From: Escherichia coli
GTDB taxonomy: Bacteria; Pseudomonadota; Gammaproteobacteria; Enterobacterales; Enterobacteriaceae
DNA length: 64,000 nucleotides
Direction: 5' to 3' (one strand)
Assembly (NCBI RefSeq): GCF_024502345.1
Contig: NZ_JALDNN010000001.1
Shown here: piece after piece, positions 1 to 64,000 of the stretch
Layout: every line of letters starts with the position of its first letter
Position numbering within the stretch: the stretch's first letter is position 1
Made by a program: the position numbers and the translations under genes
Notes under the pieces: generated by a model
Databases searched by the model: none
What the model saw: the letters and a program-made list of their open reading frames with translations, nothing else
What the model was told of the DNA's origin: nothing

Positions 1-153
1 AAGTACAGTTTCAAAGGTAATGGCTGGAATAACGGCGTGGGAGTCAGTGCACAGTATAACAAACAGCACACATTCTACCTCGAAGCGGATTACACGCAGG
101 GTAACCTCTTTGATCAGAAGCAAGTCAACGGAGGATATCGCTTCAGCTTTTAA
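1..153 (+). CDS. ycgV: 3' end of an autotransporter-type outer membrane protein (partial, runs off the window start)
   Basis: Open frame from window start to the stop at 151-153; translation ends ...QVNGGYRFSF*, an aromatic-terminal beta-barrel signature; position next to dhaR matches the K-12 neighbour from memory. Confidence 0.5.
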   Translation, partial: KYSFKGNGWNNGVGVSAQYNKQHTFYLEADYTQGNLFDQKQVNGGYRFSF

Positions 154-252
154 GTGCGGGATAGACAAGCCCTTAAACGATGCTGAAAAATGTTAGCGTG
201 CGCCGGAATGAAATATAGATCACTCTGATGTATCAGAAATCGTCTCTGTCTT

Positions 253-2172
253 TCATACCCGGCGCTTAAACTGCCCTGCATCAATGCCATGTTGCTTCAT
301 TTTCCGCCACAGCGTAGTGCGGCCGATTCCAAGTAAAGCCGACATTTCCTGAATGCGACCGCCTGTGACCTGGGCTGCGTTAATAATTGCCTCTTTTTCA
401 ACTTCCGCAAATGACAGACTGGTGGAAAGGCGTGTGGCGCTGACATCATCTGTCGCCTGCTCGGTAAACAGATGTTCCGGCAAATCACTGACGCGAATGC
501 GCCCATTATCACTACTCAGAGCAAGATTCTCGATGACGCTGTAAAGTTCAAAATCGTTGCCAGGCCATGCACAAGAAACCAGGCGAGCGAGGGCATCGTC
601 ATCAATTTTCAGCCGCGTAGAGAAGCGTTTTTCAAGACTGCGTAATTTGTTATTCACCAACGCCGGAATGCTGCCACGCCGCATACGCAGAGGCGGGATG
701 GTAATTTCAAATGCATGCAGCGCGTAATACAGCTGGCGACTAAAACGATTTTGTTCCACCAGCATTGCGAGGTCCGCGGTCGTTGTGGCAATCACTTTGA
801 CATCAATTGGTATTAAACGCCGCGCATCCAGTCGCGTGATAACACCCTGCTTGATAACCTGAAGCAAAGCAGACTGTAACTCCACCGCCAGATGTTCAAT
901 CTTTTCAAGAAACAGCGTGCCACCGTGCGCCAGTTCCAGCCGACTCAGACGGCCATTTTCATTGTCCGTGCGATCGCCGCCAATAAATTCTTCCGCCAGC
1001 GCCGCATCACCATATAACTCACAATTGACGGCGATATAAGGACCTGCAGCACGCTCGCTTTCATTATGAATTGCCTGACTTAGCAGTGCCTTGCCCACGC
1101 CCTCTTCTCCACAGAGCAGGACAGGAAAGCTACTGCGCGCCGCCTGGCGACCAAAATGAATCAAGCGGCGGGTTTGCGGATCGTCCTGTGGCATATGAGC
1201 GAAGGTATGGCTGACTTTTCCTAATTGACTGGTCATTAACTGCCGCATCTGTTCCACAGGATGGAGCAACAAAATAAAGCTGGTTCCCTGCGTTTCTATT
1301 ATCGGTTTAAGGGTTATCACCGCATCAATAAACTGGTGCTGGCTTTCAAAGGTTGCTTCTACGTGTTTGAGCGGATGTGCCTGTTTTATTGCTTGTTGCA
1401 ATACGGCGGGTAACGTTAAGAGTTCAGTGATTGCCCGTCCCTGACTTGCCGTCGCGTCAAGGCGCAAGACCCGCGCCGCCTGGGCATTAATAAATTGCAA
1501 ATTACCCTGCTCGTCCCAGCTAATCACGCCATCATCCATACTTTCTAACAGGGCATTAAGTTGATTTAAATGACGGTTAGTTTCAGCGAGCAAACTGTCC
1601 GTCAGCAGTAAATTACCGACCTCGCGGGCGATTGCCAACGTCAACGGCAAATCAGCTGCGGTAGTTTGCTCAACCGGACACGCCAGCGCTATTGTTCCCG
1701 TCAATCGGCCCTTGCTGTCAAACAACGGCGTTGCACAAAAGGCCCAGTTCCAGAGTGCCTGTTTGAAATGTTGATCGGCCATCGTTTTCACGGCCTGACC
1801 AGAGATAGCCGCTAACGATAGCGCACAAGTACCAATAATTCCCTCGGCGCAATACGTGCCGTCATTGAATCCCAGTGCACTTAGCTGCTGCAAGGTTTGC
1901 GGATCGCCATTACGGCTGAGAATGCAGGCGGTTTCATCGAGAATAAACAGCGCACACTCTCGCGGTGCCATATATTCCCAGGCATCTTCCAGCGCAGCCT
2001 GCCCGAGCGTCAGCATCGCTTTCTTACGCCGATAAATAGAAGCAAATGTCACGCCCTGGGCCTGATGTGGTACGTTCCATGTCTCCCGTTTCATCAGCTT
2101 ATTGCATCGCTCCCAGGAGGTTGCAATTAAGGGAGATATGCCCCGACCATCGTTGTTAAAAGCGCCACTCAT
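253..2172 (-). CDS. dhaR: DhaR, sigma54-independent PAS/AAA+ transcriptional activator of the dihydroxyacetone kinase operon
   Basis: 642-aa ORF in track; AAA+ core and C-terminal HTH; matches remembered DhaR; start trimmed to the internal Met (MSGAFNND) giving 639 aa. Confidence 0.9.
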   Translation of the reverse strand: MSGAFNNDGRGISPLIATSWERCNKLMKRETWNVPHQAQGVTFASIYRRKKAMLTLGQAALEDAWEYMAPRECALFILDETACILSRNGDPQTLQQLSALGFNDGTYCAEGIIGTCALSLAAISGQAVKTMADQHFKQALWNWAFCATPLFDSKGRLTGTIALACPVEQTTAADLPLTLAIAREVGNLLLTDSLLAETNRHLNQLNALLESMDDGVISWDEQGNLQFINAQAARVLRLDATASQGRAITELLTLPAVLQQAIKQAHPLKHVEATFESQHQFIDAVITLKPIIETQGTSFILLLHPVEQMRQLMTSQLGKVSHTFAHMPQDDPQTRRLIHFGRQAARSSFPVLLCGEEGVGKALLSQAIHNESERAAGPYIAVNCELYGDAALAEEFIGGDRTDNENGRLSRLELAHGGTLFLEKIEHLAVELQSALLQVIKQGVITRLDARRLIPIDVKVIATTTADLAMLVEQNRFSRQLYYALHAFEITIPPLRMRRGSIPALVNNKLRSLEKRFSTRLKIDDDALARLVSCAWPGNDFELYSVIENLALSSDNGRIRVSDLPEHLFTEQATDDVSATRLSTSLSFAEVEKEAIINAAQVTGGRIQEMSALLGIGRTTLWRKMKQHGIDAGQFKRRV

Positions 2173-2265
2173 ATCCCGCATCCCTTATGACAAAAGGTGT
2201 TCCGGCTCGCAATTTTAAGTATTAATACACGTAAAAGTTTCAATATGGAACATTCATTAAAGCAT

Positions 2266-2284
2266 ATGTTTCACTATGAAACAT
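2266..2284. promoter_or_regulatory. Perfect inverted repeat ATGTTTCA-cta-TGAAACAT in the dhaR/dhaK divergent intergenic region; candidate DhaR operator
   Basis: 8-bp arms with 3-bp spacer read directly from the sequence, about 115 bp upstream of the dhaK start. Confidence 0.4.
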
Positions 2285-2399
2285 AATTTGGGCTAATTTT
2301 CTTTTCCCTTGCCTGATGCACAATGGATTCATCGGCAGTCAGTGGTCGCCGTGTCGTTGAACATCATCCATGCCCTACCGTAATTGCTGGAGCAAAATA

Positions 2400-3470
2400 A
2401 TGAAAAAATTGATCAATGATGTGCAAGACGTACTGGACGAACAACTGGCAGGACTGGCGAAAGCGCATCCATCGCTGACACTGCATCAGGATCCGGTGTA
2501 TGTCACCCGAGCTGATGCCCCTGTTGCAGGAAAAGTCGCCCTGCTGTCGGGTGGCGGCAGCGGACACGAGCCGATGCACTGTGGTTATATCGGTCAGGGG
2601 ATGCTTTCGGGGGCCTGTCCGGGCGAAATTTTCACCTCACCGACGCCCGATAAAATCTTTGAATGCGCCATGCAAGTTGATGGCGGCGAAGGTGTACTGT
2701 TGATTATCAAAAATTACACCGGCGATATTCTTAACTTCGAAACAGCAACCGAGTTACTGCACGATAGCGGCGTAAAAGTGACCACTGTGGTCATTGATGA
2801 CGACGTTGCAGTAAAAGACAGTCTTTATACCGCCGGGCGGCGCGGCGTTGCCAACACCGTATTAATTGAAAAACTCGTAGGCGCAGCGGCGGAGCGTGGC
2901 GACTCACTGGACGCCTGTGCGGAACTGGGGCGTAAGTTGAATAATCAAGGCCACTCAATAGGTATCGCTCTCGGTGCCTGTACCGTTCCTGCCTCGGGCA
3001 AACCTTCTTTTACCCTGGCGGACAATGAGATGGAGTTTGGCGTCGGCATTCATGGTGAGCCGGGTATTGACCGCCGCCCCTTCTCTTCCCTTGATCAAAC
3101 CGTCGATGAAATGTTCGACACCCTGCTGGAAAATGGCTCATACCATCGCACTTTGCGTTTCTGGGATTATCAACAAGGCAGCTGGCAGGAAGAACCACAA
3201 ACCAAACAACCGCTCCAGTCTGGCGACAGGGTGATTGCACTGGTTAACAATCTTGGCGCAACTCCGCTTTCTGAGCTGTACGGCGTCTATAACCGCCTGA
3301 CCACACGTTGCCAGCAAGCGGGATTGACTATCGAGCGTAATTTAATTGGCGCGTACTGCACCTCACTGGATATGACCGGTTTCTCAATCACCTTACTGAA
3401 AGTTGATGACGAAACGCTGGCACTCTGGGACGCCCCGGTCCACACCCCGGCCCTTAACTGGGGTAAATAA
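2400..3470 (+). CDS. dhaK: Dihydroxyacetone kinase, DHA-binding subunit DhaK
   Basis: Translation MKKLINDVQDVLDEQLAGL... matches remembered DhaK (356 aa); start moved from the track ORF to the internal Met. Confidence 0.95.
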   Translation: MKKLINDVQDVLDEQLAGLAKAHPSLTLHQDPVYVTRADAPVAGKVALLSGGGSGHEPMHCGYIGQGMLSGACPGEIFTSPTPDKIFECAMQVDGGEGVLLIIKNYTGDILNFETATELLHDSGVKVTTVVIDDDVAVKDSLYTAGRRGVANTVLIEKLVGAAAERGDSLDACAELGRKLNNQGHSIGIALGACTVPASGKPSFTLADNEMEFGVGIHGEPGIDRRPFSSLDQTVDEMFDTLLENGSYHRTLRFWDYQQGSWQEEPQTKQPLQSGDRVIALVNNLGATPLSELYGVYNRLTTRCQQAGLTIERNLIGAYCTSLDMTGFSITLLKVDDETLALWDAPVHTPALNWGK

Positions 3471-3480
3471 GGAGAAAGCA

Positions 3481-4113
3481 ATGTCACTGAGCAGAACTCA
3501 AATTGTTAACTGGCTCACTCGTTGTGGCGATATTTTCAACACCGAGAGCGAGTATCTTACCGGACTGGATCGCGAGATTGGCGACGCTGACCACGGGCTA
3601 AATATGAACCGAGGCTTTAGCAAAGTGGTGGAAAAACTCCCTGCTATCGCAGATAAAGATATCGGTTTCATTCTCAAGAATACCGGTATGACGCTGCTTT
3701 CCAGCGTCGGTGGTGCCAGTGGTCCGCTATTCGGTACCTTCTTTATACGCGCCGCACAGGCGACCCAGGCACGGCAAAGCCTGACGCTGGAAGAGCTTTA
3801 TCAGATGTTCCGCGATGGCGCGGACGGCGTAATCAGTCGCGGGAAAGCCGAACCTGGCGATAAAACCATGTGTGATGTGTGGGTGCCGGTGGTGGAATCG
3901 TTACGTCAGTCCAGCGAGCAAAATCTCTCTGTTCCGGCGGCGCTCGAAGCTGCCAGTAGCATCGCCGAATCCGCTGCACAAAGTACGATTACGATGCAAG
4001 CCCGCAAAGGCCGCGCCAGTTATCTCGGTGAACGCAGTATTGGTCACCAGGATCCCGGCGCGACCTCGGTGATGTTTATGATGCAAATGTTGGCGTTAGC
4101 CGCAAAAGAGTAA
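3481..4113 (+). CDS. dhaL: Dihydroxyacetone kinase, ADP-binding subunit DhaL
   Basis: MSLSRTQIVNWLTRCGDIF... 210 aa; GGAG Shine-Dalgarno just upstream (taaggagaaagcaATG). Confidence 0.95.
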   Translation: MSLSRTQIVNWLTRCGDIFNTESEYLTGLDREIGDADHGLNMNRGFSKVVEKLPAIADKDIGFILKNTGMTLLSSVGGASGPLFGTFFIRAAQATQARQSLTLEELYQMFRDGADGVISRGKAEPGDKTMCDVWVPVVESLRQSSEQNLSVPAALEAASSIAESAAQSTITMQARKGRASYLGERSIGHQDPGATSVMFMMQMLALAAKE

Positions 4114-4117
4114 GGAA

Positions 4118-5542
4118 TTGGTGATGGTAAACCTGGTCATAGTTTCACATAGCAGCCGACTGGGAGAAGGTGTCGGTGAATTAGCCCGTCAGATGTTAAT
4201 GAGTGATAATTGTAAAATCGCCATTGCTGCGGGAATTGACGATCCACAAAATCCCATTGGTACCGATGCCGTCAAAGTGATGGAGGCCATCGAATCTGTT
4301 GCCGATGCCGACCATGTGCTGGTCATGATGGATATGGGTAGCGCATTATTGAGTGCTGAAACTGCGCTGGAATTGCTGGCTCCCGAGATCGCCGCAAAAG
4401 TACGTTTGTGTGCTGCGCCGTTGGTCGAAGGTACACTGGCAGCAACGGTCAGCGCGGCCTCGGGTGCGGATATCGACAAAGTTATCTTTGACGCCATGCA
4501 TGCGCTGGAAGCCAAACGTGAACAACTGGGTTTACCGTCCTCCGACACTGAAATCTCTGACTCATGTCCTGCGTACGATGAAGAAGCCCGTTCTCTGGCG
4601 GTGGTCATAAAGAACCGTAACGGCCTGCATGTACGTCCAGCCTCCCGGCTGGTTTATACCTTATCGACATTTAATGCCGATATGTTGCTGGAGAAAAACG
4701 GCAAATGCGTCACACCGGAGAGTATTAACCAGATTGCGTTACTACAAGTTCGCTATAACGATACGCTGCGCCTGATTGCGAAAGGGCCAGAAGCTGAAGA
4801 GGCACTGATCGCTTTCCGTCAGCTGGCTGAAGATAACTTTGGTGAAACGGAGGAAGTTGCTCCACCTACTCTGCGTCCCGTTCCGCCTGTTTCGGGTAAA
4901 GCCTTTTATTATCAACCGGTTTTATGTACGGTACAGGCCAAATCAACCCTGACCGTGGAAGAAGAACAAGAACGATTACGCCAGGCCATTGACTTCACGT
5001 TATTAGATCTGATGACGTTAACAGCGAAAGCAGAAGCCAGCGGGCTTGACGATATTGCCGCAATCTTTTCTGGTCACCATACACTGTTAGATGATCCGGA
5101 ACTGCTGGCGGCGGCAAGCGAACTCCTTCAGCACGAACATTGCACGGCAGAATATGCCTGGCAGCAAGTTCTTAAAGAACTTAGCCAGCAATACCAGCAA
5201 CTGGATGATGAATATCTACAAGCTCGCTATATTGATGTGGACGATCTTCTGCATCGCACCCTGGTCCACCTGACCCAAACGAAAGAAGAACTCCCGCAGT
5301 TTAACTCGCCAACTATTCTACTGGCGGAGAACATTTATCCCTCCGCAGTACTGCAACTGGATCCGGCGGTTGTAAAAGGTATCTGCCTTAGCGCCGGAAG
5401 TCCGGTATCCCACAGCGCCCTGATCGCCCGTGAACTGGGGATTGGCTGGATTTGCCAGCAGGGTGAGAAACTGTATGCGATACAACCAGAAGAAAAGCTA
5501 ACGCTGGACGTTAAAACGCAACGTTTCAACCATCAGAGTTAA
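4118..5542 (+). CDS. dhaM: Dihydroxyacetone kinase phosphotransfer subunit DhaM (EIIA/HPr/EI-like)
   Basis: 474-aa ORF, MVNLVIVSHSSRLGEG...; start could be 4118 or 4124. Confidence 0.9.
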   Translation: MVMVNLVIVSHSSRLGEGVGELARQMLMSDNCKIAIAAGIDDPQNPIGTDAVKVMEAIESVADADHVLVMMDMGSALLSAETALELLAPEIAAKVRLCAAPLVEGTLAATVSAASGADIDKVIFDAMHALEAKREQLGLPSSDTEISDSCPAYDEEARSLAVVIKNRNGLHVRPASRLVYTLSTFNADMLLEKNGKCVTPESINQIALLQVRYNDTLRLIAKGPEAEEALIAFRQLAEDNFGETEEVAPPTLRPVPPVSGKAFYYQPVLCTVQAKSTLTVEEEQERLRQAIDFTLLDLMTLTAKAEASGLDDIAAIFSGHHTLLDDPELLAAASELLQHEHCTAEYAWQQVLKELSQQYQQLDDEYLQARYIDVDDLLHRTLVHLTQTKEELPQFNSPTILLAENIYPSAVLQLDPAVVKGICLSAGSPVSHSALIARELGIGWICQQGEKLYAIQPEEKLTLDVKTQRFNHQS

Positions 5543-5861
5543 ACCACCGTTCGGATGGCATCGTTCTGATGTCGTCCGGCAATTTACTCAGCACTAATGG
5601 TTTTTAACTACCTGTTATATTTTTCACCAATTTATGATGATTTTTCTTCGCTAATCACGAACCCAACGCCGCTGGCTGGCTAATAAACAGACGTTATTTG
5701 ATCACTCTTTTTCGCCGTTATTTATCCCTTTAATTCCCTTTTCTAAAATGCCTGACAGTTCGCAGAATGAGATTTCGATCATGCAGCTAGTGCGATCCTG
5801 AACTAAGGTTTTCTGATACTTGAATACCGTTTTATTCGGTTTCGCCTAAGGAGAATGATTG

Positions 5862-7559
5862 ATGAAATCCCCCGCACCTTCTCGCCCGCAAAAAATGGCG
5901 TTAATTCCAGCCTGCATCTTTTTGTGTTTCGCTGCGCTATCGGTGCAGGCAGAAGAAACACCGGTAACGCCACAGCCGCCTGATATTTTATTAGGGCCGC
6001 TGTTTAATGATGTGCAAAACGCCAAGCTTTTTCCGGACCAAAAAACCTTTGCCGATGCCGTGCCGAACAGCGATCCGCTGATGATCCTTGCTGATTATCG
6101 GATGCAGCAAAACCAGAGCGGATTTGATCTGCGCCATTTCGTTAACGTCAATTTCACCCTGCCGAAAGAGGGCGAGAAATATGTTCCGCCAGAGGGGCAG
6201 TCACTGCGCGAACATATTGACGGACTTTGGCCGGTATTAACGCGTTCTACCGAAAACACCGAAAAATGGGATTCTCTGTTACCGCTGCCGGAACCTTATG
6301 TCGTGCCAGGCGGACGTTTTCGCGAGGTATATTACTGGGACAGTTACTTCACCATGTTAGGACTTGCCGAAAGCGGTCACTGGGATAAAGTCGCGGATAT
6401 GGTGGCCAATTTTGCTCATGAAATAGACACTTACGGTCATATTCCCAACGGCAACCGCAGTTACTATTTAAGCCGCTCGCAACCGCCCTTCTTTGCCCTG
6501 ATGGTAGAGTTACTGGCGCAGCATGAAGGCGATGCCGCGTTGAAGCAATACCTGCCGCAAATGCAAAAAGAATATGCTTACTGGATGGACGGTGTTGAAA
6601 ACCTGCAAGCCGGACAACAGGAAAAACGCGTTGTAAAACTTCAGGATGGTACCCTTCTCAACCGCTACTGGGACGATCGCGATACGCCACGACCAGAGTC
6701 ATGGGTGGAAGATATTGCCACCGCCAAAAGCAATCCGAATCGACCTGCCACTGAAATTTACCGCGACTTGCGCTCTGCCGCTGCGTCTGGCTGGGATTTC
6801 AGCTCGCGCTGGATGGACAACCCGCAGCAGTTAAATACCATACGCACCACCAGCATCGTACCGGTCGATCTGAACAGCCTGATGTTTAAAATGGAAAAAA
6901 TTCTCGCCCGCGCCAGCAAAGTTGCCGGAGATAACGCGATGGCAAACCAGTACGAAACGCTGGCAAATGCCCGTCAAAAAGGGATCGAAAAATACCTGTG
7001 GAACGATCAACAAGGCTGGTATGCCGATTACGACCTGAAAAGTCATAAAGTGCGCAATCAGTTAACCGCTGCCGCCCTGTTCCCGCTGTACGTCAATGCG
7101 GCAGCGAAAGATCGCGCCAGCAAAATGGCGACGGCGACGAAAACACATCTGCTGCAACCCGGCGGCCTGAACACCACGTCGGTGAAAAGTGGGCAACAAT
7201 GGGATGCGCCAAATGGTTGGGCACCGTTGCAGTGGATCGCGACAGAAGGATTACAAAACTACGGGCAAAAAGAGGTGGCGATGGACATTAGCTGGCACTT
7301 CCTGACCAATGTTCAGCACACCTATGACCGCGAGAAAAAGCTGGTGGAAAAGTATGATGTCAGCACCACCGGAACGGGGGGCGGCGGTGGCGAATATCCA
7401 TTACAGGATGGCTTTGGCTGGACCAATGGCGTGACGCTGAAAATGCTGGATTTGATCTGCCCGAAAGAGCAACCGTGTGACAATGTTCCGGCGACGCGTC
7501 CACTCAGTGAATCAACAACACAGCCGGTAAAACAAAAAGAGGCGGAACCTACGCCTTAA
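5862..7559 (+). CDS. treA: Periplasmic trehalase TreA
   Basis: 565 aa from [11 protein letters not shown]..., signal peptide plus glycoside hydrolase 37 body; matches remembered TreA except a slightly different C-terminal tail. Confidence 0.95.
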
Positions 7560-7588
7560 CTTTGCTGTATATCGAGGCTGTATATCGA

Positions 7589-7629
7589 GCAATGCCATTA
7601 TGTGCATAAAATTGGCATTGCTCTTTTTT
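7589..7629 (+). terminator. Rho-independent terminator downstream of treA
   Basis: Stem GCAATGCCA / TGGCATTGC with a 15-nt loop followed by TCTTTTTT. Confidence 0.55.
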
Positions 7630-7853
7630 CGCCACGAAATGCCCCCCACTCTACGGTCTATGCCTTTATTTTCTTTTATTAGAGAAGATTTTAATTTTAT
7701 TTTATCAATTTGTTAATCATTACACCTCTATTTATATTTTTCGCCACTCCGCCATTCTCCCTGACAATTTTCTTGTGGAACAAAGTGTTATTTAAGCAAC
7801 AAGCAAATCACTCTGTCTCTTTAGACAAATTTTGACATCAAACATGATTTTTT

Positions 7854-7877
7854 CGATATATATGTAAATATATAGCG
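7854..7877. promoter_or_regulatory. AT-rich dyad CGATATAT-atgtaa-ATATATAGCG, candidate ModE-type (molybdate-responsive) operator 25-48 bp upstream of the accessory operon start
   Basis: Contains TATAT-N7-TATAT flanked by CG; 20 of 24 positions self-complementary; resembles the ModE operator consensus as I recall it. Confidence 0.35.
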
Positions 7878-7901
7878 GTTTTAATTATCAGGATATAACT
7901 T

Positions 7902-8924
7902 ATGTCACTAACCAGACGGAGGTTTACACAGATTCTTGCGTCGACGTTGTTCCTGCATCATCTGCCTTCTTTTGCACAATCAGTCAAATTCTGGGCCTCA
8001 CTGACGCTTCCCGAAGCCCAAAACATTACACGCATCGTCAGCGCAGGTGCGCCCGCCGATTTGCTATTGCTGGCTGTCGCGCCAGAAAAAATGGTCGGTT
8101 TTTCCTCTTTTGATTTTGCCCGTCAGGCATTAATTCCATTGCCAGAGCACATTCGCCAGTTACCCAGGCTGGGACGACTCGCCGGGCGCGCCAGCACACT
8201 CTCGCTGGAAGGGCTTATGGCGTTACATCCCGATTTGGTCGTTGATTGCGGCAATACGGATGAAACCTGGATCTCCCAGGCACGGCAGGTTAGCGAACAG
8301 ACACAAATACCCTGGTTATTGCTTAACGGGAAACTGGCGCAATCAGCAGAACAGTTAACAACGCTTGGCAAAACGTTAGGCGAAGAGCATCGCGCCGCAG
8401 AACAAGCCAATCTCGCCAGCCGCTTCGTTGGTGAAGCTCAGGCATTCGCCGCCTCACCCGCCGCTAACCTCCGCTTTTATGCTGCGCGCGGTCCTCGAGG
8501 GCTGGAAACGGGCTTAAAGGGTTCGTTGCATACCGAGGCGGCGGAATTATTAGGTTTGCACAACGTCGCGCAAATAGCCGATCGCCACGGCCTGACACAG
8601 GTTTCCATGGAAAATCTCCTGCGCTGGCAGCCGGATATTATTCTGGTTCAGGAGGCCGTTACTGCAGATTTTATTCGTCGTGATCCTCTCTGGCATGGCG
8701 TGAAAGCCGTTGCGGAACAACGCATCTTATTTTTAAGTGGCTTGCCCTTTGGCTGGCTGGATGCCCCACCGGGAATCAACCGTCTTCTGGGATTACGCAG
8801 ACTTCACGCCTGGCTGGATCCCGCCATCAATCGCCAGTTTAAAAGTGACATGCAGCATTACGCCCAACTGTTCTGGCATTGTTCACTCAGTGACGCCGAC
8901 TATCAAAAATTGGTGGCGAGCTAA
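7902..8924 (+). CDS. Periplasmic substrate-binding protein, FecB/BtuF-like (class III), with twin-arginine-like N-terminus
   Basis: 340 aa; N-terminus MSLTRRRFTQILASTLFL... (RRxF Tat-like motif followed by hydrophobic stretch); first gene of a tightly packed operon. Confidence 0.8.
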   Translation: MSLTRRRFTQILASTLFLHHLPSFAQSVKFWASLTLPEAQNITRIVSAGAPADLLLLAVAPEKMVGFSSFDFARQALIPLPEHIRQLPRLGRLAGRASTLSLEGLMALHPDLVVDCGNTDETWISQARQVSEQTQIPWLLLNGKLAQSAEQLTTLGKTLGEEHRAAEQANLASRFVGEAQAFAASPAANLRFYAARGPRGLETGLKGSLHTEAAELLGLHNVAQIADRHGLTQVSMENLLRWQPDIILVQEAVTADFIRRDPLWHGVKAVAEQRILFLSGLPFGWLDAPPGINRLLGLRRLHAWLDPAINRQFKSDMQHYAQLFWHCSLSDADYQKLVAS

Positions 8925-9922
8925 TGAGAATCGTAAACGGATGTATTTTGCTGCTGGCAGCTATCAGTATCACTTTTGCCGCCGTAAGTGGGGCTTATCA
9001 TCTCGATATGCAGCAACTGCTGGCGCTAATTCTTCGTCAAGAAAATGTTCCTGTGCAGGAACAAATTGTCTTCTGGCAAATCCGCGTGCCGCGTATTCTT
9101 GCTGCGCTGTTACTGGGCGCGGCGCTGTTACTGGGCGCGGCGCTGGCAGGAGCCGGAACCACTTATCAGGGAATGTTGCGTAATCCCTTAGTTTCACCGG
9201 ATATTTTAGGCGTCTCCGCCGGTGCCGGACTTGGTGCCTGCGCGGCAATCCTGTGGGGATTATCCATTGTTTACATCCAGCTGTACGCATTTTGCGGCGG
9301 GCTGATGGTGGTCGCGGGCGTCTGGTTGATTACGCGTCGGGTGACCCGCCACGATCCGATCTTAACCCTGGTGCTGGTAGGCATTGCGTTAGGAACGTTG
9401 TGCGGAGCGGGGATATCGCTAATTAAAACGCTGGCCGATCCTTACACCCAGTTACCGTCAATTACCTTCTGGTTGCTGGGGGGACTGTCCACCGTGACCT
9501 TACGCGATCTCTGCTATGCTGCACCGATCATTCTCATTGGCTCCTTGCCCCTGTTTTTTCTCCGCTGGCGCATGAATTTACTCACGCTTTCCGACGACGA
9601 AGCCCGTTCGCTGGGACTGAACGTGACGCGTCTGCGCTTTGGATTGATTGTCTGCGCCACACTAATCACCGCCAGTACGGTAGCAATAGCGGGCATAATT
9701 GGTTGGGTCGGCCTGGTCGTTCCGCACATTGCCCGCTTGTTGACCGGTCATAACCATCAGCAGCTGTTGCCCATGGCAATGTGTACTGGCGCGATTCTGC
9801 TCCTGCTGACCGATACGCTGGCACGCAGCATTGGAACAACAGAAATCCCACTTGGCATTCTGACCGCTTTTGTTGGCGCACCGTTTTTCCTGCTTTTGTT
9901 GTTACGCGGAGGTCGCCAGTGA
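8924..9922 (+). CDS. ABC transporter permease, FecCD/BtuC family
   Basis: 332 aa, highly hydrophobic multi-TM protein; start overlaps the upstream stop (ATGA-type junction). Confidence 0.85.
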   Translation: MRIVNGCILLLAAISITFAAVSGAYHLDMQQLLALILRQENVPVQEQIVFWQIRVPRILAALLLGAALLLGAALAGAGTTYQGMLRNPLVSPDILGVSAGAGLGACAAILWGLSIVYIQLYAFCGGLMVVAGVWLITRRVTRHDPILTLVLVGIALGTLCGAGISLIKTLADPYTQLPSITFWLLGGLSTVTLRDLCYAAPIILIGSLPLFFLRWRMNLLTLSDDEARSLGLNVTRLRFGLIVCATLITASTVAIAGIIGWVGLVVPHIARLLTGHNHQQLLPMAMCTGAILLLLTDTLARSIGTTEIPLGILTAFVGAPFFLLLLLRGGRQ

Positions 9923-23692: not shown

Positions 23693-23976
23693 TTACATCT
23701 TGATAACTCAGTTGAAAATATTATTCAACATACGGCTTTTTTATGGTGAGCTGGCTCACATCTCCCTGACTCTGCGGCAATATGGCGTCTTTAGTATCTC
23801 CTGCTGAACGCCCTTTTTATCCAGCATAAAATACCGTTCAGAAGCGGATTAGTGGCACTCTGATAATAAGAAATCGCAAAGAAAAAAATTCTCCGGCGAC
23901 GCGGTTTTTAACAGGTGTTCTATGCTTGAAATGAGGTGCTCCACACAGAGAGCGCCGACAACAATGAGGTGCGCGT

Positions 23977-25509
23977 ATGGCGACGATCGATTCTATGAAT
24001 AAGGACACCACACGTTTGAGCGATGGACCCGACTGGACGTTCGACCTGCTGGATGTTTATCTGGCAGAGATAGACCGGGTGGCGAAACTTTACCGGCTGG
24101 ATACCTACCCGCACCAGATTGAAGTGATAACCTCAGAACAGATGATGGATGCCTACTCCAGCGTCGGCATGCCAATTAACTATCCGCACTGGTCATTCGG
24201 TAAAAAGTTTATCGAGACTGAACGGCTGTATAAGCACGGTCAGCAAGGACTGGCCTATGAAATCGTCATTAACTCTAACCCGTGTATCGCTTACTTGATG
24301 GAAGAGAACACCATTACCATGCAGGCGCTGGTGATGGCTCATGCCTGCTATGGGCATAACTCTTTCTTCAAAAACAATTACTTATTCCGTAGCTGGACCG
24401 ACGCCAGTTCGATTGTCGATTATCTGATTTTTGCCCGTAAATATATTACCGAGTGCGAAGAACGTTATGGCGTTGATGAAGTAGAACGGCTTCTGGACTC
24501 GTGCCACGCGTTGATGAACTACGGCGTGGACCGGTACAAACGCCCGCAAAAAATCTCGCTGCAAGAAGAGAAAGCCCGGCAGAAAAGTCGCGAAGAGTAT
24601 TTGCAAAGTCAGGTCAATATGCTCTGGCGTACCCTGCCGAAGCGCGAGGAAGAGAAAACGGTTGCTGAAGCGCGCCGTTATCCGTCCGAACCACAAGAAA
24701 ACCTGCTCTATTTTATGGAGAAAAATGCGCCACTGCTGGAATCATGGCAGCGTGAAATCCTGCGTATTGTGCGTAAGGTGAGCCAGTATTTTTATCCGCA
24801 AAAACAGACTCAGGTGATGAACGAAGGCTGGGCGACTTTCTGGCACTACACCATCCTTAACCATCTGTATGATGAAGGGAAAGTAACGGAACGTTTTATG
24901 CTGGAGTTTTTGCACAGCCACACCAATGTGGTCTTCCAGCCGCCCTATAACAGCCCGTGGTACAGCGGCATCAACCCGTATGCCCTCGGGTTCGCCATGT
25001 TCCAGGATATTAAACGGATTTGTCAGTCGCCAACGGAAGAAGACAAATACTGGTTCCCGGATATCGCCGGTTCCGACTGGCTGGAAACGCTGCATTTCGC
25101 GATGCGTGATTTCAAAGATGAGAGTTTTATCAGCCAGTTCCTGTCGCCGAAAGTGATGCGTGATTTCCGCTTCTTCACCGTGCTGGATGACGATCGGCAT
25201 AATTATCTGGAGATTTCCGCTATTCATAATGAAGAAGGTTATCGGGAGATCCGTAACCGGCTATCGTCGCAATATAACTTAAGTAATCTGGAGCCGAATA
25301 TTCAGATCTGGAACGTGGATTTGCGCGGCGACCGTTCGCTGACGCTGCGTTACATTCCACATAATCGCGCACCGCTGGATCGGGGGCGCAAAGAAGTACT
25401 GAAGCATGTGCATCGCCTGTGGGGATTTGATGTGATGCTGGAACAGCAAAACGAAGACGGCAGCGTCGAGTTGCTGGAACGTTGCCCGCCGAGAATGGGA
25501 AATCTGTAA
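23977..25509 (+). CDS. ycgB: SpoVR-family protein YcgB
   Basis: 510 aa, matches remembered YcgB. Confidence 0.9.
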   Translation: MATIDSMNKDTTRLSDGPDWTFDLLDVYLAEIDRVAKLYRLDTYPHQIEVITSEQMMDAYSSVGMPINYPHWSFGKKFIETERLYKHGQQGLAYEIVINSNPCIAYLMEENTITMQALVMAHACYGHNSFFKNNYLFRSWTDASSIVDYLIFARKYITECEERYGVDEVERLLDSCHALMNYGVDRYKRPQKISLQEEKARQKSREEYLQSQVNMLWRTLPKREEEKTVAEARRYPSEPQENLLYFMEKNAPLLESWQREILRIVRKVSQYFYPQKQTQVMNEGWATFWHYTILNHLYDEGKVTERFMLEFLHSHTNVVFQPPYNSPWYSGINPYALGFAMFQDIKRICQSPTEEDKYWFPDIAGSDWLETLHFAMRDFKDESFISQFLSPKVMRDFRFFTVLDDDRHNYLEISAIHNEEGYREIRNRLSSQYNLSNLEPNIQIWNVDLRGDRSLTLRYIPHNRAPLDRGRKEVLKHVHRLWGFDVMLEQQNEDGSVELLERCPPRMGNL

Positions 25510-25514
25510 AAACA

Positions 25515-25547
25515 ACAAAAACCCCTCGTTTGAGGGGTTTGTTTTTT
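25515..25547. terminator. Bidirectional rho-independent terminator between ycgB and fadR
   Basis: Stem ACCCCTC / GAGGGGT with loop gtttg, A-run on one side and T-run on the other. Confidence 0.7.
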
Positions 25548-25559
25548 AAACGGAAGGGA

Positions 25560-26279
25560 TTATCGCCCCTGAATGGCTAAGTCACCCGGCAGATTTTTCT
25601 GCATCCGGTGCCAAATCTCGCCACTCTCATGCCCATAGCGACGCACTGTTTCGTACACCTGATCGTGCGCGCCTTCACTGCACAACGCCGACAGTTTGTG
25701 GTAGAAGCCCAGCGCCAGACTGCGCGCTTCCGGATTGGCGAAATAGTGACGACCAATGCGCGTATACAGTCCCTTCATCCCGTTAAGGATCAGACCGTAA
25801 ATCGGGTTGCCGGAAGCAAACGCCAGGCCGCGGAATATGTTGTAATCCAGCTCGGCAAAGGCATCGGCGTGATCGGCCACTTCATTAGCGGTAGCCAGCA
25901 CTTCCTGCGCTTTATCGGGATGCTGACGAAACGCGGTGCGAATAAAAATAGTTGAAATATTGGTACGCACCGACAGCAAATTATCAATAAGCTGCGGCAC
26001 ACTTTCGTGATCCAGTCGCGCCAGTGTTTCAAGGATATTTAAACCAGAGGTTTCCCAGAAATTATTCACCTTCGTCGGCTTGCCATGTTGAATGGTCAAC
26101 CAGCCATCTCGTGCCAGACGCTGTAACACTTCACGTAACGTAGTACGCGTTACGCCAATTAATTCTGAAAGTTCACGTTCTGCGGGCAAAATAGTCCCGG
26201 GAGGGAAGCGGTTATTCCAGATACTTTCAATAATGTACTCTTCCGCGAAACCCGCCGGGCTTTGCGCCTTAATGACCAT
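25560..26279 (-). CDS. fadR: Fatty acid metabolism regulator FadR (GntR family)
   Basis: 239 aa from [21 protein letters not shown]...; start trimmed from the track ORF. Confidence 0.95.
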
Positions 26280-26500
26280 AGTGAGATTTCCATAACACAG
26301 CAAAACAAAGTTGGACTCATCATACCAGAGGGCTAACTACGCTGATAGCAGACAAAAAGAAGAAAAAAGGGATCAAGGCTTCATTTTCCGCATCTCTTTC
26401 CCCTTGACTATCAAGACTTGCCTCACTCCTGCCTGACCGTTAAGCTTTGCGTTTAAACATAAAAACATCATTGATTATTTGTAAGGTAAGGGAAACCATC

Positions 26501-28042
26501 ATGGAGATCTCCTGGGGCCGCGCGCTATGGCGCAATTTTTTGGGCCAGTCCCCCGACTGGTACAAACTCGCCCTCATCATTTTCTTAATCGTAAATCCGT
26601 TAATTTTCCTCATCAGCCCTTTCGTCGCTGGCTGGTTGCTGGTAGCGGAATTTATTTTCACTCTGGCGATGGCCCTGAAATGCTACCCGCTACTCCCCGG
26701 TGGTCTGTTGGCTATCGAAGCGGTATTCATCGGCATGACCAGCGCGGAACACGTCCGTGAAGAGGTGGCGGCAAATCTTGAAGTCTTGCTGTTATTGATG
26801 TTTATGGTGGCGGGTATCTATTTTATGAAACAGCTGTTGCTGTTCATATTTACCCGTTTGCTGTTAAGCATTCGCTCCAAAATGCTGCTGTCGCTCTCTT
26901 TTTGCGTGGCGGCAGCATTCCTCTCCGCGTTCCTCGATGCCTTAACCGTCGTGGCGGTGGTGATCAGCGTTGCAGTCGGTTTTTATGGTATTTATCATCG
27001 CGTAGCCTCTTCCCGTACCGAAGACACCGACCTGCAAGACGATAGTCATATCGACAAGCATTACAAAGTAGTTTTGGAACAGTTCCGTGGCTTTCTGCGT
27101 AGCCTGATGATGCATGCCGGTGTCGGCACCGCATTAGGCGGCGTGATGACCATGGTGGGCGAACCTCAGAACCTGATCATCGCTAAAGCGGCTGGCTGGC
27201 ATTTTGGCGATTTCTTCCTGCGCATGTCGCCGGTGACCGTTCCGGTTCTGATTTGTGGCCTGTTAACCTGCCTGCTGGTAGAGAAGCTGCGTTGGTTTGG
27301 CTACGGTGAAACGCTGCCGGAGAAAGTCCGCGAAGTGCTGCAACAGTTTGACGATCAAAGCCGCCACCAGCGTACCCGTCAGGATAAAATCCGTCTGATT
27401 GTCCAGGCGATTATTGGCGTCTGGCTGGTGACTGCGCTGGCGTTGCATCTGGCGGAAGTTGGCTTGATTGGTTTGTCAGTCATTATTCTGGCAACATCAT
27501 TGACCGGTGTCACCGATGAACATGCTATCGGTAAAGCCTTCACCGAATCTCTGCCATTCACCGCACTGTTGACGGTGTTTTTCTCGGTAGTCGCGGTGAT
27601 TATCGACCAACAACTGTTTTCGCCGATTATTCAGTTTGTGTTGCAGGCATCGGAACATGCTCAGCTGTCGTTGTTCTATATTTTCAACGGACTGCTGTCA
27701 TCCATTTCGGATAACGTCTTCGTGGGGACGATTTATATCAACGAAGCGAAAGCGGCAATGGAAAGTGGCGCTATCACGTTGAAGCAATACGAGCTGCTGG
27801 CGGTCGCCATTAATACCGGTACCAATCTGCCCTCTGTCGCTACGCCGAACGGTCAGGCTGCGTTCCTGTTCCTGCTGACCTCTGCACTCGCGCCATTGAT
27901 TCGCCTCTCTTATGGCCGCATGGTGTGGATGGCCCTGCCTTACACCCTCGTCCTGACACTCGTCGGACTGCTCTGCGTCGAGTTTACGCTTGCCCCTGTA
28001 ACCGAATGGTTTATGCAAATGGGCTGGATAGCAACGCTTTGA
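26501..28042 (+). CDS. nhaB: Na+/H+ antiporter NhaB
   Basis: 513 aa from [23 protein letters not shown]... Confidence 0.95.
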
Positions 28043-28187
28043 TAACAACTTACCGGGCATATAAATGCCCGGTTTGCCTTTTCGCCCGATAATTGTCCAA
28101 TTGCGTCCTATTTTTGCTGCCTCCTGGTGGCGCAGCGAATGAATTGGTTTAAACTGCGCACTCTATGCATATTGCAGGGAAATGATT

Positions 28188-28718
28188 ATGTTGCGATTTT
28201 TGAACCAATGTTCACAAGGCCGGGGCGCGTGGCTGTTGATGGCGTTTACTGCTCTGGCACTGGAACTGACGGCGCTGTGGTTCCAGCATGTGATGTTACT
28301 GAAACCTTGCGTGCTCTGTATTTATGAACGCTGCGCGTTATTCGGCGTTCTGGGTGCTGCGCTGATTGGCGCGATCGCTCCAAAAACGCCACTGCGTTAT
28401 GTAGCGATGGTTATCTGGTTGTATAGTGCGTTCCGCGGTGTGCAGTTAACTTACGAGCACACCATGCTTCAGCTCTATCCTTCGCCGTTTGCGACCTGTG
28501 ATTTTATGGTTCGTTTCCCGGAATGGCTGCCGCTGGATAAATGGGTGCCGCAAGTGTTTGTCGCCTCTGGCGATTGCGCCGAGCGTCAGTGGGATTTTTT
28601 AGGTCTGGAAATGCCGCAGTGGCTGCTCGGTATTTTTATCGCTTACCTGATTGTCGCAGTGCTGGTGGTGATTTCCCAGCCGTTTAAAGCGAAAAAACGT
28701 GATCTGTTCGGTCGCTAA
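28188..28718 (+). CDS. dsbB: Disulfide bond formation protein B
   Basis: 176 aa from [20 protein letters not shown]... Confidence 0.95.
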
Positions 28719-28725
28719 TCCATTC

Positions 28726-28750
28726 GGCGCTCCTGCGGGAGCGCTTTTTT
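28726..28750 (+). terminator. Rho-independent terminator after dsbB
   Basis: GGCGCTCC-tgcg-GGAGCGC followed by TTTTTT. Confidence 0.7.
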
Positions 28751-28763
28751 CCTGCCGCTATAT

Positions 28764-30032
28764 TTATTTGACCCGCAGTAAATCAGAACTTCGCGTTGTA
28801 TAACGTGGTGAAAGCATGGCTCGCTTCATCTGCCATTGTTGCTGGATCCCCTGCCCGGCAAAATAGAGTGTTCCTCTGCCCTCTTTAGCATTCAGTGTAT
28901 CCATTACCGCCATCAATTGCTCACTCCCGGGGCGCGGAGCGTTGTCATCGAATAAATTGAGCTGCGCGACTCCCTGACTGAAGAAATCCCCCAGCATCAC
29001 GCCCGCTTTTTGGTAACGATGGCCCGCTTGCCAGATGGCATCCAGAGATCGCGTAGCGGCGTTAATGATATCCCTGCTGTCCTGAGTGGGCGTCAGCAGT
29101 TTTACCGACGCGCTATTGCCGTAATAAGGTTCATTGAGCGCAAATGGTGACGTCTTAATAAACGTGGAGATAAACCGACAATATTGATGCTCGCTGCGAA
29201 GTTTTTCCGCCGCCCGGGCAGCGTAACTACAAATGGCCTGCCGCATCGACGTATAATCCGTGATGCGTTCACCAAACGAGCGGGAACAGATAATTTCCTG
29301 CTTCGTCGGTGCAAACTCTTCCAGTTGCAAACAGGGTTCGCCGCGCAGTTCACGCACCGTTCTTTCGAGCACGACATTAAAATGTTTACGGATAAACCGG
29401 ATATCTGTATCCGCCAAATCGAGAACGGTTTTGATCCCCATCGCGTCCAGTTTTTTGCTGATCCGCCGTCCAATCCCCCAGACTTCATCCACGGAGAGAG
29501 CAGACATTAATTTACGCTGGCGTTCCAGATTTGATAAATCCACCACCCCACCCGTCTGCCGCTGCCATTTTTTTGCCGCATGATTAGCAAGCTTAGCCAG
29601 CGTTTTGGTCTGGGCGATCCCCACACCAACAGTAAGATGGGTACGTTGTAGCACCGTTGCGCGAATTTCTCTGCCAAAGTCAGTCAGATCGCGACAATTA
29701 CGCACACCTGTCAGATCGCAGAATGCCTCATCAATACTGTAAATCTCGACGCGGGGCGATAGTTCTTCCAGCGTCGACATCACCCGATTGCTCATGTCTG
29801 CGTAAAGCTCATAATTGCTGCTAAAGCAAACCACGCCACAGCGACGAAACAGATCTTTTTGTTTGAACCAGGGATCGCCCATTTTAACGCCAAGCGCCTT
29901 TGCCTCAGCGTTTCGGGCGATAACGCAACCGTCATTATTCGATAGCACAACCACCGGTTTACCCCATAAATCAGGGCGAAACACCGTCTCACAGCTGGCA
30001 TAAAACGCGTTTACATCACAGAGGGCAAACAT
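28764..30032 (-). CDS. umuC: DNA polymerase V catalytic subunit UmuC
   Basis: 422 aa, [22 protein letters not shown]... Y-family polymerase. Confidence 0.95.
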   Translation of the reverse strand: MFALCDVNAFYASCETVFRPDLWGKPVVVLSNNDGCVIARNAEAKALGVKMGDPWFKQKDLFRRCGVVCFSSNYELYADMSNRVMSTLEELSPRVEIYSIDEAFCDLTGVRNCRDLTDFGREIRATVLQRTHLTVGVGIAQTKTLAKLANHAAKKWQRQTGGVVDLSNLERQRKLMSALSVDEVWGIGRRISKKLDAMGIKTVLDLADTDIRFIRKHFNVVLERTVRELRGEPCLQLEEFAPTKQEIICSRSFGERITDYTSMRQAICSYAARAAEKLRSEHQYCRFISTFIKTSPFALNEPYYGNSASVKLLTPTQDSRDIINAATRSLDAIWQAGHRYQKAGVMLGDFFSQGVAQLNLFDDNAPRPGSEQLMAVMDTLNAKEGRGTLYFAGQGIQQQWQMKRAMLSPRYTTRSSDLLRVK

Positions 30033-30451
30033 CAGCGCATCGCCTTAACGACGTGGATCACCACACCAAAGACATCCAGCGTATCTTCACTACTGATGGT
30101 AATGGGCGAGTACGCGCTGTTCATGGGAATAAGCTGTACCGTCGGGCGTAGTTGCAATTTTTTCACCGTAAACTCGCCGTCAACAGCAGCGATGACAATA
30201 TCACCATGGCTGGCGGTAATAGCGCTATCGACAATCAGTAAATCACCGTCACTAATTCCACCATCAATCATAGAATCACCACTTGCTTTGACGAAGTAAG
30301 TCGCGCTGGGATGCTGGATCAACAGTTGATTCAGATCGATGCGCTGTTCAACGTAATCTGCGGCCGGTGAAGGAAAGCCACACTGAACAAGATCGCTAAA
30401 TAGCGGAAAAGTCACAATTTCGCGGAGATCCGCAGGCTTGATAAACAACAT
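30032..30451 (-). CDS. umuD: DNA polymerase V accessory subunit UmuD
   Basis: 139 aa, [18 protein letters not shown]..., LexA-like self-cleaving fold; 1-bp overlap with umuC. Confidence 0.95.
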
Positions 30452-30470
30452 AATAATCTGCCTGAAGTTA

Positions 30471-30490
30471 TACTGTTTTTATATACAGTA
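30471..30490. promoter_or_regulatory. LexA (SOS) box upstream of umuDC
   Basis: TACTGTTTTTATATACAGTA = CTGT-N8-ACAG palindrome about 20 bp upstream of the umuD start. Confidence 0.75.
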
Positions 30491-30683
30491 GTCTGTTCTT
30501 GCCAGCAGATCAATACTGATTCAGGCTATCAATATTTGTCGCTGCATAGACTGCTGATTTTTCGTTCTCTTATCCTGTGCTCACGCGGCCTTCTGGCGAC
30601 GACGCTCATCCAGCAGAAATGAAAAATATCACCCGGCTAAAAAATAGAATAGAAGCATTCGCCATAATGACATTAAACATTGT

Positions 30684-30697
30684 TTGATATTTATCAT
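30684..30697. promoter_or_regulatory. FNR/CRP-type site in the hlyE promoter region
   Basis: TTGAT-attt-ATCAT dyad about 130 bp upstream of hlyE; matches the class of site described for hlyE as I recall it. Confidence 0.4.
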
Positions 30698-30823
30698 ATT
30701 AATAGAAATAAAGACATTGACGCATCTCGCCCGGCTAACTATGAATTAGATGAAGTAAAATTCATTAATAGTTGTAAAACAGGAGTTTCATTACAATTTA
30801 TATATTTAAAGAGGCGAATGATT

Positions 30824-31735
30824 ATGACTGAAATCGTTGCAGATAAAACGGTAGAAGTAGTTAAAAACGCAATCGAAACCGCAGATGGAGCATTAGATCT
30901 TTATAATAAATATCTCGATCAGGTCATCCCCTGGCAGACCTTTGATGAAACCATAAAAGAGTTAAGTCGCTTTAAACAGGAGTATTCACAGGCAGCCTCC
31001 GTTTTAGTCGGCGATATTAAAACCTTACTTATGGATAGCCAGGATAAGTATTTTGAAGCAACCCAAACAGTGTATGAATGGTGTGGTGTTGCGACGCAAT
31101 TGCTCGCAGCGTATATTTTGCTATTTGATGAGTACAATGAGAAGAAAGCATCCGCCCAGAAAGACATTCTCATTAAGGTACTGGATGACGGCATCACGAA
31201 GCTGAATGAAGCGCAAAAATCCCTGCTGGTAAGCTCACAAAGTTTCAACAACGCTTCCGGGAAACTGCTGGCGTTAGATAGCCAGTTAACCAATGATTTT
31301 TCAGAAAAAAGCAGCTATTTCCAGTCACAGGTAGATAAAATCAGGAAGGAAGCGTATGCCGGTGCCGCAGCCGGTGTCGTCGCCGGTCCATTTGGTTTAA
31401 TCATTTCCTATTCTATTGCTTCGGGCGTAGTTGAAGGGAAACTGATTCCAGAATTGAAGAACAAGTTAAAATCTGTGCAGAGTTTCTTTACCACCCTGTC
31501 TAACACGGTTAAACAAGCGAATAAAGATATCGATGCCGCCAAATTGAAATTAACCACCGAAATAGCCGCCATCGGGGAGATAAAAACGGAAACTGAAACA
31601 ACCAGATTCTATGTTGATTATGATGATTTAATGCTTTCTTTGCTAAAAGAAGCCGCCAAAAAAATGATTAACACCTGTAATGAGTATCAGAAAAGACACG
31701 GTAAAAAGACACTCTTTGAGGTACCTGAAGTCTGA
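30824..31735 (+). CDS. hlyE: Pore-forming cytolysin hemolysin E (ClyA/SheA)
   Basis: 303 aa from MTEIVADKTVEVVKNAIETADGALDLYNKYLDQVIPWQTF...; matches remembered HlyE. Confidence 0.9.
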   Translation: MTEIVADKTVEVVKNAIETADGALDLYNKYLDQVIPWQTFDETIKELSRFKQEYSQAASVLVGDIKTLLMDSQDKYFEATQTVYEWCGVATQLLAAYILLFDEYNEKKASAQKDILIKVLDDGITKLNEAQKSLLVSSQSFNNASGKLLALDSQLTNDFSEKSSYFQSQVDKIRKEAYAGAAAGVVAGPFGLIISYSIASGVVEGKLIPELKNKLKSVQSFFTTLSNTVKQANKDIDAAKLKLTTEIAAIGEIKTETETTRFYVDYDDLMLSLLKEAAKKMINTCNEYQKRHGKKTLFEVPEV

Positions 31736-31941
31736 TAAGCGATTATTCTCTCCATGTACTCAAGGTATAAGGTTTATCACATTTAAAAACACAGACGTTT
31801 TTTAAAGATTGAGAGTTACCTGTTGATAATAAGGTATCGGGTAACTCTCATTATGACAGAGCGCTTTCAAAAACAGGGCTACGAAATGGCGAGCATCCAG
31901 ACGTATATTAAGAAAGCCCCCATCAACATCTATTAAATTTA

Positions 31942-32403
31942 TCACTGCGCCCAGTCAGGTTTATTTAAGATATGATCCTGCCAGTCAATCACTTCTGATT
32001 CTTTCACTGCGATATGACGCACAGAGATACGTTCACCATGCATTGCCGCTTTCGAACCAGTAAGCAGCGGATGCCACGCAGGTAAATCTTTACCTTCCGC
32101 CAGCAAACGATAAGCGCAGGTCATTGGCAGCCATTCGAATGTTGGCAGATTTTCACGGGTTAATTTAATGCAGTCGGGTTCAAACTCGAAACGACGTTCG
32201 TAGTTCCGACATTGACAGGTTTTAATATTGAGCTGGCGACAGGCGACGTTAGTGAAGTAGATTTCGTCGGTGTCTTCATCCATCAGTTTATGCAGGCAAC
32301 ACTGACCGCAACCATCACACAACGACTCCCATTCCGCATCGCTCATTTCGTCCAGGGTTTTACTTTGCCAGAAAGGTACATCGCTCATCAGGTGTTCCGC
32401 CAT
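31942..32403 (-). CDS. ycgN: UPF0260 cysteine-rich protein YcgN
   Basis: 153 aa from [20 protein letters not shown]..., multiple CxxC motifs. Confidence 0.85.
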
Positions 32404-32479
32404 TACGTTAAAACGCACCTTATAACCAGTCTGGCACAGCGATGCAAGTTTTGCCGCCGCTTTCAGGCGGCAAAAAGTA

Positions 32480-33139
32480 TTACAAAACGCGAGTTGCCAA
32501 AGAATGCCCATCGAAAGTGACTGTCAGCTCATCACCGCTTTGCAACGGGCCGACGCCATCAGGCGTGCCTGTCAACACAACGTCACCGGCCTTGAGGGTA
32601 AAAAACTTGCTCATATAAGCGATCAGCGGAACGATTTTATGGATCATGTCCGCAGTCGTACCTTGCTGGCGTTGTTCGCCGTTTACGCTCAGGCCCAGCG
32701 TTGTATTTTGCGGGTCGCCGGTAAATTCCGCCGCGGGAATAAACCCGGAAAGCGGACAAGAGTTATCAAACGCTTTAGCCTTTTCCCACGGCTGCCCGGC
32801 TGTCTTCATTTTTCCCTGAACATCACGCAACGTCAGATCGAGCGCCACGCCGTAACCGGCAATGGCTTTGCGGACATGTTCTTCCGTAGCCTGACGCAGC
32901 GTCGCGCCAATCAACACCGCCAGTTCGACTTCATGATGAACTGAACCGAAATCGGATGGGATCGCCAATGGCTGCCGCAGATCGCACAGTGCCGTTTCTG
33001 GTTTAATAAACAGCACTGGCTCTTCGGGCACTGCGCTGCCCATCTCTTTAATATGTTTGGCATAGTTACTGCCAACACAGACTACTTTACTCACCGGATA
33101 ATCCAGCAGCGCACCTTGCCAGTTGTGATGTTGATACAT
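32480..33139 (-). CDS. ycgM: Fumarylacetoacetate hydrolase family protein
   Basis: 219 aa, [29 protein letters not shown]... Confidence 0.85.
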
Positions 33140-33210
33140 AACGTTCCCCTCACCTTATCGTGGATATGAAAACCCGCGCCGACAAAGATAATGCCACCGC
33201 CGGATATCGG

Positions 33211-33537
33211 TTATTTGTTAGTGTCGTCTGTTTTCTGCCCCATGACGGAAAGATGTTGCTTCAGCAAATCTTCGGGTGGTGGCGGTAACTGCAAATAGTA
33301 ACCTTGCTCGGTTAATGCCTGTTTAACCTTTTCAATATCGGCATTGACCAGTTTCTTCCGCCCATCCAGCGGCAGAATCATCGCTAATTGAGGCTGACCA
33401 AAACCTTTCATCAGTTCCTCAGGAACACGAGAAAAATCGTCTTTTTTTTCGACATATAAATAGGTCTGGTCACGCTTGCTGCTTCGATAAATCACACAAA
33501 ACATACTTTTACTCTTTAAGATGCCAGGTTTTGGCAT
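33211..33537 (-). CDS. ycgL: Protein YcgL (DUF709)
   Basis: 108-aa ORF at the conserved position between ycgM and pliG. Confidence 0.75.
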
Positions 33538-33745
33538 AAGCTAACATCAATGAAACCCGCGCCACAAGCCAGCCAGCTGTAGATTTCTGCGGTTTGTTGA
33601 GTCCATGCCCCTTTATAAGTAATCCCCCCGGCAAAAAATGCCGCGCCGGGATTTTACCGAACGCAGAAAAGCCACTGGAATTCTCCCGTAAGGGATTGTT
33701 ATATTATAACAGTTCATCGTACTCATTCTGAACAGGAGACTACCA

Positions 33746-34147
33746 ATGAAAATCAAGAGCATCAGTAAGGCTGTATTGCTGCTTGCACTGCTAACCTCCA
33801 CGAGCTTTGCTGCGGGTAAGAATGTCAATGTTGAGTTCAGCAAAGGCCATAGCAGCGCTCAGTACTCCGGCGAAATAAAGGGATACGATTACGATACATA
33901 TACCTTCTATGCCAAAAAAGGTCAGAAAGTGCATGTGAGTATCTCTAATGAAGGCGCTGATACTTACCTCTTCGGGCCAGGAATCGATGATTCTGTTGAT
34001 TTATCCAGATATTCCCCTGAACTCGATAGTCACGGACAATACTCACTCCCTGCTTCTGGCAAATATGAGCTGCGAGTGCTGCAAACCCGAAACGACGCCC
34101 GTAAAAACAAAACTAAAAAATATAACGTCGATATTCAAATTAAGTAA
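33746..34147 (+). CDS. pliG: Periplasmic inhibitor of g-type lysozyme
   Basis: 133 aa with signal peptide MKIKSISKAVLLLALLTSTSFA; synteny with ycgL/ycgJ. Confidence 0.75.
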   Translation: MKIKSISKAVLLLALLTSTSFAAGKNVNVEFSKGHSSAQYSGEIKGYDYDTYTFYAKKGQKVHVSISNEGADTYLFGPGIDDSVDLSRYSPELDSHGQYSLPASGKYELRVLQTRNDARKNKTKKYNVDIQIK

Positions 34148-34266
34148 ATGTCAACCGACGGGGACTCTCCCCGTCATAAACGTTAACGCCCCACTCCTCT
34201 CTGTCGCTCAAGAGGTTAATGACGAATAGCAGACAATGCCGAATAGAACATAATGTAAACAAGGCA

Positions 34267-34635
34267 TCACTCACGACACATAAATAACATCTTTGTGGTG
34301 GTTTGATTGATTTTTCCACTCCGCTTACCATCCACACCAAAATAACGATCATCACGACATAATTTTTCTTTAACATCGCAAAATACACCGTTAGCGAATG
34401 TAAATTCGCTGGGATCGTAGCCTTGTAATGATTGTAAGTTTTCAGCGGCTTTTTCGCCGAGATATTTCCTTGTTAACTCTGGGGAAATGCCATCTGAGTT
34501 CACACAAATATACGGGTCGCAAACAACGCCGCACGCCGGAGATTGAAGTCCGCCAGCGTCATTTCCAGACGCCATTGATGAGAACATCATCCCCACACCT
34601 GACAATCCGATATAAAAAATACGCATCATATTCAT
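34267..34635 (-). CDS. ycgJ: Small secreted protein YcgJ
   Basis: 122 aa with N-terminal signal peptide; conserved position adjacent to minC. Confidence 0.75.
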   Translation of the reverse strand: MNMMRIFYIGLSGVGMMFSSMASGNDAGGLQSPACGVVCDPYICVNSDGISPELTRKYLGEKAAENLQSLQGYDPSEFTFANGVFCDVKEKLCRDDRYFGVDGKRSGKINQTTTKMLFMCRE

Positions 34636-35154
34636 AGCACATCCTGATAATCCAACCGTACAACACTTATGCTCATTTCATCATCAATCCGTAATCAAAA
34701 CCGCTGACCTGGACGAGTTACGATGACCTGACAGAAGTATCAGACGTCTTCTGCGGTTTCTATGATAGAGCAATTCTGTGGCGGATATTAAGATAACGGG
34801 TATCTGTTCTTTAATGATGCCGCAAAAAATGGAAAGTTAAGAAAGCCTGGCGTGGTGAAAAAATACACTTGCCTCAATACTGGATATTTAAACAGGTCTG
34901 GAGATGCTGTCACGATTAGGGTGCGGAAAAAGGAAGCGTAAATAAGAACAATCAAAAGTACGACGGCAATGGGTTGATTGACAAGGGTATTTTTTAAGCT
35001 ATGAATCAGCGCCATTTATCACTGAATAGACTTTTACTCTGAATAAATGGGAGGGTGACTTGCCTCAATATAATCCAGACTATAACATGCCTTATAGTCT
35101 TCGGAACATCATCGCGCGCTGGCGATGATTAATAGCTAATTGAGTAAGGCCAGG

Positions 35155-35850
35155 ATGTCAAACACGCCAATCGAGCTTAAAGGCAGTAGCTTCACTTTAT
35201 CTGTGGTTCATCTGCATGAGGCAGAACCTAAGGTTATCCATCAGGCGCTGGAAGACAAAATCGCTCAGGCCCCCGCATTTTTAAAACATGCCCCCGTTGT
35301 ACTCAACGTCAGTGCACTGGAAGACCCGGTAAACTGGTCAGCGATGCATAAGGCGGTTTCGGCAACCGGTTTGCGGGTTATTGGCGTAAGTGGCTGCAAA
35401 GATGCGCAACTTAAAGCCGAAATTGAAAAAATGGGGCTGCCTATCCTGACGGAAGGAAAGGAAAAAGCGCCACGTCCAGCTCCCGCACCGCAGGCTCCAG
35501 CGCAAAATACAACGCCGGTCACAAAAACGCGTTTAATAGATACCCCGGTGCGTTCCGGTCAGCGTATTTATGCTCCACAATGTGATCTGATTGTTACAAG
35601 CCACGTTAGCGCTGGGGCCGAATTGATTGCCGATGGTAACATTCATGTCTATGGCATGATGCGCGGTCGTGCGCTGGCAGGGGCAAGTGGTGACCGGGAA
35701 ACGCAAATATTTTGTACGAACCTGATGGCGGAATTGGTGTCCATCGCAGGTGAATACTGGCTGAGTGATCAAATCCCAGCAGAATTTTATGGCAAAGCGG
35801 CGCGACTGCAGTTAGTCGAAAACACTTTGACCGTTCAACCGTTAAATTGA
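35155..35850 (+). CDS. minC: Septum site-determining protein MinC
   Basis: 231 aa from [26 protein letters not shown]... Confidence 0.95.
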
Positions 35851-35873
35851 TCCCTTTTTAACAAGGAATTTCT

Positions 35874-36686
35874 ATGGCACGCATTATTGTTGTTACTTCG
35901 GGCAAAGGGGGTGTTGGTAAGACAACCTCCAGCGCGGCCATCGCCACTGGTTTGGCCCAGAAGGGAAAGAAAACTGTCGTGATAGATTTTGATATCGGCC
36001 TGCGTAATCTCGACCTGATTATGGGTTGCGAACGCCGGGTCGTTTACGATTTCGTCAACGTCATTCAGGGCGATGCAACGCTAAATCAGGCGTTAATTAA
36101 AGATAAGCGTACTGAAAATCTCTATATTCTGCCGGCATCGCAAACACGCGATAAAGATGCCCTCACCCGTGAAGGGGTCGCCAAAGTTCTTGATGATCTG
36201 AAAGCGATGGATTTTGAATTTATCGTTTGTGACTCCCCGGCAGGGATTGAAACCGGTGCGTTAATGGCACTCTATTTTGCAGACGAAGCCATTATTACCA
36301 CCAACCCGGAAGTCTCCTCAGTACGCGACTCTGACCGTATTTTAGGCATTCTGGCGTCAAAATCACGCCGCGCAGAAAATGGCGAAGAGCCTATTAAAGA
36401 GCACCTGCTGTTAACGCGCTATAACCCAGGCCGCGTAAGCAGAGGTGACATGCTGAGCATGGAAGATGTGCTGGAGATCCTGCGCATCAAACTCGTCGGC
36501 GTGATCCCAGAGGATCAATCAGTATTGCGCGCCTCTAACCAGGGTGAGCCGGTCATTCTCGACATTAACGCCGATGCGGGTAAAGCCTACGCAGATACCG
36601 TAGAACGTCTGTTGGGAGAAGAACGTCCTTTCCGCTTCATTGAAGAAGAGAAGAAAGGCTTCCTCAAACGCTTGTTCGGAGGATAA
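35874..36686 (+). CDS. minD: Septum site-determining ATPase MinD
   Basis: 270 aa, MARIIVVTSGKGGVGKTTSSAAIATGLA... Confidence 0.95.
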   Translation: MARIIVVTSGKGGVGKTTSSAAIATGLAQKGKKTVVIDFDIGLRNLDLIMGCERRVVYDFVNVIQGDATLNQALIKDKRTENLYILPASQTRDKDALTREGVAKVLDDLKAMDFEFIVCDSPAGIETGALMALYFADEAIITTNPEVSSVRDSDRILGILASKSRRAENGEEPIKEHLLLTRYNPGRVSRGDMLSMEDVLEILRIKLVGVIPEDQSVLRASNQGEPVILDINADAGKAYADTVERLLGEERPFRFIEEEKKGFLKRLFGG

Positions 36687-36689
36687 GTT

Positions 36690-36956
36690 ATGGCATTACT
36701 CGATTTCTTTCTCTCGCGGAAGAAAAATACAGCCAACATTGCAAAAGAACGGCTGCAGATTATTGTTGCTGAACGCCGTCGCAGCGATGCAGAACCGCAT
36801 TATCTGCCGCAGTTGCGTAAAGATATTCTTGAGGTCATTTGTAAATACGTACAAATTGATCCTGAGATGGTAACCGTACAGCTTGAGCAAAAAGATGGCG
36901 ATATTTCTATTCTTGAGCTGAACGTGACCTTACCGGAAGCAGAAGAGCTGAAATAA
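36690..36956 (+). CDS. minE: Cell division topological specificity factor MinE
   Basis: 88 aa, [31 protein letters not shown]... Confidence 0.95.
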
Positions 36957-36982
36957 TCCCGCTGTAAAAGCGCATTTATCTT

Positions 36983-37013
36983 CAAGGCAGAGTTATCTCT
37001 GCCTTGAGTTTTT
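36983..37013 (+). terminator. Rho-independent terminator after minE
   Basis: CAAGGCAGAG-ttat-CTCTGCCTTG followed by a T-run. Confidence 0.7.
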
Positions 37014-37103
37014 CATCCCTCTCATCCACGTTGTGGTAAAGCGGCGAGTATTCTTGCTGATACTCCTCATTGCTATTTCCACCTCCCCCTTTACACCTTA
37101 AGG

Positions 37104-38160
37104 GGCTTTGTTGAATAAATCGAACTTTTGCTGAGTTGAAGGATCAGATCACGTATCTTCCCGACAACGCAGACCGTTCCGTGGCAAAGCAAAAGTTCAA
37201 AATCACCAACTGGCCCACCTACAATAAAGCCCTCATCAACCGTGGCTCCATAACTTTCTGGCTGGATGATGAAGCTATTCAGGCCTGGTATGAGTCAGCA
37301 ACACCTTCTTCACGAGGCAGACCTCAGCGCTATTCTGACCTTGCCATCACGACTGTGCTGGTCATTAAACGCGTATTCAGGCTGACCCTGCGCGCTGCGC
37401 AGGGCTTTATTGATTCCATTTTTTCTCTGATGAACGTTCCGCTACGCTGCCCGGATTACAGCTGTGTCAGCAGGCGGGCAAAGTCGGTTAATGTCAGTTT
37501 CAAAACGCCCACCCGGGGTGAAATCGCACACCTGGTAATTGATTCCACCGGGCTGAAGGTCTTCGGTGAAGGCGAGTGGAAAGTCAAAAAGCATGGCCAG
37601 GAACGCCGCCGTATCTGGCGTAAGCTGCATCTCGCCGTTGACAGTAAAACACATGAAATCATCTGCGCTGACCTGTCGCTGAACAACGTTACGGACTCAG
37701 AGGCCTTCCCCGGGTTAATCCGGCAAACCCACCGGAAAATCAGGTCAGCCGCCGCCGATGGCGCTTACGATACCCGGCTATGTCACGATGAACTGCGGCG
37801 TAAGAAAATCAGCGCGCTTATCCCTCCCCGAAAAGGTGCGGGTTACTGGCCCGGTGAATATGCAGACCGTAACCGTGCAGTGGCTAATCAGCGAATGACC
37901 GGGAGTAATGCGCGGTGGAAATGGACAACAGATTACAACCGTCGCTCGATAGCGGAAACGGCGATGTACCGGGTAAAACAGCTGTTCGGGGGTTCACTGA
38001 CACTGCGTGACTACGATGGTCAGGTTGCAGAGGCTATGGCCCTGGTACGAGCGCTGAACAAAATGACGAAAGCAGGTATGCCTGAAAGCGTGCGTATTGC
38101 CTGAAAACACAACCCGCTACGGGGGAGACTTACCCGAAATCTGATTTATTCAACAAAGCC
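37104..38160 (+). mobile_element. IS903-like insertion sequence (IS5 family, IS903 group), copy 1, 1057 bp, no target-site duplication
   Basis: 18-bp terminal inverted repeats GGCTTTGTTGAATAAATC at both ends; internal transposase; flanking 9-mers differ (ACCTTAAGG vs ATCGTGCAC). Confidence 0.9.
37181..38104 (+). CDS. IS903-type DDE transposase
   Basis: 307 aa from a GTG start (VAKQKFKITNWPTYNKALINRGS...); matches the remembered IS903 transposase from Tn903. Confidence 0.85.
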   Translation: MAKQKFKITNWPTYNKALINRGSITFWLDDEAIQAWYESATPSSRGRPQRYSDLAITTVLVIKRVFRLTLRAAQGFIDSIFSLMNVPLRCPDYSCVSRRAKSVNVSFKTPTRGEIAHLVIDSTGLKVFGEGEWKVKKHGQERRRIWRKLHLAVDSKTHEIICADLSLNNVTDSEAFPGLIRQTHRKIRSAAADGAYDTRLCHDELRRKKISALIPPRKGAGYWPGEYADRNRAVANQRMTGSNARWKWTTDYNRRSIAETAMYRVKQLFGGSLTLRDYDGQVAEAMALVRALNKMTKAGMPESVRIA

Positions 38161-38208
38161 ATCGTGCACACTACGCAGTCTCACAACTAACAAGAGGTTA
38201 TTATCCTG

Positions 38209-38613
38209 ATGGATCAGGTCGTTGTTTTTCAAAAGATGTTTGAGCAAGTGAGAAAAGAGCAAAACTTCTCCTGGTTTTATTCAGAATTAAAACATCACCG
38301 TATTGCACATTACATTTATTATCTGGCTACGGATAACATCAGAATTATTACTCACGATGACACGGTTTTGTTATTAAGAGGAACCAGGAACCTGTTAAAA
38401 GTTAGTACGACCAAGAACCCTGCTAAAATAAAAGAGGCCGCATTGCTTCATATTTGCGGAAAATCTACATTTCGGGAATACTGTTCAACACTGGCAGACG
38501 CGGGCGTTTTCCGTTGGGTTACTGATGTTAATCATAACAAACGCAGTTACTACGCCATTGATAATACGCTTTTATATATTGAAGATGTAGAAAATAATAA
38601 ACCATTAATCTAG
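38209..38613 (+). CDS. ycgX: Hypothetical protein YcgX (DUF1398-like)
   Basis: 134-aa ORF with AGAGG Shine-Dalgarno; size and position next to iraM match K-12 ycgX; sequence identity not independently confirmed. Confidence 0.6.
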   Translation: MDQVVVFQKMFEQVRKEQNFSWFYSELKHHRIAHYIYYLATDNIRIITHDDTVLLLRGTRNLLKVSTTKNPAKIKEAALLHICGKSTFREYCSTLADAGVFRWVTDVNHNKRSYYAIDNTLLYIEDVENNKPLI

Positions 38614-38819
38614 CTAAAGTTGGATGCTTAAGAAATGCTTCATAATTCAGTATGGCATTAGCATAATGGGAATAAAAGTACAGAGACTATCCCTATGGAT
38701 GATAAATACTGTCCTTTTATTGCTACCCATAAATAATCACCTGGCCAATACTATCAAATTGATATTTGAAATGTGATCACTTGACTTTCTATACGTTATT
38801 TCATAACGTTTAATATATT

Positions 38820-38870
38820 TATAAAAACAACGGGCGTGCCATACGCCCGTTTCAATACTTAACGCACATG
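38820..38870. repeat. Second copy of the icd-terminator-like ~50-bp element (AACAACGGGCGTG..ATACGCCCGTTT..AATA.TTAAC.CACATGT)
   Basis: Near-identical to the sequence at 39690-39734 immediately 3' of icd, including the GGGCG/CGCCC hairpin. Confidence 0.5.
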
Positions 38871-39308
38871 TGTTTTGGTTTAGTCATCATCCAGTTATAT
38901 GTATTTTAGCCAGGAACAGGTTAAACCTTTCCTATATAACTCAAAAATTGAAACCTTATTCTCATGTCATGCTTATATTCATTATTATCGTTATATAAAA
39001 AGGCAACCATAATGTTTAGCAAATTGGCACAAAGTAGCATAAAGGCTATGTTTTAATTACAGGATGGTCAGTCATTTGAATGTATAACATTATAGCTAAA
39101 CAAATCTAAAACGAAGTGAATAATTTATTGTTTTCACTAAATCTCATTTTGTTTAACATCCATTGAGATTCCTTGCTTTAAATTTTGTTTTATATAAGCA
39201 ATTGTTTTAATTAATTTATTTTTTGAAGGGGTAATATACTCATATGCAAAATAAAGAAATGAACATCCAAATGAACTATATTAAATACCGTGGGATAAGA
39301 CATAACAA

Positions 39309-39632
39309 ATGAAGTGGGTAGTAATTGACACGGTAATTCAACCTACATGCGGCATATCTTTTTCAGCCATATGGGGTGATATGAAAATGATTATCTGGTA
39401 TCAATCTACTATATTTCTTCCTCCTGGAAGTATATTTACACTGGTTAAGCCTGGTATTATCCTTAAGGATAAAGAATATCCTATAACTATTTATAACATT
39501 GCACCATTCAACAAGAATTTATGGAGTTTACTCAAAAGCAGTCAAGAGTGTCCTCCAGGAGAAAGCGAAATAACAAATAAATGTTTGCATAAGAGTTGTA
39601 TTATAAAAATATGCCCATATGGGCTCAAGTAA
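39309..39632 (+). CDS. iraM: Anti-adaptor protein IraM (inhibitor of RssB-mediated RpoS degradation)
   Basis: 107 aa, [41 protein letters not shown]...; matches remembered IraM with a few substitutions; lies in very AT-rich DNA. Confidence 0.8.
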
Positions 39633-39689
39633 TGGGTTTTATATAAATATGCTCGATATGCTATTAATAATATCCACATAAATAAAACA

Positions 39690-39722
39690 ACGGGCGTGTT
39701 ATACGCCCGTTTAAATATTTAA
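39690..39722. terminator. Bidirectional rho-independent terminator shared by icd and iraM
   Basis: AACGGGCG-tgttatac-CGCCCGTT hairpin with A/T runs on both sides, immediately 3' of the icd stop. Confidence 0.7.
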
Positions 39723-39734
39723 CACATGTAGTGA

Positions 39735-40985
39735 TTACATATTTTTGATGATCGCATCACCAAACTCTGAACATTTCAGCAGTTTAGCGCCTTCCATCAG
39801 ACGTTCGAAGTCATAGGTTACGGTCTTCGCATTGATTGCGCCTTCCATACCTTTAACAATCAGGTCTGCGGCTTCGGTCCAACCCATGTGGCGTAACATC
39901 ATCTCAGCAGAGAGAATAATAGAACCTGGGTTAACTTTGTCCTGACCGGCATATTTCGGCGCAGTACCGTGGGTGGCTTCAAACAGGGCGCATTCGTCAC
40001 CGATGTTTGCACCAGGGGCGATACCGATACCGCCAACCTGCGCTGCCAGGGCGTCAGAAATGTAGTCACCGTTCAGGTTCATACAGGCGATAACATCATA
40101 TTCAGCCGGACGCAGCAGGATCTGTTGCAGGAATGCATCAGCAATCACGTCTTTAATGACGATCTCTTTGCCGGTATTCGGGTTTTTAACTTTCAGCCAC
40201 GGGCCGCCGTCGATCAGTTCACCGCCAAATTCTTCACGCGCCAGCTGGTAGCCCCAGTCTTTAAACGCGCCTTCGGTGAACTTCATGATGTTGCCTTTGT
40301 GCACCAGGGTCACAGAGTCACGATCGTTAGCAATTGCGTATTCGATCGCTGCACGAACCAGACGTTTGGTGCCTTCTTCAGAACACGGCTTAATACCGAT
40401 ACCGCAATGTTCCGGGAAGCGAATTTTCTTCACGCCCATCTCTTCACGCAGGAATTTAATCACTTTCTCGGCGTCGGCAGAGTCAGCTTTCCATTCGATA
40501 CCCGCATAAATGTCTTCCGAGTTTTCACGGAAGATAACCATATCGGTCAGTTCAGGGTGTTTAACCGGGCTTGGAGTGCCCTGATAGTAACGTACCGGAC
40601 GCAGGCAGATGTAGAGATCCAGTTCCTGGCGCAGGGCAACGTTCAGAGAGCGAATACCGCCACCAACCGGAGTGGTCAGCGGGCCTTTAATGGCAACGCG
40701 ATATTCACGAATCAGATCAAGGGTTTCAGCAGGCAGCCAGACATCCTGACCATAAACCTGTGTGGATTTTTCACCGGTGTAAATTTCCATCCAGGAGATT
40801 TTACGCTCGCCTTTATAGGCTTTCTCGACTGCAGCGTCGACCACTTTCAGCATGGCTGGGGTTACATCTACACCGATTCCATCACCTTCAATGTAAGGGA
40901 TAATCGGATTTTCAGGAACGTTGAGTTTGCCGTTTTGCAGGGTGATCTTCTTGCCTTGTGCCGGAACAACTACTTTACTTTCCAT
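39735..40985 (-). CDS. icd: NADP-dependent isocitrate dehydrogenase (intact native 3' end, no e14-type replacement)
   Basis: 416 aa, [30 protein letters not shown]... ending ...GDAIIKNM. Confidence 0.95.
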
Positions 40986-41156
40986 TCACCTCTCCTTCGA
41001 GCGCTACTGGTTTGCTCGTCTGCCACCACGTTGCATATGCGTTTGCGTCCTGCGATACGGATGCTTTAGAGCAATTTTTTGTTAATGATTTGTAATTGGC
41101 TTGTCAATACTACCCTATTGTTTGCCGTCATGAAAGATGCGCGTTATTAGGCTATA

Positions 41157-41810
41157 ATGCGGCAATTCATAATCTCTGAAAATACCATGCAAAAAACTTC
41201 TTTTAGAAATCACCAGGTTAAGCGATTCAGCTCGCAACGTTCTACCAGGCGTAAACCTGAAAACCAGCCCACGCGTGTGATCCTGTTCAATAAACCCTAC
41301 GATGTTCTTCCGCAGTTCACCGATGAAGCCGGACGCAAAACATTAAAAGAATTCATCCCGGTTCAGGGCGTTTATGCAGCAGGTCGTCTTGACCGCGATA
41401 GCGAAGGGTTACTGGTGCTGACCAATAACGGCGCGTTGCAGGCGCGTTTAACCCAGCCGGGCAAACGCACCGGGAAAATCTATTATGTGCAGGTGGAAGG
41501 TATTCCCACACAAGACGCACTTGAAGCCTTGCGCAATGGCGTAACCTTAAATGATGGCCCTACCCTGCCCGCCGGCGCGGAGCTGGTTGACGAACCTGCG
41601 TGGTTATGGCCGCGGAATCCACCAATTCGTGAACGCAAAAGTATTCCCACCAGCTGGCTGAAGATCACCTTATATGAAGGACGTAATCGCCAGGTGCGCC
41701 GCATGACCGCCCATGTTGGCTTCCCCACGCTGCGACTGATTCGTTATGCGATGGGTGATTACACTTTGGATAATCTCGCTAACGGCGAATGGCGAGAAGC
41801 GACAGAATAA
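41157..41810 (+). CDS. rluE: 23S rRNA pseudouridine(2457) synthase
   Basis: 217 aa with RsuA-family pseudouridine synthase motifs. Confidence 0.9.
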
Positions 41811-41819
41811 GGATGCAAA

Positions 41820-43441
<1,622 letters not shown>

Positions 43442-43476
43442 TTATTATCTTTACTTAAAACAAGGAAGCAGTGAAC

Positions 43477-44118
43477 GTGGCAAAGAATTACTATGACATC
43501 ACCCTCGCCCTGGCCGGTATTTGTCAGTCGGCACGCCTGGTGCAACAACTCGCTCACCAGGGGCATTGTGATGCCGATGCGCTACACGTCTCACTCAACA
43601 GTATTATTGATATGAACCCCAGCTCGACGCTGGCGGTTTTTGGCGGTAGCGAAGCCAACCTGCGCGTCGGGCTGGAAACCCTGCTCGGCGTGCTCAATGC
43701 CAGCAGTCGCCAGGGCTTAAACGCCGAATTAACCCGCTACACACTCAGTCTGATGGTGCTTGAGCGCAAACTCTCCTCAGCGAAAGGTGCGCTCGACACT
43801 CTGGGCAACCGGATCAACGGCCTGCAACGCCAACTCGAACACTTCGATTTACAGTCCGAAACGCTGATGAGCGCGATGGCTGCTATCTATGTTGATGTGA
43901 TTAGCCCGCTTGGCCCGCGCATTCAGGTCACCGGCTCCCCTGCTGTACTGCAAAGCCCACAAGTGCAGGCGAAAGTTCGCGCAACCCTGCTGGCAGGCAT
44001 TCGCGCCGCCGTGCTCTGGCACCAGGTCGGCGGCGGACGTCTGCAACTGATGTTTTCTCGTAATCGCCTGACCACTCAGGCAAAACAAATTCTTGCTCAT
44101 TTAACCCCGGAGTTGTGA
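43477..44118 (+). CDS. hflD: Lysogenization regulator HflD
   Basis: 213 aa from a GTG start ([20 protein letters not shown]...). Confidence 0.9.
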
Positions 44119-45492
<1,374 letters not shown>

Positions 45493-45582
45493 ACTCGTAT
45501 CAGTGCCGGATAGCGATGCTGTCCGGCCTGCTTATTAAGATTATCCGCTTTTTATTTTTTCACTTTACCTCCCCTCCCCGCT

Positions 45583-45599
45583 GGTTTATTTAATGTTTA
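45583..45599 (+). promoter_or_regulatory. PhoP box (autoregulated phoPQ promoter)
   Basis: GGTTTA-tttaa-TGTTTA direct repeat with 5-nt spacer about 60 bp upstream of the phoP start. Confidence 0.6.
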
Positions 45600-45659
45600 C
45601 CCCCATAACCACATAATCGCGTTACACTATTTTAATAATTAAGACAGGGAGAAATAAAA

Positions 45660-46331
45660 ATGCGCGTACTGGTTGTTGAAGACAATGCGTTGTTACGTCA
45701 CCACCTTAAAGTTCAGATTCAGGATGCTGGTCATCAGGTCGATGACGCAGAAGATGCCAAAGAAGCCGATTATTATCTCAATGAACATTTACCGGATATT
45801 GCGATTGTCGATCTCGGATTGCCAGACGAGGACGGTCTGTCACTGATTCGCCGCTGGCGTAGCAATGATGTTTCACTGCCGATTCTGGTATTAACCGCCC
45901 GTGAAAGCTGGCAGGACAAAGTCGAAGTATTAAGTGCCGGTGCTGATGATTACGTGACTAAACCGTTTCATATTGAAGAGGTGATGGCGCGAATGCAGGC
46001 ATTAATGCGGCGTAATAGCGGTCTGGCTTCACAGGTCATTTCGCTCCCCCCGTTTCAGGTTGATCTCTCTCGCCGTGAATTATCTATTAATGACGAAGTG
46101 ATCAAACTGACCGCGTTCGAATACACCATTATGGAAACGTTGATACGCAATAATGGCAAAGTGGTCAGCAAAGATTCGTTAATGCTACAACTCTATCCGG
46201 ATGCGGAGCTGCGGGAAAGCCATACCATTGATGTACTGATGGGACGTCTGCGCAAAAAAATTCAGGCACAATATCCGCAAGAAGTGATTACTACCGTTCG
46301 CGGCCAGGGCTATCTGTTCGAATTGCGCTGA
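45660..46331 (+). CDS. phoP: Two-component response regulator PhoP
   Basis: 223 aa, [32 protein letters not shown]... Confidence 0.95.
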
Positions 46332-47791
46332 TGAAAAAATTACTGCGTCTTTTTTTCCCGCTCTCGCTGCGGGTACGTTTTCTGTTGGCAACGGCAGCGG
46401 TAGTACTGGTGCTTTCGCTTGCCTACGGAATGGTCGCGCTGATCGGTTATAGCGTCAGTTTCGATAAAACTACGTTTCGGCTGTTACGTGGCGAGAGCAA
46501 TCTGTTCTATACCCTTGCGAAGTGGGAAAACAATAAGTTGCATGTCGAGTTACCCGAAAATATCGACAAGCAAAGCCCCACCATGACGCTAATTTATGAT
46601 GAGAACGGGCAGCTTTTATGGGCGCAACGTGACGTGCCCTGGCTGATGAAGATGATCCAGCCTGACTGGCTGAAATCGAATGGTTTTCATGAAATTGAAG
46701 CGGATGTTAACGATACCAGCCTCTTGCTGAGTGGAGATCATTCGATACAGCAACAGTTGCAGGAAGTGCGGGAAGATGATGACGACGCGGAGATGACCCA
46801 CTCGGTGGCGGTAAACGTCTACCCGGCAACATCGCGGATGCCAAAGTTAACCATTGTGGTGGTGGATACCATTCCGGTGGAGCTAAAAAGTTCCTATATG
46901 GTCTGGAGCTGGTTTATCTATGTGCTCTCAGCCAATCTGCTGTTAGTGATCCCGCTGCTGTGGGTCGCCGCCTGGTGGAGTTTACGCCCCATCGAAGCTC
47001 TGGCAAAAGAAGTCCGCGAACTGGAAGAACATAACCGCGAATTGCTCAATCCAGCCACAACGCGAGAACTGACCAGTCTGGTACGAAACCTGAACCGATT
47101 GTTAAAAAGTGAACGCGAACGTTACGACAAATATCGTACAACGCTCACCGACCTGACCCATAGTCTGAAAACGCCACTGGCGGTGCTGCAAAGTACGCTG
47201 CGTTCTCTGCGTAGTGAAAAGATGAGCGTCAGTGATGCTGAACCGGTAATGCTGGAGCAAATCAGCCGCATTTCACAGCAAATTGGCTACTACCTGCATC
47301 GTGCCAGTATGCGCGGCGGGACATTGCTCAGCCGCGAGCTGCATCCGGTCGCCCCACTGCTGGACAATCTCACCTCGGCGCTGAACAAAGTGTATCAACG
47401 CAAAGGGGTCAATATCTCTCTCGATATTTCGCCAGAGATCAGCTTTGTCGGTGAGCAGAACGATTTTGTCGAGGTGATGGGCAATGTGCTGGATAATGCC
47501 TGTAAATATTGCCTCGAGTTTGTCGAAATTTCTGCAAGGCAAACCGACGAGCATCTCTATATTGTGGTCGAGGATGATGGACCCGGTATTCCATTAAGCA
47601 AGCGAGAGGTCATTTTCGACCGTGGTCAACGGGTTGATACTTTACGCCCTGGGCAAGGTGTAGGGCTGGCGGTAGCCCGCGAAATCACCGAGCAATATGA
47701 GGGTAAAATCGTCGCCGGAGAGAGCATGCTTGGCGGTGCGCGGATGGAGGTGATTTTTGGTCGCCAGCATTCTACGCCGAAAGATGAATAA
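46331..47791 (+). CDS. phoQ: Sensor histidine kinase PhoQ
   Basis: 486 aa, two TM segments, acidic periplasmic patch (EDDDDAEM), HAMP and HisKA/ATPase domains; 1-bp overlap with phoP. Confidence 0.95.
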
Positions 47792-47866
47792 ATATGTCCA
47801 TACTTCACGCATTACGTTAAGCATCCGTTATAATCGGTTGCAGATACCAGCCTGTGGATGCTTAAC

Positions 47867-48988
47867 ATGGAATACCAACTCACTCTTAACTGGCCCGATT
47901 TTCTTGAACGTCACTGGCAAAAACGCCCGGTGGTGTTAAAACGCGGCTTTAATAATTTTATTGACCCGATCTCTCCAGACGAGTTGGCGGGTCTGGCGAT
48001 GGAAAGCGAAGTCGACAGTCGACTGGTCAGTCACCAGGATGGAAAATGGCAGGTCAGCCACGGTCCGTTCGAAAGCTACGATCATCTCGGTGAAACTAAC
48101 TGGTCATTGTTAGTGCAAGCAGTGAACCACTGGCATGAGCCGACCGCCGCGCTGATGCGACCGTTCCGTGAACTACCGGACTGGCGTATTGATGATCTGA
48201 TGATCTCTTTTTCTGTACCTGGCGGCGGCGTCGGCCCGCATCTCGATCAGTACGACGTGTTTATCATTCAGGGTACCGGACGTCGTCGCTGGCGAGTGGG
48301 CGAAAAGCTGCAAATGAAACAGCACTGCCCACATCCGGATCTGTTACAGGTCGATCCGTTCGAAGCCATCATCGATGAAGAGCTGGAGCCTGGTGATATT
48401 CTTTATATTCCGCCAGGATTCCCGCATGAAGGCTACGCGCTGGAAAATGCGATGAACTATTCCGTGGGTTTTCGCGCGCCAAATACGCGGGAACTGATTA
48501 GTGGATTTGCCGATTATGTGCTGCAACGTGAACTGGGCGGCAACTACTACAGCGATCCTGATGTTCCACCTCGCGCTCATCCTGCGGATGTTCTGCCGCA
48601 AGAGATGGATAAACTGCGTGAGATGATGCTCGAATTGATCAACCAGCCGGAACACTTTAAGCAATGGTTTGGCGAGTTTATATCCCAGTCACGTCATGAA
48701 CTGGATATCGCGCCGCCAGAGCCGCCTTATCAGCCAGATGAGATCTACGATGCGCTGAAACAAGGTGAAGTGCTGGTGCGCCTGGGTGGTCTGCGCGTAT
48801 TGCGCATTGGCGACGACGTGTATGCCAATGGTGAGAAGATCGATTCCCCGCACCGTCCGGCACTGGATGCACTCGCCAGCAACATTGCGCTGACCGCGGA
48901 GAATTTTGGCGATGCGCTGGAAGATCCGTCATTCCTCGCGATGCTCGCGGCGCTGGTAAATAGCGGGTATTGGTTCTTCGAAGGGTAA
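47867..48988 (+). CDS. roxA: Ribosomal protein uL16 arginine hydroxylase (JmjC/cupin oxygenase)
   Basis: 373 aa from MEYQLTLNWPDFLERHWQKRPVVLKRGF... Confidence 0.9.
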   Translation: MEYQLTLNWPDFLERHWQKRPVVLKRGFNNFIDPISPDELAGLAMESEVDSRLVSHQDGKWQVSHGPFESYDHLGETNWSLLVQAVNHWHEPTAALMRPFRELPDWRIDDLMISFSVPGGGVGPHLDQYDVFIIQGTGRRRWRVGEKLQMKQHCPHPDLLQVDPFEAIIDEELEPGDILYIPPGFPHEGYALENAMNYSVGFRAPNTRELISGFADYVLQRELGGNYYSDPDVPPRAHPADVLPQEMDKLREMMLELINQPEHFKQWFGEFISQSRHELDIAPPEPPYQPDEIYDALKQGEVLVRLGGLRVLRIGDDVYANGEKIDSPHRPALDALASNIALTAENFGDALEDPSFLAMLAALVNSGYWFFEG

Positions 48989-49000
48989 GTTTGGATTTAA

Positions 49001-49075
49001 GCCGGATGTGGCGCTGATTGCGCCTTATCGTGCCTACATGCACTGAACGCCTGTAGGCACGATAAGTATGTGGAC
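49001..49075. repeat. REP-like palindromic repeat(s) between roxA and pepT
   Basis: GCCGGATGTGGCGCTGATTGCGCCTTATC and GCCTGTAGGCACGATAAG resemble the REP consensus. Confidence 0.45.
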
Positions 49076-49133
49076 CAGTGTCAATATAACGGTTTCATCC
49101 CGGTAATTGGCAGTCCACATACGCATCGGGCAA

Positions 49134-50363
49134 TCACGACTTCCGTTGCGCCGTTAACTCGGCAATACGGACGATCACCTGCACCGCTTTTTCCATACCT
49201 TCCAGAGTCACAAACTCATGCTTACCATGATAGTTGTAACCGCCAGTGAACAGGTTCGGGCACGGTAATCCCATAAACGACAACTGCGCGCCGTCGGTAC
49301 CACCGCGGATCGGTTTCAGTTCCGGTTCAATATCGCAGTCACGCATCGCCTGCTGGGCGATATCGAGAATATGCGGATGCTCAACCACTTTCTCGCGCAT
49401 ATTGTAGTAACTGTCTTCAATCACCAATTCAATGTAGCAATCAGGATGTAACCCTTTGCCCACTTTTTTGGCGATCTCCATCATTTTACGTTTACGCGCT
49501 TCAAACTGTTTACGGTCGAAATCACGGATGATGTAGTGCATATCGGCCCGTTCAACGGTGCCTTTCATGCTCGCCAGGTGATAGAAACCTTCATAGCCTT
49601 CTGTCATTTCCGGGCTTTCATCCGCCGGAACTTCCGCATGAATACGTGCCGCCAGCGACAGCGCATTTACCATCACTCCTTTCGCCGTACCCGGGTGAAC
49701 ATTGTTACCGACAATTTTGATATTGACCGACGCGGCGTTGAAGTTTTCAAACTCCAGTTCGCCTACGCCACCACCATCAACAGTGTAAGCCCAGCGGGCA
49801 TCGAAGGCGTCAACATCAAAATGTTTCGCCCCTTTGCCCACTTCTTCATCCGGGGTAAAGGCGACGCGAATATCACCATGCGGAATGTTTTTCTGTTGCA
49901 ATACCGCCAGCGCGGTCATGATTTCTGCAATACCGGCTTTGTCATCGGCACCTAACAAGGTTTTACCATCGGTAGTAATCAGCGTCTGACCCAGTAGCTG
50001 ATGCAGCACCGGGAACATAACCGGTGATAAAACTTCATCGCCGATACCCAGCGCAATATCGCCACCGCGATAGTTTTCAACAATTTGCGGATTCACATTT
50101 TTGCCGCTGCAATCCGGTGAGGTATCCACATGAGAAATAAAGCCAATCGCCGGGATATCGCCAGGGACGTTAGCCGGTAACGTCGCCATCAAAGTGCCCT
50201 TCTCACTTAAGGTCACATTGATAAGCCCCATCTCTTCGAGCTGCTCTTTCAGCAGATGCAATAACTTCCATTGGCCTTCCGTGCTGGGAACCTGTCTCAC
50301 CCCTGCTTTTGATTGGGTATCCAGAGACACGTAGTTCAAAAATCGCTCAAGTAGTTTATCCAT
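49134..50363 (-). CDS. pepT: Peptidase T (tripeptide aminopeptidase)
   Basis: 408 aa from [22 protein letters not shown]... Confidence 0.95.

Positions 50364-64000: not shown

Follow-up and report, generated by a model that had tools for sequence, protein, structure and literature searches.

Paired inverted repeats as putative DhaR boxes between dhaR and dhaKLM of Escherichia coli and in related dha loci

Where on the DNA does the regulator DhaR act in the spacer between the dhaR and dhaKLM genes of Escherichia coli, and does a perfect palindrome that stands out in this spacer mark the place? The question was approached in a window of 64,000 nucleotides, by which we mean the whole stretch of DNA that was analysed. 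A sequence-only reading of it had placed the palindrome between divergently oriented dhaR and dhaKLM genes, and this assignment is borne out by profile matches, by the annotation of strain MG1655 and by identity to annotated E. coli genes. The dhaR gene (253-2172, minus strand, RefSeq start) encodes a regulator with GAF-PAS, AAA+ and HTH_8 domains, and the corresponding program-made open reading frame (253-2181, minus strand) scores 1018 bits against the DhaR equivalog NF008485 of NCBIfam. On the plus strand, three downstream reading frames match DhaK, DhaL and DhaM in a profile search, and together with the converted MG1655 annotation these matches place dhaKLM at 2400-5542 (dhaK 2400-3470, dhaL 3481-4113, dhaM 4124-5542). 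The region is 99.9% identical to the annotated dhaR/dhaK of other E. coli genomes, and K-12 MG1655, whose coordinate equals 1,253,238 minus the window coordinate, is identical over the aligned 185 bases (2168-2352). The program-made frames begin somewhat upstream of the annotated starts, that of dhaK at an ATG at 2370 as against 2400 and that of dhaR at 2181 as against 2172; all distances given below are computed from the annotated starts (dhaK 2400, dhaR 2172).

The spacer that holds the palindrome is 227 bp long (2173-2399, as delimited by the RefSeq gene starts). An exact 8-3-8 inverted repeat had been claimed at 2266-2284, and the bases there do read ATGTTTCA-CTA-TGAAACAT. The pairing runs one base further on each side, and repeat finding in the window accordingly returns a perfect 9-3-9 inverted repeat, TATGTTTCA-cta-TGAAACATA, at 2265-2285 (MG1655 1,250,953-1,250,973; no strand). 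This element is referred to below as box 2, the dhaK-proximal candidate DhaR box. Its conserved core, GTTTCActaTGAAAC, occupies 2268-2282 and is centred on 2275, at a distance of 125 bp from the dhaK ATG and 103 bp from the dhaR ATG, upstream of both. The dyad symmetry of the palindrome suits a dimeric Fis-type HTH_8 DNA-binding domain, and such a domain is present in DhaR (PF02954). Genome-wide, a single palindrome with arms of nine bases is unremarkable, since the window contains eight perfect palindromes whose arms measure 9 or more and whose spacers measure 0-6, where chance alone would give about two (2.0 +/- 1.8 per 64 kb in first-order Markov shuffles of the window, which served as the null model). 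For the 227-bp spacer, the expected number is about 0.007 by our own arithmetic. A second copy of the sequence 31 bp away, together with its conservation across species, is a stronger argument than the palindrome alone.

The second copy, box 1, is a candidate DhaR box on the dhaK-distal, dhaR-proximal side (2235-2253, no strand), where the imperfect repeat AAGTTTCA-ata-TGGAACAT is found (full sequence AAGTTTCAataTGGAACAT). Its core, GTTTCAataTGGAAC, lies at 2237-2251 with the centre at 2244, 72 bp from the dhaR start codon. Box 1 has two mismatches to the 8-3-8 pattern and none to GTTYCA-N3-TGRAAC, the form of the core shared with other species. When ATGTTTCA-N3-TGAAACAT is searched for with up to three mismatches, box 2 and box 1 are the only two matches in the 64-kb window, and the repeat finder also pairs the two boxes as mutually complementary arms. 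They are spaced 31 bp from centre to centre, and because this corresponds to approximately three helical turns, both boxes, and the dimers on them, would face the same side of the helix. A tandem pair on one helix face, upstream of a promoter with a weak -35 element, is the best reading of the operator.

The same core recurs at the dha promoters of other bacteria. The comparison covered dhaR loci from one genome per species, of which L001-L027 are Enterobacterales with a DhaR 52-93% identical to the query. With at most one mismatch, GTTYCA-N3-TGRAAC has 72 matches in 28 Enterobacterales dhaR loci (231 kb), a raw count that overstates the number of independent observations because many of the enterobacterial sites are homologous; the shuffled control gave between 0 and 5 matches (mean about 1.3 over 20 shuffles), and the enrichment is thus about 50-fold. 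Nearly all of the 72 matches are located in dha intergenic regions, at the dhaK, gldA/dhaD and dhaB promoters, and most of them are paired. The distance between adjacent matches is 31 bp in 22 cases, 32 bp in five and 33 bp in one, so that 27 of the 28 pairs closer than 40 bp are spaced by 31-32 bp. Conservation across species extends over the inner 6-3-6 only, with variable outer AT/TAT positions and a centre that favours T-W-A. Since the pattern itself served to select these sites, a position-frequency matrix built from them is circular at the core positions. An unbiased hexamer count over 17 dha promoter regions (8.6 kb) has GTTTCA (48 occurrences) and GTTCCA (38) as the top hexamers other than poly-A, and the commonest exact 6-N-6 palindrome in these regions is GTTCCA-3-TGGAAC.

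Whenever a locus encodes a DhaR orthologue, its dha promoters contain the core; this holds for two phyla and four gene arrangements. As in the window, dhaR and dhaKLM are divergent in Escherichia, C. amalonaticus and Citrobacter sp. R56. In Raoultella, Klebsiella, Yersinia artesiana, Shimwellia, Pluralibacter, Cedecea, Mangrovibacter and Pantoea, dhaMLK is transcribed away from gldA-dhaR, and in the Citrobacter freundii group an ATP-type dhaK is transcribed away from dhaD-dhaR, which is followed by propanediol genes. Finally, dhaR and gldA-dhaKLM converge in Serratia and some Yersinia. The 22-kb Serratia locus L077 contains just two perfect cores, both upstream of gldA-dhaKLM at a spacing of 32 bp, and none upstream of dhaR. 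As judged from these arrangements, the motif tracks the regulated promoters and not simply dhaR.

An extra box pair is present in the C. freundii group in the orfY/dhaT-dhaB spacer (7633-7678 in L004, and at the same place in L005, L006 and L022), which predicts direct control of the glycerol dehydratase genes by DhaR. In Klebsiella pneumoniae, expression studies have DhaR regulating dhaT and dhaB (PMC5890353). The dhaB promoter of the C. freundii group also shows a T-tract and a TAAAGT hexamer that face dhaB and are spaced as in the dhaK promoters. Outside the Enterobacterales, three Chloroflexota MAGs, in which DhaR is 31-35% identical and dhaK lies downstream, have perfect cores directly after dhaR, and in two of these (L030 and L031) a near-consensus sigma-70 promoter, TTGACA-16-TATAAT, lies 17 nt beyond the proximal core. 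In these two Anaerolineae MAGs (L030 4922-5052, L031 4943-5075; DhaR about 31% identical), the boxes of the pair are 33 bp apart. The Anaerolineae box pair suggests that the regulatory module as a whole is either deeply conserved or has been transferred horizontally.

Within the species, 3,924 of 5,385 E. coli records match a 65-bp segment spanning both boxes at 100% identity. Three E. coli variants were examined, and their changes leave the core arms untouched, affecting either the 3-bp spacer or the DNA that separates the two boxes. The divergent Escherichia reference L001 differs in box 2 only at the outermost arm position and in the spacer, its core arms remaining within the consensus, and box 2 is likewise kept in Citrobacter and other enterics. 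Another perfect palindrome, GTATTAATAC, is located between box 1 and dhaR at 2219-2228; it reads GTATTAAAAC in strain N96 and TTATCCAGAC in the divergent Escherichia reference. Being unconserved even within Escherichia, it is probably not a further operator. For box 2, the comparison lends strong support to the earlier suggestion of a DhaR operator through the core shared among dha promoters and its excess over shuffled sequence, and the palindrome is very probably the dhaK-proximal member of two adjacent putative DhaR sites that precede dhaKLM.

The position of the boxes relative to the dhaK promoter appears to follow a common plan. When the dhaK/gldA promoters are aligned with the centre of the proximal box as the anchor, a -10-like nAnAAT is found at +44 to +49 from that centre in all enteric promoters examined. 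In the window this is CACAAT (2319-2324, plus strand), the putative -10 element of the DhaR-dependent dhaK promoter. The longer GCACAAT is invariant in the Escherichia/Citrobacter alignment, and the counterparts are CAGAAT, GAGAAT, AAGAAT or CAAAAT in other enterics and TATAGT in Serratia. At the Citrobacter dhaB promoter, TAAAGT is located one base nearer to the box, and the Chloroflexota have TATAAT at +47 to +52. The expected position of the -35 element is occupied by a conserved T-rich tract, AATTTTCTTTT (2296-2306, plus strand), which lies at about +21 to +32 from the box centre and keeps its position across the anchored promoters; no TTGACA-like -35 is found at this tract. A recognisable -10 combined with a missing -35 would be the profile of an activator-dependent sigma-70 promoter, and such a profile, without a usable -35, explains why a sigma-70 consensus scan of 2100-2450 returned no site at threshold. 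With this -10, the dhaK transcript would start near 2331, which would place box 2 near -56 and box 1 near -87. The classical position of a class I activator is -61.5, from which the centre of box 2 near -56 differs.

Two other promoter assignments for dhaK were considered. The candidate TTGAAC-16-CGTAAT (PMC3946193) was not adopted, as it would yield a near-leaderless transcript and the Shine-Dalgarno sequence would be cut. A sigma-54 promoter was rejected, as no TGGCAC-N5-TTGCW is found downstream of the boxes, the TGCAC...TTCA stretch at 2317-2331 lacks the GG/GC pair, and DhaR lacks the GAFTGA loop. Where K-12 has TGCAC, the equivalents of 2317-2331 in L001, L013 and L027 show GGCAC, similar to the -24 element of a sigma-54 promoter; by eye, none of them has the -12 GC, GT being present instead. 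The GGCAC in these relatives could be coincidental or a remnant of a sigma-54 promoter. Two blocks in the presumed dhaK 5' leader are also kept across enteric genera, namely ATCG(G/C)C (2331-2337), just past the -10, and CCCTAC (2372-2377), about 25 bp ahead of the dhaK start codon.

The features of the DhaR protein are in line with published accounts. The GAFTGA loop was not found in the 639-residue protein, in which the equivalent stretch reads EEFIGGDRTDNENGR, and DhaR has been described as a regulator that has no GAFTGA, controls a sigma-70 and not a sigma-54 promoter, and is activated by DhaL and repressed by DhaK (PMC10084136). Activation of sigma-70 transcription by DhaR in E. coli, with DhaL as co-activator and DhaK as co-repressor, is covered by several reports (PMC10084136, PMC5890353, PMC12821955). 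In the helix-turn-helix motif, RTTLWRK is invariant and IGRTTLWRKMK nearly so in 17 of 17 enterobacterial orthologues in the alignment, among them those of the Serratia group at 54% identity, and the Chloroflexota DhaR relatives retain RTTLWR.

In the mechanism that we propose, each GTTYCA-N3-TGRAAC box would be bound by one DhaR dimer via the C-terminal Fis-type helix-turn-helix, and two dimers would thereby come to lie side by side on one face of the DNA, just upstream of a sigma-70 promoter with the -10 CACAAT and no -35. In the presence of dihydroxyacetone, DhaL-ADP on the sensing domain of DhaR would cause the DNA-bound regulator to activate dhaKLM transcription, whereas binding of DhaK would hold it inactive. 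The same boxes would cover or adjoin the dhaR promoter and so lead to autorepression, for which they could account because dhaR and dhaKLM are divergent in E. coli. We infer here that DhaR contacts these particular bases, where transcription starts and how autorepression works.

That the palindrome is instead bound by another factor, with YgfI/DhfA, YneJ/PtrR, NtrC, CRP and Mlc as candidates, and that DhaR binds elsewhere, is very unlikely. ChIP-exo peaks have been reported upstream of dhaK for the LysR-type regulators YgfI/DhfA and YneJ/PtrR (PMC9068703), and an NtrC genomic-SELEX peak falls within the dhaK/dhaR spacer at about window position 2305 after coordinate conversion (PMC8743547). 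The resolution of ChIP-exo and SELEX is compatible with contact of YgfI, YneJ or NtrC with the palindrome, and any LysR-type T-N11-A box fits trivially inside it. However, the YgfI site predicted by the authors, GATGCACAAtGGATTC, is located at 2315-2330, 30 bp downstream of the palindrome and with no overlap with 2265-2285, and for YneJ the authors report no motif match at dhaK (PMC9068703). The geometry of CRP sites also differs, since the palindrome is of the form TGTTT-N7-AAACA (5-7-5, with an odd centre) and a CRP site is TGTGA-N6-TCACA (5-6-5). Finally, the motif follows the dhaR/dha genes into Serratia, to the Citrobacter propanediol genes and into the Chloroflexota, a distribution that neither an enteric-specific LysR factor nor NtrC would explain. 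The predicted YgfI/DhfA motif (PMC9068703 Table S1) overlaps the -10-like CACAAT, and it may itself be a promoter element because only its GCACAAT part is kept in Citrobacter. The occurrence of ChIP-exo peaks for two unrelated LysR-type factors, YgfI and YneJ, at the dhaK promoter raises the question whether the peak is a recurrent or non-specific one.

With DhaR retained as the putative ligand of both boxes, their role on the dhaR side comes into consideration. Autorepression of dhaR is reportedly a result of Bächler 2005. A hexamer TAAAAT (2212-2217, minus strand), whose nAAAAT-like form is retained in a four-species alignment, is a low-confidence candidate for the dhaR -10; if it served as such, box 1 would be centred at about -39, over the -35 region, an arrangement that might fit autorepression. 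Another dhaR promoter candidate, TTGCGA-17-CATAAG (2212-2184, minus strand; PMC3946193), was not adopted, as a near-leaderless transcript would result. The short distance of box 1 from the dhaR start codon, its overlap with the -35 region of one candidate dhaR promoter and the autorepression reportedly found in Bächler 2005 would all agree with boxes that serve chiefly as an autorepression operator, the activation of dhaKLM being left to another element. Such a division of roles is nevertheless highly improbable: the boxes of Serratia and of the Chloroflexota MAGs do not precede dhaR but the catabolic operon, and they keep a constant distance to the -10 of that operon; the Citrobacter dhaB promoter, with the same geometry from box to -10, also argues against a function limited to autorepression.

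It is scarcely credible that the inverted repeat acts through structure, as a hairpin in the 5' leader RNA, a terminator or attenuator, or a DNA cruciform. Folded as single-stranded DNA, it does form a 9-bp hairpin of -6.5 kcal/mol (z = -4.0 relative to shuffles), but the stem is weak, AT-rich and without a T-run, so that the site is not terminator-like, and an Rfam search of 2100-2450 gave no family match even at E<=1. Among species it is the half-site sequence (GTTYCA / TGRAAC) and not the pairing that is conserved, and at many sites a T stands opposite a G across the dyad, as in GTTTCA...TGGAAC, so that the Watson-Crick symmetry is broken. Both boxes also appear to lie upstream of the dhaK transcription start, as placed from the promoter described above, which argues against a leader hairpin. 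Finally, a functionless chance repeat in AT-rich intergenic DNA, for which one could cite the two or so perfect 9-arm palindromes expected per 64 kb and the unconserved GTATTAATAC nearby, has next to no probability and is effectively refuted by conservation, given the second copy at a helical-phase distance with only two matches in the window, the enrichment at orthologous loci, the unchanged core arms in E. coli variants and the conservation across phyla.

Taken as DhaR sites, the boxes belong to a system that is itself well known: the organism, the genes and the intergenic region are those of the described E. coli DhaR-dhaKLM system, and nothing differs in kind. The palindrome is almost certainly one of two expected operators of a known regulator at a known target, which makes it ordinary biology, much as one would predict. 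A full-text literature search with the 19-mer of the palindrome gave no match, and a keyword search for DhaR found no description of an operator; Bächler 2005, Shi 2014 and the Deutscher 2014 review were outside the reach of both searches. The two-box architecture, the GTTYCA-N3-TGRAAC pattern, the distance of about 44 bp to the putative -10 and the conservation in Serratia, at Citrobacter dhaB and in Chloroflexota are results of the present comparison. It is conceivable, if rather doubtful, that the DhaR operator is hereby defined for the first time at nucleotide resolution, as tandem boxes 31 bp apart, about 44 bp from a -10 with no -35, from Enterobacterales to Chloroflexota.

The arrangement invites comparison with other regulators. 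TyrR has an AAA+ domain without a functional sigma-54 contact loop and a C-terminal Fis-type helix-turn-helix, and its boxes, TGTAAA-N6-TTTACA, often occur as phased pairs at sigma-70 promoters. DhaR is similarly a homologue of enhancer-binding proteins, with putative palindromic, phased boxes upstream of a sigma-70 promoter. In contrast to TyrR, however, the boxes here are of the form TGT-N11-ACA and not TGT-N12-ACA, and the effectors of DhaR are its protein partners DhaK and DhaL, whereas those of TyrR are aromatic amino acids and ATP. DhaR has also been grouped in the TyrR family (PMC8743547). The upstream activating sequences of sigma-54 promoters, for example the NtrC sites of glnAp2, likewise consist of pairs of dyad sites about three turns apart that bind dimers of an AAA+/HTH_8 regulator, but those are located at least 100 bp upstream, whereas the boxes here adjoin the promoter (about -56 and -87); moreover, the E. 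coli promoter is without the -24 GG/-12 GC and DhaR is without GAFTGA. The closest counterpart in other species is the dha regulon of Klebsiella pneumoniae and Citrobacter freundii, which has an orthologous DhaR (about 70-74% identical) and the same box before dhaK, dhaD/gldA and dhaB; in E. coli, by contrast, dhaKLM is the only target beside dhaR, and gldA is elsewhere in the genome.

If the assignment is right, the recognition sequence of DhaR would be pinned to specific bases and to two boxes rather than one. The consensus could be used for predicting DhaR targets, such as the dhaB/dhaT and gldA promoters in producers of 1,3-propanediol, and for engineering promoters that respond to DHA or glycerol. 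The fixed geometry would, if true, also make it testable how an AAA+ homologue without the sigma-54 loop activates sigma-70 RNA polymerase. The overall weight of the finding is small, and it mostly tidies a well-studied regulon.

Elsewhere in the window, perfect palindromes with arms of 9 or more also occur at 25519-25540, 28052-28073, 35077-35100 and 36982-37007, and some of the window's other palindromes of this arm length look terminator-like. Two near-identical perfect hairpins, AACGGGCGTGccataCGCCCGTT and AACGGGCGTGttataCGCCCGTT, are found about 860 bp apart at 38829-38851 and 39689-39711. The sole RNA-family match in the window is the C0299 sRNA at 30511-30589 on the minus strand, a match at the Rfam gathering score with 111.9 bits.

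Follow-up and report, generated by a model that had tools for sequence, protein, structure and literature searches.

In the stretch of Escherichia coli DNA analysed here (64,000 nt, hereafter the window), a 13-nt sequence is found twice in tandem just downstream of the trehalase gene treA, and its presence raises the question of how the doubled form arose, and whether it has any consequence for the genes on either side of it. The sequence GCTGTATATCGAG is read twice head to tail, with zero mismatches, at 7564-7589, and for the same interval Tandem Repeats Finder gives a period of 13 and a copy number of 2.0, with 100% matches and without indels. The perfect 13-bp tandem duplication reported by the first-pass annotation is therefore borne out by both methods, and the locus has the two adjacent, identical, head-to-tail copies that define a simple tandem duplication. 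Unit 1 (GCTGTATATCGAG, 7564-7576, plus strand) lies opposite a 13-column gap in the aligned sequences of Sakai, UTI89, MS6198 and Z1323HEC0422, and is taken here as the added copy when compared with most E. coli, the choice of unit 1 or unit 2 for this role being arbitrary. Unit 2 (7577-7589, plus strand) ends with GAG (7587-7589), which, from the reading and the fold discussed below, is the bottom of the stem of a terminator.

An exhaustive scan of the 64-kb window for perfect tandem duplications with a period of 10-30 returned two, namely the one at 7564-7589 and another at 9104-9145. The number expected by chance is about 0.001 per 64-kb window when calculated analytically, and a mean of 0.005 was obtained in 200 Markov-1 random sequences. 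Because the expectation is only about 0.001 per window, the 13-nt repeat is a true duplication, and a chance match is ruled out. An assembly artefact is ruled out as well, because the identical 89-nt stretch is present in 29 independent complete genomes.

Two other readings of the sequence were considered and rejected. The window contains no further exact copy of the 13-mer, and matches with one or two mismatches occur at chance level; a dispersed intergenic repeat (REP/BIME/ERIC-like) was rejected, the 13-mer being without any other exact copy in the window. The sequence CTGTATAT was read as a LexA-box-like element, but on inspection the 16-mer of the doubled form is CTGT-N8-GCTG, and not CTGT-N8-ACAG.

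The gene order in the window is dhaR-dhaKLM, treA, an accessory cluster, and the conserved ymgE-ycgR-emtA genes. The accessory cluster encodes a substrate-binding protein, a FecCD permease, an ATPase, a SAM-dependent methyltransferase, ModD and a TonB-dependent receptor. Its genes are co-oriented with treA; the first, for the substrate-binding protein of an iron-type ABC transporter (7902-8924, plus strand), begins 343 nt past the treA stop codon and is considered here for context only, as part of S-loop#83/OI#55, and it is followed by the ORF of the FecCD-type permease (8924-9922, plus strand). S-loop#83/O-island 55 is a prrA-modD-yc73-fepC-like iron-uptake cluster located by treA in O157:H7 and in UPEC strains (PMC1890555). 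The window resembles it in the gene order 3' of treA and in having the same treA terminator. However, the island as such does not entail the duplication: Sakai and the UPEC strains that carry the island have one unit.

In K-12-type genomes, ycgY occupies the position of the island, and the whole repeat sequence is missing. These genomes lose alignment to the window at about 7501-7519 (query bases 102-120), i.e. within the last ~19 codons of treA. Because the K-12-type alignment ends there, the junction between the backbone and the OI#55-type sequence is inside the treA coding sequence, near 7502, and is neither intergenic nor at the repeat. The repeat had been placed at the boundary of the upstream region of the accessory operon; its position by the end of treA stands, while the point at which K-12-type gives way to island-type sequence is to be moved ~60 nt upstream of it. 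The last ~19 treA codons (~7502-7559) are strongly divergent between island-bearing and K-12-type genomes.

Some further observations were made on the island side of the locus. The ABC operon is preceded by an AT-rich region of 342 nt, which contains two weak Fur-box-like 19-mers (7706-7724 and 7871-7889, each with 12 of the 19 positions of GATAATGATAATCATTATC) and a promoter-like site (7710-7738), all of which are named for their resemblance to consensus sequences only. The gene for the substrate-binding protein (7902-8924) is intact in the window, is frameshifted in strain 873.10 by a 1-nt deletion at window position 8286, and has internal stops in FDAARGOS_943 and OkiPb01695; in FDAARGOS_943 the permease is also truncated. 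In some lineages, the island cluster appears to be undergoing decay. In the RefSeq annotation of Sakai, ECs_5716 (3188-3388 in the locus, corresponding to about 7600-7800 in the window) is a hypothetical CDS of 66 aa that starts in the terminator; its counterpart is unannotated in PGAP-annotated genomes, and it is probably a spurious call.

The treA gene, coding for the periplasmic alpha,alpha-trehalase, extends over 5859-7559 on the plus strand, and its ORF matches the NCBIfam model TreA (NF009774) with E = 0 and a score of 1259 bits; in the RefSeq annotation, the gene starts 3 nt later than the ORF start at 5859. The stop codon TAA is at 7557-7559, and the 13-nt repeat starts 5 nt past it. 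Further downstream, folding with RNA parameters predicts an intrinsic terminator of treA (7587-7629, plus strand), with an 11-bp stem, a 15-nt loop and a T6 tail: the stem strand GAGCAATGCCA (7587-7597) pairs with TGGCATTGCTC (7613-7623), and TTTTTT follows at 7624-7629. The predicted hairpin has a free energy of -18.6 kcal/mol (z = -3.9). A stable, G+C-containing stem-loop and then a T-run, located 3' of a co-oriented gene, is the arrangement of an intrinsic terminator, with termination predicted here from the fold. The ORF, the NF009774 match and the RNA fold thus agree with the earlier placement of the repeat between the treA stop codon and a terminator hairpin.

The 15-nt loop of this terminator is atypically long. 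The hairpin does not appear in the list produced by the promoter/terminator consensus scan, because that scan considers only loops of 3-8 nt. Searching Rfam at E <= 1 gave no family match for the intergenic region from treA to the ABC operon, and a known RNA or riboswitch there was rejected, since what Rfam returned was a miRNA hairpin and a fragment of a Bacteroidales sRNA, both far below the gathering scores.

The repeat abuts the predicted terminator and also overlaps it slightly, because the GAG of unit 2 is the base of the stem. The predicted hairpin is nevertheless identical in the one-unit and two-unit alleles, in both minimum-free-energy and centroid folds, and no variation in the stem is seen among the six island-bearing sequences aligned. 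The coding sequence, the hairpin and the T-tract are all unaltered by the duplication, and the structural change is confined to the spacer between stop codon and hairpin in the treA 3' UTR (7560-7586, plus strand), which is 27 nt long compared with 14 nt in one-unit alleles. It should be added that a short minus-strand hairpin (5 bp, G+C-rich) with a T-rich run after it, at 7540-7556 within the end of treA, was flagged as terminator-like; it is probably fortuitous, as there is no nearby minus-strand gene to use it. The same bases also fold as a small plus-strand hairpin in the one-unit allele.

The distribution of the two alleles was evaluated with an 89-nt query built in such a way that one-unit genomes cannot reach 80% coverage. 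A full match at 100% identity, and hence the doubled form, was obtained in 29 of 5,426 complete E. coli genomes; for non-carriers among the records listed, the match starts exactly where unit 2 does. The island-type junction is present in ~2,140 complete genomes, and the doubled allele amounts to roughly 1.4% of those and 0.5% of all. A single unit is found in every island-bearing non-carrier inspected, among them Sakai (O157) and two B2 strains, UTI89 and MS6198. In the alignment, two units are present in the window and in the O18ac:H14 strain 873.10, and one unit in Sakai, UTI89, MS6198 and Z1323HEC0422, with the same terminator throughout. The carriers come from human, cattle, pig, chicken, fish, mink, wastewater and vegetable sources on several continents, and O169:H41 ETEC strains are among them. 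The suggestion that the duplication may be strain-specific is therefore to be abandoned in favour of a lineage-specific one, given its occurrence in 29 of the 5,426 genomes, in many hosts and countries, and on several recombinant haplotypes.

In all carriers, units 1 and 2 are identical to each other. A synthetic three-unit query found no three-unit allele in the 5,426 complete genomes; 12 apparent full matches to it were rejected as two-piece joins spanning 91 nt, i.e. two units. The repeat resembles the VNTR/MLVA loci of E. coli in that its copy number varies between strains and could serve as a lineage marker. However, such loci have at least three copy-number states or arrays of more than two units, while the 13-nt repeat has one or two copies in 5,426 genomes, with no longer arrays, and is not hypervariable.

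As for the ancestral state, one unit was found in all 14 non-carriers examined in detail, which include B2, O157 and O145 strains and close haplotypes; in the divergent B2 haplotypes of UTI89 and MS6198, the single unit reads ACTGTATATCGAG. A single copy is thus present at the orthologous site in relatives within the species, and one unit is the ancestral state because all the non-carriers examined, the distant B2 and O157 strains included, have one. With the polarity set in this way by within-species diversity, the doubled form is a derived, lineage-restricted allele. Alignment with the treA 3' region of other strains, which the first-pass annotation had indicated as the way to check its reading, also refutes the idea of two units in all E. 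coli, only 29 of the 5,426 genomes being doubled. When the GTDB species representatives were scanned with the pattern CTGTATATCGAGN{0,26}CAATGCCA, the 18 hits obtained all came from unrelated taxa and none from Escherichia; about 15 are expected by chance according to our own estimate, calculated for 20 specified bases, 27 gap lengths, 298 Gb and two strands.

The history of the derived allele was studied on 4.2 kb of aligned sequence around the site, from 11 carriers (10 of the 29 database carriers and the window) and 14 non-carriers. In this set, no SNP between 7353 and 7679 is incompatible with the indel by the four-gamete test, which defines a conflict-free zone extending from the indel ~210 nt leftwards and ~90 nt rightwards. 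The outer flanks behave differently, with 41-49 sites incompatible with the indel by the same test, and at the dha locus, 3.5-6.5 kb upstream, carriers are mixed with non-carriers among the best matches of the window. These incompatible sites and mixed rankings make it evident that the flanks have clearly been shuffled by recombination.

Closer to the indel, the carriers PE164 and F2_81 have over 7236-7810 exactly the SNP haplotype of four one-unit genomes, and the other carrier core haplotypes differ from this common haplotype by carrier-private SNPs only, in a star-like pattern. Because there is no four-gamete conflict near the indel and the core haplotypes are star-like, the simplest reading of the alignment would be a single origin of the duplication, its spread by recombination, and subsequent mutation.

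The same data could also be read in terms of a mutational hotspot, at which the duplication would have recurred independently (for example, in the window and 873.10 on the one hand and in the rest of the carriers on the other), or would have repeatedly collapsed to one unit. The number of treA haplotypes carrying the duplication is indeed four or more, and that of the core haplotypes, which are closely related, five or more. Moreover, the window and 873.10 form a branch of their own, apart from the other carriers, in the core tree (7300-7900), marked by the private 7649 C and 7680 T, and they lack the 7811 T present in the nine other carriers examined, so that all four gametes with the indel are found at this site among close haplotypes. 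Copy loss between 13-nt direct repeats is, in addition, a well-known RecA-independent event. Nevertheless, with the same end-points and no flanking microhomology, an exact independent recurrence is improbable a priori, and a hotspot sits poorly with the existence of only two allele states, and of not one three-unit allele, in 5,426 genomes. It is also at odds with the absence of four-gamete conflict within 7353-7679, and with the fact that all carrier cores can be derived from one common haplotype through carrier-private SNPs. Finally, the 7649 C and 7680 T private to the window and 873.10 are found in none of the one-unit genomes that come closest to the window at its two flanks (Combat11I9, 100181, L26 and PapRG-06-5). 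On balance, we regard recurrence or repeated collapse as unlikely, while conceding it some weight.

The end-points of the duplication also bear on the mechanism of a single origin. They are devoid of microhomology (7563 is T and 7576 is G; 7590 is C and 7577 is G), and the repeat has exactly 2.0 copies; the short direct repeat at the end-points that is typical of slipped-strand events is therefore lacking. Of the earlier description of the repeat as slippage-type, the tandem duplication stands, while slippage is an interpretation that the junctions, being without microhomology, do not directly support; this weakens the case for slippage specifically and leaves the class of tandem duplications unaffected. 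In its head-to-tail, short and perfect copy, in the one-unit ancestral allele of its relatives, in its two allele states and in its unchanged coding sequence, the locus resembles the small perfect tandem duplications that arise as replication-misalignment indels in bacterial intergenic DNA. It differs from them in the lack of junction microhomology, which is present in the 18-nt duplication at 9104-9145.

A one-off replication or repair misalignment would thus be the only reasonable source of the duplication. Such an event would have copied 13 bases next to the terminator stem, reaching three bases into the stem. The doubled allele would then have been maintained, effectively neutral, as a polymorphism within one haplogroup of the treA/OI#55 junction and, after what was most likely a single arising, would have been carried by homologous recombination onto other flanking backgrounds. 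To this reading as a whole, i.e. a derived 13-bp duplication produced by misalignment, effectively neutral, most likely of single origin and spread by recombination, we assign a probability of about 0.8.

The other perfect duplication of the window deserves a separate description. It is located 1.5 kb from the 13-nt repeat, at 9104-9145 (plus strand), inside the ORF of the FecCD-type permease (8924-9922), and consists of 2.3 perfect copies of an 18-nt unit (GCGCTGTTACTGGGCGCG). The reading frame is kept and the protein gains six residues (ALLLGA), with a length of 332 aa compared with the 326 aa annotated elsewhere. It has a 6-nt microhomology, as slippage predicts, whereas the 13-nt repeat has none. 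The duplication is missing from the closest genome, 873.10, and among the matches listed it is found in no complete E. coli genome, each match spanning 63 bases (81 minus 18), also in the only three records listed that reach at least 99% identity. Among the best 60 matches to the longer region, no span exceeds 4,285 bases, while the window has 4,301. The 18-nt duplication appears to be private to this strain. A third, degenerate array is present at 20831-20937, with 11.9 copies of a 9-nt unit (GACCTGGAG) and 61% matches. In 873.10 this region is annotated as a truncated hypothetical protein beside IS1, and the array is likely a repeat-containing coding sequence.

The assumption of neutrality has to be weighed against a possible effect of the longer spacer on termination. 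Transcription of treA is induced by osmotic stress and in stationary phase, and the genes downstream of treA are co-oriented with it and start 343 nt after its stop codon. The 27-nt spacing might free the hairpin from a ribosome paused at the stop codon, which would result in somewhat better termination and less read-through into the iron-uptake operon. A known system to compare is that of terminators sensitive to stop-codon distance (Li et al., Nucleic Acids Res 2016, PMC4824070); the likeness is that the present repeat lies in the stop-to-hairpin spacer, whose 14 nt it turns into 27 nt. In E. coli reporters, the efficiency of tR2 was almost nil at short distances between stop codon and terminator and ~0.9 beyond ~30 bp, with sequence-dependent values from 0.12 to 0.8 at 17-18 bp, and the effect was ascribed to the terminating ribosome hindering the folding of the hairpin (PMC4824070). 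Spacers of 14 and 27 nt are both within the range in which the efficiency of tR2 depended on distance (PMC4824070). It should be noted, however, that those data concern the tR2 terminator of phage lambda on reporter plasmids (PMC4824070), while in the treA terminator, which is predicted only, the stem is 11 bp long and the loop, of 15 nt, unusually large.

Several features of the locus speak against a functional spacing. The 14-nt spacer is retained in about 99% of the genomes with the island, and for this reason the shorter distance is evidently tolerated; no common ecology or host unites the carriers; upstream of the iron-uptake operon lies an AT-rich region of its own, of ~340 nt, with promoter-like and weak Fur-box-like sites; and island genes are decaying in some carriers, as in 873.10 (frameshift) and FDAARGOS_943 (internal stop). 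An effect of the spacing on termination is therefore improbable, and we would place little confidence in the view that the duplication is a natural "spacer mutation" insulating the OI#55 operon from treA transcription. Should it be true, nature would have supplied, in the alleles with one and two units, the means of testing the stop-codon-distance rule on a terminator in the chromosome.

It is, finally, extremely improbable that the repeat is a target-site duplication left by a transposable element that was inserted and then lost: a direct repeat with blunt end-points and no microhomology would agree with this, and some insertion sequences give duplications of 11-13 bp (IS4), but the two units are directly adjacent with no residual element sequence, neither an insertion between the units nor an element or its remnants by the repeats was seen in any of the 24 aligned orthologous loci, and, to the best of our knowledge, excision of a bacterial IS restores one copy or deletes the flanks, an outcome in which both copies are left not having been described.

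Misalignment followed by neutral persistence and recombination is accordingly the reading we retain, and the 13-nt duplication is probably a harmless indel polymorphism of an ordinary and known kind. It changes no protein, it neither makes nor destroys a regulatory element that can be recognised, and it is not a marker of the island boundary. Being found in 29 of the 5,426 complete genomes, the two-unit allele is at most a convenient marker of lineage and recombination for the treA/OI#55 junction, and the pair of natural alleles may be used for testing the effect of stop-to-terminator spacing on chromosomal termination.

Follow-up and report, generated by a model that had tools for sequence, protein, structure and literature searches.

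In Escherichia coli K-12 the modABC operon, which encodes the type I importer ModABC, is repressed by ModE-molybdate at an operator of 24 bp with the architecture CG-N-TATAT-N7-TAYAT-N2-CG, placed over the -10/start region directly 5' of the first gene of the uptake operon. The ModE sites of K-12 moaA, dmsA and napF follow the same consensus and are found upstream of, or away from, the core promoter, where they activate or modulate molybdoenzyme and cofactor genes. Another kind of importer for molybdate and tungstate is MolBC-A of Haemophilus influenzae (HI1470-1472), where molB is repressed by molybdate, an effect ascribed to an "unknown factor" (PMC4031551). In recent reviews ModE is the regulator of modABC, and molybdate is described as crossing the enterobacterial outer membrane through porins (PMC8264917).

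The locus studied here has a 24-bp dyad with the same architecture as the modABC operator and in the same position relative to the first gene of an apparent uptake operon. The same trans-acting factor is very likely available to it: the window (the whole 64-kb stretch of DNA that was analyzed) has no modE itself, but of 5426 complete E. coli genomes 5391 carry the gene, which makes its presence in the source strain very likely. The two operators differ in that the candidate has no mismatch to the consensus and modA has two, and in that repression by ModE-molybdate is known for modA and predicted for the candidate. Instead of a type I ModABC system, the operon behind the candidate encodes a type II, FecCD/MolB-like importer and, besides it, ModD, a methyltransferase and a TonB-dependent receptor, and it is part of an accessory island that is absent from K-12. 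Compared with the moaA, dmsA and napF sites, the candidate is at a repressor position on a transporter operon.

The dyad and the ModE consensus

Positions 7854-7877 of the window read CGATATATATGTAAATATATAGCG, which is self-complementary at 20 of 24 positions, with its first base 48 nt and its last base 24 nt 5' of the ATG at 7902 (Table 1). The 342-bp spacer between treA and the binding-protein gene (7560-7901) has a GC content of 32.5%, compared with 50.1% for the whole window. A preliminary description of this DNA had reported the 24-mer with its coordinates and symmetry, its distance to the first start codon and its AT-rich surroundings, and re-reading of the sequence bore out each of these. 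It had also interpreted the dyad as a ModE-type operator from a remembered pattern, TATAT-N7-TAYAT, which the candidate fits and which proved to be equivalent to the published E. coli ModE consensus, atCGnTATATA-N6-TATATAnCGat (PMC545781).

Table 1 Predicted features of the treA-island junction and of the operon, with positions counted from the first base of the window
Feature	Position	Strand	Description	Basis
treA intrinsic terminator	7587..7629	+	11-bp stem 7587-7597/7613-7623, then U-run	-24.6 kcal/mol, z = -3.1
-35-like hexamer TTGACA	7832..7837	+	16 bp 5' of the box	TTGAY conserved in upstream alignment
ModE operator (Mo-box, predicted)	7854..7877	.	CGATATATA-TGTAAA-TATATAGCG; half-sites 7854-7862 and 7869-7877	consensus, matrix, conservation
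Shine-Dalgarno AGGA	7890..7893	+	8 nt 5' of ATG 7902	CAGGA conserved in enteric alignment
Periplasmic substrate-binding protein, PF01497 class	7902..8924	+	first gene of operon	ORF
FecCD-family (type II) ABC permease	8924..9922	+		PDB search
ABC ATPase	9919..10677	+		annotation, profiles
Class I SAM-dependent methyltransferase	10687..11499	+		annotation, profiles
ModD, quinolinate phosphoribosyltransferase-like	11496..12350	+		TIGR01334, 501 bits, cut-off 178.85
TonB-dependent outer-membrane receptor	12376..14346	+	last gene of island	ORF, annotation, profiles

Aligned with this consensus, the candidate (ttCGaTATATA-TGTAAA-TATATAgCGgt) agrees at 16/16 specified core positions, and a search for CGNTATATA-N6-TATATANCG within three mismatches returned it, with none, as the sole match in the 64-kb window. 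The validated K-12 operators used for comparison and for the matrix were taken from NC_000913.3. One mismatch to the consensus was counted for moaA (CGCTATATACATGATTACATAGCG) and dmsA (CGATGTATACAAGCCTATATAGCG) and two for modA (CGTTATATTGTCGCCTACATAACG), so that the candidate is nearer to the consensus than these three operators. No ModE site was found within 120 bp of napF, but a site with two mismatches (GGTTATAAATATATTTATATAGCG) is located about 200 bp upstream, inside yojO; judging by its position, it is probably the footprinted ModE site.

The preliminary description had proposed weighing the candidate against AT-rich background with a matrix made from the modA, moaA, dmsA and napF sites. 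A symmetrised weight matrix built from these four K-12 sites only (with the napF-upstream site as the fourth) gave the candidate 27.1 bits, and the next best 24-mer in the window reached 14.5 bits, 12.6 lower. The training sites themselves scored 26.1-30.4 bits in-sample and 15.7-26.2 bits when left out, so that the candidate falls among the validated sites. As background we used 5 million positions of a first-order Markov sequence trained on the AT-rich spacer itself, in which the maximum was 19.8 bits and none of the 5 million positions reached the score of the candidate; two or fewer mismatches to the consensus occurred at only three positions, and one or none at no position. The candidate thus scores better than AT-rich background sequence.

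Conservation of the box upstream of homologous transporters

An alignment of 20 binding-protein homologues was used to scan one genome per species, which gave 80 loci. The gammaproteobacterial set comprises 38 distinct loci, with L027 and L028 apparently being one locus recorded twice. In 33 of these 38 a box with 0-2 mismatches is located directly 5' of the orthologous binding-protein gene, and in most of the 33 it starts 43-58 bp before the start codon. At least 12 genera are represented, including Escherichia, Citrobacter, Yokenella, Serratia, Enterobacter, Klebsiella, Raoultella, Affinibrenneria, Pantoea, Erwinia and Shewanella. The remaining five loci are those of Citrobacter braakii, in which the gene is 5'-truncated and the promoter replaced, two Symbiopectobacterium symbionts with fragmented genes and boxes at three mismatches, a Lysobacteraceae metagenome bin without a box, and Lonepinella. 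The last of these, the only locus recovered from the Pasteurellaceae, the family of H. influenzae, has neither a clear Mo-box nor genes for ModD and the receptor.

When 18 upstream regions are aligned, the mean column identity is 37%, and the only conserved islands are a TTGAC/T hexamer and the box. Information content, calculated from 28 sites (23 distinct 24-mers), is 1.80 bits at the specified positions of the box, 0.70 at its N positions and 0.44 in the flanks, and this concentration at the specified positions points to selection on the very positions that ModE contacts. The half-sites are kept in Shewanella and the Pantoea/Erwinia clade, around an entirely different box spacer. Within E. 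coli the box occurs as two alleles, one common to the window and O157:H7 and the other reading CGCTATATGTGTAAGTATATAGCG, which still fits CG-N-TATAT-N7-TATAT-N2-CG.

A relaxed form of the box, CGNNATAT-N8-ATATNNCG with at most one mismatch, is present within 350 bp 5' of the gene in 57 of the 80 loci, alphaproteobacteria included. It matches 58 times in the 27.8 kb 5' of the gene and 12 times in 1,195 kb of other sequence, where most matches precede the receptor gene of the cluster in question. In Shewanella fodinae and S. indica the TonB-dependent receptor gene is itself directly preceded by a second perfect Mo-box (L036 11740; L042 11679), in clusters that lack ModD and keep the methyltransferase. 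In loci from Caulobacterales, Lautropia and Hyphomonadaceae the box is followed by the receptor gene and then by the binding-protein gene.

The putative alphaproteobacterial Mo-boxes of the ModE/MopA type resemble the candidate in being CG-N-(G/T)ATAT-N8-ATAT(C/A)-N-CG dyads, found 50-240 bp 5' of the homologous transporter genes of Rhizobium, Mesorhizobium, Ensifer and relatives, but their half-sites are GATAT/ATATC rather than TATATA and their operons are usually without ModD, methyltransferase and receptor. In loci from these genera (L045-L086) a distinct dyad has the form CG-N-GATATTCCATC(G/C)GATAT(C/A)-N-CG at 80-175 bp upstream, which looks like a taxon-specific variant of the Mo-box. 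A modA gene is divergent from and adjoins the homologous transporter in the alphaproteobacterial loci L047, L048, L057 and L068, and modA or ModE/Mop-like genes adjoin it in several loci of this class.

Phylogenetic footprinting, which is independent of the reasoning in the preliminary description, therefore concurs with its reading of the 24-mer as a ModE-type dyad. Judged by consensus, matrix and conservation together, the palindrome is very probably a genuine ModE binding site.

Promoter geometry and the direction of control

The hairpin and U-run that end treA imply that the island has a promoter of its own, whose location was deduced from the cross-species alignment. Between the TTGACA-like hexamer and the box the window has 16 bp; the distance is 17 bp in 11 enteric loci, 17-18 bp in the clade of Pantoea, Erwinia and Klebsiella BIGb0407 and 24 bp in two Shewanella species. 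The 16 bp of the window, instead of 17 bp, reflect a T-run (7848-7853) with one T fewer than in the other aligned E. coli; this could alter promoter strength. In the Pantoea/Erwinia/Klebsiella BIGb0407 clade the first six bases of the box are CATTAT, a canonical -10, whereas CGATAT, which the E. coli clade has at canonical spacing, makes a poor -10, and this leaves the exact promoter geometry uncertain. A sigma-70 promoter scan called no promoter at the site, since TTGACA is not followed by a good -10 hexamer; its only calls were two weak promoters farther 5'. As the box begins 16-18 bp past the hexamer, it would cover the -10 and/or the start site whatever the exact register, a position typical of repressors.

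The reading that we favor, to which we give a probability of roughly 0.85, is that the dyad is a ModE operator through which the six-gene operon would be repressed when molybdate suffices, with derepression under molybdenum starvation providing auxiliary uptake of molybdenum or tungsten. With sufficient cytoplasmic molybdate, a ModE dimer with bound oxyanion would occupy both CGnTATATA half-sites, and ModE carrying molybdate or tungstate over the -10/start region would block RNA polymerase and keep the operon silent. Under molybdenum starvation ModE would leave the DNA and the operon would be expressed, which would open an auxiliary, energised route of uptake for molybdenum or tungsten. From sequence we infer ModE occupancy, repression as its direction and the transported substrate, the direction following from the position of the box and from the logic of uptake systems.

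It is improbable, though the best placed of the alternatives, that ModE binds here but activates or only modulates the operon. ModE activates some promoters, among them those of moaA, dmsA and napF, and is annotated as a dual regulator in K-12; moreover, the weak -10 of the E. coli clade means that the promoter may need help. Against activation, the box is downstream of the -35-like hexamer and over -10/+1 in every clade, a metal normally shuts off its own uptake system, and the homologous molB of H. influenzae is repressed by molybdate (PMC4031551).

We consider it slightly less probable still that the dyad has been kept as core promoter DNA, i.e. a TATA-rich -10, or as a site for some other protein that binds AT-palindromes or for a nucleoid protein. 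Its left half-site does overlap the -10 position, the TGTAAA between the half-sites, which looks like an extended -10, shows unusual conservation among enterics, and the AT-rich island, probably horizontally acquired, is a likely target of H-NS. However, the downstream half-site is as well conserved as the upstream one, the flanking CG dinucleotides are invariant and the spacing is fixed, and the same dyad recurs at 24 bp from the -35 in Shewanella, in front of receptor genes and, with other spacers, in alphaproteobacteria. A chance palindrome, which the preliminary description had regarded as a real alternative and for which the 32% GC of the spacer speaks, is hardly credible, being refuted computationally by the background simulation, where neither one mismatch or fewer nor 27.1 bits was reached at any of the 5 million positions, and by conservation across genera against diverged flanks.

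The -35-like element (7832-7845 in the window) extends to TTGAY-N4-nnCAA in enteric orthologues (L010-L025), and its Yokenella version, TTGATACTGAACAA, is nearly the same as TTGATACCGAACAA, the FNR site 5' of K-12 dmsA. Should the extended-10-like TGTAAATAT within the box spacer serve as the -10, the TTGAY element would be centred near -40.5, a class II FNR position, and this centring would suggest that the operon is activated anaerobically besides being repressed by ModE. Taken alone, the E. coli TTGAC-N4-AACAT element (TTGACATCAAACAT) has three mismatches to an FNR site, which is not above chance.

The island and its likely substrate

The window is E. coli chromosome, in which the six genes are co-directional and follow treA (5859-7559, + strand) and the spacer, with ymgE, ycgR and emtA beyond them. 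The closest solved relative of the permease is H. influenzae HI1471, i.e. MolB (8.5e-62), with FhuB, HmuU and BtuC well behind. For the binding protein, the family profile found 4pag, 4ovk and MolA (HI_1472; 9.9e-14) as its best PDB matches, which puts MolA among the top three solved relatives of the family, although the single sequence is only distantly like MolA (5e-8); the closest, 4pag, is named only "periplasmic binding protein". By permease homology and cluster-A binding-protein homology the transporter would thus be placed with the MolBC-A-type (type II) importers. The gene that the preliminary description had called ModD-like is a strong ModD by its TIGR01334 score (Table 1), and its PDB relatives have the QPRTase fold. 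In almost every gammaproteobacterial locus, also where ModD is missing, the methyltransferase accompanies the transporter. In the receptor, only the plug domain matches solved receptors (ShuA, FecA and similar, ~1e-6), and every NCBIfam match is far below its cut-off; on this evidence the protein appears to be an uncharacterised receptor type.

RefSeq annotates the proteins as iron transport, the product of the first gene being labelled "iron ABC transporter substrate-binding protein", and this is a point against a role in molybdenum or tungsten uptake. In the promoter region, no sequence comes closer to the 19-bp Fur consensus than six mismatches, a level equalled by 24% of shuffles, so that control by Fur was rejected. 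A molybdenum cofactor (Moco) or cobalamin riboswitch was likewise rejected: 7400-8100 contains no Rfam family beyond two matches at chance level, and the leader is at most ~40 nt. With no Fur box above chance and no riboswitch, the iron annotation is left without regulatory support. The box, on the other hand, is in the regulatory region of genes for ModD, a MolB-like permease and a MolA-related binding protein, and a probable ModE operator on the promoter is the reason for re-reading the island, which is more likely a scavenging system for molybdenum or tungsten than an iron transporter.

The island spacer is present in 2144 of 5426 complete E. coli genomes (~40%), O157:H7 included. In K-12 MG1655, which lacks the island, the stretch corresponding to 7561-14322 of the window is replaced by ~620 bp with ycgY (L093 4057-4678), and homology picks up again for the last 23 bp of the receptor gene. 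Since homology resumes inside a gene of the island, the K-12 state is possibly a scar of deletion or replacement rather than an ancestral empty site. Some strains carry a decaying island: O18ac 873.10 has a frameshift in the binding-protein gene (L001 8344-9365), and in one O157:H7 genome (L088 10599-11411) the methyltransferase has an internal stop and treA is frameshifted as well. Directly 3' of the treA stop, at 7563-7588, the window has a 13-bp tandem duplication of GCTGTATATCGAG; this sequence is also doubled in O18ac 873.10 and is present as a single copy in O157:H7 and four other aligned E. coli. A dhaM-treA-island segment with the box (allele B) was found on the 195-kb plasmid p23AR0151A (NZ_CP195449.1), and 8 of the 2152 places that match the spacer are plasmid-borne.

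That a well-known operator class is represented here by a new instance, on an island absent from K-12, is well supported by the comparisons above. Because ModE regulons were defined in K-12, which lacks the island, the target cannot appear in K-12-based resources. Our literature search on ModE, Mo-box, TonB and ModD returned nothing that describes the site or the island and no binding or expression experiment on them, with an earlier, purely computational prediction being possible. More tentatively, and at somewhat less than even odds, the island may let molybdenum or tungsten pass the outer membrane by a ModE-repressed, TonB-energised route, perhaps in chelated form for later processing by ModD and the methyltransferase, with the MolBC-like importer acting at the inner membrane; the system would then be mis-annotated as iron transport in about 40% of E. 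coli, many enterics and Shewanella.

The predicted operator re-labels an "iron ABC transporter" island of ~40% of complete E. coli genomes as responsive to molybdenum or tungsten, and makes one regulated unit of the TonB-dependent receptor, the MolBC-like importer, ModD and the methyltransferase. It also suggests ModE as the molybdate-dependent regulator of the related mol genes of H. influenzae. If the proposal is true, the island would provide the first outer-membrane active transporter for molybdenum in Enterobacteria, and it would give a testable role to ModD, for which we know of no function. The finding bears on how molybdenum passes the outer membrane when it is scarce, and on anaerobic respiration in the inflamed gut.

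Follow-up and report, generated by a model that had tools for sequence, protein, structure and literature searches.

Is the substrate-binding protein encoded at positions 7902-8924 (+) exported by the twin-arginine (Tat) pathway and, if so, does that tell us anything about the metal its operon handles? The question arises from an earlier note on the window (the whole 64,000-nucleotide stretch of Escherichia coli DNA analysed here), which had pointed to an RRxF motif, a hydrophobic core and an A-x-A-like cleavage region at the start of the protein, had set them against the Sec export said to be normal for class III binding proteins, and had taken Tat export to imply folding, possibly around a cofactor or metal, before export. 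The general expectation of Sec holds for BtuF, FepB and FecB of E. coli (Table S1, PMC5539426) and fails for FhuD and for Pseudomonas aeruginosa FepB (PA4159); as the latter two are listed as Tat substrates, a Tat signal on a class III binding protein is not unusual.

The open reading frame gives a 340-aa translation with the N-terminus MSLTRRRFTQILASTLFLHHLPSFAQSVKF, identical to the one quoted earlier. This N-terminus is not in doubt, because a Shine-Dalgarno-like AGGA, read from the sequence at 7890-7893 (+), lies 8 nt 5' of ATG 7902 and the next Met comes only at residue 64; ATG 7902 is also the earliest start codon in the open frame. The product is a class III (Peripla_BP_2) binding protein, with the predicted mature part at 7977-8924 (+, stop codon included). 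PF01497 matches it at 59.5 bits (cut-off 27.5), its AlphaFold2 model (mean pLDDT 91.9) has a long helix at residues 162-183, and the adjoining genes encode a FecCD permease and an ABC ATPase, all as expected of class III (cluster A-II). The best Foldseek matches of the model are all class III binding proteins (4pag, TM-score 0.78; TM0189, 0.65; MolA, 3psa, 0.65), and phmmer against the PDB finds 4pag at E 8.6e-27 and HI_1472/MolA at E 5e-8 over 82 residues.

All three features named in the earlier note are real. The predicted Tat-type signal peptide, MSLTRRRFTQILASTLFLHHLPSFA, comprises residues 1-25 (7902-7976, +), as judged from the translation, the TatP pattern and the orthologue columns. 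Its twin-arginine motif, T4-R5-R6-R7-F8-T9-Q10 (7911-7931, +), agrees with the consensus S/T-R-R-x-F-L-K at four of six defined positions (T, R, R and F), with T for L and Q for K. R5-R6 (codons AGA CGG, 7914-7919), followed by R7 (7920-7922), sit where the n-region meets the h-region, inside the first ~35 residues, and the default TatP pattern RR.[FGAVML][LITMVF] matches at residue 5. The h-region, F8-L21 (7923-7964, +), is short and weak, with a core, ILASTLFL, between Q10 and H19-H20; its best Kyte-Doolittle window means are 2.38 over 8 residues, 1.48 over 10 and 1.23 over 12. Cleavage is predicted after A25, between S23-F24-A25 and Q26, with small residues at -3 and -1 as for signal peptidase I and a mature protein beginning with QS; the first beta-strand of the AlphaFold2 model begins at residue 30. 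In orthologues aligned on RR, Ala at -1 is the best-kept c-region column (74/95), -3 is A, G or S, and -4 is Pro. A lipoprotein or membrane-anchor reading was considered and rejected, because Cys is absent from residues 1-40 and the orthologues retain a good signal peptidase I site.

Other traits of the signal look less like Tat. With Leu at 20%, Gly at 0% and Ala at 8% (11% Leu and 7.6% Gly in the E. coli Tat set), it lacks the Gly/Ala-rich, Leu-poor h-region that is typical of Tat signals without being obligatory, and its composition is more Sec-like than the Tat norm. At 25 residues it is slightly shorter than the Tat set used here (26-53; median 32). A basic c-region residue, a frequent but not required Tat trait, is also missing from the E. 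coli allele: in its c-region, ahead of the cleavage site, it has H19-H20 and neither K nor R. The Leu-rich, Gly-free composition and the lack of a basic c-region residue favour a reading in which this is an ordinary Sec signal cleaved by signal peptidase I, with an inherited Arg-Arg-Arg n-region that is functionally irrelevant. In Bacillus subtilis the majority of RR-motif candidates turned out to be Sec-dependent, which speaks for the same reading. We regard it as unlikely, for reasons that come from comparison with known signals and from conservation.

The controls were 70 Sec signals from Table S1 of PMC5539426 and 25 E. coli Tat signals. By itself the TatP pattern matches 7% of Gram-negative Sec proteins (PMC1182353). 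Among 89 E. coli Sec or lipoprotein signals (Table S1, PMC5539426) no match was found, and RR, which Sec tolerates, is seen in only 2. Over 10 residues, hydrophobicity is 2.50 +/- 0.41 for E. coli Sec signals, 1.83 +/- 0.28 for Tat signals and 1.48 for the binding protein. Just one of the 70 Sec signals is as weakly hydrophobic, and across 10- to 12-residue windows the binding-protein signal is less hydrophobic than 99% of Sec signals, which counts against the Sec reading. The Sec reading can in turn point to the 8-residue core, whose mean of 2.38 falls inside the range of Sec signals, 19% of which have lower values. Of the 98 ORFs in the window with 100 aa or more, only 7902-8924 combines the TatP pattern with a signal-peptide-like uncharged stretch, a second ORF with pattern and stretch (58705-59949, -) being that of a strongly hydrophobic membrane protein.

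The Tat profiles PF10518 and TIGR01409 matched neither the N-terminus nor the full protein at E <= 10 (cut-offs 22.7 and 16.7 bits, respectively), and this silence is a further point for the Sec reading. Of nine known E. coli Tat signals run as a control, TIGR01409 passed six and PF10518 two; TIGR01409 missed FhuD, AmiC and WcaM, and FhuD was missed by PF10518 too. Since a known Tat substrate escapes both profiles, their silence here is weak evidence. As a separate observation, core hydrophobicity within the family is 1.84 for RR-type signals, 2.69 for non-RR signals and 2.92 for lipoprotein homologues, in parallel with the known difference between Tat and Sec signals.

Conservation was counted over distinct N-termini of orthologues and homologues, binned by identity. 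RR is present in 65 of the 67 at 60% identity or more, where the two exceptions are gene calls starting at the Met right after RR, and in 12 of the 13 at 45-60%, where the sole exception has KKR. Hence 77 of the 80 distinct N-termini at 45% identity or above retain RR together with F or L two residues later, while every other position drifts: adjacent signal-peptide columns have 2-3 bits of entropy, unlike RR. The orthologue consensus is [ST]-R-R-x-[FL]-[LA]-Q. In successively lower identity bins the xRRx[FLIVMA] motif drops to 13/22, 9/37 and 3/44. The arginine codons themselves vary, from AGA CGG here to CGT AGA, CGT CGA or CGC CGC in the homologous loci L002, L003 and L005. The Sec reading accounts poorly for such a pattern, given that Lys would do equally well in a Sec n-region: among 244 probable E. 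coli Sec signal peptides, RR pairs occur in only 5 and KK in 53 (PMC5539426). It also accounts poorly for the K or R, a Sec-avoidance feature, found in the c-region of most RR-type orthologues (63/95). Taken together, the motif, the low 10- to 12-residue hydrophobicity, the signal peptidase I site and an RR pair strictly kept from genus to genus make a genuine twin-arginine signal the most likely identity of the N-terminus, as the earlier note had proposed.

A genuine Tat signal may still share its cargo with Sec. More than half of the E. coli Tat signals put to the test can use Sec to some extent when given a Sec-compatible passenger, RR itself being compatible with Sec, and the 8-residue core here is moderately hydrophobic. 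Moreover, the c-region allele is HH, HP, PP or YH in Escherichia, compared with RH in Citrobacter and Salmonella. It is conceivable, if rather doubtful, that the Escherichia allele has lost its c-region Arg, so that Tat accepts the protein and an unfolded form leaks through Sec. The very low overall hydrophobicity of the signal weighs against such dual targeting, as does K29, which places a positive charge near the cleavage site at +4 of the predicted mature protein. Positive charge in this position generally disfavours Sec.

We return to export mainly by Tat, which we consider probable: a short, cleavable Tat signal would export the binding protein, folded and chiefly via TatABC, to act afterwards as an apo class III protein. 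TatC would recognise T4-R5-R6-x-F8, and the short, weakly hydrophobic h-region would engage SRP and SecA poorly. The folded protein would reach the periplasm mostly through TatABC, signal peptidase I would cleave after S-F-A25, and the mature apo-protein would then carry ligand from the TonB-dependent receptor of the same island to the FecCD-type permease and its ATPase. The present analysis shows the motif, its physicochemical character and conservation, the fold and the operon; that export depends on Tat, where cleavage falls and why Tat is used are all inferred. Fast or Sec-incompatible folding in the cytoplasm is the probable reason for Tat use, not cofactor insertion. Tat use would be a lineage-conserved trait of the orthologue group (Enterobacterales, Shewanella and other Proteobacteria), parallel to that of FhuD.

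The gene belongs to an accessory island at 7561-14322, delimited by comparing the window with the K-12 treA-ycgR region in blastn and replaced in K-12 MG1655 by 622 bp holding ycgY. With a 1.3-kb query (window 7700-9000), the binding-protein gene and its flanks were found in 2,148 of 5,426 complete E. coli genomes. Six genes make up the island, which is absent from K-12. The binding protein is followed by the FecCD-family permease of a type II ABC importer (8924-9922, +; PF01032, 286 bits), which carries an in-frame 18-bp tandem duplication relative to strain 873.10 (9104-9121 and 9122-9139), and by the ABC transporter ATPase (9919-10677, +; PF00005, 106 bits; GTG start at 9919 as for the same gene in RefSeq NZ_CP061754). 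Next comes a class I SAM-dependent methyltransferase (10687-11499, +; Methyltransf_31/25 matches), cytoplasmic by its lack of a signal peptide and weakly matching the corrinoid-protein-associated methyltransferase CpaM. The fifth gene encodes ModD, of the quinolinate phosphoribosyltransferase family (11496-12350, +), with a TIGR01334 score of 501 bits against a cut-off of 178.85 and with QRPTase_N and QRPTase_C domains. The last is a TonB-dependent outer-membrane receptor (12376-14346, +, RefSeq start; Plug and TonB_dep_Rec_b-barrel) with a Sec-type signal, MRLKKRYLCTALSLAFTQQAVA. A literature search on this island, or on ModD with a TonB-dependent receptor, returned nothing specific and no published assay of the protein's export in tat mutants, and the ModE site described below or the Tat prediction may have been mentioned before.

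Upstream of the binding-protein gene lies a predicted ModE operator, TTCGATATATA-TGTAAA-TATATAGCGGT (7852-7879; palindromic core 7854-7877), near a perfect TTGACA at 7832-7837. It is an exact CGNTATATA-N6-TATATANCG, unique in the window and found in 0 of 100 shuffles, even allowing up to two mismatches. Against the E. coli ModE operator consensus ATCGNTATATA-N6-TATATANCGAT quoted in PMC545781, it agrees at 18 of the 20 specified positions, compared with 16 for the K-12 modA operator and 14 for the next best site in the window. Homologous operons also have ModE boxes 5' of them, scoring 17/20 in L003, 18/20 in L002 and 20/20 in L005 and L006, and the homologous loci carry TOBE and ModA-like genes too. 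The best Fur box between treA and the ATG scored 13/19; as this score is reached about 20 times in the window, Fur control is unsupported. Scanning 7400-8100 against Rfam by E-value returned nothing above noise, with no cobalamin or Moco riboswitch, and a generic promoter scan gave weak candidates only.

The operon thus looks molybdate-regulated, not iron-regulated, and the ModE box, ModD and the TOBE and ModA-like neighbours point to molybdenum or tungsten rather than iron. This lends support to the metal-cofactor role that the earlier note had suggested for the operon, by a route other than the Tat signal. We tentatively propose that the island may encode ModE-repressed, TonB-dependent uptake of molybdenum or tungsten with a Tat-exported, MolA-like binding protein. 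The metal might arrive chelated or in some other bulky form that cannot do without an outer-membrane receptor; the MolA-like protein would hand this ligand to the type II ABC importer, and in the cytoplasm ModD and the SAM methyltransferase would then process it.

A metal-linked operon also bears on the further claim that Tat export implies folding with a cofactor. Such loading in the cytoplasm before export has a precedent in the Tat-exported Mn-cupin MncA, which binds its metal in this way, and 19 of the 28 E. coli K-12 Tat substrates bind cofactors. About one-third of E. coli Tat substrates, however, are cofactor-less, and both Tat-exported class III precedents are listed with 'none predicted' for a cofactor. 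An uptake binding protein that works beside a TonB-dependent receptor and an importer permease must arrive in the periplasm empty, and a ModE-repressed operon would be on when molybdate is scarce, which would make cytoplasmic loading improbable. The island has no chaperone-like protein and no cofactor-insertion gene. Finally, two homologues with 38-39% identity, P0149 and P0137, are encoded in operons of the same type, with TOBE, DUF2478/DUF364 and a TonB-dependent receptor, and have signals that are not of the Tat type: P0149 has no RR, and the RR of P0137 does not fit the Tat pattern. Because homologues from the same operon type carry Sec-type signals, Tat use does not imply cytoplasmic cofactor loading, and we consider loading very improbable as the reason for Tat here.

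The signal is a fresh example of a known arrangement, that of FhuD and P. aeruginosa FepB. If Tat-exported, the binding protein would be a third Tat-routed example in class III, as well as one more, strain-variable, entry in the list of E. coli Tat substrates, which was built on K-12, a strain without the island. It would help in asking why folded export is needed by some proteins of a given fold and not by close functional homologues, which use Sec. A practical consequence would be that, in the roughly 40% of E. coli strains with the island, a tat mutation also costs the cell this transporter. The more interesting part is the context: the operon is annotated 'iron' everywhere, yet its predicted ModE operator fits the consensus better than that of modA. 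Together with the ModD, TOBE and ModA-like genes, the operator makes a testable case for TonB-dependent acquisition of molybdenum or tungsten in enterobacteria. If that reading is true, it would give a context to the long-orphan ModD family as well as an unlisted, strain-specific E. coli Tat substrate.

Among known systems, FhuD of E. coli and Salmonella offers a close parallel. It too serves a FecCD-type ABC importer as class III binding protein, with a TonB-dependent receptor acting before it. Its signal is short and contains RR (MSGLPLISRRRLLTAMALSPLLWQMNTAHA); FhuD is listed as a Tat substrate in both genera, has no cofactor and, like the present protein, is invisible to TIGR01409 and PF10518. 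FhuD, however, is core and under Fur control; the binding protein here comes from an accessory island that has a ModE box and lacks any convincing Fur box. The two fall on separate branches of the superfamily with no detectable BLASTP similarity (best E 0.81), and recent paralogy with FhuD as the source of the Tat signal was rejected on this ground. P. aeruginosa FepB (PA4159) is also class III, with a very short n-region, an RRR signal (MPTRRRSALPLLALALSLFATLAAA) and no predicted cofactor; it was predicted by both TATFIND and TatP and is marked 'This work' among the 34 Tat substrates of the P. aeruginosa study. It differs in its annotated ligand (ferric enterobactin), its lineage and its more Ala/Leu-rich h-region. 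The likeness to SufI (FtsP), a model E. coli Tat signal whose passenger has no cofactor, lies in the signal itself, MSLSRRQFIQ compared with MSLTRRRFTQ here and 27 residues compared with 25. SufI, in contrast, has a Gly/Ala-rich h-region, a c-region Lys and a TIGR01409 score of 24.8 bits, whereas the present signal is Leu/Phe/His-rich and has no TIGR01409 score.

For the mature protein, the relevant comparison is MolA (HI_1472) of Haemophilus influenzae, the molybdate/tungstate-binding protein of MolBC. The likeness rests on fold (Foldseek E 4e-15 at the TM-score given above) and on partial sequence similarity (residues 206-287). Both serve type II ABC importers, and the molybdenum link of MolA is what the ModE box and ModD suggest here. 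MolA is only ~21% identical, and neither a TonB-dependent receptor nor a methyltransferase or ModD is linked to MolBC-A. Of solved structures, the closest is 4pag, an uncharacterised protein of Sulfurospirillum deleyianum with 27% identity.

The class III (Peripla_BP_2) binding protein of 340 residues is encoded at 7902-8924 (+), and its translated N-terminus is exactly the one quoted in the earlier note, which had read it as a Tat-like RRxF signal. The ATG at 7902 is the first start codon of the frame, with AGGA 8 nt upstream, and the next methionine is residue 64. Residues T4-R5-R6-R7-F8-T9-Q10 agree with S/T-R-R-x-F-L-K at T, R, R and F and match the TatP default pattern RR.[FGAVML][LITMVF] (PMC1182353), and the n-region is almost identical to that of SufI (MSLSRRQFIQ). 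The motif is followed by a short hydrophobic core (ILASTLFL), by H-H-L-P and then by S-F-A/Q-S, a proper site for signal peptidase I, with cleavage predicted after the alanine. The codons of R5-R6-R7 (7914-7922; AGA CGG AGG) put three rare arginine codons in a row right at the gene's 5' end.

Four lines (base rates, hydrophobicity, conservation and a contrast within the family) indicate that this predicted Tat-type signal is more than chance. Among 244 probable E. coli Sec signals, RR occurs in 5 and KK in 53 (Huang and Palmer, PMC5539426). Our control sample of 89 Sec and lipoprotein signals, drawn from Table S1 of that paper, contained RR twice and the TatP pattern never (0/89). The best Kyte-Doolittle window of the binding-protein signal is 1.48 over 10 residues (1.23 over 12); with the 10-residue window, the mean is 1.83 +/- 0.28 for 25 E. 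coli Tat signals and 2.50 +/- 0.41 for 70 Sec signals, only one of the latter being as low. Only one other ORF in the window, 58705-59949 (- strand), combines an RR pattern with an uncharged stretch; it was rejected as a Tat signal because the core of its long stretch is very hydrophobic (3.24), as expected for the membrane helix of a membrane protein. We take this ORF to resemble a LolC/LolE-type permease.

Conservation was tallied over distinct N-termini binned by identity. At >=60% identity, [ST]-R-R-x-[FL] is kept in 65 of 67, and the two non-RR cases are gene calls starting at the Met directly after the motif. At 45-60% identity 12 of 13 keep RR and the remaining one has K-K-R. Escherichia, Citrobacter, Salmonella, Klebsiella, Serratia, Yersinia and Shewanella are among the genera in these two bins. 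Below 45% identity, RR plus a following hydrophobic residue declines in successive lower bins (13/22, 9/37 and 3/44), and distant homologues have mainly Sec-type signals or are lipoproteins. The codons of the pair are AGA CGG in the window and CGT AGA, CGT CGA or CGC CGC elsewhere, amid neighbouring signal-peptide columns with an entropy of 2-3 bits, so selection acts on the two arginines themselves. Within the family, core hydrophobicity is lower in RR-type signals (1.84) than in non-RR signals (2.69) and lipoproteins (2.92), and 63 of 95 RR-type signals carry a c-region K or R, a Sec-avoidance feature.

Several observations weigh against Tat. Neither the PF10518 nor the TIGR01409 Tat profile matches the signal at all, owing to its composition (Leu 20%, Gly 0%, Ala 8%). 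Among nine known E. coli Tat signals used as controls, TIGR01409 passed six, missing FhuD, AmiC and WcaM, and PF10518 passed two; the silent profiles thus class the putative signal with atypical Tat signals, without excluding Tat. The 8-residue core taken alone (2.38) is within the Sec range, and Escherichia alleles have His or Pro in place of the Arg that Citrobacter and Salmonella carry in the c-region. RR is itself compatible with Sec, over half of the E. coli Tat signals that have been tested can engage it, and in Bacillus subtilis most motif-based Tat candidates have shown Sec dependence (PMC1182353). Because of this counter-evidence we hold Tat targeting to be likely rather than assured, with some Sec leakage beside it a realistic addition. 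The motif described in the earlier note is real, and sequence statistics together with conservation give the Tat reading good support.

The window is E. coli chromosome, and the gene lies in a 6.76-kb accessory island (7561-14322, with exact boundaries relative to K-12 MG1655) between treA (5859-7559), with dhaR and dhaKLM, and ymgE, with ycgR (14851-15585), emtA and ldcA. K-12 MG1655 has 622 unrelated bases including ycgY at this position. A 1.3-kb query (window 7700-9000), made up of the binding-protein gene with its flanking sequence, has matches in 2148 of the 5426 complete E. coli genomes. The left junction carries a tandem 13-mer (GCTGTATATCGAG x2, ~7564-7589) and the treA terminator hairpin. 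Six genes form an apparent operon: the binding protein, a FecCD permease (8924-9922), an ABC ATPase (9919-10677), a class I SAM methyltransferase (10687-11499), ModD (11496-12350; TIGR01334, 501 bits) and a TonB-dependent receptor (12376-14346). The permease contains an in-frame, perfect 18-bp tandem duplication (9104-9139, GCGCTGTTACTGGGCGCG x2) that adds ALLLGA to a transmembrane segment and is absent from strain 873.10. Relative to the same strain, modD has an in-frame 18-nt indel (12190-12207), and the 9-bp direct repeat CGCTGGCTC at its flanks suggests slippage. The binding-protein gene of strain 873.10 (L001:8204-9225) is a frameshifted pseudogene lacking the C of window position 8286, and many database matches from E. 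coli and Shigella are truncated or fused (for example P0013, P0017, P0084 and P0087); the gene seems to decay frequently.

A confident AlphaFold2 model built with 69 homologues (pLDDT 91.9, pTM 0.87) predicts a signal peptide that is helical over residues 5-18, then a linker and a two-lobe fold of class III. The nearest Foldseek/phmmer match is the uncharacterised Sulfurospirillum protein 4pag (TM-score 0.78, 27% identity), followed by TM0189, 4ovk, MolA and YiuA; MolA (HI_1472), a molybdate/tungstate binding protein, has a TM-score of 0.65 and a local E of 5e-8.

The 'iron' annotation of the operon has no specific support: no convincing Fur box was found (best 13/19, a score common in the window), nor any riboswitch upstream of the operon. 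Instead, 7852-7879 (TTCGATATATA-TGTAAA-TATATAGCGGT) is a predicted operator of the molybdate-responsive repressor ModE. Its core (7854-7877) matches CGNTATATA-N6-TATATANCG exactly and uniquely in the window, and none of 100 shuffles gave any match with <=2 mismatches tolerated. The whole site agrees at 18 of 20 specified positions with the E. coli consensus for ModE that PMC545781 quotes, compared with 16/20 for the K-12 modA operator and 14/20 for the second-best site in the window, and lies just downstream of a perfect TTGACA (7832-7837), ending 22 nt upstream of the ATG. Homologous loci carry ModE-like boxes 51 nt upstream of the binding-protein gene (L003:7923-7950, 17/20), upstream of the receptor gene (L002:12577-12604, 18/20; a FUR-family gene is just downstream in this locus) and upstream of operons with the receptor gene first (L005:4876-4903 and L006:439-466, both 20/20). 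Across the homologous loci L004, L005, L007, L011 and L012, genes next to the binding-protein operons link the family as a whole with molybdenum or tungsten: TOBE (molybdate-binding) genes in L004, L007 and L011, a ModA/TupA-like binding protein and its permease in L007, an adjacent molybdopterin formate-dehydrogenase-like operon in L005, and ModD and DUF2478/DUF364 genes. Molybdate-bound ModE represses molybdate uptake genes, so the operon is probably molybdate-regulated and induced on molybdate shortage, for molybdenum/tungsten acquisition. This probable control is a more promising lead than the Tat signal itself; our literature search found nothing on ModE control of the operon, and we claim no priority, given that the main ModE-site paper was outside its scope.

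The metal role proposed for the operon in the earlier note thus gains partial, independent support from the ModE box and the molybdenum-linked neighbours. The proposal that Tat export implies folding around a bound cofactor or metal is not supported: about one-third of the Tat substrates of E. coli lack a cofactor, nothing chaperone-like is encoded in the island, and a binding protein for uptake has to arrive empty in the periplasm. Furthermore, the homologues P0149 and P0137 (38-39% identity) come from operons of this type, with TOBE or DUF2478/DUF364, the binding protein, FecCD, ATPase and a TonB-dependent receptor, but have non-Tat-type signals, that of P0149 being without RR and that of P0137 having RR outside the Tat pattern, so pathway choice tracks lineage, not function. 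Sec export as the class III norm is true of E. coli BtuF, FepB and FecB (PMC5539426, Table S1) but not of FhuD, a listed Tat substrate (PMC5539426), or of Pseudomonas aeruginosa FepB (PA4159), which is marked 'This work' on the Tat-substrate list of its study and has no predicted cofactor. A FhuD paralogue with an inherited signal was considered and rejected, because BLASTP found no similarity between the binding protein and FhuD; it is hence an example independent of FhuD, and a Tat-routed class III binding protein already has clear precedents.

Follow-up and report, generated by a model that had tools for sequence, protein, structure and literature searches.

An 18-bp in-frame tandem duplication, very probably of recent slippage origin, in the second transmembrane helix of an Escherichia coli FecCD-family permease

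Within a 64-kb window of Escherichia coli DNA, by which we mean the whole stretch of 64,000 nucleotides analysed here, a gene for a FecCD-family ABC transporter permease carries two identical, head-to-tail copies of an 18-bp unit where all other E. coli alleles compared carry one. The best explanation overall, and one that we regard as very probable, is a single recent event of replication slippage that left an in-frame repeat in the second transmembrane helix (TM2) and gave rise to a private allele that is neither regulated nor phase-variable. Below we describe the array and its gene, the number of units in E. coli and in the wider family, the likely origin of the second unit and its predicted consequence for the transporter, and we weigh this reading against the alternatives.

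Results

Anatomy of the array

Tandem Repeats Finder reports one array as the only one in the region, at 9104-9145, with a period of 18, 2.3 copies, 100% matches, no indels and the consensus GCGCTGTTACTGGGCGCG. The 42 bp of the array hold 2.33 perfect copies, that is two complete units followed by the 6-bp start of a third. Unit 1, GCGCTGTTACTGGGCGCG, lies at 9104..9121 on the plus strand and spans codons 61-66 (ALLLGA); it was delimited by Tandem Repeats Finder and by an 18-nt insertion relative to strain XJ34 and five more E. coli alleles. Unit 2, at 9122..9139 on the same strand, is identical in sequence and spans codons 67-72, again ALLLGA, while the partial third start, GCGCTG at 9140..9145 on the plus strand, corresponds in single-unit alleles to the downstream copy of a short direct repeat and is the likely site of mispairing. 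Either of the two complete units may be the newer copy. Codon 61 starts at 9104 and 18 bp amount to six codons; the reading frame is therefore preserved, and translation across the array gives ...VPRILA-ALLLGA-ALLLGA-ALAGAG...

This array is the longest perfect tandem duplication within the window. When the window was simulated 30 times with a first-order Markov model, no perfect tandem repeat of at least two copies with a period of 12-24 arose, and the array is far beyond chance.

The original prediction, made from the sequence of the window, had described a perfect 18-bp in-frame tandem duplication inside the permease gene, and both the Tandem Repeats Finder result and the frame of the open reading frame at 8924-9922 bear this out. 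Its account of two back-to-back copies with a partial third start is likewise correct, the third start being the 6-bp GCGCTG, and the peptide that it gave, LLGAALLLGAALAG, maps to residues 63-76. The placement at 9106-9141 with the unit GCTGTTACTGGGCGCGGC identifies the same array offset by two bases, the full extent being 9104-9145. The repeat had also been assigned to the first transmembrane helix, which does not hold: hydropathy analysis places the first hydrophobic segment at residues 1-27 and the second, which contains the repeat, at residues 52-80, and AlphaFold models of both alleles agree, with helix 1 at residues 2-21 and a long second helix that begins at residue 44.

The permease gene and its operon

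The gene that carries the duplication lies at 8924..9922 on the plus strand and encodes a protein of 332 aa (326 aa in other E. coli), identified as a FecCD-family permease through PF01032, PDB entry 2nq2 and its RefSeq orthologue. The match to PF01032 scores 286.1 bits against a cutoff of 26.5 and covers profile positions 2-311 of 311, and the RefSeq orthologue is labelled 'FecCD family ABC transporter permease'; the label 'iron ABC transporter' that RefSeq gives to proteins of the cluster is generic. Against NCBIfam, the permease scores below every equivalog cutoff. The partners expected of a FecCD/BtuC-type importer flank the gene on both sides and are joined to it by overlapping stops and starts. 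Upstream lies a periplasmic substrate-binding protein (7902..8924, plus strand; Pfam Peripla_BP_2 and sequence), whose stop overlaps the permease start (TAATG), and downstream an ABC ATPase (9919..10677, plus strand; Pfam ABC_tran and the same-position RefSeq orthologue), whose GTG start overlaps the permease stop (GTGA). On this homology and gene context, the permease is the membrane subunit of a type II (BtuCD-like) ABC importer.

Three further genes on the plus strand complete the island, all of them intact and of the same length as in XJ34: a SAM-dependent methyltransferase (10687..11499), ModD (11496..12350; TIGR01334, 501 bits against a cutoff of 178.85) and a TonB-dependent receptor (12355..14346). 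The resulting six-gene cluster, 7902-14346, sits between treA and ymgE in E. coli and is accessory, since megablast with the permease gene finds it in 2,139 of 5,426 complete E. coli genomes (~39%). Eight of the matches are located on plasmids. Among complete genomes, the closest permease gene, with 2 nt differences, is that of E. coli O18ac:H14 strain 873.10 (L002), in which the neighbouring binding-protein gene is annotated as frameshifted; the frameshift indicates that the island decays in some lineages. A literature search on this E. coli island, with a poorly specific query, returned no relevant paper.

Among structures in the Protein Data Bank, the permease matches HI1471, FhuB, a hemin transporter permease, HmuU and BtuC with E values from 1e-36 to 8.5e-62. 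The best of these is HI1471/MolB (2nq2_A; E 8.5e-62, residues 4-327 aligned), followed by the next at ~1e-44, and HI1471 leaves a gap of six residues precisely where the second unit lies. The match of the cognate binding protein to MolA HI_1472 (3psa/3psh) is weak and confined to residues 206-287 (about 80 residues, E 5e-8), whereas 4pag, a binding protein of unnamed specificity, matches it far better (E 8.6e-27). The label of a MolBC-A orthologue was considered for the system and not adopted, the binding protein being only weakly MolA-like.

Unit number in E. coli and in the FecCD family

Megablast of the 999-nt gene against all complete E. coli genomes returned 2,140 records, and the matches listed all span 981 nt. 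A shorter query of 171 nt, with the array in its middle, matched 2,139 records, every one of them at 80-90% identity, which corresponds to an 18-nt gap; the top matches, at 89.5% (153/171), are identical to the query save for that gap. One unit is thus found in 2,138 of the 2,138 complete E. coli genomes that carry the permease gene. Six diverse alleles (XJ34, O18ac:H14, O157:H7, Nissle 1917, SCU-485 and Ecol_244), when aligned, likewise show one unit each. Beyond the species, none of 120 family representatives, drawn from Escherichia, Yokenella, Symbiopectobacterium, Klebsiella, Raoultella, Edwardsiella, Shewanella, Providencia and others, has the six-residue insertion, and the length of the stretch is invariant in all of those that span the site.

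Searches for the duplicated state itself gave the same result. The exact 42-mer has no match in GTDB species representatives, a set of one genome per species and hence of limited power, and neither the 42-mer nor a junction-specific 26-mer (CTGGGCGCGGCGCTGTTWCTGGGCGC, which tolerates a TTA/TTT polymorphism described below) has a match in metagenome contigs, in scans of limited or uncertain power. The 332-aa protein is absent from a collection of about 15 billion proteins by exact look-up, as are its alternative-start form and seven versions of other alleles into which we had built the duplication.

The original prediction had proposed that orthologous permease genes be aligned and their units counted, and in every orthologue compared the count is one. 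It had also suggested that copy number may vary between strains. This does not stand: with one unit in all 2,138 genomes and two only here, what we observe is a private allele. Two units with divergent codons in all orthologues would, as the prediction put it, have marked an old fixed feature, and the comparison clearly gives the opposite, with single-unit orthologues and identical units in this gene. An old fixed structural feature, entertained as a candidate, is refuted on the same two counts.

Nearest alleles and recency

When one unit is removed, the protein is identical to P0121, a common E. coli allele found on 429 contigs, and the gene lies 1 synonymous nucleotide from alleles in L008, L009, L010 and L015. 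At one codon B2-type alleles have TTT and both units here have TTA, the pattern expected had one unit been copied from its neighbour once the allele had arisen. The complete genome closest to the window is XJ34, at 99.3% identity over 25 kb; over that distance the two differ by 149 SNPs and by only two indels, the 18-nt insertion and an intergenic change of 1 nt. The latter is a single-base deletion at 7850, in the intergenic region between treA and the binding-protein gene. Ten contigs that encode the exact single-unit protein are 98.7-99.2% identical to the window.

A near-clonal relative without the duplication was sought for dating and none was found, the best complete genome being that at 99.3%, so the event can be dated no more tightly than 'after this allele arose'. 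Unsampled close relatives might share the duplicated allele, which may thus belong to one isolate or to a small clone. Judged from these sequence comparisons, the duplication is derived, recent and private to the strain or its lineage, and is neither a fixed, old feature nor a variable-number one.

Origin of the second unit

The single-unit alleles all read GCGCTG-TTACTGGGCGCG-GCGCTG across the site, so that two copies of the hexamer lie 18 bp apart, with 12 nt between them, at a spacing equal to the length of the unit. Short direct repeats spaced by the unit length are the classic substrate for slipped-strand mispairing. We propose that, during replication of the ancestral allele, a nascent 3' end at the second GCGCTG would have re-paired with the complement of the first, and that 18 nt would then have been copied a second time, leaving two identical units and the retained hexamer. 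This re-pairing and recopying step is inferred from the anatomy of the site and follows the textbook mechanism. The replication-slippage origin put forward in the original prediction is thus upheld by the single-unit orthologues, by the GCGCTG microhomology at 18 bp and by the identity of the units, which extends to the lineage-polymorphic TTA/TTT site. The event is an ordinary slippage mutation of a well-known kind, and its product is a new allele.

Other rare in-frame indels occur in the same part of the gene. The singleton allele P0003 has an extra AG two residues downstream of the array, while P0005 and P0006, also singletons, share at the protein level a 24-residue deletion between two AGAG motifs that removes the RNPLVSPDILG gate loop, and a fourth singleton, P0065, has a larger deletion from the same starting point. 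All four changes start within positions 9140-9230 of the window, permease codons 73-102. Taken together, these indels show that the Ala/Gly/Leu-rich, G+C-rich stretch is mildly slippage-prone, each of the products being rare.

Predicted consequence for TM2 and the permease

The transmembrane domains of type II importers have been described as tightly packed bundles of ten helices (PMC3971661). For the single-unit allele, AlphaFold predicts an all-helical model that comprises about ten long helices. In that model (pLDDT 83.0, pTM 0.84) the second helix is continuous from residue 44 to 79. The model of the duplicated allele has a pLDDT of 76.0 and a pTM of 0.74, with a break in the helix at residue 60 and a pLDDT below 50 for residues 56-62. 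Both runs used the same 57-sequence alignment, and the drop, which is partly due to empty alignment columns at the insert, is a weak indication and not a measure of stability. The score against PF01032 also falls, from 297.6 bits with one unit to 286.1 with two. Both changes are consistent with a disturbed TM2, as weak evidence drawn from models.

The position of the insert offers a rationale for such a disturbance. TM2 continues straight into the conserved RNPLVSPDILG loop that joins it to TM3. In MolB the TM2-TM3 loop is described as the cytoplasmic gate, which has been probed at N93 (PMC4031551). Counted from the HI1471 alignment, MolB N93 corresponds to N87 of the permease described here, 15 residues past the duplication. 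Six added residues would amount to about 1.7 helical turns, or about 9 Å, with a register shift of 240 degrees, and these turns would have to be absorbed by TM2, a helix whose length is invariant in the family. To make room, TM2 would have to kink, or else its conserved RVPR end or the gate loop would have to shift and rotate against the rest of the bundle. On this structural reasoning, it is somewhat more probable than otherwise that the permease is impaired, whether crippled or weakened, within an accessory operon that E. coli can do without; a hydrophobic repeat within a helix could instead be tolerated. The original prediction had suggested that the repeat could affect permease function, and the lower AlphaFold confidence, together with the closeness of the insert to the gate loop, makes such an effect plausible. 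The insertion should leave expression of the downstream genes free of polar effects, as it is in frame and the genes of the operon overlap and are translationally coupled.

Other features of the window

A second perfect tandem duplication, of 13 bp (GCTGTATATCGAG x2), lies in the intergenic region just downstream of the treA stop, at 7564-7589. It is polymorphic, with two units in the window and in L001, L009, L014 and L015, and one unit in L008, L010, L011, L013 and L016.

Further downstream, the window contains two identical IS copies of 1,057 bp in direct orientation, at 37104-38160 and 54991-56047, with the terminal inverted repeats GGCTTTGTTGAATAAATC. Each encodes an IS5-family transposase (NF033579, 357 bits), and the ends appear IS903/IS102-like. 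The copy at 54991-56047 is flanked by a 9-bp target duplication, CCTCTGACG; a comparison of the flanks of the copy at 37104-38160 revealed no matching target duplication, a hint that an IS-mediated rearrangement or deletion took place in the past. For positions 25001-50000, the best E. coli matches come in 3-6 pieces that span 34-49 kb against 25 kb here, so that the window either lacks insertions present in those strains or is rearranged relative to them in the ycgH-nhaB-pdeG-phoQ-purB-umuC region. Numerous additional matches to 25001-50000, including those on plasmids, probably stem from the IS copy.

Discussion

A single slippage event in the recent past of this strain or its lineage would account for the structure of the site, and several other readings of the same allele need to be set against it. 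That the second unit arose from consensus calling or from mis-assembly of a G+C-rich, locally repetitive stretch is the sort of error that a singleton allele invites, and the allele turned up neither in 2,138 E. coli genomes nor in the scanned collections or the set of 15 billion proteins. Assembly errors are, however, usually homopolymer or 1-2 nt indels, among which a perfect 18-nt in-frame duplication precisely bounded by microhomology would be atypical; the assembly does not appear to be indel-prone, given that one other indel only, of 1 nt, separates it from XJ34 in 25 kb, and single reads on any platform span so short a repeat. We therefore consider an artefact of assembly or sequencing unlikely. 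There is next to no likelihood that the repeat is an old, fixed feature of the permease lineage that supports a functional, longer TM2: one unit is present in all orthologues and in all family representatives that span the site, the units are 100% identical in DNA, and removal of one unit brings the gene to within a single synonymous base of widespread alleles. A further candidate is a contingency or variable-number locus, at which frequent changes in unit number would switch transporter activity among strains or within populations. Once two units are present, 24 nt of tandem homology ease the later loss or gain of a unit, and the rare in-frame indels of P0003, P0005 and P0006 in the same stretch point to local proneness to slippage. 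Yet those indel alleles are singletons, one unit is the rule without exception in the 2,138 genomes, and the protein collection holds no duplication-bearing variant; there are just two units here, and a unit of whole codons inside a coding region cannot toggle the reading frame. The 13-bp duplication 1.5 kb upstream, by contrast, is truly polymorphic and common to many strains. A contingency locus is on these grounds extremely unlikely.

Selection could also have played a part. Resistance commonly arises through in-frame indels in transporter genes, and the duplication might have been favoured for inactivating or altering uptake, as protection from a toxic substrate or as resistance to a phage or colicin that uses the pathway. 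The operon is accessory (39% of complete E. coli genomes) and is damaged in some other strains, for instance by the frameshift in 873.10. But neither the duplication nor an equivalent event recurs in other backgrounds, and a neutral or mildly deleterious private mutation fits equally well with fewer assumptions, so that we rate an adaptive change as unlikely. A more elaborate version, for which we see very little likelihood, holds that the repeat is a selected and reversible off/on switch by which accessory TonB-dependent uptake is turned off and, through the precise loss of one unit, on again in the face of a toxic substrate, colicin or phage that enters by this pathway, with TM2 as a hotspot by virtue of its GCGCTG and AGAG motifs.

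If the allele is read, as we prefer, as the private product of one slippage event, its significance is mostly local to one strain. Being unrecorded in the collections searched, it is a possible lineage marker, distinguishable by an amplicon of 171 bp against one of 153 bp. It also represents a natural six-residue insertion mutant of TM2 just upstream of the gate loop, which could inform study of this E. coli island. For annotation, the permease gene should be treated as possibly non-functional despite its intact reading frame.

Comparison with known systems

As a mutation, the duplication closely resembles the duplications attributed to slipped-strand mispairing at microhomology, with perfect head-to-tail copies, a 6-bp direct repeat, a gain of one unit, and relatives that lack the duplicated state. 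Nothing about it is unusual for this class; the unit is exactly six codons long, so that the reading frame and the coupled downstream genes are kept. Its likeness to contingency loci and coding VNTRs extends to the presence of a tandem repeat inside the gene of a cell-envelope protein and to slippage as the process, whereas here there are two units only, the unit is a multiple of three, and the number of units is invariant in 2,138 genomes.

As a protein, the permease shares its FecCD Pfam family with the type II importer permeases BtuC, HmuU and FhuB. Its closest solved homologue is MolB (HI1471), the permease of the MolBC-A molybdate/tungstate importer of Haemophilus influenzae; in both proteins an R-x-PR...GAxL...RNPLV-x-P block surrounds TM2 and the TM2-TM3 loop, and the modD gene in the cluster described here was counted as a further likeness to that importer. 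The two systems differ in that genes for a TonB-dependent receptor and a methyltransferase also belong to the E. coli island, alongside that for a binding protein that is only weakly MolA-like. What distinguishes the permease of the window from MolB, and equally from all other members of the family, is its six additional residues in TM2.

Follow-up and report, generated by a model that had tools for sequence, protein, structure and literature searches.

In the 64,000-nucleotide stretch of an Escherichia coli contig analyzed here (the window), a complete IS903B element lies between minE and ycgX and lacks a 9-bp target-site duplication. The locus raises the question of how this arrangement arose: whether minE and ycgX are naturally adjacent and the IS was merely inserted between them, whether the element marks the loss of DNA that once separated the two genes, and by which route such DNA would have been removed.

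The IS903B copy between minE and ycgX and its flanks

The features of the junction, of the genes on either side and of a second IS903B copy in the window are listed in Table 1. A preliminary description of this DNA had reported a complete 1057-bp IS903 with intact inverted repeats and transposase, with the minE terminator on its left and the start of ycgX about 50 bp to its right. The repeats, the open reading frame and a profile match confirmed the element, and the distances to its neighbors were 95 bp (hairpin) and 48 bp (ycgX).

Table 1. Window coordinates of the minE-ycgX junction, its retained neighbors and the second IS903B copy.
Feature	Position	Strand	Basis or remark
minE, last retained gene on the left	36690..36956	+	ORF and K-12 alignment
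Terminator-like hairpin after minE, intact	36981..37008	+	12-pair stem followed by TTTTT; 95 bp left of the IS
Left flanking 9-mer ACCTTAAGG	37095..37103	.	Last base is K-12 position 1,224,132, 147 bp after the minE stop
IS903B, complete, 1057 bp	37104..38160	+	Perfect 18-bp inverted repeats and 99.7-99.9% identity to RefSeq-annotated IS903B
Left terminal inverted repeat GGCTTTGTTGAATAAATC	37104..37121	+	Exact match
IS903B transposase gene, 307 aa, GTG start, uninterrupted	37181..38104	+	ORF and NF033579
Right terminal inverted repeat, same 18-mer GGCTTTGTTGAATAAATC	38143..38160	-	Exact match
Right flanking 9-mer ATCGTGCAC	38161..38169	.	First base is K-12 position 1,213,155, in the bluR-ycgX intergenic region
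ycgX (DUF1398), first retained gene on the right	38209..38613	+	ATG at 38209, 48 bp right of the IS
iraM, retained	39309..39632	+	NF007393, anti-adapter protein IraM, 168 bits
icd, intact, e14 attachment site empty, without icdC remnant	39735..40985	-	ORF and K-12 alignment
Second IS903B copy, inside ycfZ, about 45 bp in	54991..56047	+	9-bp duplication CCTCTGACG at 54982-54990 and 56048-56056

The transposase matched NCBIfam NF033579 (IS5 family transposase) with 357.6 bits against a cutoff of 140, and the match spanned profile positions 1-289 of 289. Over its full length the element was 99.7-99.9% identical to copies in complete E. coli genomes that RefSeq labels "IS5-like element IS903B family transposase." The 18-mer GGCTTTGTTGAATAAATC occurred four times in the window, compared with 0.05 occurrences expected from shuffles; the four occurrences were both ends of two IS903B copies. 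By sequence, the junction element is IS903B (IS5 family, IS903 group).

The 9-mers beside the junction IS, ACCTTAAGG and ATCGTGCAC, had been described as different, and indeed only 3/9 positions match, which is the chance level. A degenerate or offset duplication, a possibility left open in the preliminary description, was absent: shifting either side by 0-3 bases never gave an agreement above 3/9, and the longest word shared between the 30-nt flanks was 4 nt.

The second IS903B copy in the window served as an internal control. It lies 17.8 kb from the junction copy in the same orientation, shows 0/1057 differences from it, and is bounded by a perfect 9-bp duplication (CCTCTGACG). Perfect 9-bp duplications were also found at IS903B in strain GD33 (ATCTGAACC) and at two IS903B copies in strain EA7 (CCCTCTCAT and CCTGGATCA). 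Because all four of these control insertions are flanked by perfect duplications, the missing duplication at the junction IS is real and exceptional. The two identical copies within 18 kb show that IS903B was recently active in this strain. A search for another IS903 copy carrying the matching half-site had been suggested; within the window the only other copy was the one at 54991, and its own perfect duplication ruled it out as the carrier of the reciprocal half-sites.

The second copy disrupts ycfZ, which encodes a TPM-domain protein, beside ymfA, and this insertion was shared by 0 complete E. coli genomes. The remainder of ycfZ downstream of it forms a 235-aa open reading frame from position 56084, which is used as a gene call in some public assemblies. 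An exact-protein look-up of this YcfZ C-terminal frame and of YcgX found both to be common and widespread, and every context returned had the normal layout.

On the right side of the junction, the window retains ycgX, ymgL/K, iraM, and icd. Upstream of ycgX, 48 of the original 220 bp are kept, including the ribosome-binding region, and 172 bp are lost. The gene now lies 3' of the transposase gene and is read in the same direction. No sigma-70-like site was detected by consensus scans, either within the ancestral bluR-ycgX spacer or directed outward from the right end of the IS.

The ycgX-ymgL-ymgK-iraM stretch (38161..39700) has a GC content of 33%, compared with 50% for the window, and is the part most diverged from K-12 (95.3% identity, compared with 98-99% for the flanks). 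A phage-associated origin has been suggested for this region (PMC3509220), and its AT-richness and divergence are consistent with such an origin.

Extent and derived status of the missing interval

The window was collinear with E. coli K-12 MG1655 from dhaR to mfd, in reverse orientation. The left flank aligned through window position 37103 (K-12 1,224,132), and alignment resumed on the right at window position 38161 (K-12 1,213,155). The K-12 interval 1,213,156-1,224,131, comprising 10,976 bp, is thus absent from the window at the junction. The preliminary description had given roughly 10 kb of genes between minE and ycgX in K-12 and had proposed alignment to reference genomes as a check; the interval above is the outcome. 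Compared with ZF8-1, which likewise lacks e14, the gap was 11,005 bp with the same endpoints.

In the K-12 and ZF8-1 alignments alike, both flanks stopped flush with the ends of the IS, and a single IS sits exactly at the junction. In the ancestral arrangement the left breakpoint falls directly between ACCTTAAGG and CTGTTCCCA, and the right breakpoint directly between GTAAAACCG and ATCGTGCAC. The two ancestral breakpoints share no homology.

Going by the K-12 annotation, the lost genes are: bluR, bluF, ycgZ, ymgA, ariR, ymgC, pdeG, ymgF, ycgH, ymgD, ymgG, ymgI, ymgJ, and ycgI. The lost block has a GC content of 42%, compared with 50% for the window. A blastn search of the 11-kb block against the window gave 0 matches, ruling out a block that had moved within the window rather than been lost.

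Whether minE and ycgX stand side by side in other genomes was assessed with an IS-less synthetic junction query made of 1 kb from each flank, using a joining distance of about 1.5 kb, against 5,426 complete E. coli genomes. Both halves of the query were present in nearly all genomes, and the minE and ycgX flanks lay within about 1.5 kb of each other in 0/5,426. The block itself was present at a coverage of at least 80% in 4,730 of the 5,426 genomes. Using the real junction as query, 0 complete E. coli genomes were found that covered 80% or more of it. The closest available genomes were 99.4-99.5% identical to the flanks, i.e., none was a clonal relative, and ZF8-1 and ECNB21-M121 carried the block intact with no IS inside it. 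For the exact YcgX protein, bluR was directly upstream in 10/10 public contigs returned.

Since none of the 5,426 genomes has minE beside ycgX and 4,730 keep the block, the minE-ycgX layout is, by genome comparison, derived and not natural. Natural adjacency of the two genes, the counter-case named in the preliminary description, was thus sought and found in none. This exact junction, absent from every collection searched, is new; the event itself, an IS-mediated deletion by a well-known element, is ordinary.

The e14 prophage had also been mentioned in connection with this junction. In K-12, e14 is inserted at the 3' end of icd, with an icdC remnant beside iraM. In the window the ycgX-iraM-icd-rluE stretch is uninterrupted, as it is in 2,990 of the 5,426 complete E. 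coli genomes. The intact icd and the uninterrupted ycgX-icd stretch ruled out a link between the junction IS and the absent prophage: the absence of e14 is an empty attachment site 1.5 kb from the IS and is unrelated to it. The earlier placement of e14 in icd beyond iraM in K-12 was correct, but its placement at the IS junction was not, the attachment site lying 1.5 kb to the right.

Other segments of the window also differed from K-12. Between treA and ymgE, where K-12 has ycgY, there is a 6.8-kb segment (7520..14322) that is absent from K-12 and also occurs in the closest relatives, according to their annotations. It encodes a periplasmic binding protein, a BtuC/FecCD-like permease, an ABC ATPase, a SAM-methyltransferase-like protein, ModD (501 bits), and a TonB-dependent receptor, and its predicted products suggest an accessory cluster for the uptake of a metal, corrinoid or siderophore. 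A 1.9-kb segment (19101..21029) lies between dadX and cvrA, a place occupied in K-12 by no more than a partial IS1414 and ymgM. This segment encodes a 478-aa leucine-rich-repeat protein that is weakly similar to the LRR part of the SlrP/SspH2 effectors and appears as "leucine rich repeat family protein" in the annotation of relatives. Lastly, megablast gave no K-12 alignment for about 125 bp (49012..49139) located between the roxA and pepT counterparts.

Routes to the junction

Adjacent deletion and recombination between direct copies are the textbook sources of an IS that lies flush with a deletion and has no duplication. The IS903B junction is very probably the scar of a real IS-mediated deletion. 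The preliminary description had proposed that an IS903-mediated adjacent deletion or recombination removed the block, and the flush flanks, the lack of a duplication and the absence of the adjacency from all 5,426 genomes support that proposal. The acting mechanism, the anchor side and the number of steps, one or several, are what we infer from this end product. As to the route, an adjacent deletion by IS903 specifically is given an even chance.

In an adjacent deletion, one IS903B would first insert at one of the present breakpoints, generating the normal 9-bp duplication there. By intramolecular replicative transposition, the transposase would then link the ends of the IS to a new target some 11 kb distant on that chromosome. 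A non-replicating circle made up of the DNA in between and a second IS copy would be split off and lost. The end state would be one IS between the original target 9-mer and the new target 9-mer, hence an IS without a duplication. A precursor anchored on the left would carry ACCTTAAGG joined to the IS903B left end and the IS903B right end joined to ACCTTAAGGCTGTTCCCACG; one anchored on the right would carry AAAACCGATCGTGCAC joined to the IS903B left end.

This route is favored because it requires fewer events (one insertion and one transposition) and because adjacent deletions are common for IS903, where they depend on the replicative (cointegrate) pathway (PMC11708052). In the same study, 14/14 duplication-less IS-plus-deletion events from three populations of the long-term evolution experiment were traced to adjacent deletion from a pre-existing IS, the element there being IS150 and not IS903. 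No precursor at either breakpoint was found in the 5,426 complete E. coli genomes, among which the best available identity was 99.5%, and the exact 35-36-nt junction patterns gave 0 matches in the genome_contigs and metagenome_contigs collections.

A second route starts from two like-oriented IS903B copies, located 147 bp after minE and 48 bp before ycgX and each with its own duplication. RecA-dependent recombination between them would excise the block and leave a hybrid IS, and the product would be exactly as observed. Both this route and adjacent deletion convert the order L-T1-M-T2-R into L-T1-IS-T2-R, so the final sequence does not separate them. Since the strain's copies do not differ in sequence, a hybrid IS could not be recognized.

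The genome carries multiple copies of identical IS903B, and IS903B insertions in the neighborhood in other strains (two in EA7, one each in GD33 and FAHZZU7007) make a two-copy intermediate plausible. The top megablast matches (H1-H5) were all IS903B insertions at positions other than the junction, H4 and H5 being judged by coordinates only. In GD33 the element (L002 6001..7057) lies in the bluR-ycgX spacer, 135 bp further from ycgX than the window copy. In EA7 the first element (L003 6427..7483) lies 70 bp past the stop codon of minE; relative to the window copy it is 77 bp nearer to that gene. The second EA7 element (L003 12448..13504) lies near ymgF and is inverted relative to the first; both are inside the block. 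In FAHZZU7007 the element (L024 about 3595..4651) lies between ymgK and iraM, downstream of ycgX. The minE-to-iraM interval may be a local hot region for IS903B, as judged from strains that were found with these same flanks as the query. The strains with IS903B in this neighborhood are IS903B-rich and come from China (duck, pig, and human).

Recombination between IS copies is quite plausible because this AT-rich neighborhood repeatedly gains IS903B, and it has been named as a frequent cause of missing duplications (PMC11708052). Nevertheless, it requires three events, two of them like-oriented insertions within 11 kb, and neither precursor insertion was found at the exact sites in complete E. 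coli genomes, genome_contigs or metagenome_contigs. The two EA7 copies do not provide a model for it either, as they are mutually inverted and would invert the segment between them, not delete it. On balance, recombination between two direct copies is a possible origin of the junction, though a less likely one than adjacent deletion.

The junction could also be an artifact in which the assembler collapsed a true IS903B-block-IS903B arrangement and skipped the block. Identical 1057-bp repeats are a classic cause of mis-joins, and 0 other genomes have this junction. The same 64-kb window, however, resolves two identical copies at a distance of 17.8 kb and places each between correct flanks in unique sequence. 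The resolved copies argue for a long-read or finished assembly, which would probably span an 11-kb block. No fragment of the block occurs anywhere in the window, and IS-bounded loss of the block is real in other finished genomes. An assembly artifact is accordingly improbable.

Smaller still is the probability that the junction is a natural-isolate example of one-step capture, in which IS903B would have been integrated into a deletion break without staggered target cleavage and hence without a duplication. Such a mechanism was proposed for a deletion reported with IS5 (IS903 subgroup) in E. coli C (PMC11708052), and the form is the same here: an IS amid a deletion, with no duplication and no homology between the breakpoints. 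A static sequence cannot show a single step, however, and the classical routes account fully for the data.

Excision of an IS-block-IS arrangement as a composite transposon was rejected by reasoning, since one intact IS linking the flanks is not what loss by cut-and-paste would leave behind.

Natural adjacency of minE and ycgX with an IS merely inserted between them can be dismissed: some lineages, including O157:H7, do lack the block (PMC3509220), but the flanks lie within about 1.5 kb of each other in 0/5,426 genomes, ycgX too is absent from O157:H7, whose junction is a separate one with IS1203, a simple insertion would have left a 9-bp duplication, and in comparison with block-carrying genomes both flanks stop exactly where the IS begins and ends.

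Lost functions and comparison with other IS-bounded losses

The block removed at this junction contained the BluF/BluR blue-light and cold-sensing module and the YcgZ-YmgA-AriR connectors to the Rcs system. PdeG, YmgF, the YcgH autotransporter, YmgD, YmgG, YmgI, and YmgJ were also lost. None of the genes in the block is essential. From established knowledge and published work, BluF antagonizes BluR and so lifts its repression of ycgZ-ymgABC, whose products act on both the Rcs system and curli (PMC3509220). As the sensor-repressor pair and the effectors are both gone, the whole input is lost rather than deregulated. Judged by gene content, the strain would be without the pathway that ties blue light and low temperature to curli, colanic acid and acid resistance; the phenotypes of the lost genes are not to be extrapolated from K-12.

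The event is an ordinary, well-understood route of gene loss and involves no new mechanism or gene family. IS903B is better known from plasmids and from the disruption of mgrB in Klebsiella; at this locus it takes an active part in reshaping the chromosome of an E. coli strain.

Losses of the same block downstream of minE with an IS at the junction were found in two other genomes. In 22AR0118 (NZ_CM132257.1; L005 6699..7458), IS1A joins the ymgJ region to ymgK, and about 11.1 kb is lost, from ymgJ through ycgX and ymgL. In O157:H7 strain 2017C-4109 (NZ_CP030767.1; L006 about 10570..12232), IS1203 (IS629) follows a ycgI-like autotransporter remnant and is in turn followed by ompT and prophage-derived DNA; homology ends about 570 bp beyond the left breakpoint of the window. 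The absence of bluR-bluF-ycgZ-ymgAB from O157:H7 had already been recorded (PMC3509220).

In ZF8-1 locus positions, the left breakpoints are 7804 (window), 8503 (22AR0118) and 8373 (O157:H7), and all three fall within about 700 bp downstream of minE. This clustering fits deletions that would be tolerated only up to the min operon. That three unrelated IS (IS903B, IS1A, and IS1203) removed the block may be due to selection, in some niches, against the blue-light/Rcs connector module. The window adds a further independent IS-bounded loss and lends slight support to the view that some lifestyles can do without the module or are even better served by its absence (PMC3509220).

The losses in 22AR0118 and O157:H7 resemble that in the window in the block affected and in the IS left at the junction. 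They differ in IS family and in endpoints, and both also lose ycgX, whereas the window keeps it. The O157:H7 junction, in contrast to that of the window, runs into prophage-derived DNA.

Compared with known IS903B, the junction copy is alike in length, inverted repeats, 307-aa transposase (DDE class by profile match) and sequence. The sole difference is the lack of a 9-bp duplication, which is a matter of history; because a duplication reflects the insertion event and not the identity of the element, membership in IS903B stands. Compared with the adjacent deletions described for IS903 (PMC11708052), the junction differs in that an anchored precursor was not found here and in that recombination between IS copies gives an equal structure. 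It agrees with them in the single retained IS, the deletion flush with its end, the lack of a duplication and the lack of homology at the far breakpoint.

Follow-up and report, generated by a model that had tools for sequence, protein, structure and literature searches.

In the 64-kb stretch of Escherichia coli DNA analysed here (the window), iraM, the gene of an RpoS-stabilising anti-adaptor, lies in its own 0.86-kb layer bounded by two copies of the icd terminator module. Our preferred account, to which we give a probability of roughly 60%, is that a lambdoid element carrying iraM was inserted at icd by an integrase and then decayed, and that the remaining unit was later deleted in one lineage by recombination between the two terminator copies. 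Duplication of attachment sites at icd and the accretion of islands at insertion hot spots are both well known. What is new here is the iraM islet as such a layer, the older and longer allele of the locus, and the repeat-mediated loss of iraM that we propose. In a literature search of incomplete coverage, we found no paper describing the iraM islet as an icd insertion layer.

Two copies of a terminator module beside icd

The window is oriented in reverse to the K-12 chromosome. On its left, minD and minE (35874-36956) precede an IS903-like element of the IS5 family on the plus strand (37104-38160), which is recognised by its inverted repeats, its transposase ORF and its IS903B matches. This element, mentioned for context only, forms the left edge of the region and stands in place of 10,970 bp of K-12 sequence. 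It is followed on the plus strand by ycgX (38209-38613), encoding a DUF1398 protein (Pfam PF07166, E = 1e-47), and by ymgL, a small ORF of 36 aa (38666-38776) placed by RefSeq annotation of the equivalent position. Just to the right of ymgL is the first terminator copy, copy B, on the minus strand (38824-38871, 48 nt, with its hairpin at 38829-38851). The iraM islet proper (38872-39683, 812 bp), which together with one repeat copy makes up an 860-bp unit, contains two plus-strand reading frames: ymgK, a small ORF of 14 aa (39012-39056; annotated by RefSeq as 'protein YmgK' at the corresponding place in K-12 and in further genomes), and iraM (39309-39632), which is identified from the ORF list and by homology to K-12 IraM and encodes the anti-adapter protein IraM of 107 aa. 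The second terminator copy, copy A, is also on the minus strand (39684-39729, 46 nt, hairpin at 39689-39711) and is separated by 5 nt from the stop codon (39735-37) of icd. The latter gene (39735-40985, minus strand) encodes an isocitrate dehydrogenase of 416 aa and is intact, with no prophage inserted; beyond it are rluE, nudJ and mnmA.

The GC content is 24-39% over 38200-39700, compared with about 50-54% in icd and in the IS element, and is 24-33% in the repeat-bounded islet. An earlier note on this DNA, made from the sequence alone, had described an AT-rich iraM-ycgX islet. The base composition agrees with that description, but the repeat pair bounds only ymgK and iraM. Neither ycgX nor ymgL belongs to the bounded unit; both are on the old host side of the repeat pair and are kept in strains that have no iraM.

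A repeat search returned a 43-nt direct repeat, 38824-38866 against 39684-39726, with 88% identity and a spacing of 860 bp. When a single 2-nt indel is allowed (GC in copy B), the match spans AAAAC to ACATGT and 42 of 46 bases are identical (38824-38871 against 39684-39729). The earlier note's observation that about 45 bp adjacent to icd recur downstream of ycgX is therefore correct, as is its statement that the similarity reaches past the hairpin stem: in a pairwise alignment, the identity takes in the 23-nt hairpin with its 9-bp stem and continues for 5 nt on the left side and some 20 nt on the right. Because the flanks of the two copies also match, the similarity is not one of stems only. 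The hairpin pattern is found at two sites only in the 64-kb window and is expected 0 times in 100 shuffles. Copy B is distinguished from copy A by three markers of its own, namely a CC loop, the motif AATAC and the extra GC.

Two other kinds of element were considered and rejected. A dispersed repeat family of the REP/BIME type would not be represented by just two copies in 64 kb, and the exact hairpin occurs elsewhere only beside icd, in other Escherichia and in Citrobacter. Group II introns or insertion sequences that target terminator hairpins were set aside because the islet contains no intron or transposase sequence and because such insertions do not duplicate 46 nt. Searches of Rfam gave only chance matches below threshold, such as tpke11 at 39661-39729 (21 bits against a gathering score of 43). 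In K-12, the 19 kb from iraM to hlyE contain two copies of the module and no third, and no older third copy of the terminator was found between ycgX and minE.

On the minus strand, a terminator scan recognised in copy A a 9-bp stem with six GC pairs followed by UUGUUUUAUUU, and the RNA folds with -19.8 kcal/mol (z = -4.2). The same hairpin was found directly 3' of icd in six genomes, those of E. albertii, E. whittamii, Escherichia sp. E1V33 and three Citrobacter, in a scan that took one genome per species and in which the E. coli representative was not among the genomes returned. All six have a TT loop and the spacer TTTAACACATGT. The presence of the same hairpin and flanks beside icd in other Escherichia and in Citrobacter identifies copy A as the orthologous terminator of icd, and its hairpin is intact in all nine E. 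coli alleles extracted. Judged by sequence comparison, the repeated element is the icd terminator module, in which a short 3' spacer accompanies a GC-rich hairpin of 9 bp and its run of U, and copy A is predicted to be the working intrinsic terminator of icd together with a short 3'-UTR spacer. As copy A begins 51 nt past the iraM stop codon, it is also predicted to act as a shared terminator of the two convergent genes.

Copy B has the same stem on the minus strand, followed by UUGUUUUUAUAA. The strong U run of copy B points in the direction of icd, on the minus strand, although none of the genes on that strand now leads into it. Three of eight alleles of the window type (K-12, TUM9757 and O103:H2 12009) have a disrupted stem, as would be expected in some strains if copy B were a relic. 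Very probably, copy B is indeed a displaced relic of the icd 3' end and its terminator. In its CC loop and extra GC it is unlike every other terminator copy, and these differences could point to a foreign source rather than to divergence in place. To the right of copy B in the window, similarity to the icd coding sequence is not significant in local and anchored alignments (2000 dinucleotide shuffles, p = 0.13-0.99); a weak similarity hinted at by MAFFT was dropped after it proved not significant in permutation tests. Since the window alone gives no significant icd similarity on this side, the origin of copy B is argued chiefly from a rarer allele.

A longer allele and the probable loss of iraM

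This divergent allele was found by way of an IraM homologue with 73% amino acid identity, and then in 19 complete E. coli genomes, those of WL297 and 18 others. In WL297, the order of features is ycgX, a ymgL-like ORF, copy B, 234 extra nt, an ariR/ymgB-like gene and iraM, followed by trkG, an Rz fragment, an IS fragment, a 455-aa ORF, e14-type arm sites, a terminator and icd. Its copy B aligns to copy A over 66 nt with about 80% identity, through the icd stop codon and the last 4-5 codons. The alignment includes 13 consecutive identical bases, ACATATTCTTGAT, which comprise the icd stop codon and last codons and are collinear with the terminator. Beyond the 66-nt match, the similarity of the divergent allele to icd is not significant (p = 0.23). 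The AATAC marker is common to the copies B of the window and of the divergent allele, which argues for a common ancestor of the two, a copy B with part of the icd coding sequence in it.

Relative to the divergent allele, the window allele is shorter by 234 nt just after ACATGTG, by 437 nt that hold the ariR-like gene, and by about 4.8 kb after iraM. The first of these losses would have removed the icd tail from the copy B of the window. The trkG-Rz stretch of the divergent allele matches, with 89.5% identity, lambdoid phage DNA whose annotation reads Trk protein and Rz/spanin, and a 281-nt segment specific to this allele, after copy B, has no phage match. The gene iraM comes after trkG in this allele, and not before the lysis genes as in Stx phages, in an order that matches no known phage. 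The allele is about 20-27% different in nucleotide sequence and could have had its own separate history. It has also lost copy A, and the paired structure of A and B is not intact there.

The islet is also polymorphic for presence and absence. Strain 536 has ycgX, ymgL, one hairpin and icdC, and this hairpin consists of the left flank of copy B joined to the loop and right flank of copy A, exactly one 860-bp unit being missing. The empty junction was found in 1037 of 5426 complete genomes, including those of ATCC 11775 and ATCC 25922, and the filled form in 3843. Over the 621-nt ycgX-ymgL flank, K-12 and 536 are 97.4% identical, the window and K-12 96.6%, and the window and 536 96.3%, while the identity of all of them to WL297 is about 80%. 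Taken together with the filled state of the outgroup allele, these values nest the empty allele among filled ones. The iraM-less genomes are best read, from these alignments, as secondary deletions between A and B and not as a pre-insertion state. The simplest history would be a single event in which A recombined with B, crossing over within the AAAACAACGGGCGTG common to both, and the unit was lost. The polarity implied by the earlier note is thus reversed, strains lacking iraM being best read as derived and not as the state before integration: the empty flank is nested in the diversity of the iraM-carrying genomes, with the divergent allele as outgroup.

That the empty form is ancestral after all, a 536-like junction being the pre-insertion site into which the 860-bp iraM segment was later inserted with duplication of the terminator, we consider unlikely. 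The structure of the 536 junction fits an insertion and a deletion equally, and its single copy has the ancestral TT loop. However, this alternative, which concerns the polarity only, would need at least two independent insertions at the same place. The empty flank is nearer to K-12 than the two filled alleles are to each other, and the outgroup allele, at 80% identity, is a filled one too, whose intergenic DNA is homologous and which has the B-specific AATAC in common with the others.

The loci of the outgroup species examined are taken up by other elements. In E. albertii, phage 21-type arm sites and an integrase fragment are adjacent to icd; in Citrobacter Cu233, e14-type arm sites, DarT/Macro cargo and an integrase occupy this position; and another outgroup contig has an AAA_21 ATPase and HNH cargo with an integrase there. 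All outgroup loci with the hairpin, in Escherichia and Citrobacter, have e14-type or phage 21-type elements beside icd and no ycgX nearby. Owing to this occupation, neither an empty nor a filled ancestral state is seen in them.

Elements that insert in icd and relatives of iraM

The prophage element e14 and phage 21 share an attB site in icd, and both reportedly duplicate the icd 3' end as attL and attR. The papers that bear on this site, Hill et al. 1989 and Wang et al. 1997, are listed among the references of PMC12803456. In agreement with the earlier proposal that integrating elements bring their own copy of this end, phage 21-type elements and e14 carry an icd tail with the terminator, and the left boundary of this module is that of the A/B repeat. 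As many as 28 Escherichia phage records (phage 21, ev017, 4A7, 1H12, D2 and others) match the window from 39682 to about 39893-39898. The matched stretch takes in ~165 bp at the very end of icd along with the spacer and terminator, and stops at the left edge (AAAAC) of the repeat. The phage 21 sequence runs from int through three arm sites, the terminator and an ICDH-like pseudogene to the b region with sitABCD, and its record annotates the module as a terminator with attP arm sites and int on its flanks. The e14 element of K-12 has a diverged version of the module (AAAACAACGGGAGCGTTACGCTCCCGTT...), preceded by three arm-type repeats, TTTTGATAA(C). Immediately to the left of AAAAC, the copies in e14 and phage 21 cease to resemble the host, and copies A and B likewise diverge there. 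Since elements that target icd carry the module, each insertion duplicates the icd tail and the terminator. In K-12, the resulting layers can be followed from icd through the e14 terminator, e14, icdC, copy A, iraM and copy B to ymgL.

The window shares some of the features of such attachment sites. The left homology boundary at the end of the terminator is present, as the phage matches start at 39682. The coding end of icd (about 165 bp) is not part of the repeat in the window and is partly present in that of the divergent allele. No integrase ORF was found between or beside the repeats in the ORF list of the window, and neither TTTTGATAA nor TTTTGGGGAA, the arm-type motifs, occurs in 38000-40000. 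There is no e14 or phage 21 DNA anywhere in the 64-kb window and icd is intact, so that e14 is absent, as had been noted earlier.

The further claim that icd has its native 3' end here is not one that can be established. The last ~215 nt of icd with the terminator are about equally distant from three sources, with identities of 94.1% to K-12 icdC, 93.4% to phage 21 and 92.6% to e14, and the same stretch shares 98.6% identity with a GenBank entry from strain EC38 that is filed under phage 21. Variants of the terminator and icdC differ even between strains whose left flanks are 99% identical (THO-015 sequence), which indicates that the icd 3' segment is mosaic in the population.

The IraM protein of the window has 92.5% amino acid identity to K-12 IraM, and its orthology rests on that value; hmmscan of the protein gave no family at E <= 0.01. 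The precomputed family PF11183 (IraM/PmrD) is present in all 31 homologues except four that are truncated, and the homologues are named IraM. Paralogues with 62-69% identity are found in the late regions of lambdoid prophages: those of Stx2 phages are neighbours of stx2AB, and those in prophages of E. coli and E. albertii lie between Q and the nanS-p/holin genes. IraM-family genes are accessory genes of lambdoid prophages. Chromosomal iraM shares only its coding region with the phage copies, at 71-73% nucleotide identity, and the 436 nt between copy B and iraM have no match in phage records, nor does the non-coding part of the islet at 38852-39308.

In the literature, iraM 'is found on the e14 prophage' and IraL is on the potB island of CFT073 (PMC4045071). 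However, in K-12 mcrA is separated from iraM by icdC and copy A, which places iraM outside the boundary of e14, and the window has iraM without e14. On both grounds, the placement of iraM on e14 is inaccurate and should be corrected. The chromosomal gene resembles the prophage accessory genes of the IraM/IraL kind in that they belong to the same protein family, are AT-rich, are located on prophages or islands and are variable among E. coli. It differs from them in that about 70% of the complete genomes have it fixed beside icd, with no prophage recognisable around it.

Origin of the duplication and its place among known systems

In the mechanism that we propose, temperate elements that insert at the icd 3' end would bring a replacement icd 3' end with its terminator, and each insertion would leave a fresh copy beside icd while pushing the previous copy and its terminator to the far end of the insert. 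A lambdoid prophage with an IraM-family accessory gene would have been inserted in icd in this manner. Deletions would then have whittled it down until ymgK and iraM alone were left between the displaced copy B and the icd-proximal copy A. From that point on, the two copies would themselves be substrates for deletion, and recombination within their shared AAAACAACGGGCGTG may have removed one 860-bp unit in a lineage that includes 536, ATCC 11775 and ATCC 25922. We infer in this way that an integrase made the original duplication, that iraM came with the element concerned, and that the polymorphism runs from filled to empty.

The earlier note had likewise suggested an older integration that delivered iraM. 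In favour of this part of the account are the real and extended repeat, the icd tail and lambdoid fragment of the divergent allele, and the IraM genes of prophages. On the other side, the window contains no integrase, arm sites or icd remnant.

The same lack of a surviving integrase or arm sites would suit an origin that was not site-specific, in which the icd 3' end was duplicated illegitimately, or foreign DNA entered by homologous recombination on the terminator, with no integrase taking part. The mosaic nature of the locus, where terminator and icdC variants differ despite 99%-identical left flanks, also agrees with it. We nevertheless regard such an origin as improbable. It is an ad hoc solution where at least two integrase families make exactly this kind of duplication with the same left boundary, and it is at odds with the prophage DNA that lies between the copies in the divergent allele.

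A rival with only a slim chance of being right holds that attachment took place at the terminator itself. In that case A and B would be the hybrid attL and attR left by recombination, within the hairpin region, of a small element with an attP similar to the terminator and spacer of icd alone, and the intragenic core used by e14 and phage 21 would have no role. The homology in the window does stop 5 nt before the icd stop codon, the 536 copy combines the left flank of B with A from the loop on, as a crossover in the shared 15 nt would, and the private substitutions of copy B could be differences between attP and attB. However, since copy B of the divergent allele continues into coding sequence of icd, more than the terminator was duplicated at first; all the icd-associated elements encountered use the intragenic core, with the terminator merely carried along; and no integrase was found. 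Lastly, although GC-rich hairpins followed by T runs are common, the possibility that A and B are unrelated terminators, alike by convergence or chance, is negligible and already refuted by the identity of their flanks, given 42 identical bases of 46 that include loop-adjacent and non-stem positions, none expected by chance, and an icd tail in the copy B of the divergent allele that speaks for common descent.

Insertion in icd by an integrase, followed by decay, therefore remains our preferred reading, and it is with the insertions of e14 and phage 21 that the iraM layer compares most directly. They share the gene, the module of icd tail and terminator, the left homology boundary and the orientation, and in K-12 the e14 layer is stacked directly on the iraM layer. 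In contrast to those elements, the repeat of the window is 46-48 nt long and lacks the ~165-bp coding part and the crossover core. The unit that it encloses measures 0.8 kb, compared with 15-45 kb, has no integrase, excisionase or arm sites, and is no longer excisable site-specifically.

A more speculative and rather doubtful extension is that the icd terminator module serves as an integrase-independent handle: as a near-identical 46-nt copy is left or brought by every element that targets icd, homologous recombination between any two of them could delete whole layers of cargo, swap them or transfer them from strain to strain. If that were true, the layers would comprise iraM, defence genes (Lit, DarTG) and sitABCD, and the icd 3' flank would be a site of cassette exchange. 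That the lineage of 536 and ATCC 25922 lost iraM would then be one recurrent and selectable outcome that re-tunes RpoS stability.

Genomic islands are known to accrete in tandem at a single hot spot, with decayed att repeats between the layers, and the best-known examples are at tRNA and tmRNA genes. The icd locus resembles them in its successive inserts at one site, with older material lying outward, in the direct repeats at the layer boundaries and in the repeat-mediated loss of a layer. It differs in that the target is the 3' end of a protein-coding gene with its terminator and not a tRNA gene, and in that a lone, domesticated regulator gene is all that is left of the inner layer. The paired copies offer a structural reason for the polymorphism of iraM, namely deletion between repeats of 46-48 nt, with about one fifth of complete genomes affected. 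Viewed as stacked remnants of successive insertions, the icd 3' flank also becomes easier to annotate, and its layers may be placed in order of age.

Other states of the iraM locus and its upstream region

In E. coli FDAARGOS_944, the complete genome closest to the window (99.6%), iraM is interrupted by an IS1 insertion (L003 5156-6256), which is another route to the loss of this gene. A divergent form of the ycgX-to-icd locus is found in 19 complete genomes, represented by E. coli WL297 (L058 13879-20844) and a second comparison locus, L056. In this divergent allele, ycgX has approximately 80% nucleotide identity and the encoded IraM homologue 73% identity, and the locus additionally contains an ariR/ymgB-like gene, trkG, an Rz fragment, and an e14-type remnant.

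Upstream of iraM in the window (39146-39195), a repeat search identified the sequence ATTTTGTTT(A/T)A(C/T)AT twice, 36 bp apart, with TGTTTA-like half-sites within both copies. These copies may be PhoP boxes: the expression of iraM is reported to be activated by PhoP, and the phoPQ genes are located on the far side of icd, at a distance of only about 5 kb.

The IS element between minE and ycgX

On the other side of ycgX, comparison with K-12 showed that 10,970 bp of K-12 sequence in the minE-ycgX interval are replaced in the window by an IS903-like element of the IS5 family (1057 bp, 37104-38160; flanks 36957-37103 and 38161-38208). None of the best matches listed crosses the IS/ycgX junction; all of them begin at query position 56 and otherwise span the entire query. 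The genes lost relative to K-12 are ymgJ, ymgI/G/D, ycgH, ymgF, pdeG, ymgC-ariR-ymgA-ycgZ, bluF, and bluR.

IraM-family genes in prophages

A search of the window IraM (39309-39632) against Pfam with hmmscan returned no family at E <= 0.01; in precomputed tables, nearly all of its homologues are given PF11183, the PmrD family. IraM-family genes are also present in prophages, including Stx2 phage 1717 (L046 3001-3324) and further prophage loci (L050-L055). In Stx2 and Stx2c phages the gene is located directly downstream of stx2AB and on the opposite strand, and in E. albertii prophages it is placed between Q and the nanS-p/holin genes. A predicted RpoS-stabilising anti-adaptor carried by a phage beside toxin genes may merit attention.

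Cargo of e14-type elements and variants of the icd terminator

In the e14-type elements (L007 3670-10159; L028 313-5108; L049 1420-4863), the arm sites/terminator and the integrase are separated by a cargo slot, which is occupied by defence genes that differ from one element to another, e.g., Lit in K-12 e14, DarT and a Macro-domain protein in Citrobacter Cu233, and an AAA_21 ATPase and an HNH protein in L028. The last of these is a contig from a metagenome-assembled genome labelled 'Sporosarcina psychrophila', which also has the icd terminator alongside its e14-type element and whose encoded Icd C-terminus matches the E. coli protein at 100% identity; the contig is probably an enterobacterial contamination.

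In E. coli THO-015 (L059, ~2610-2700), the terminator and icdC, the displaced copy of the icd 3' end, adjoin ymgL and carry a Citrobacter-like spacer, GTTACCGTTTTTAAC. The presence of this spacer, despite a left flank that has 99% identity to that of strain 536, indicates that this small segment was replaced, either via phage traffic or by recombination.
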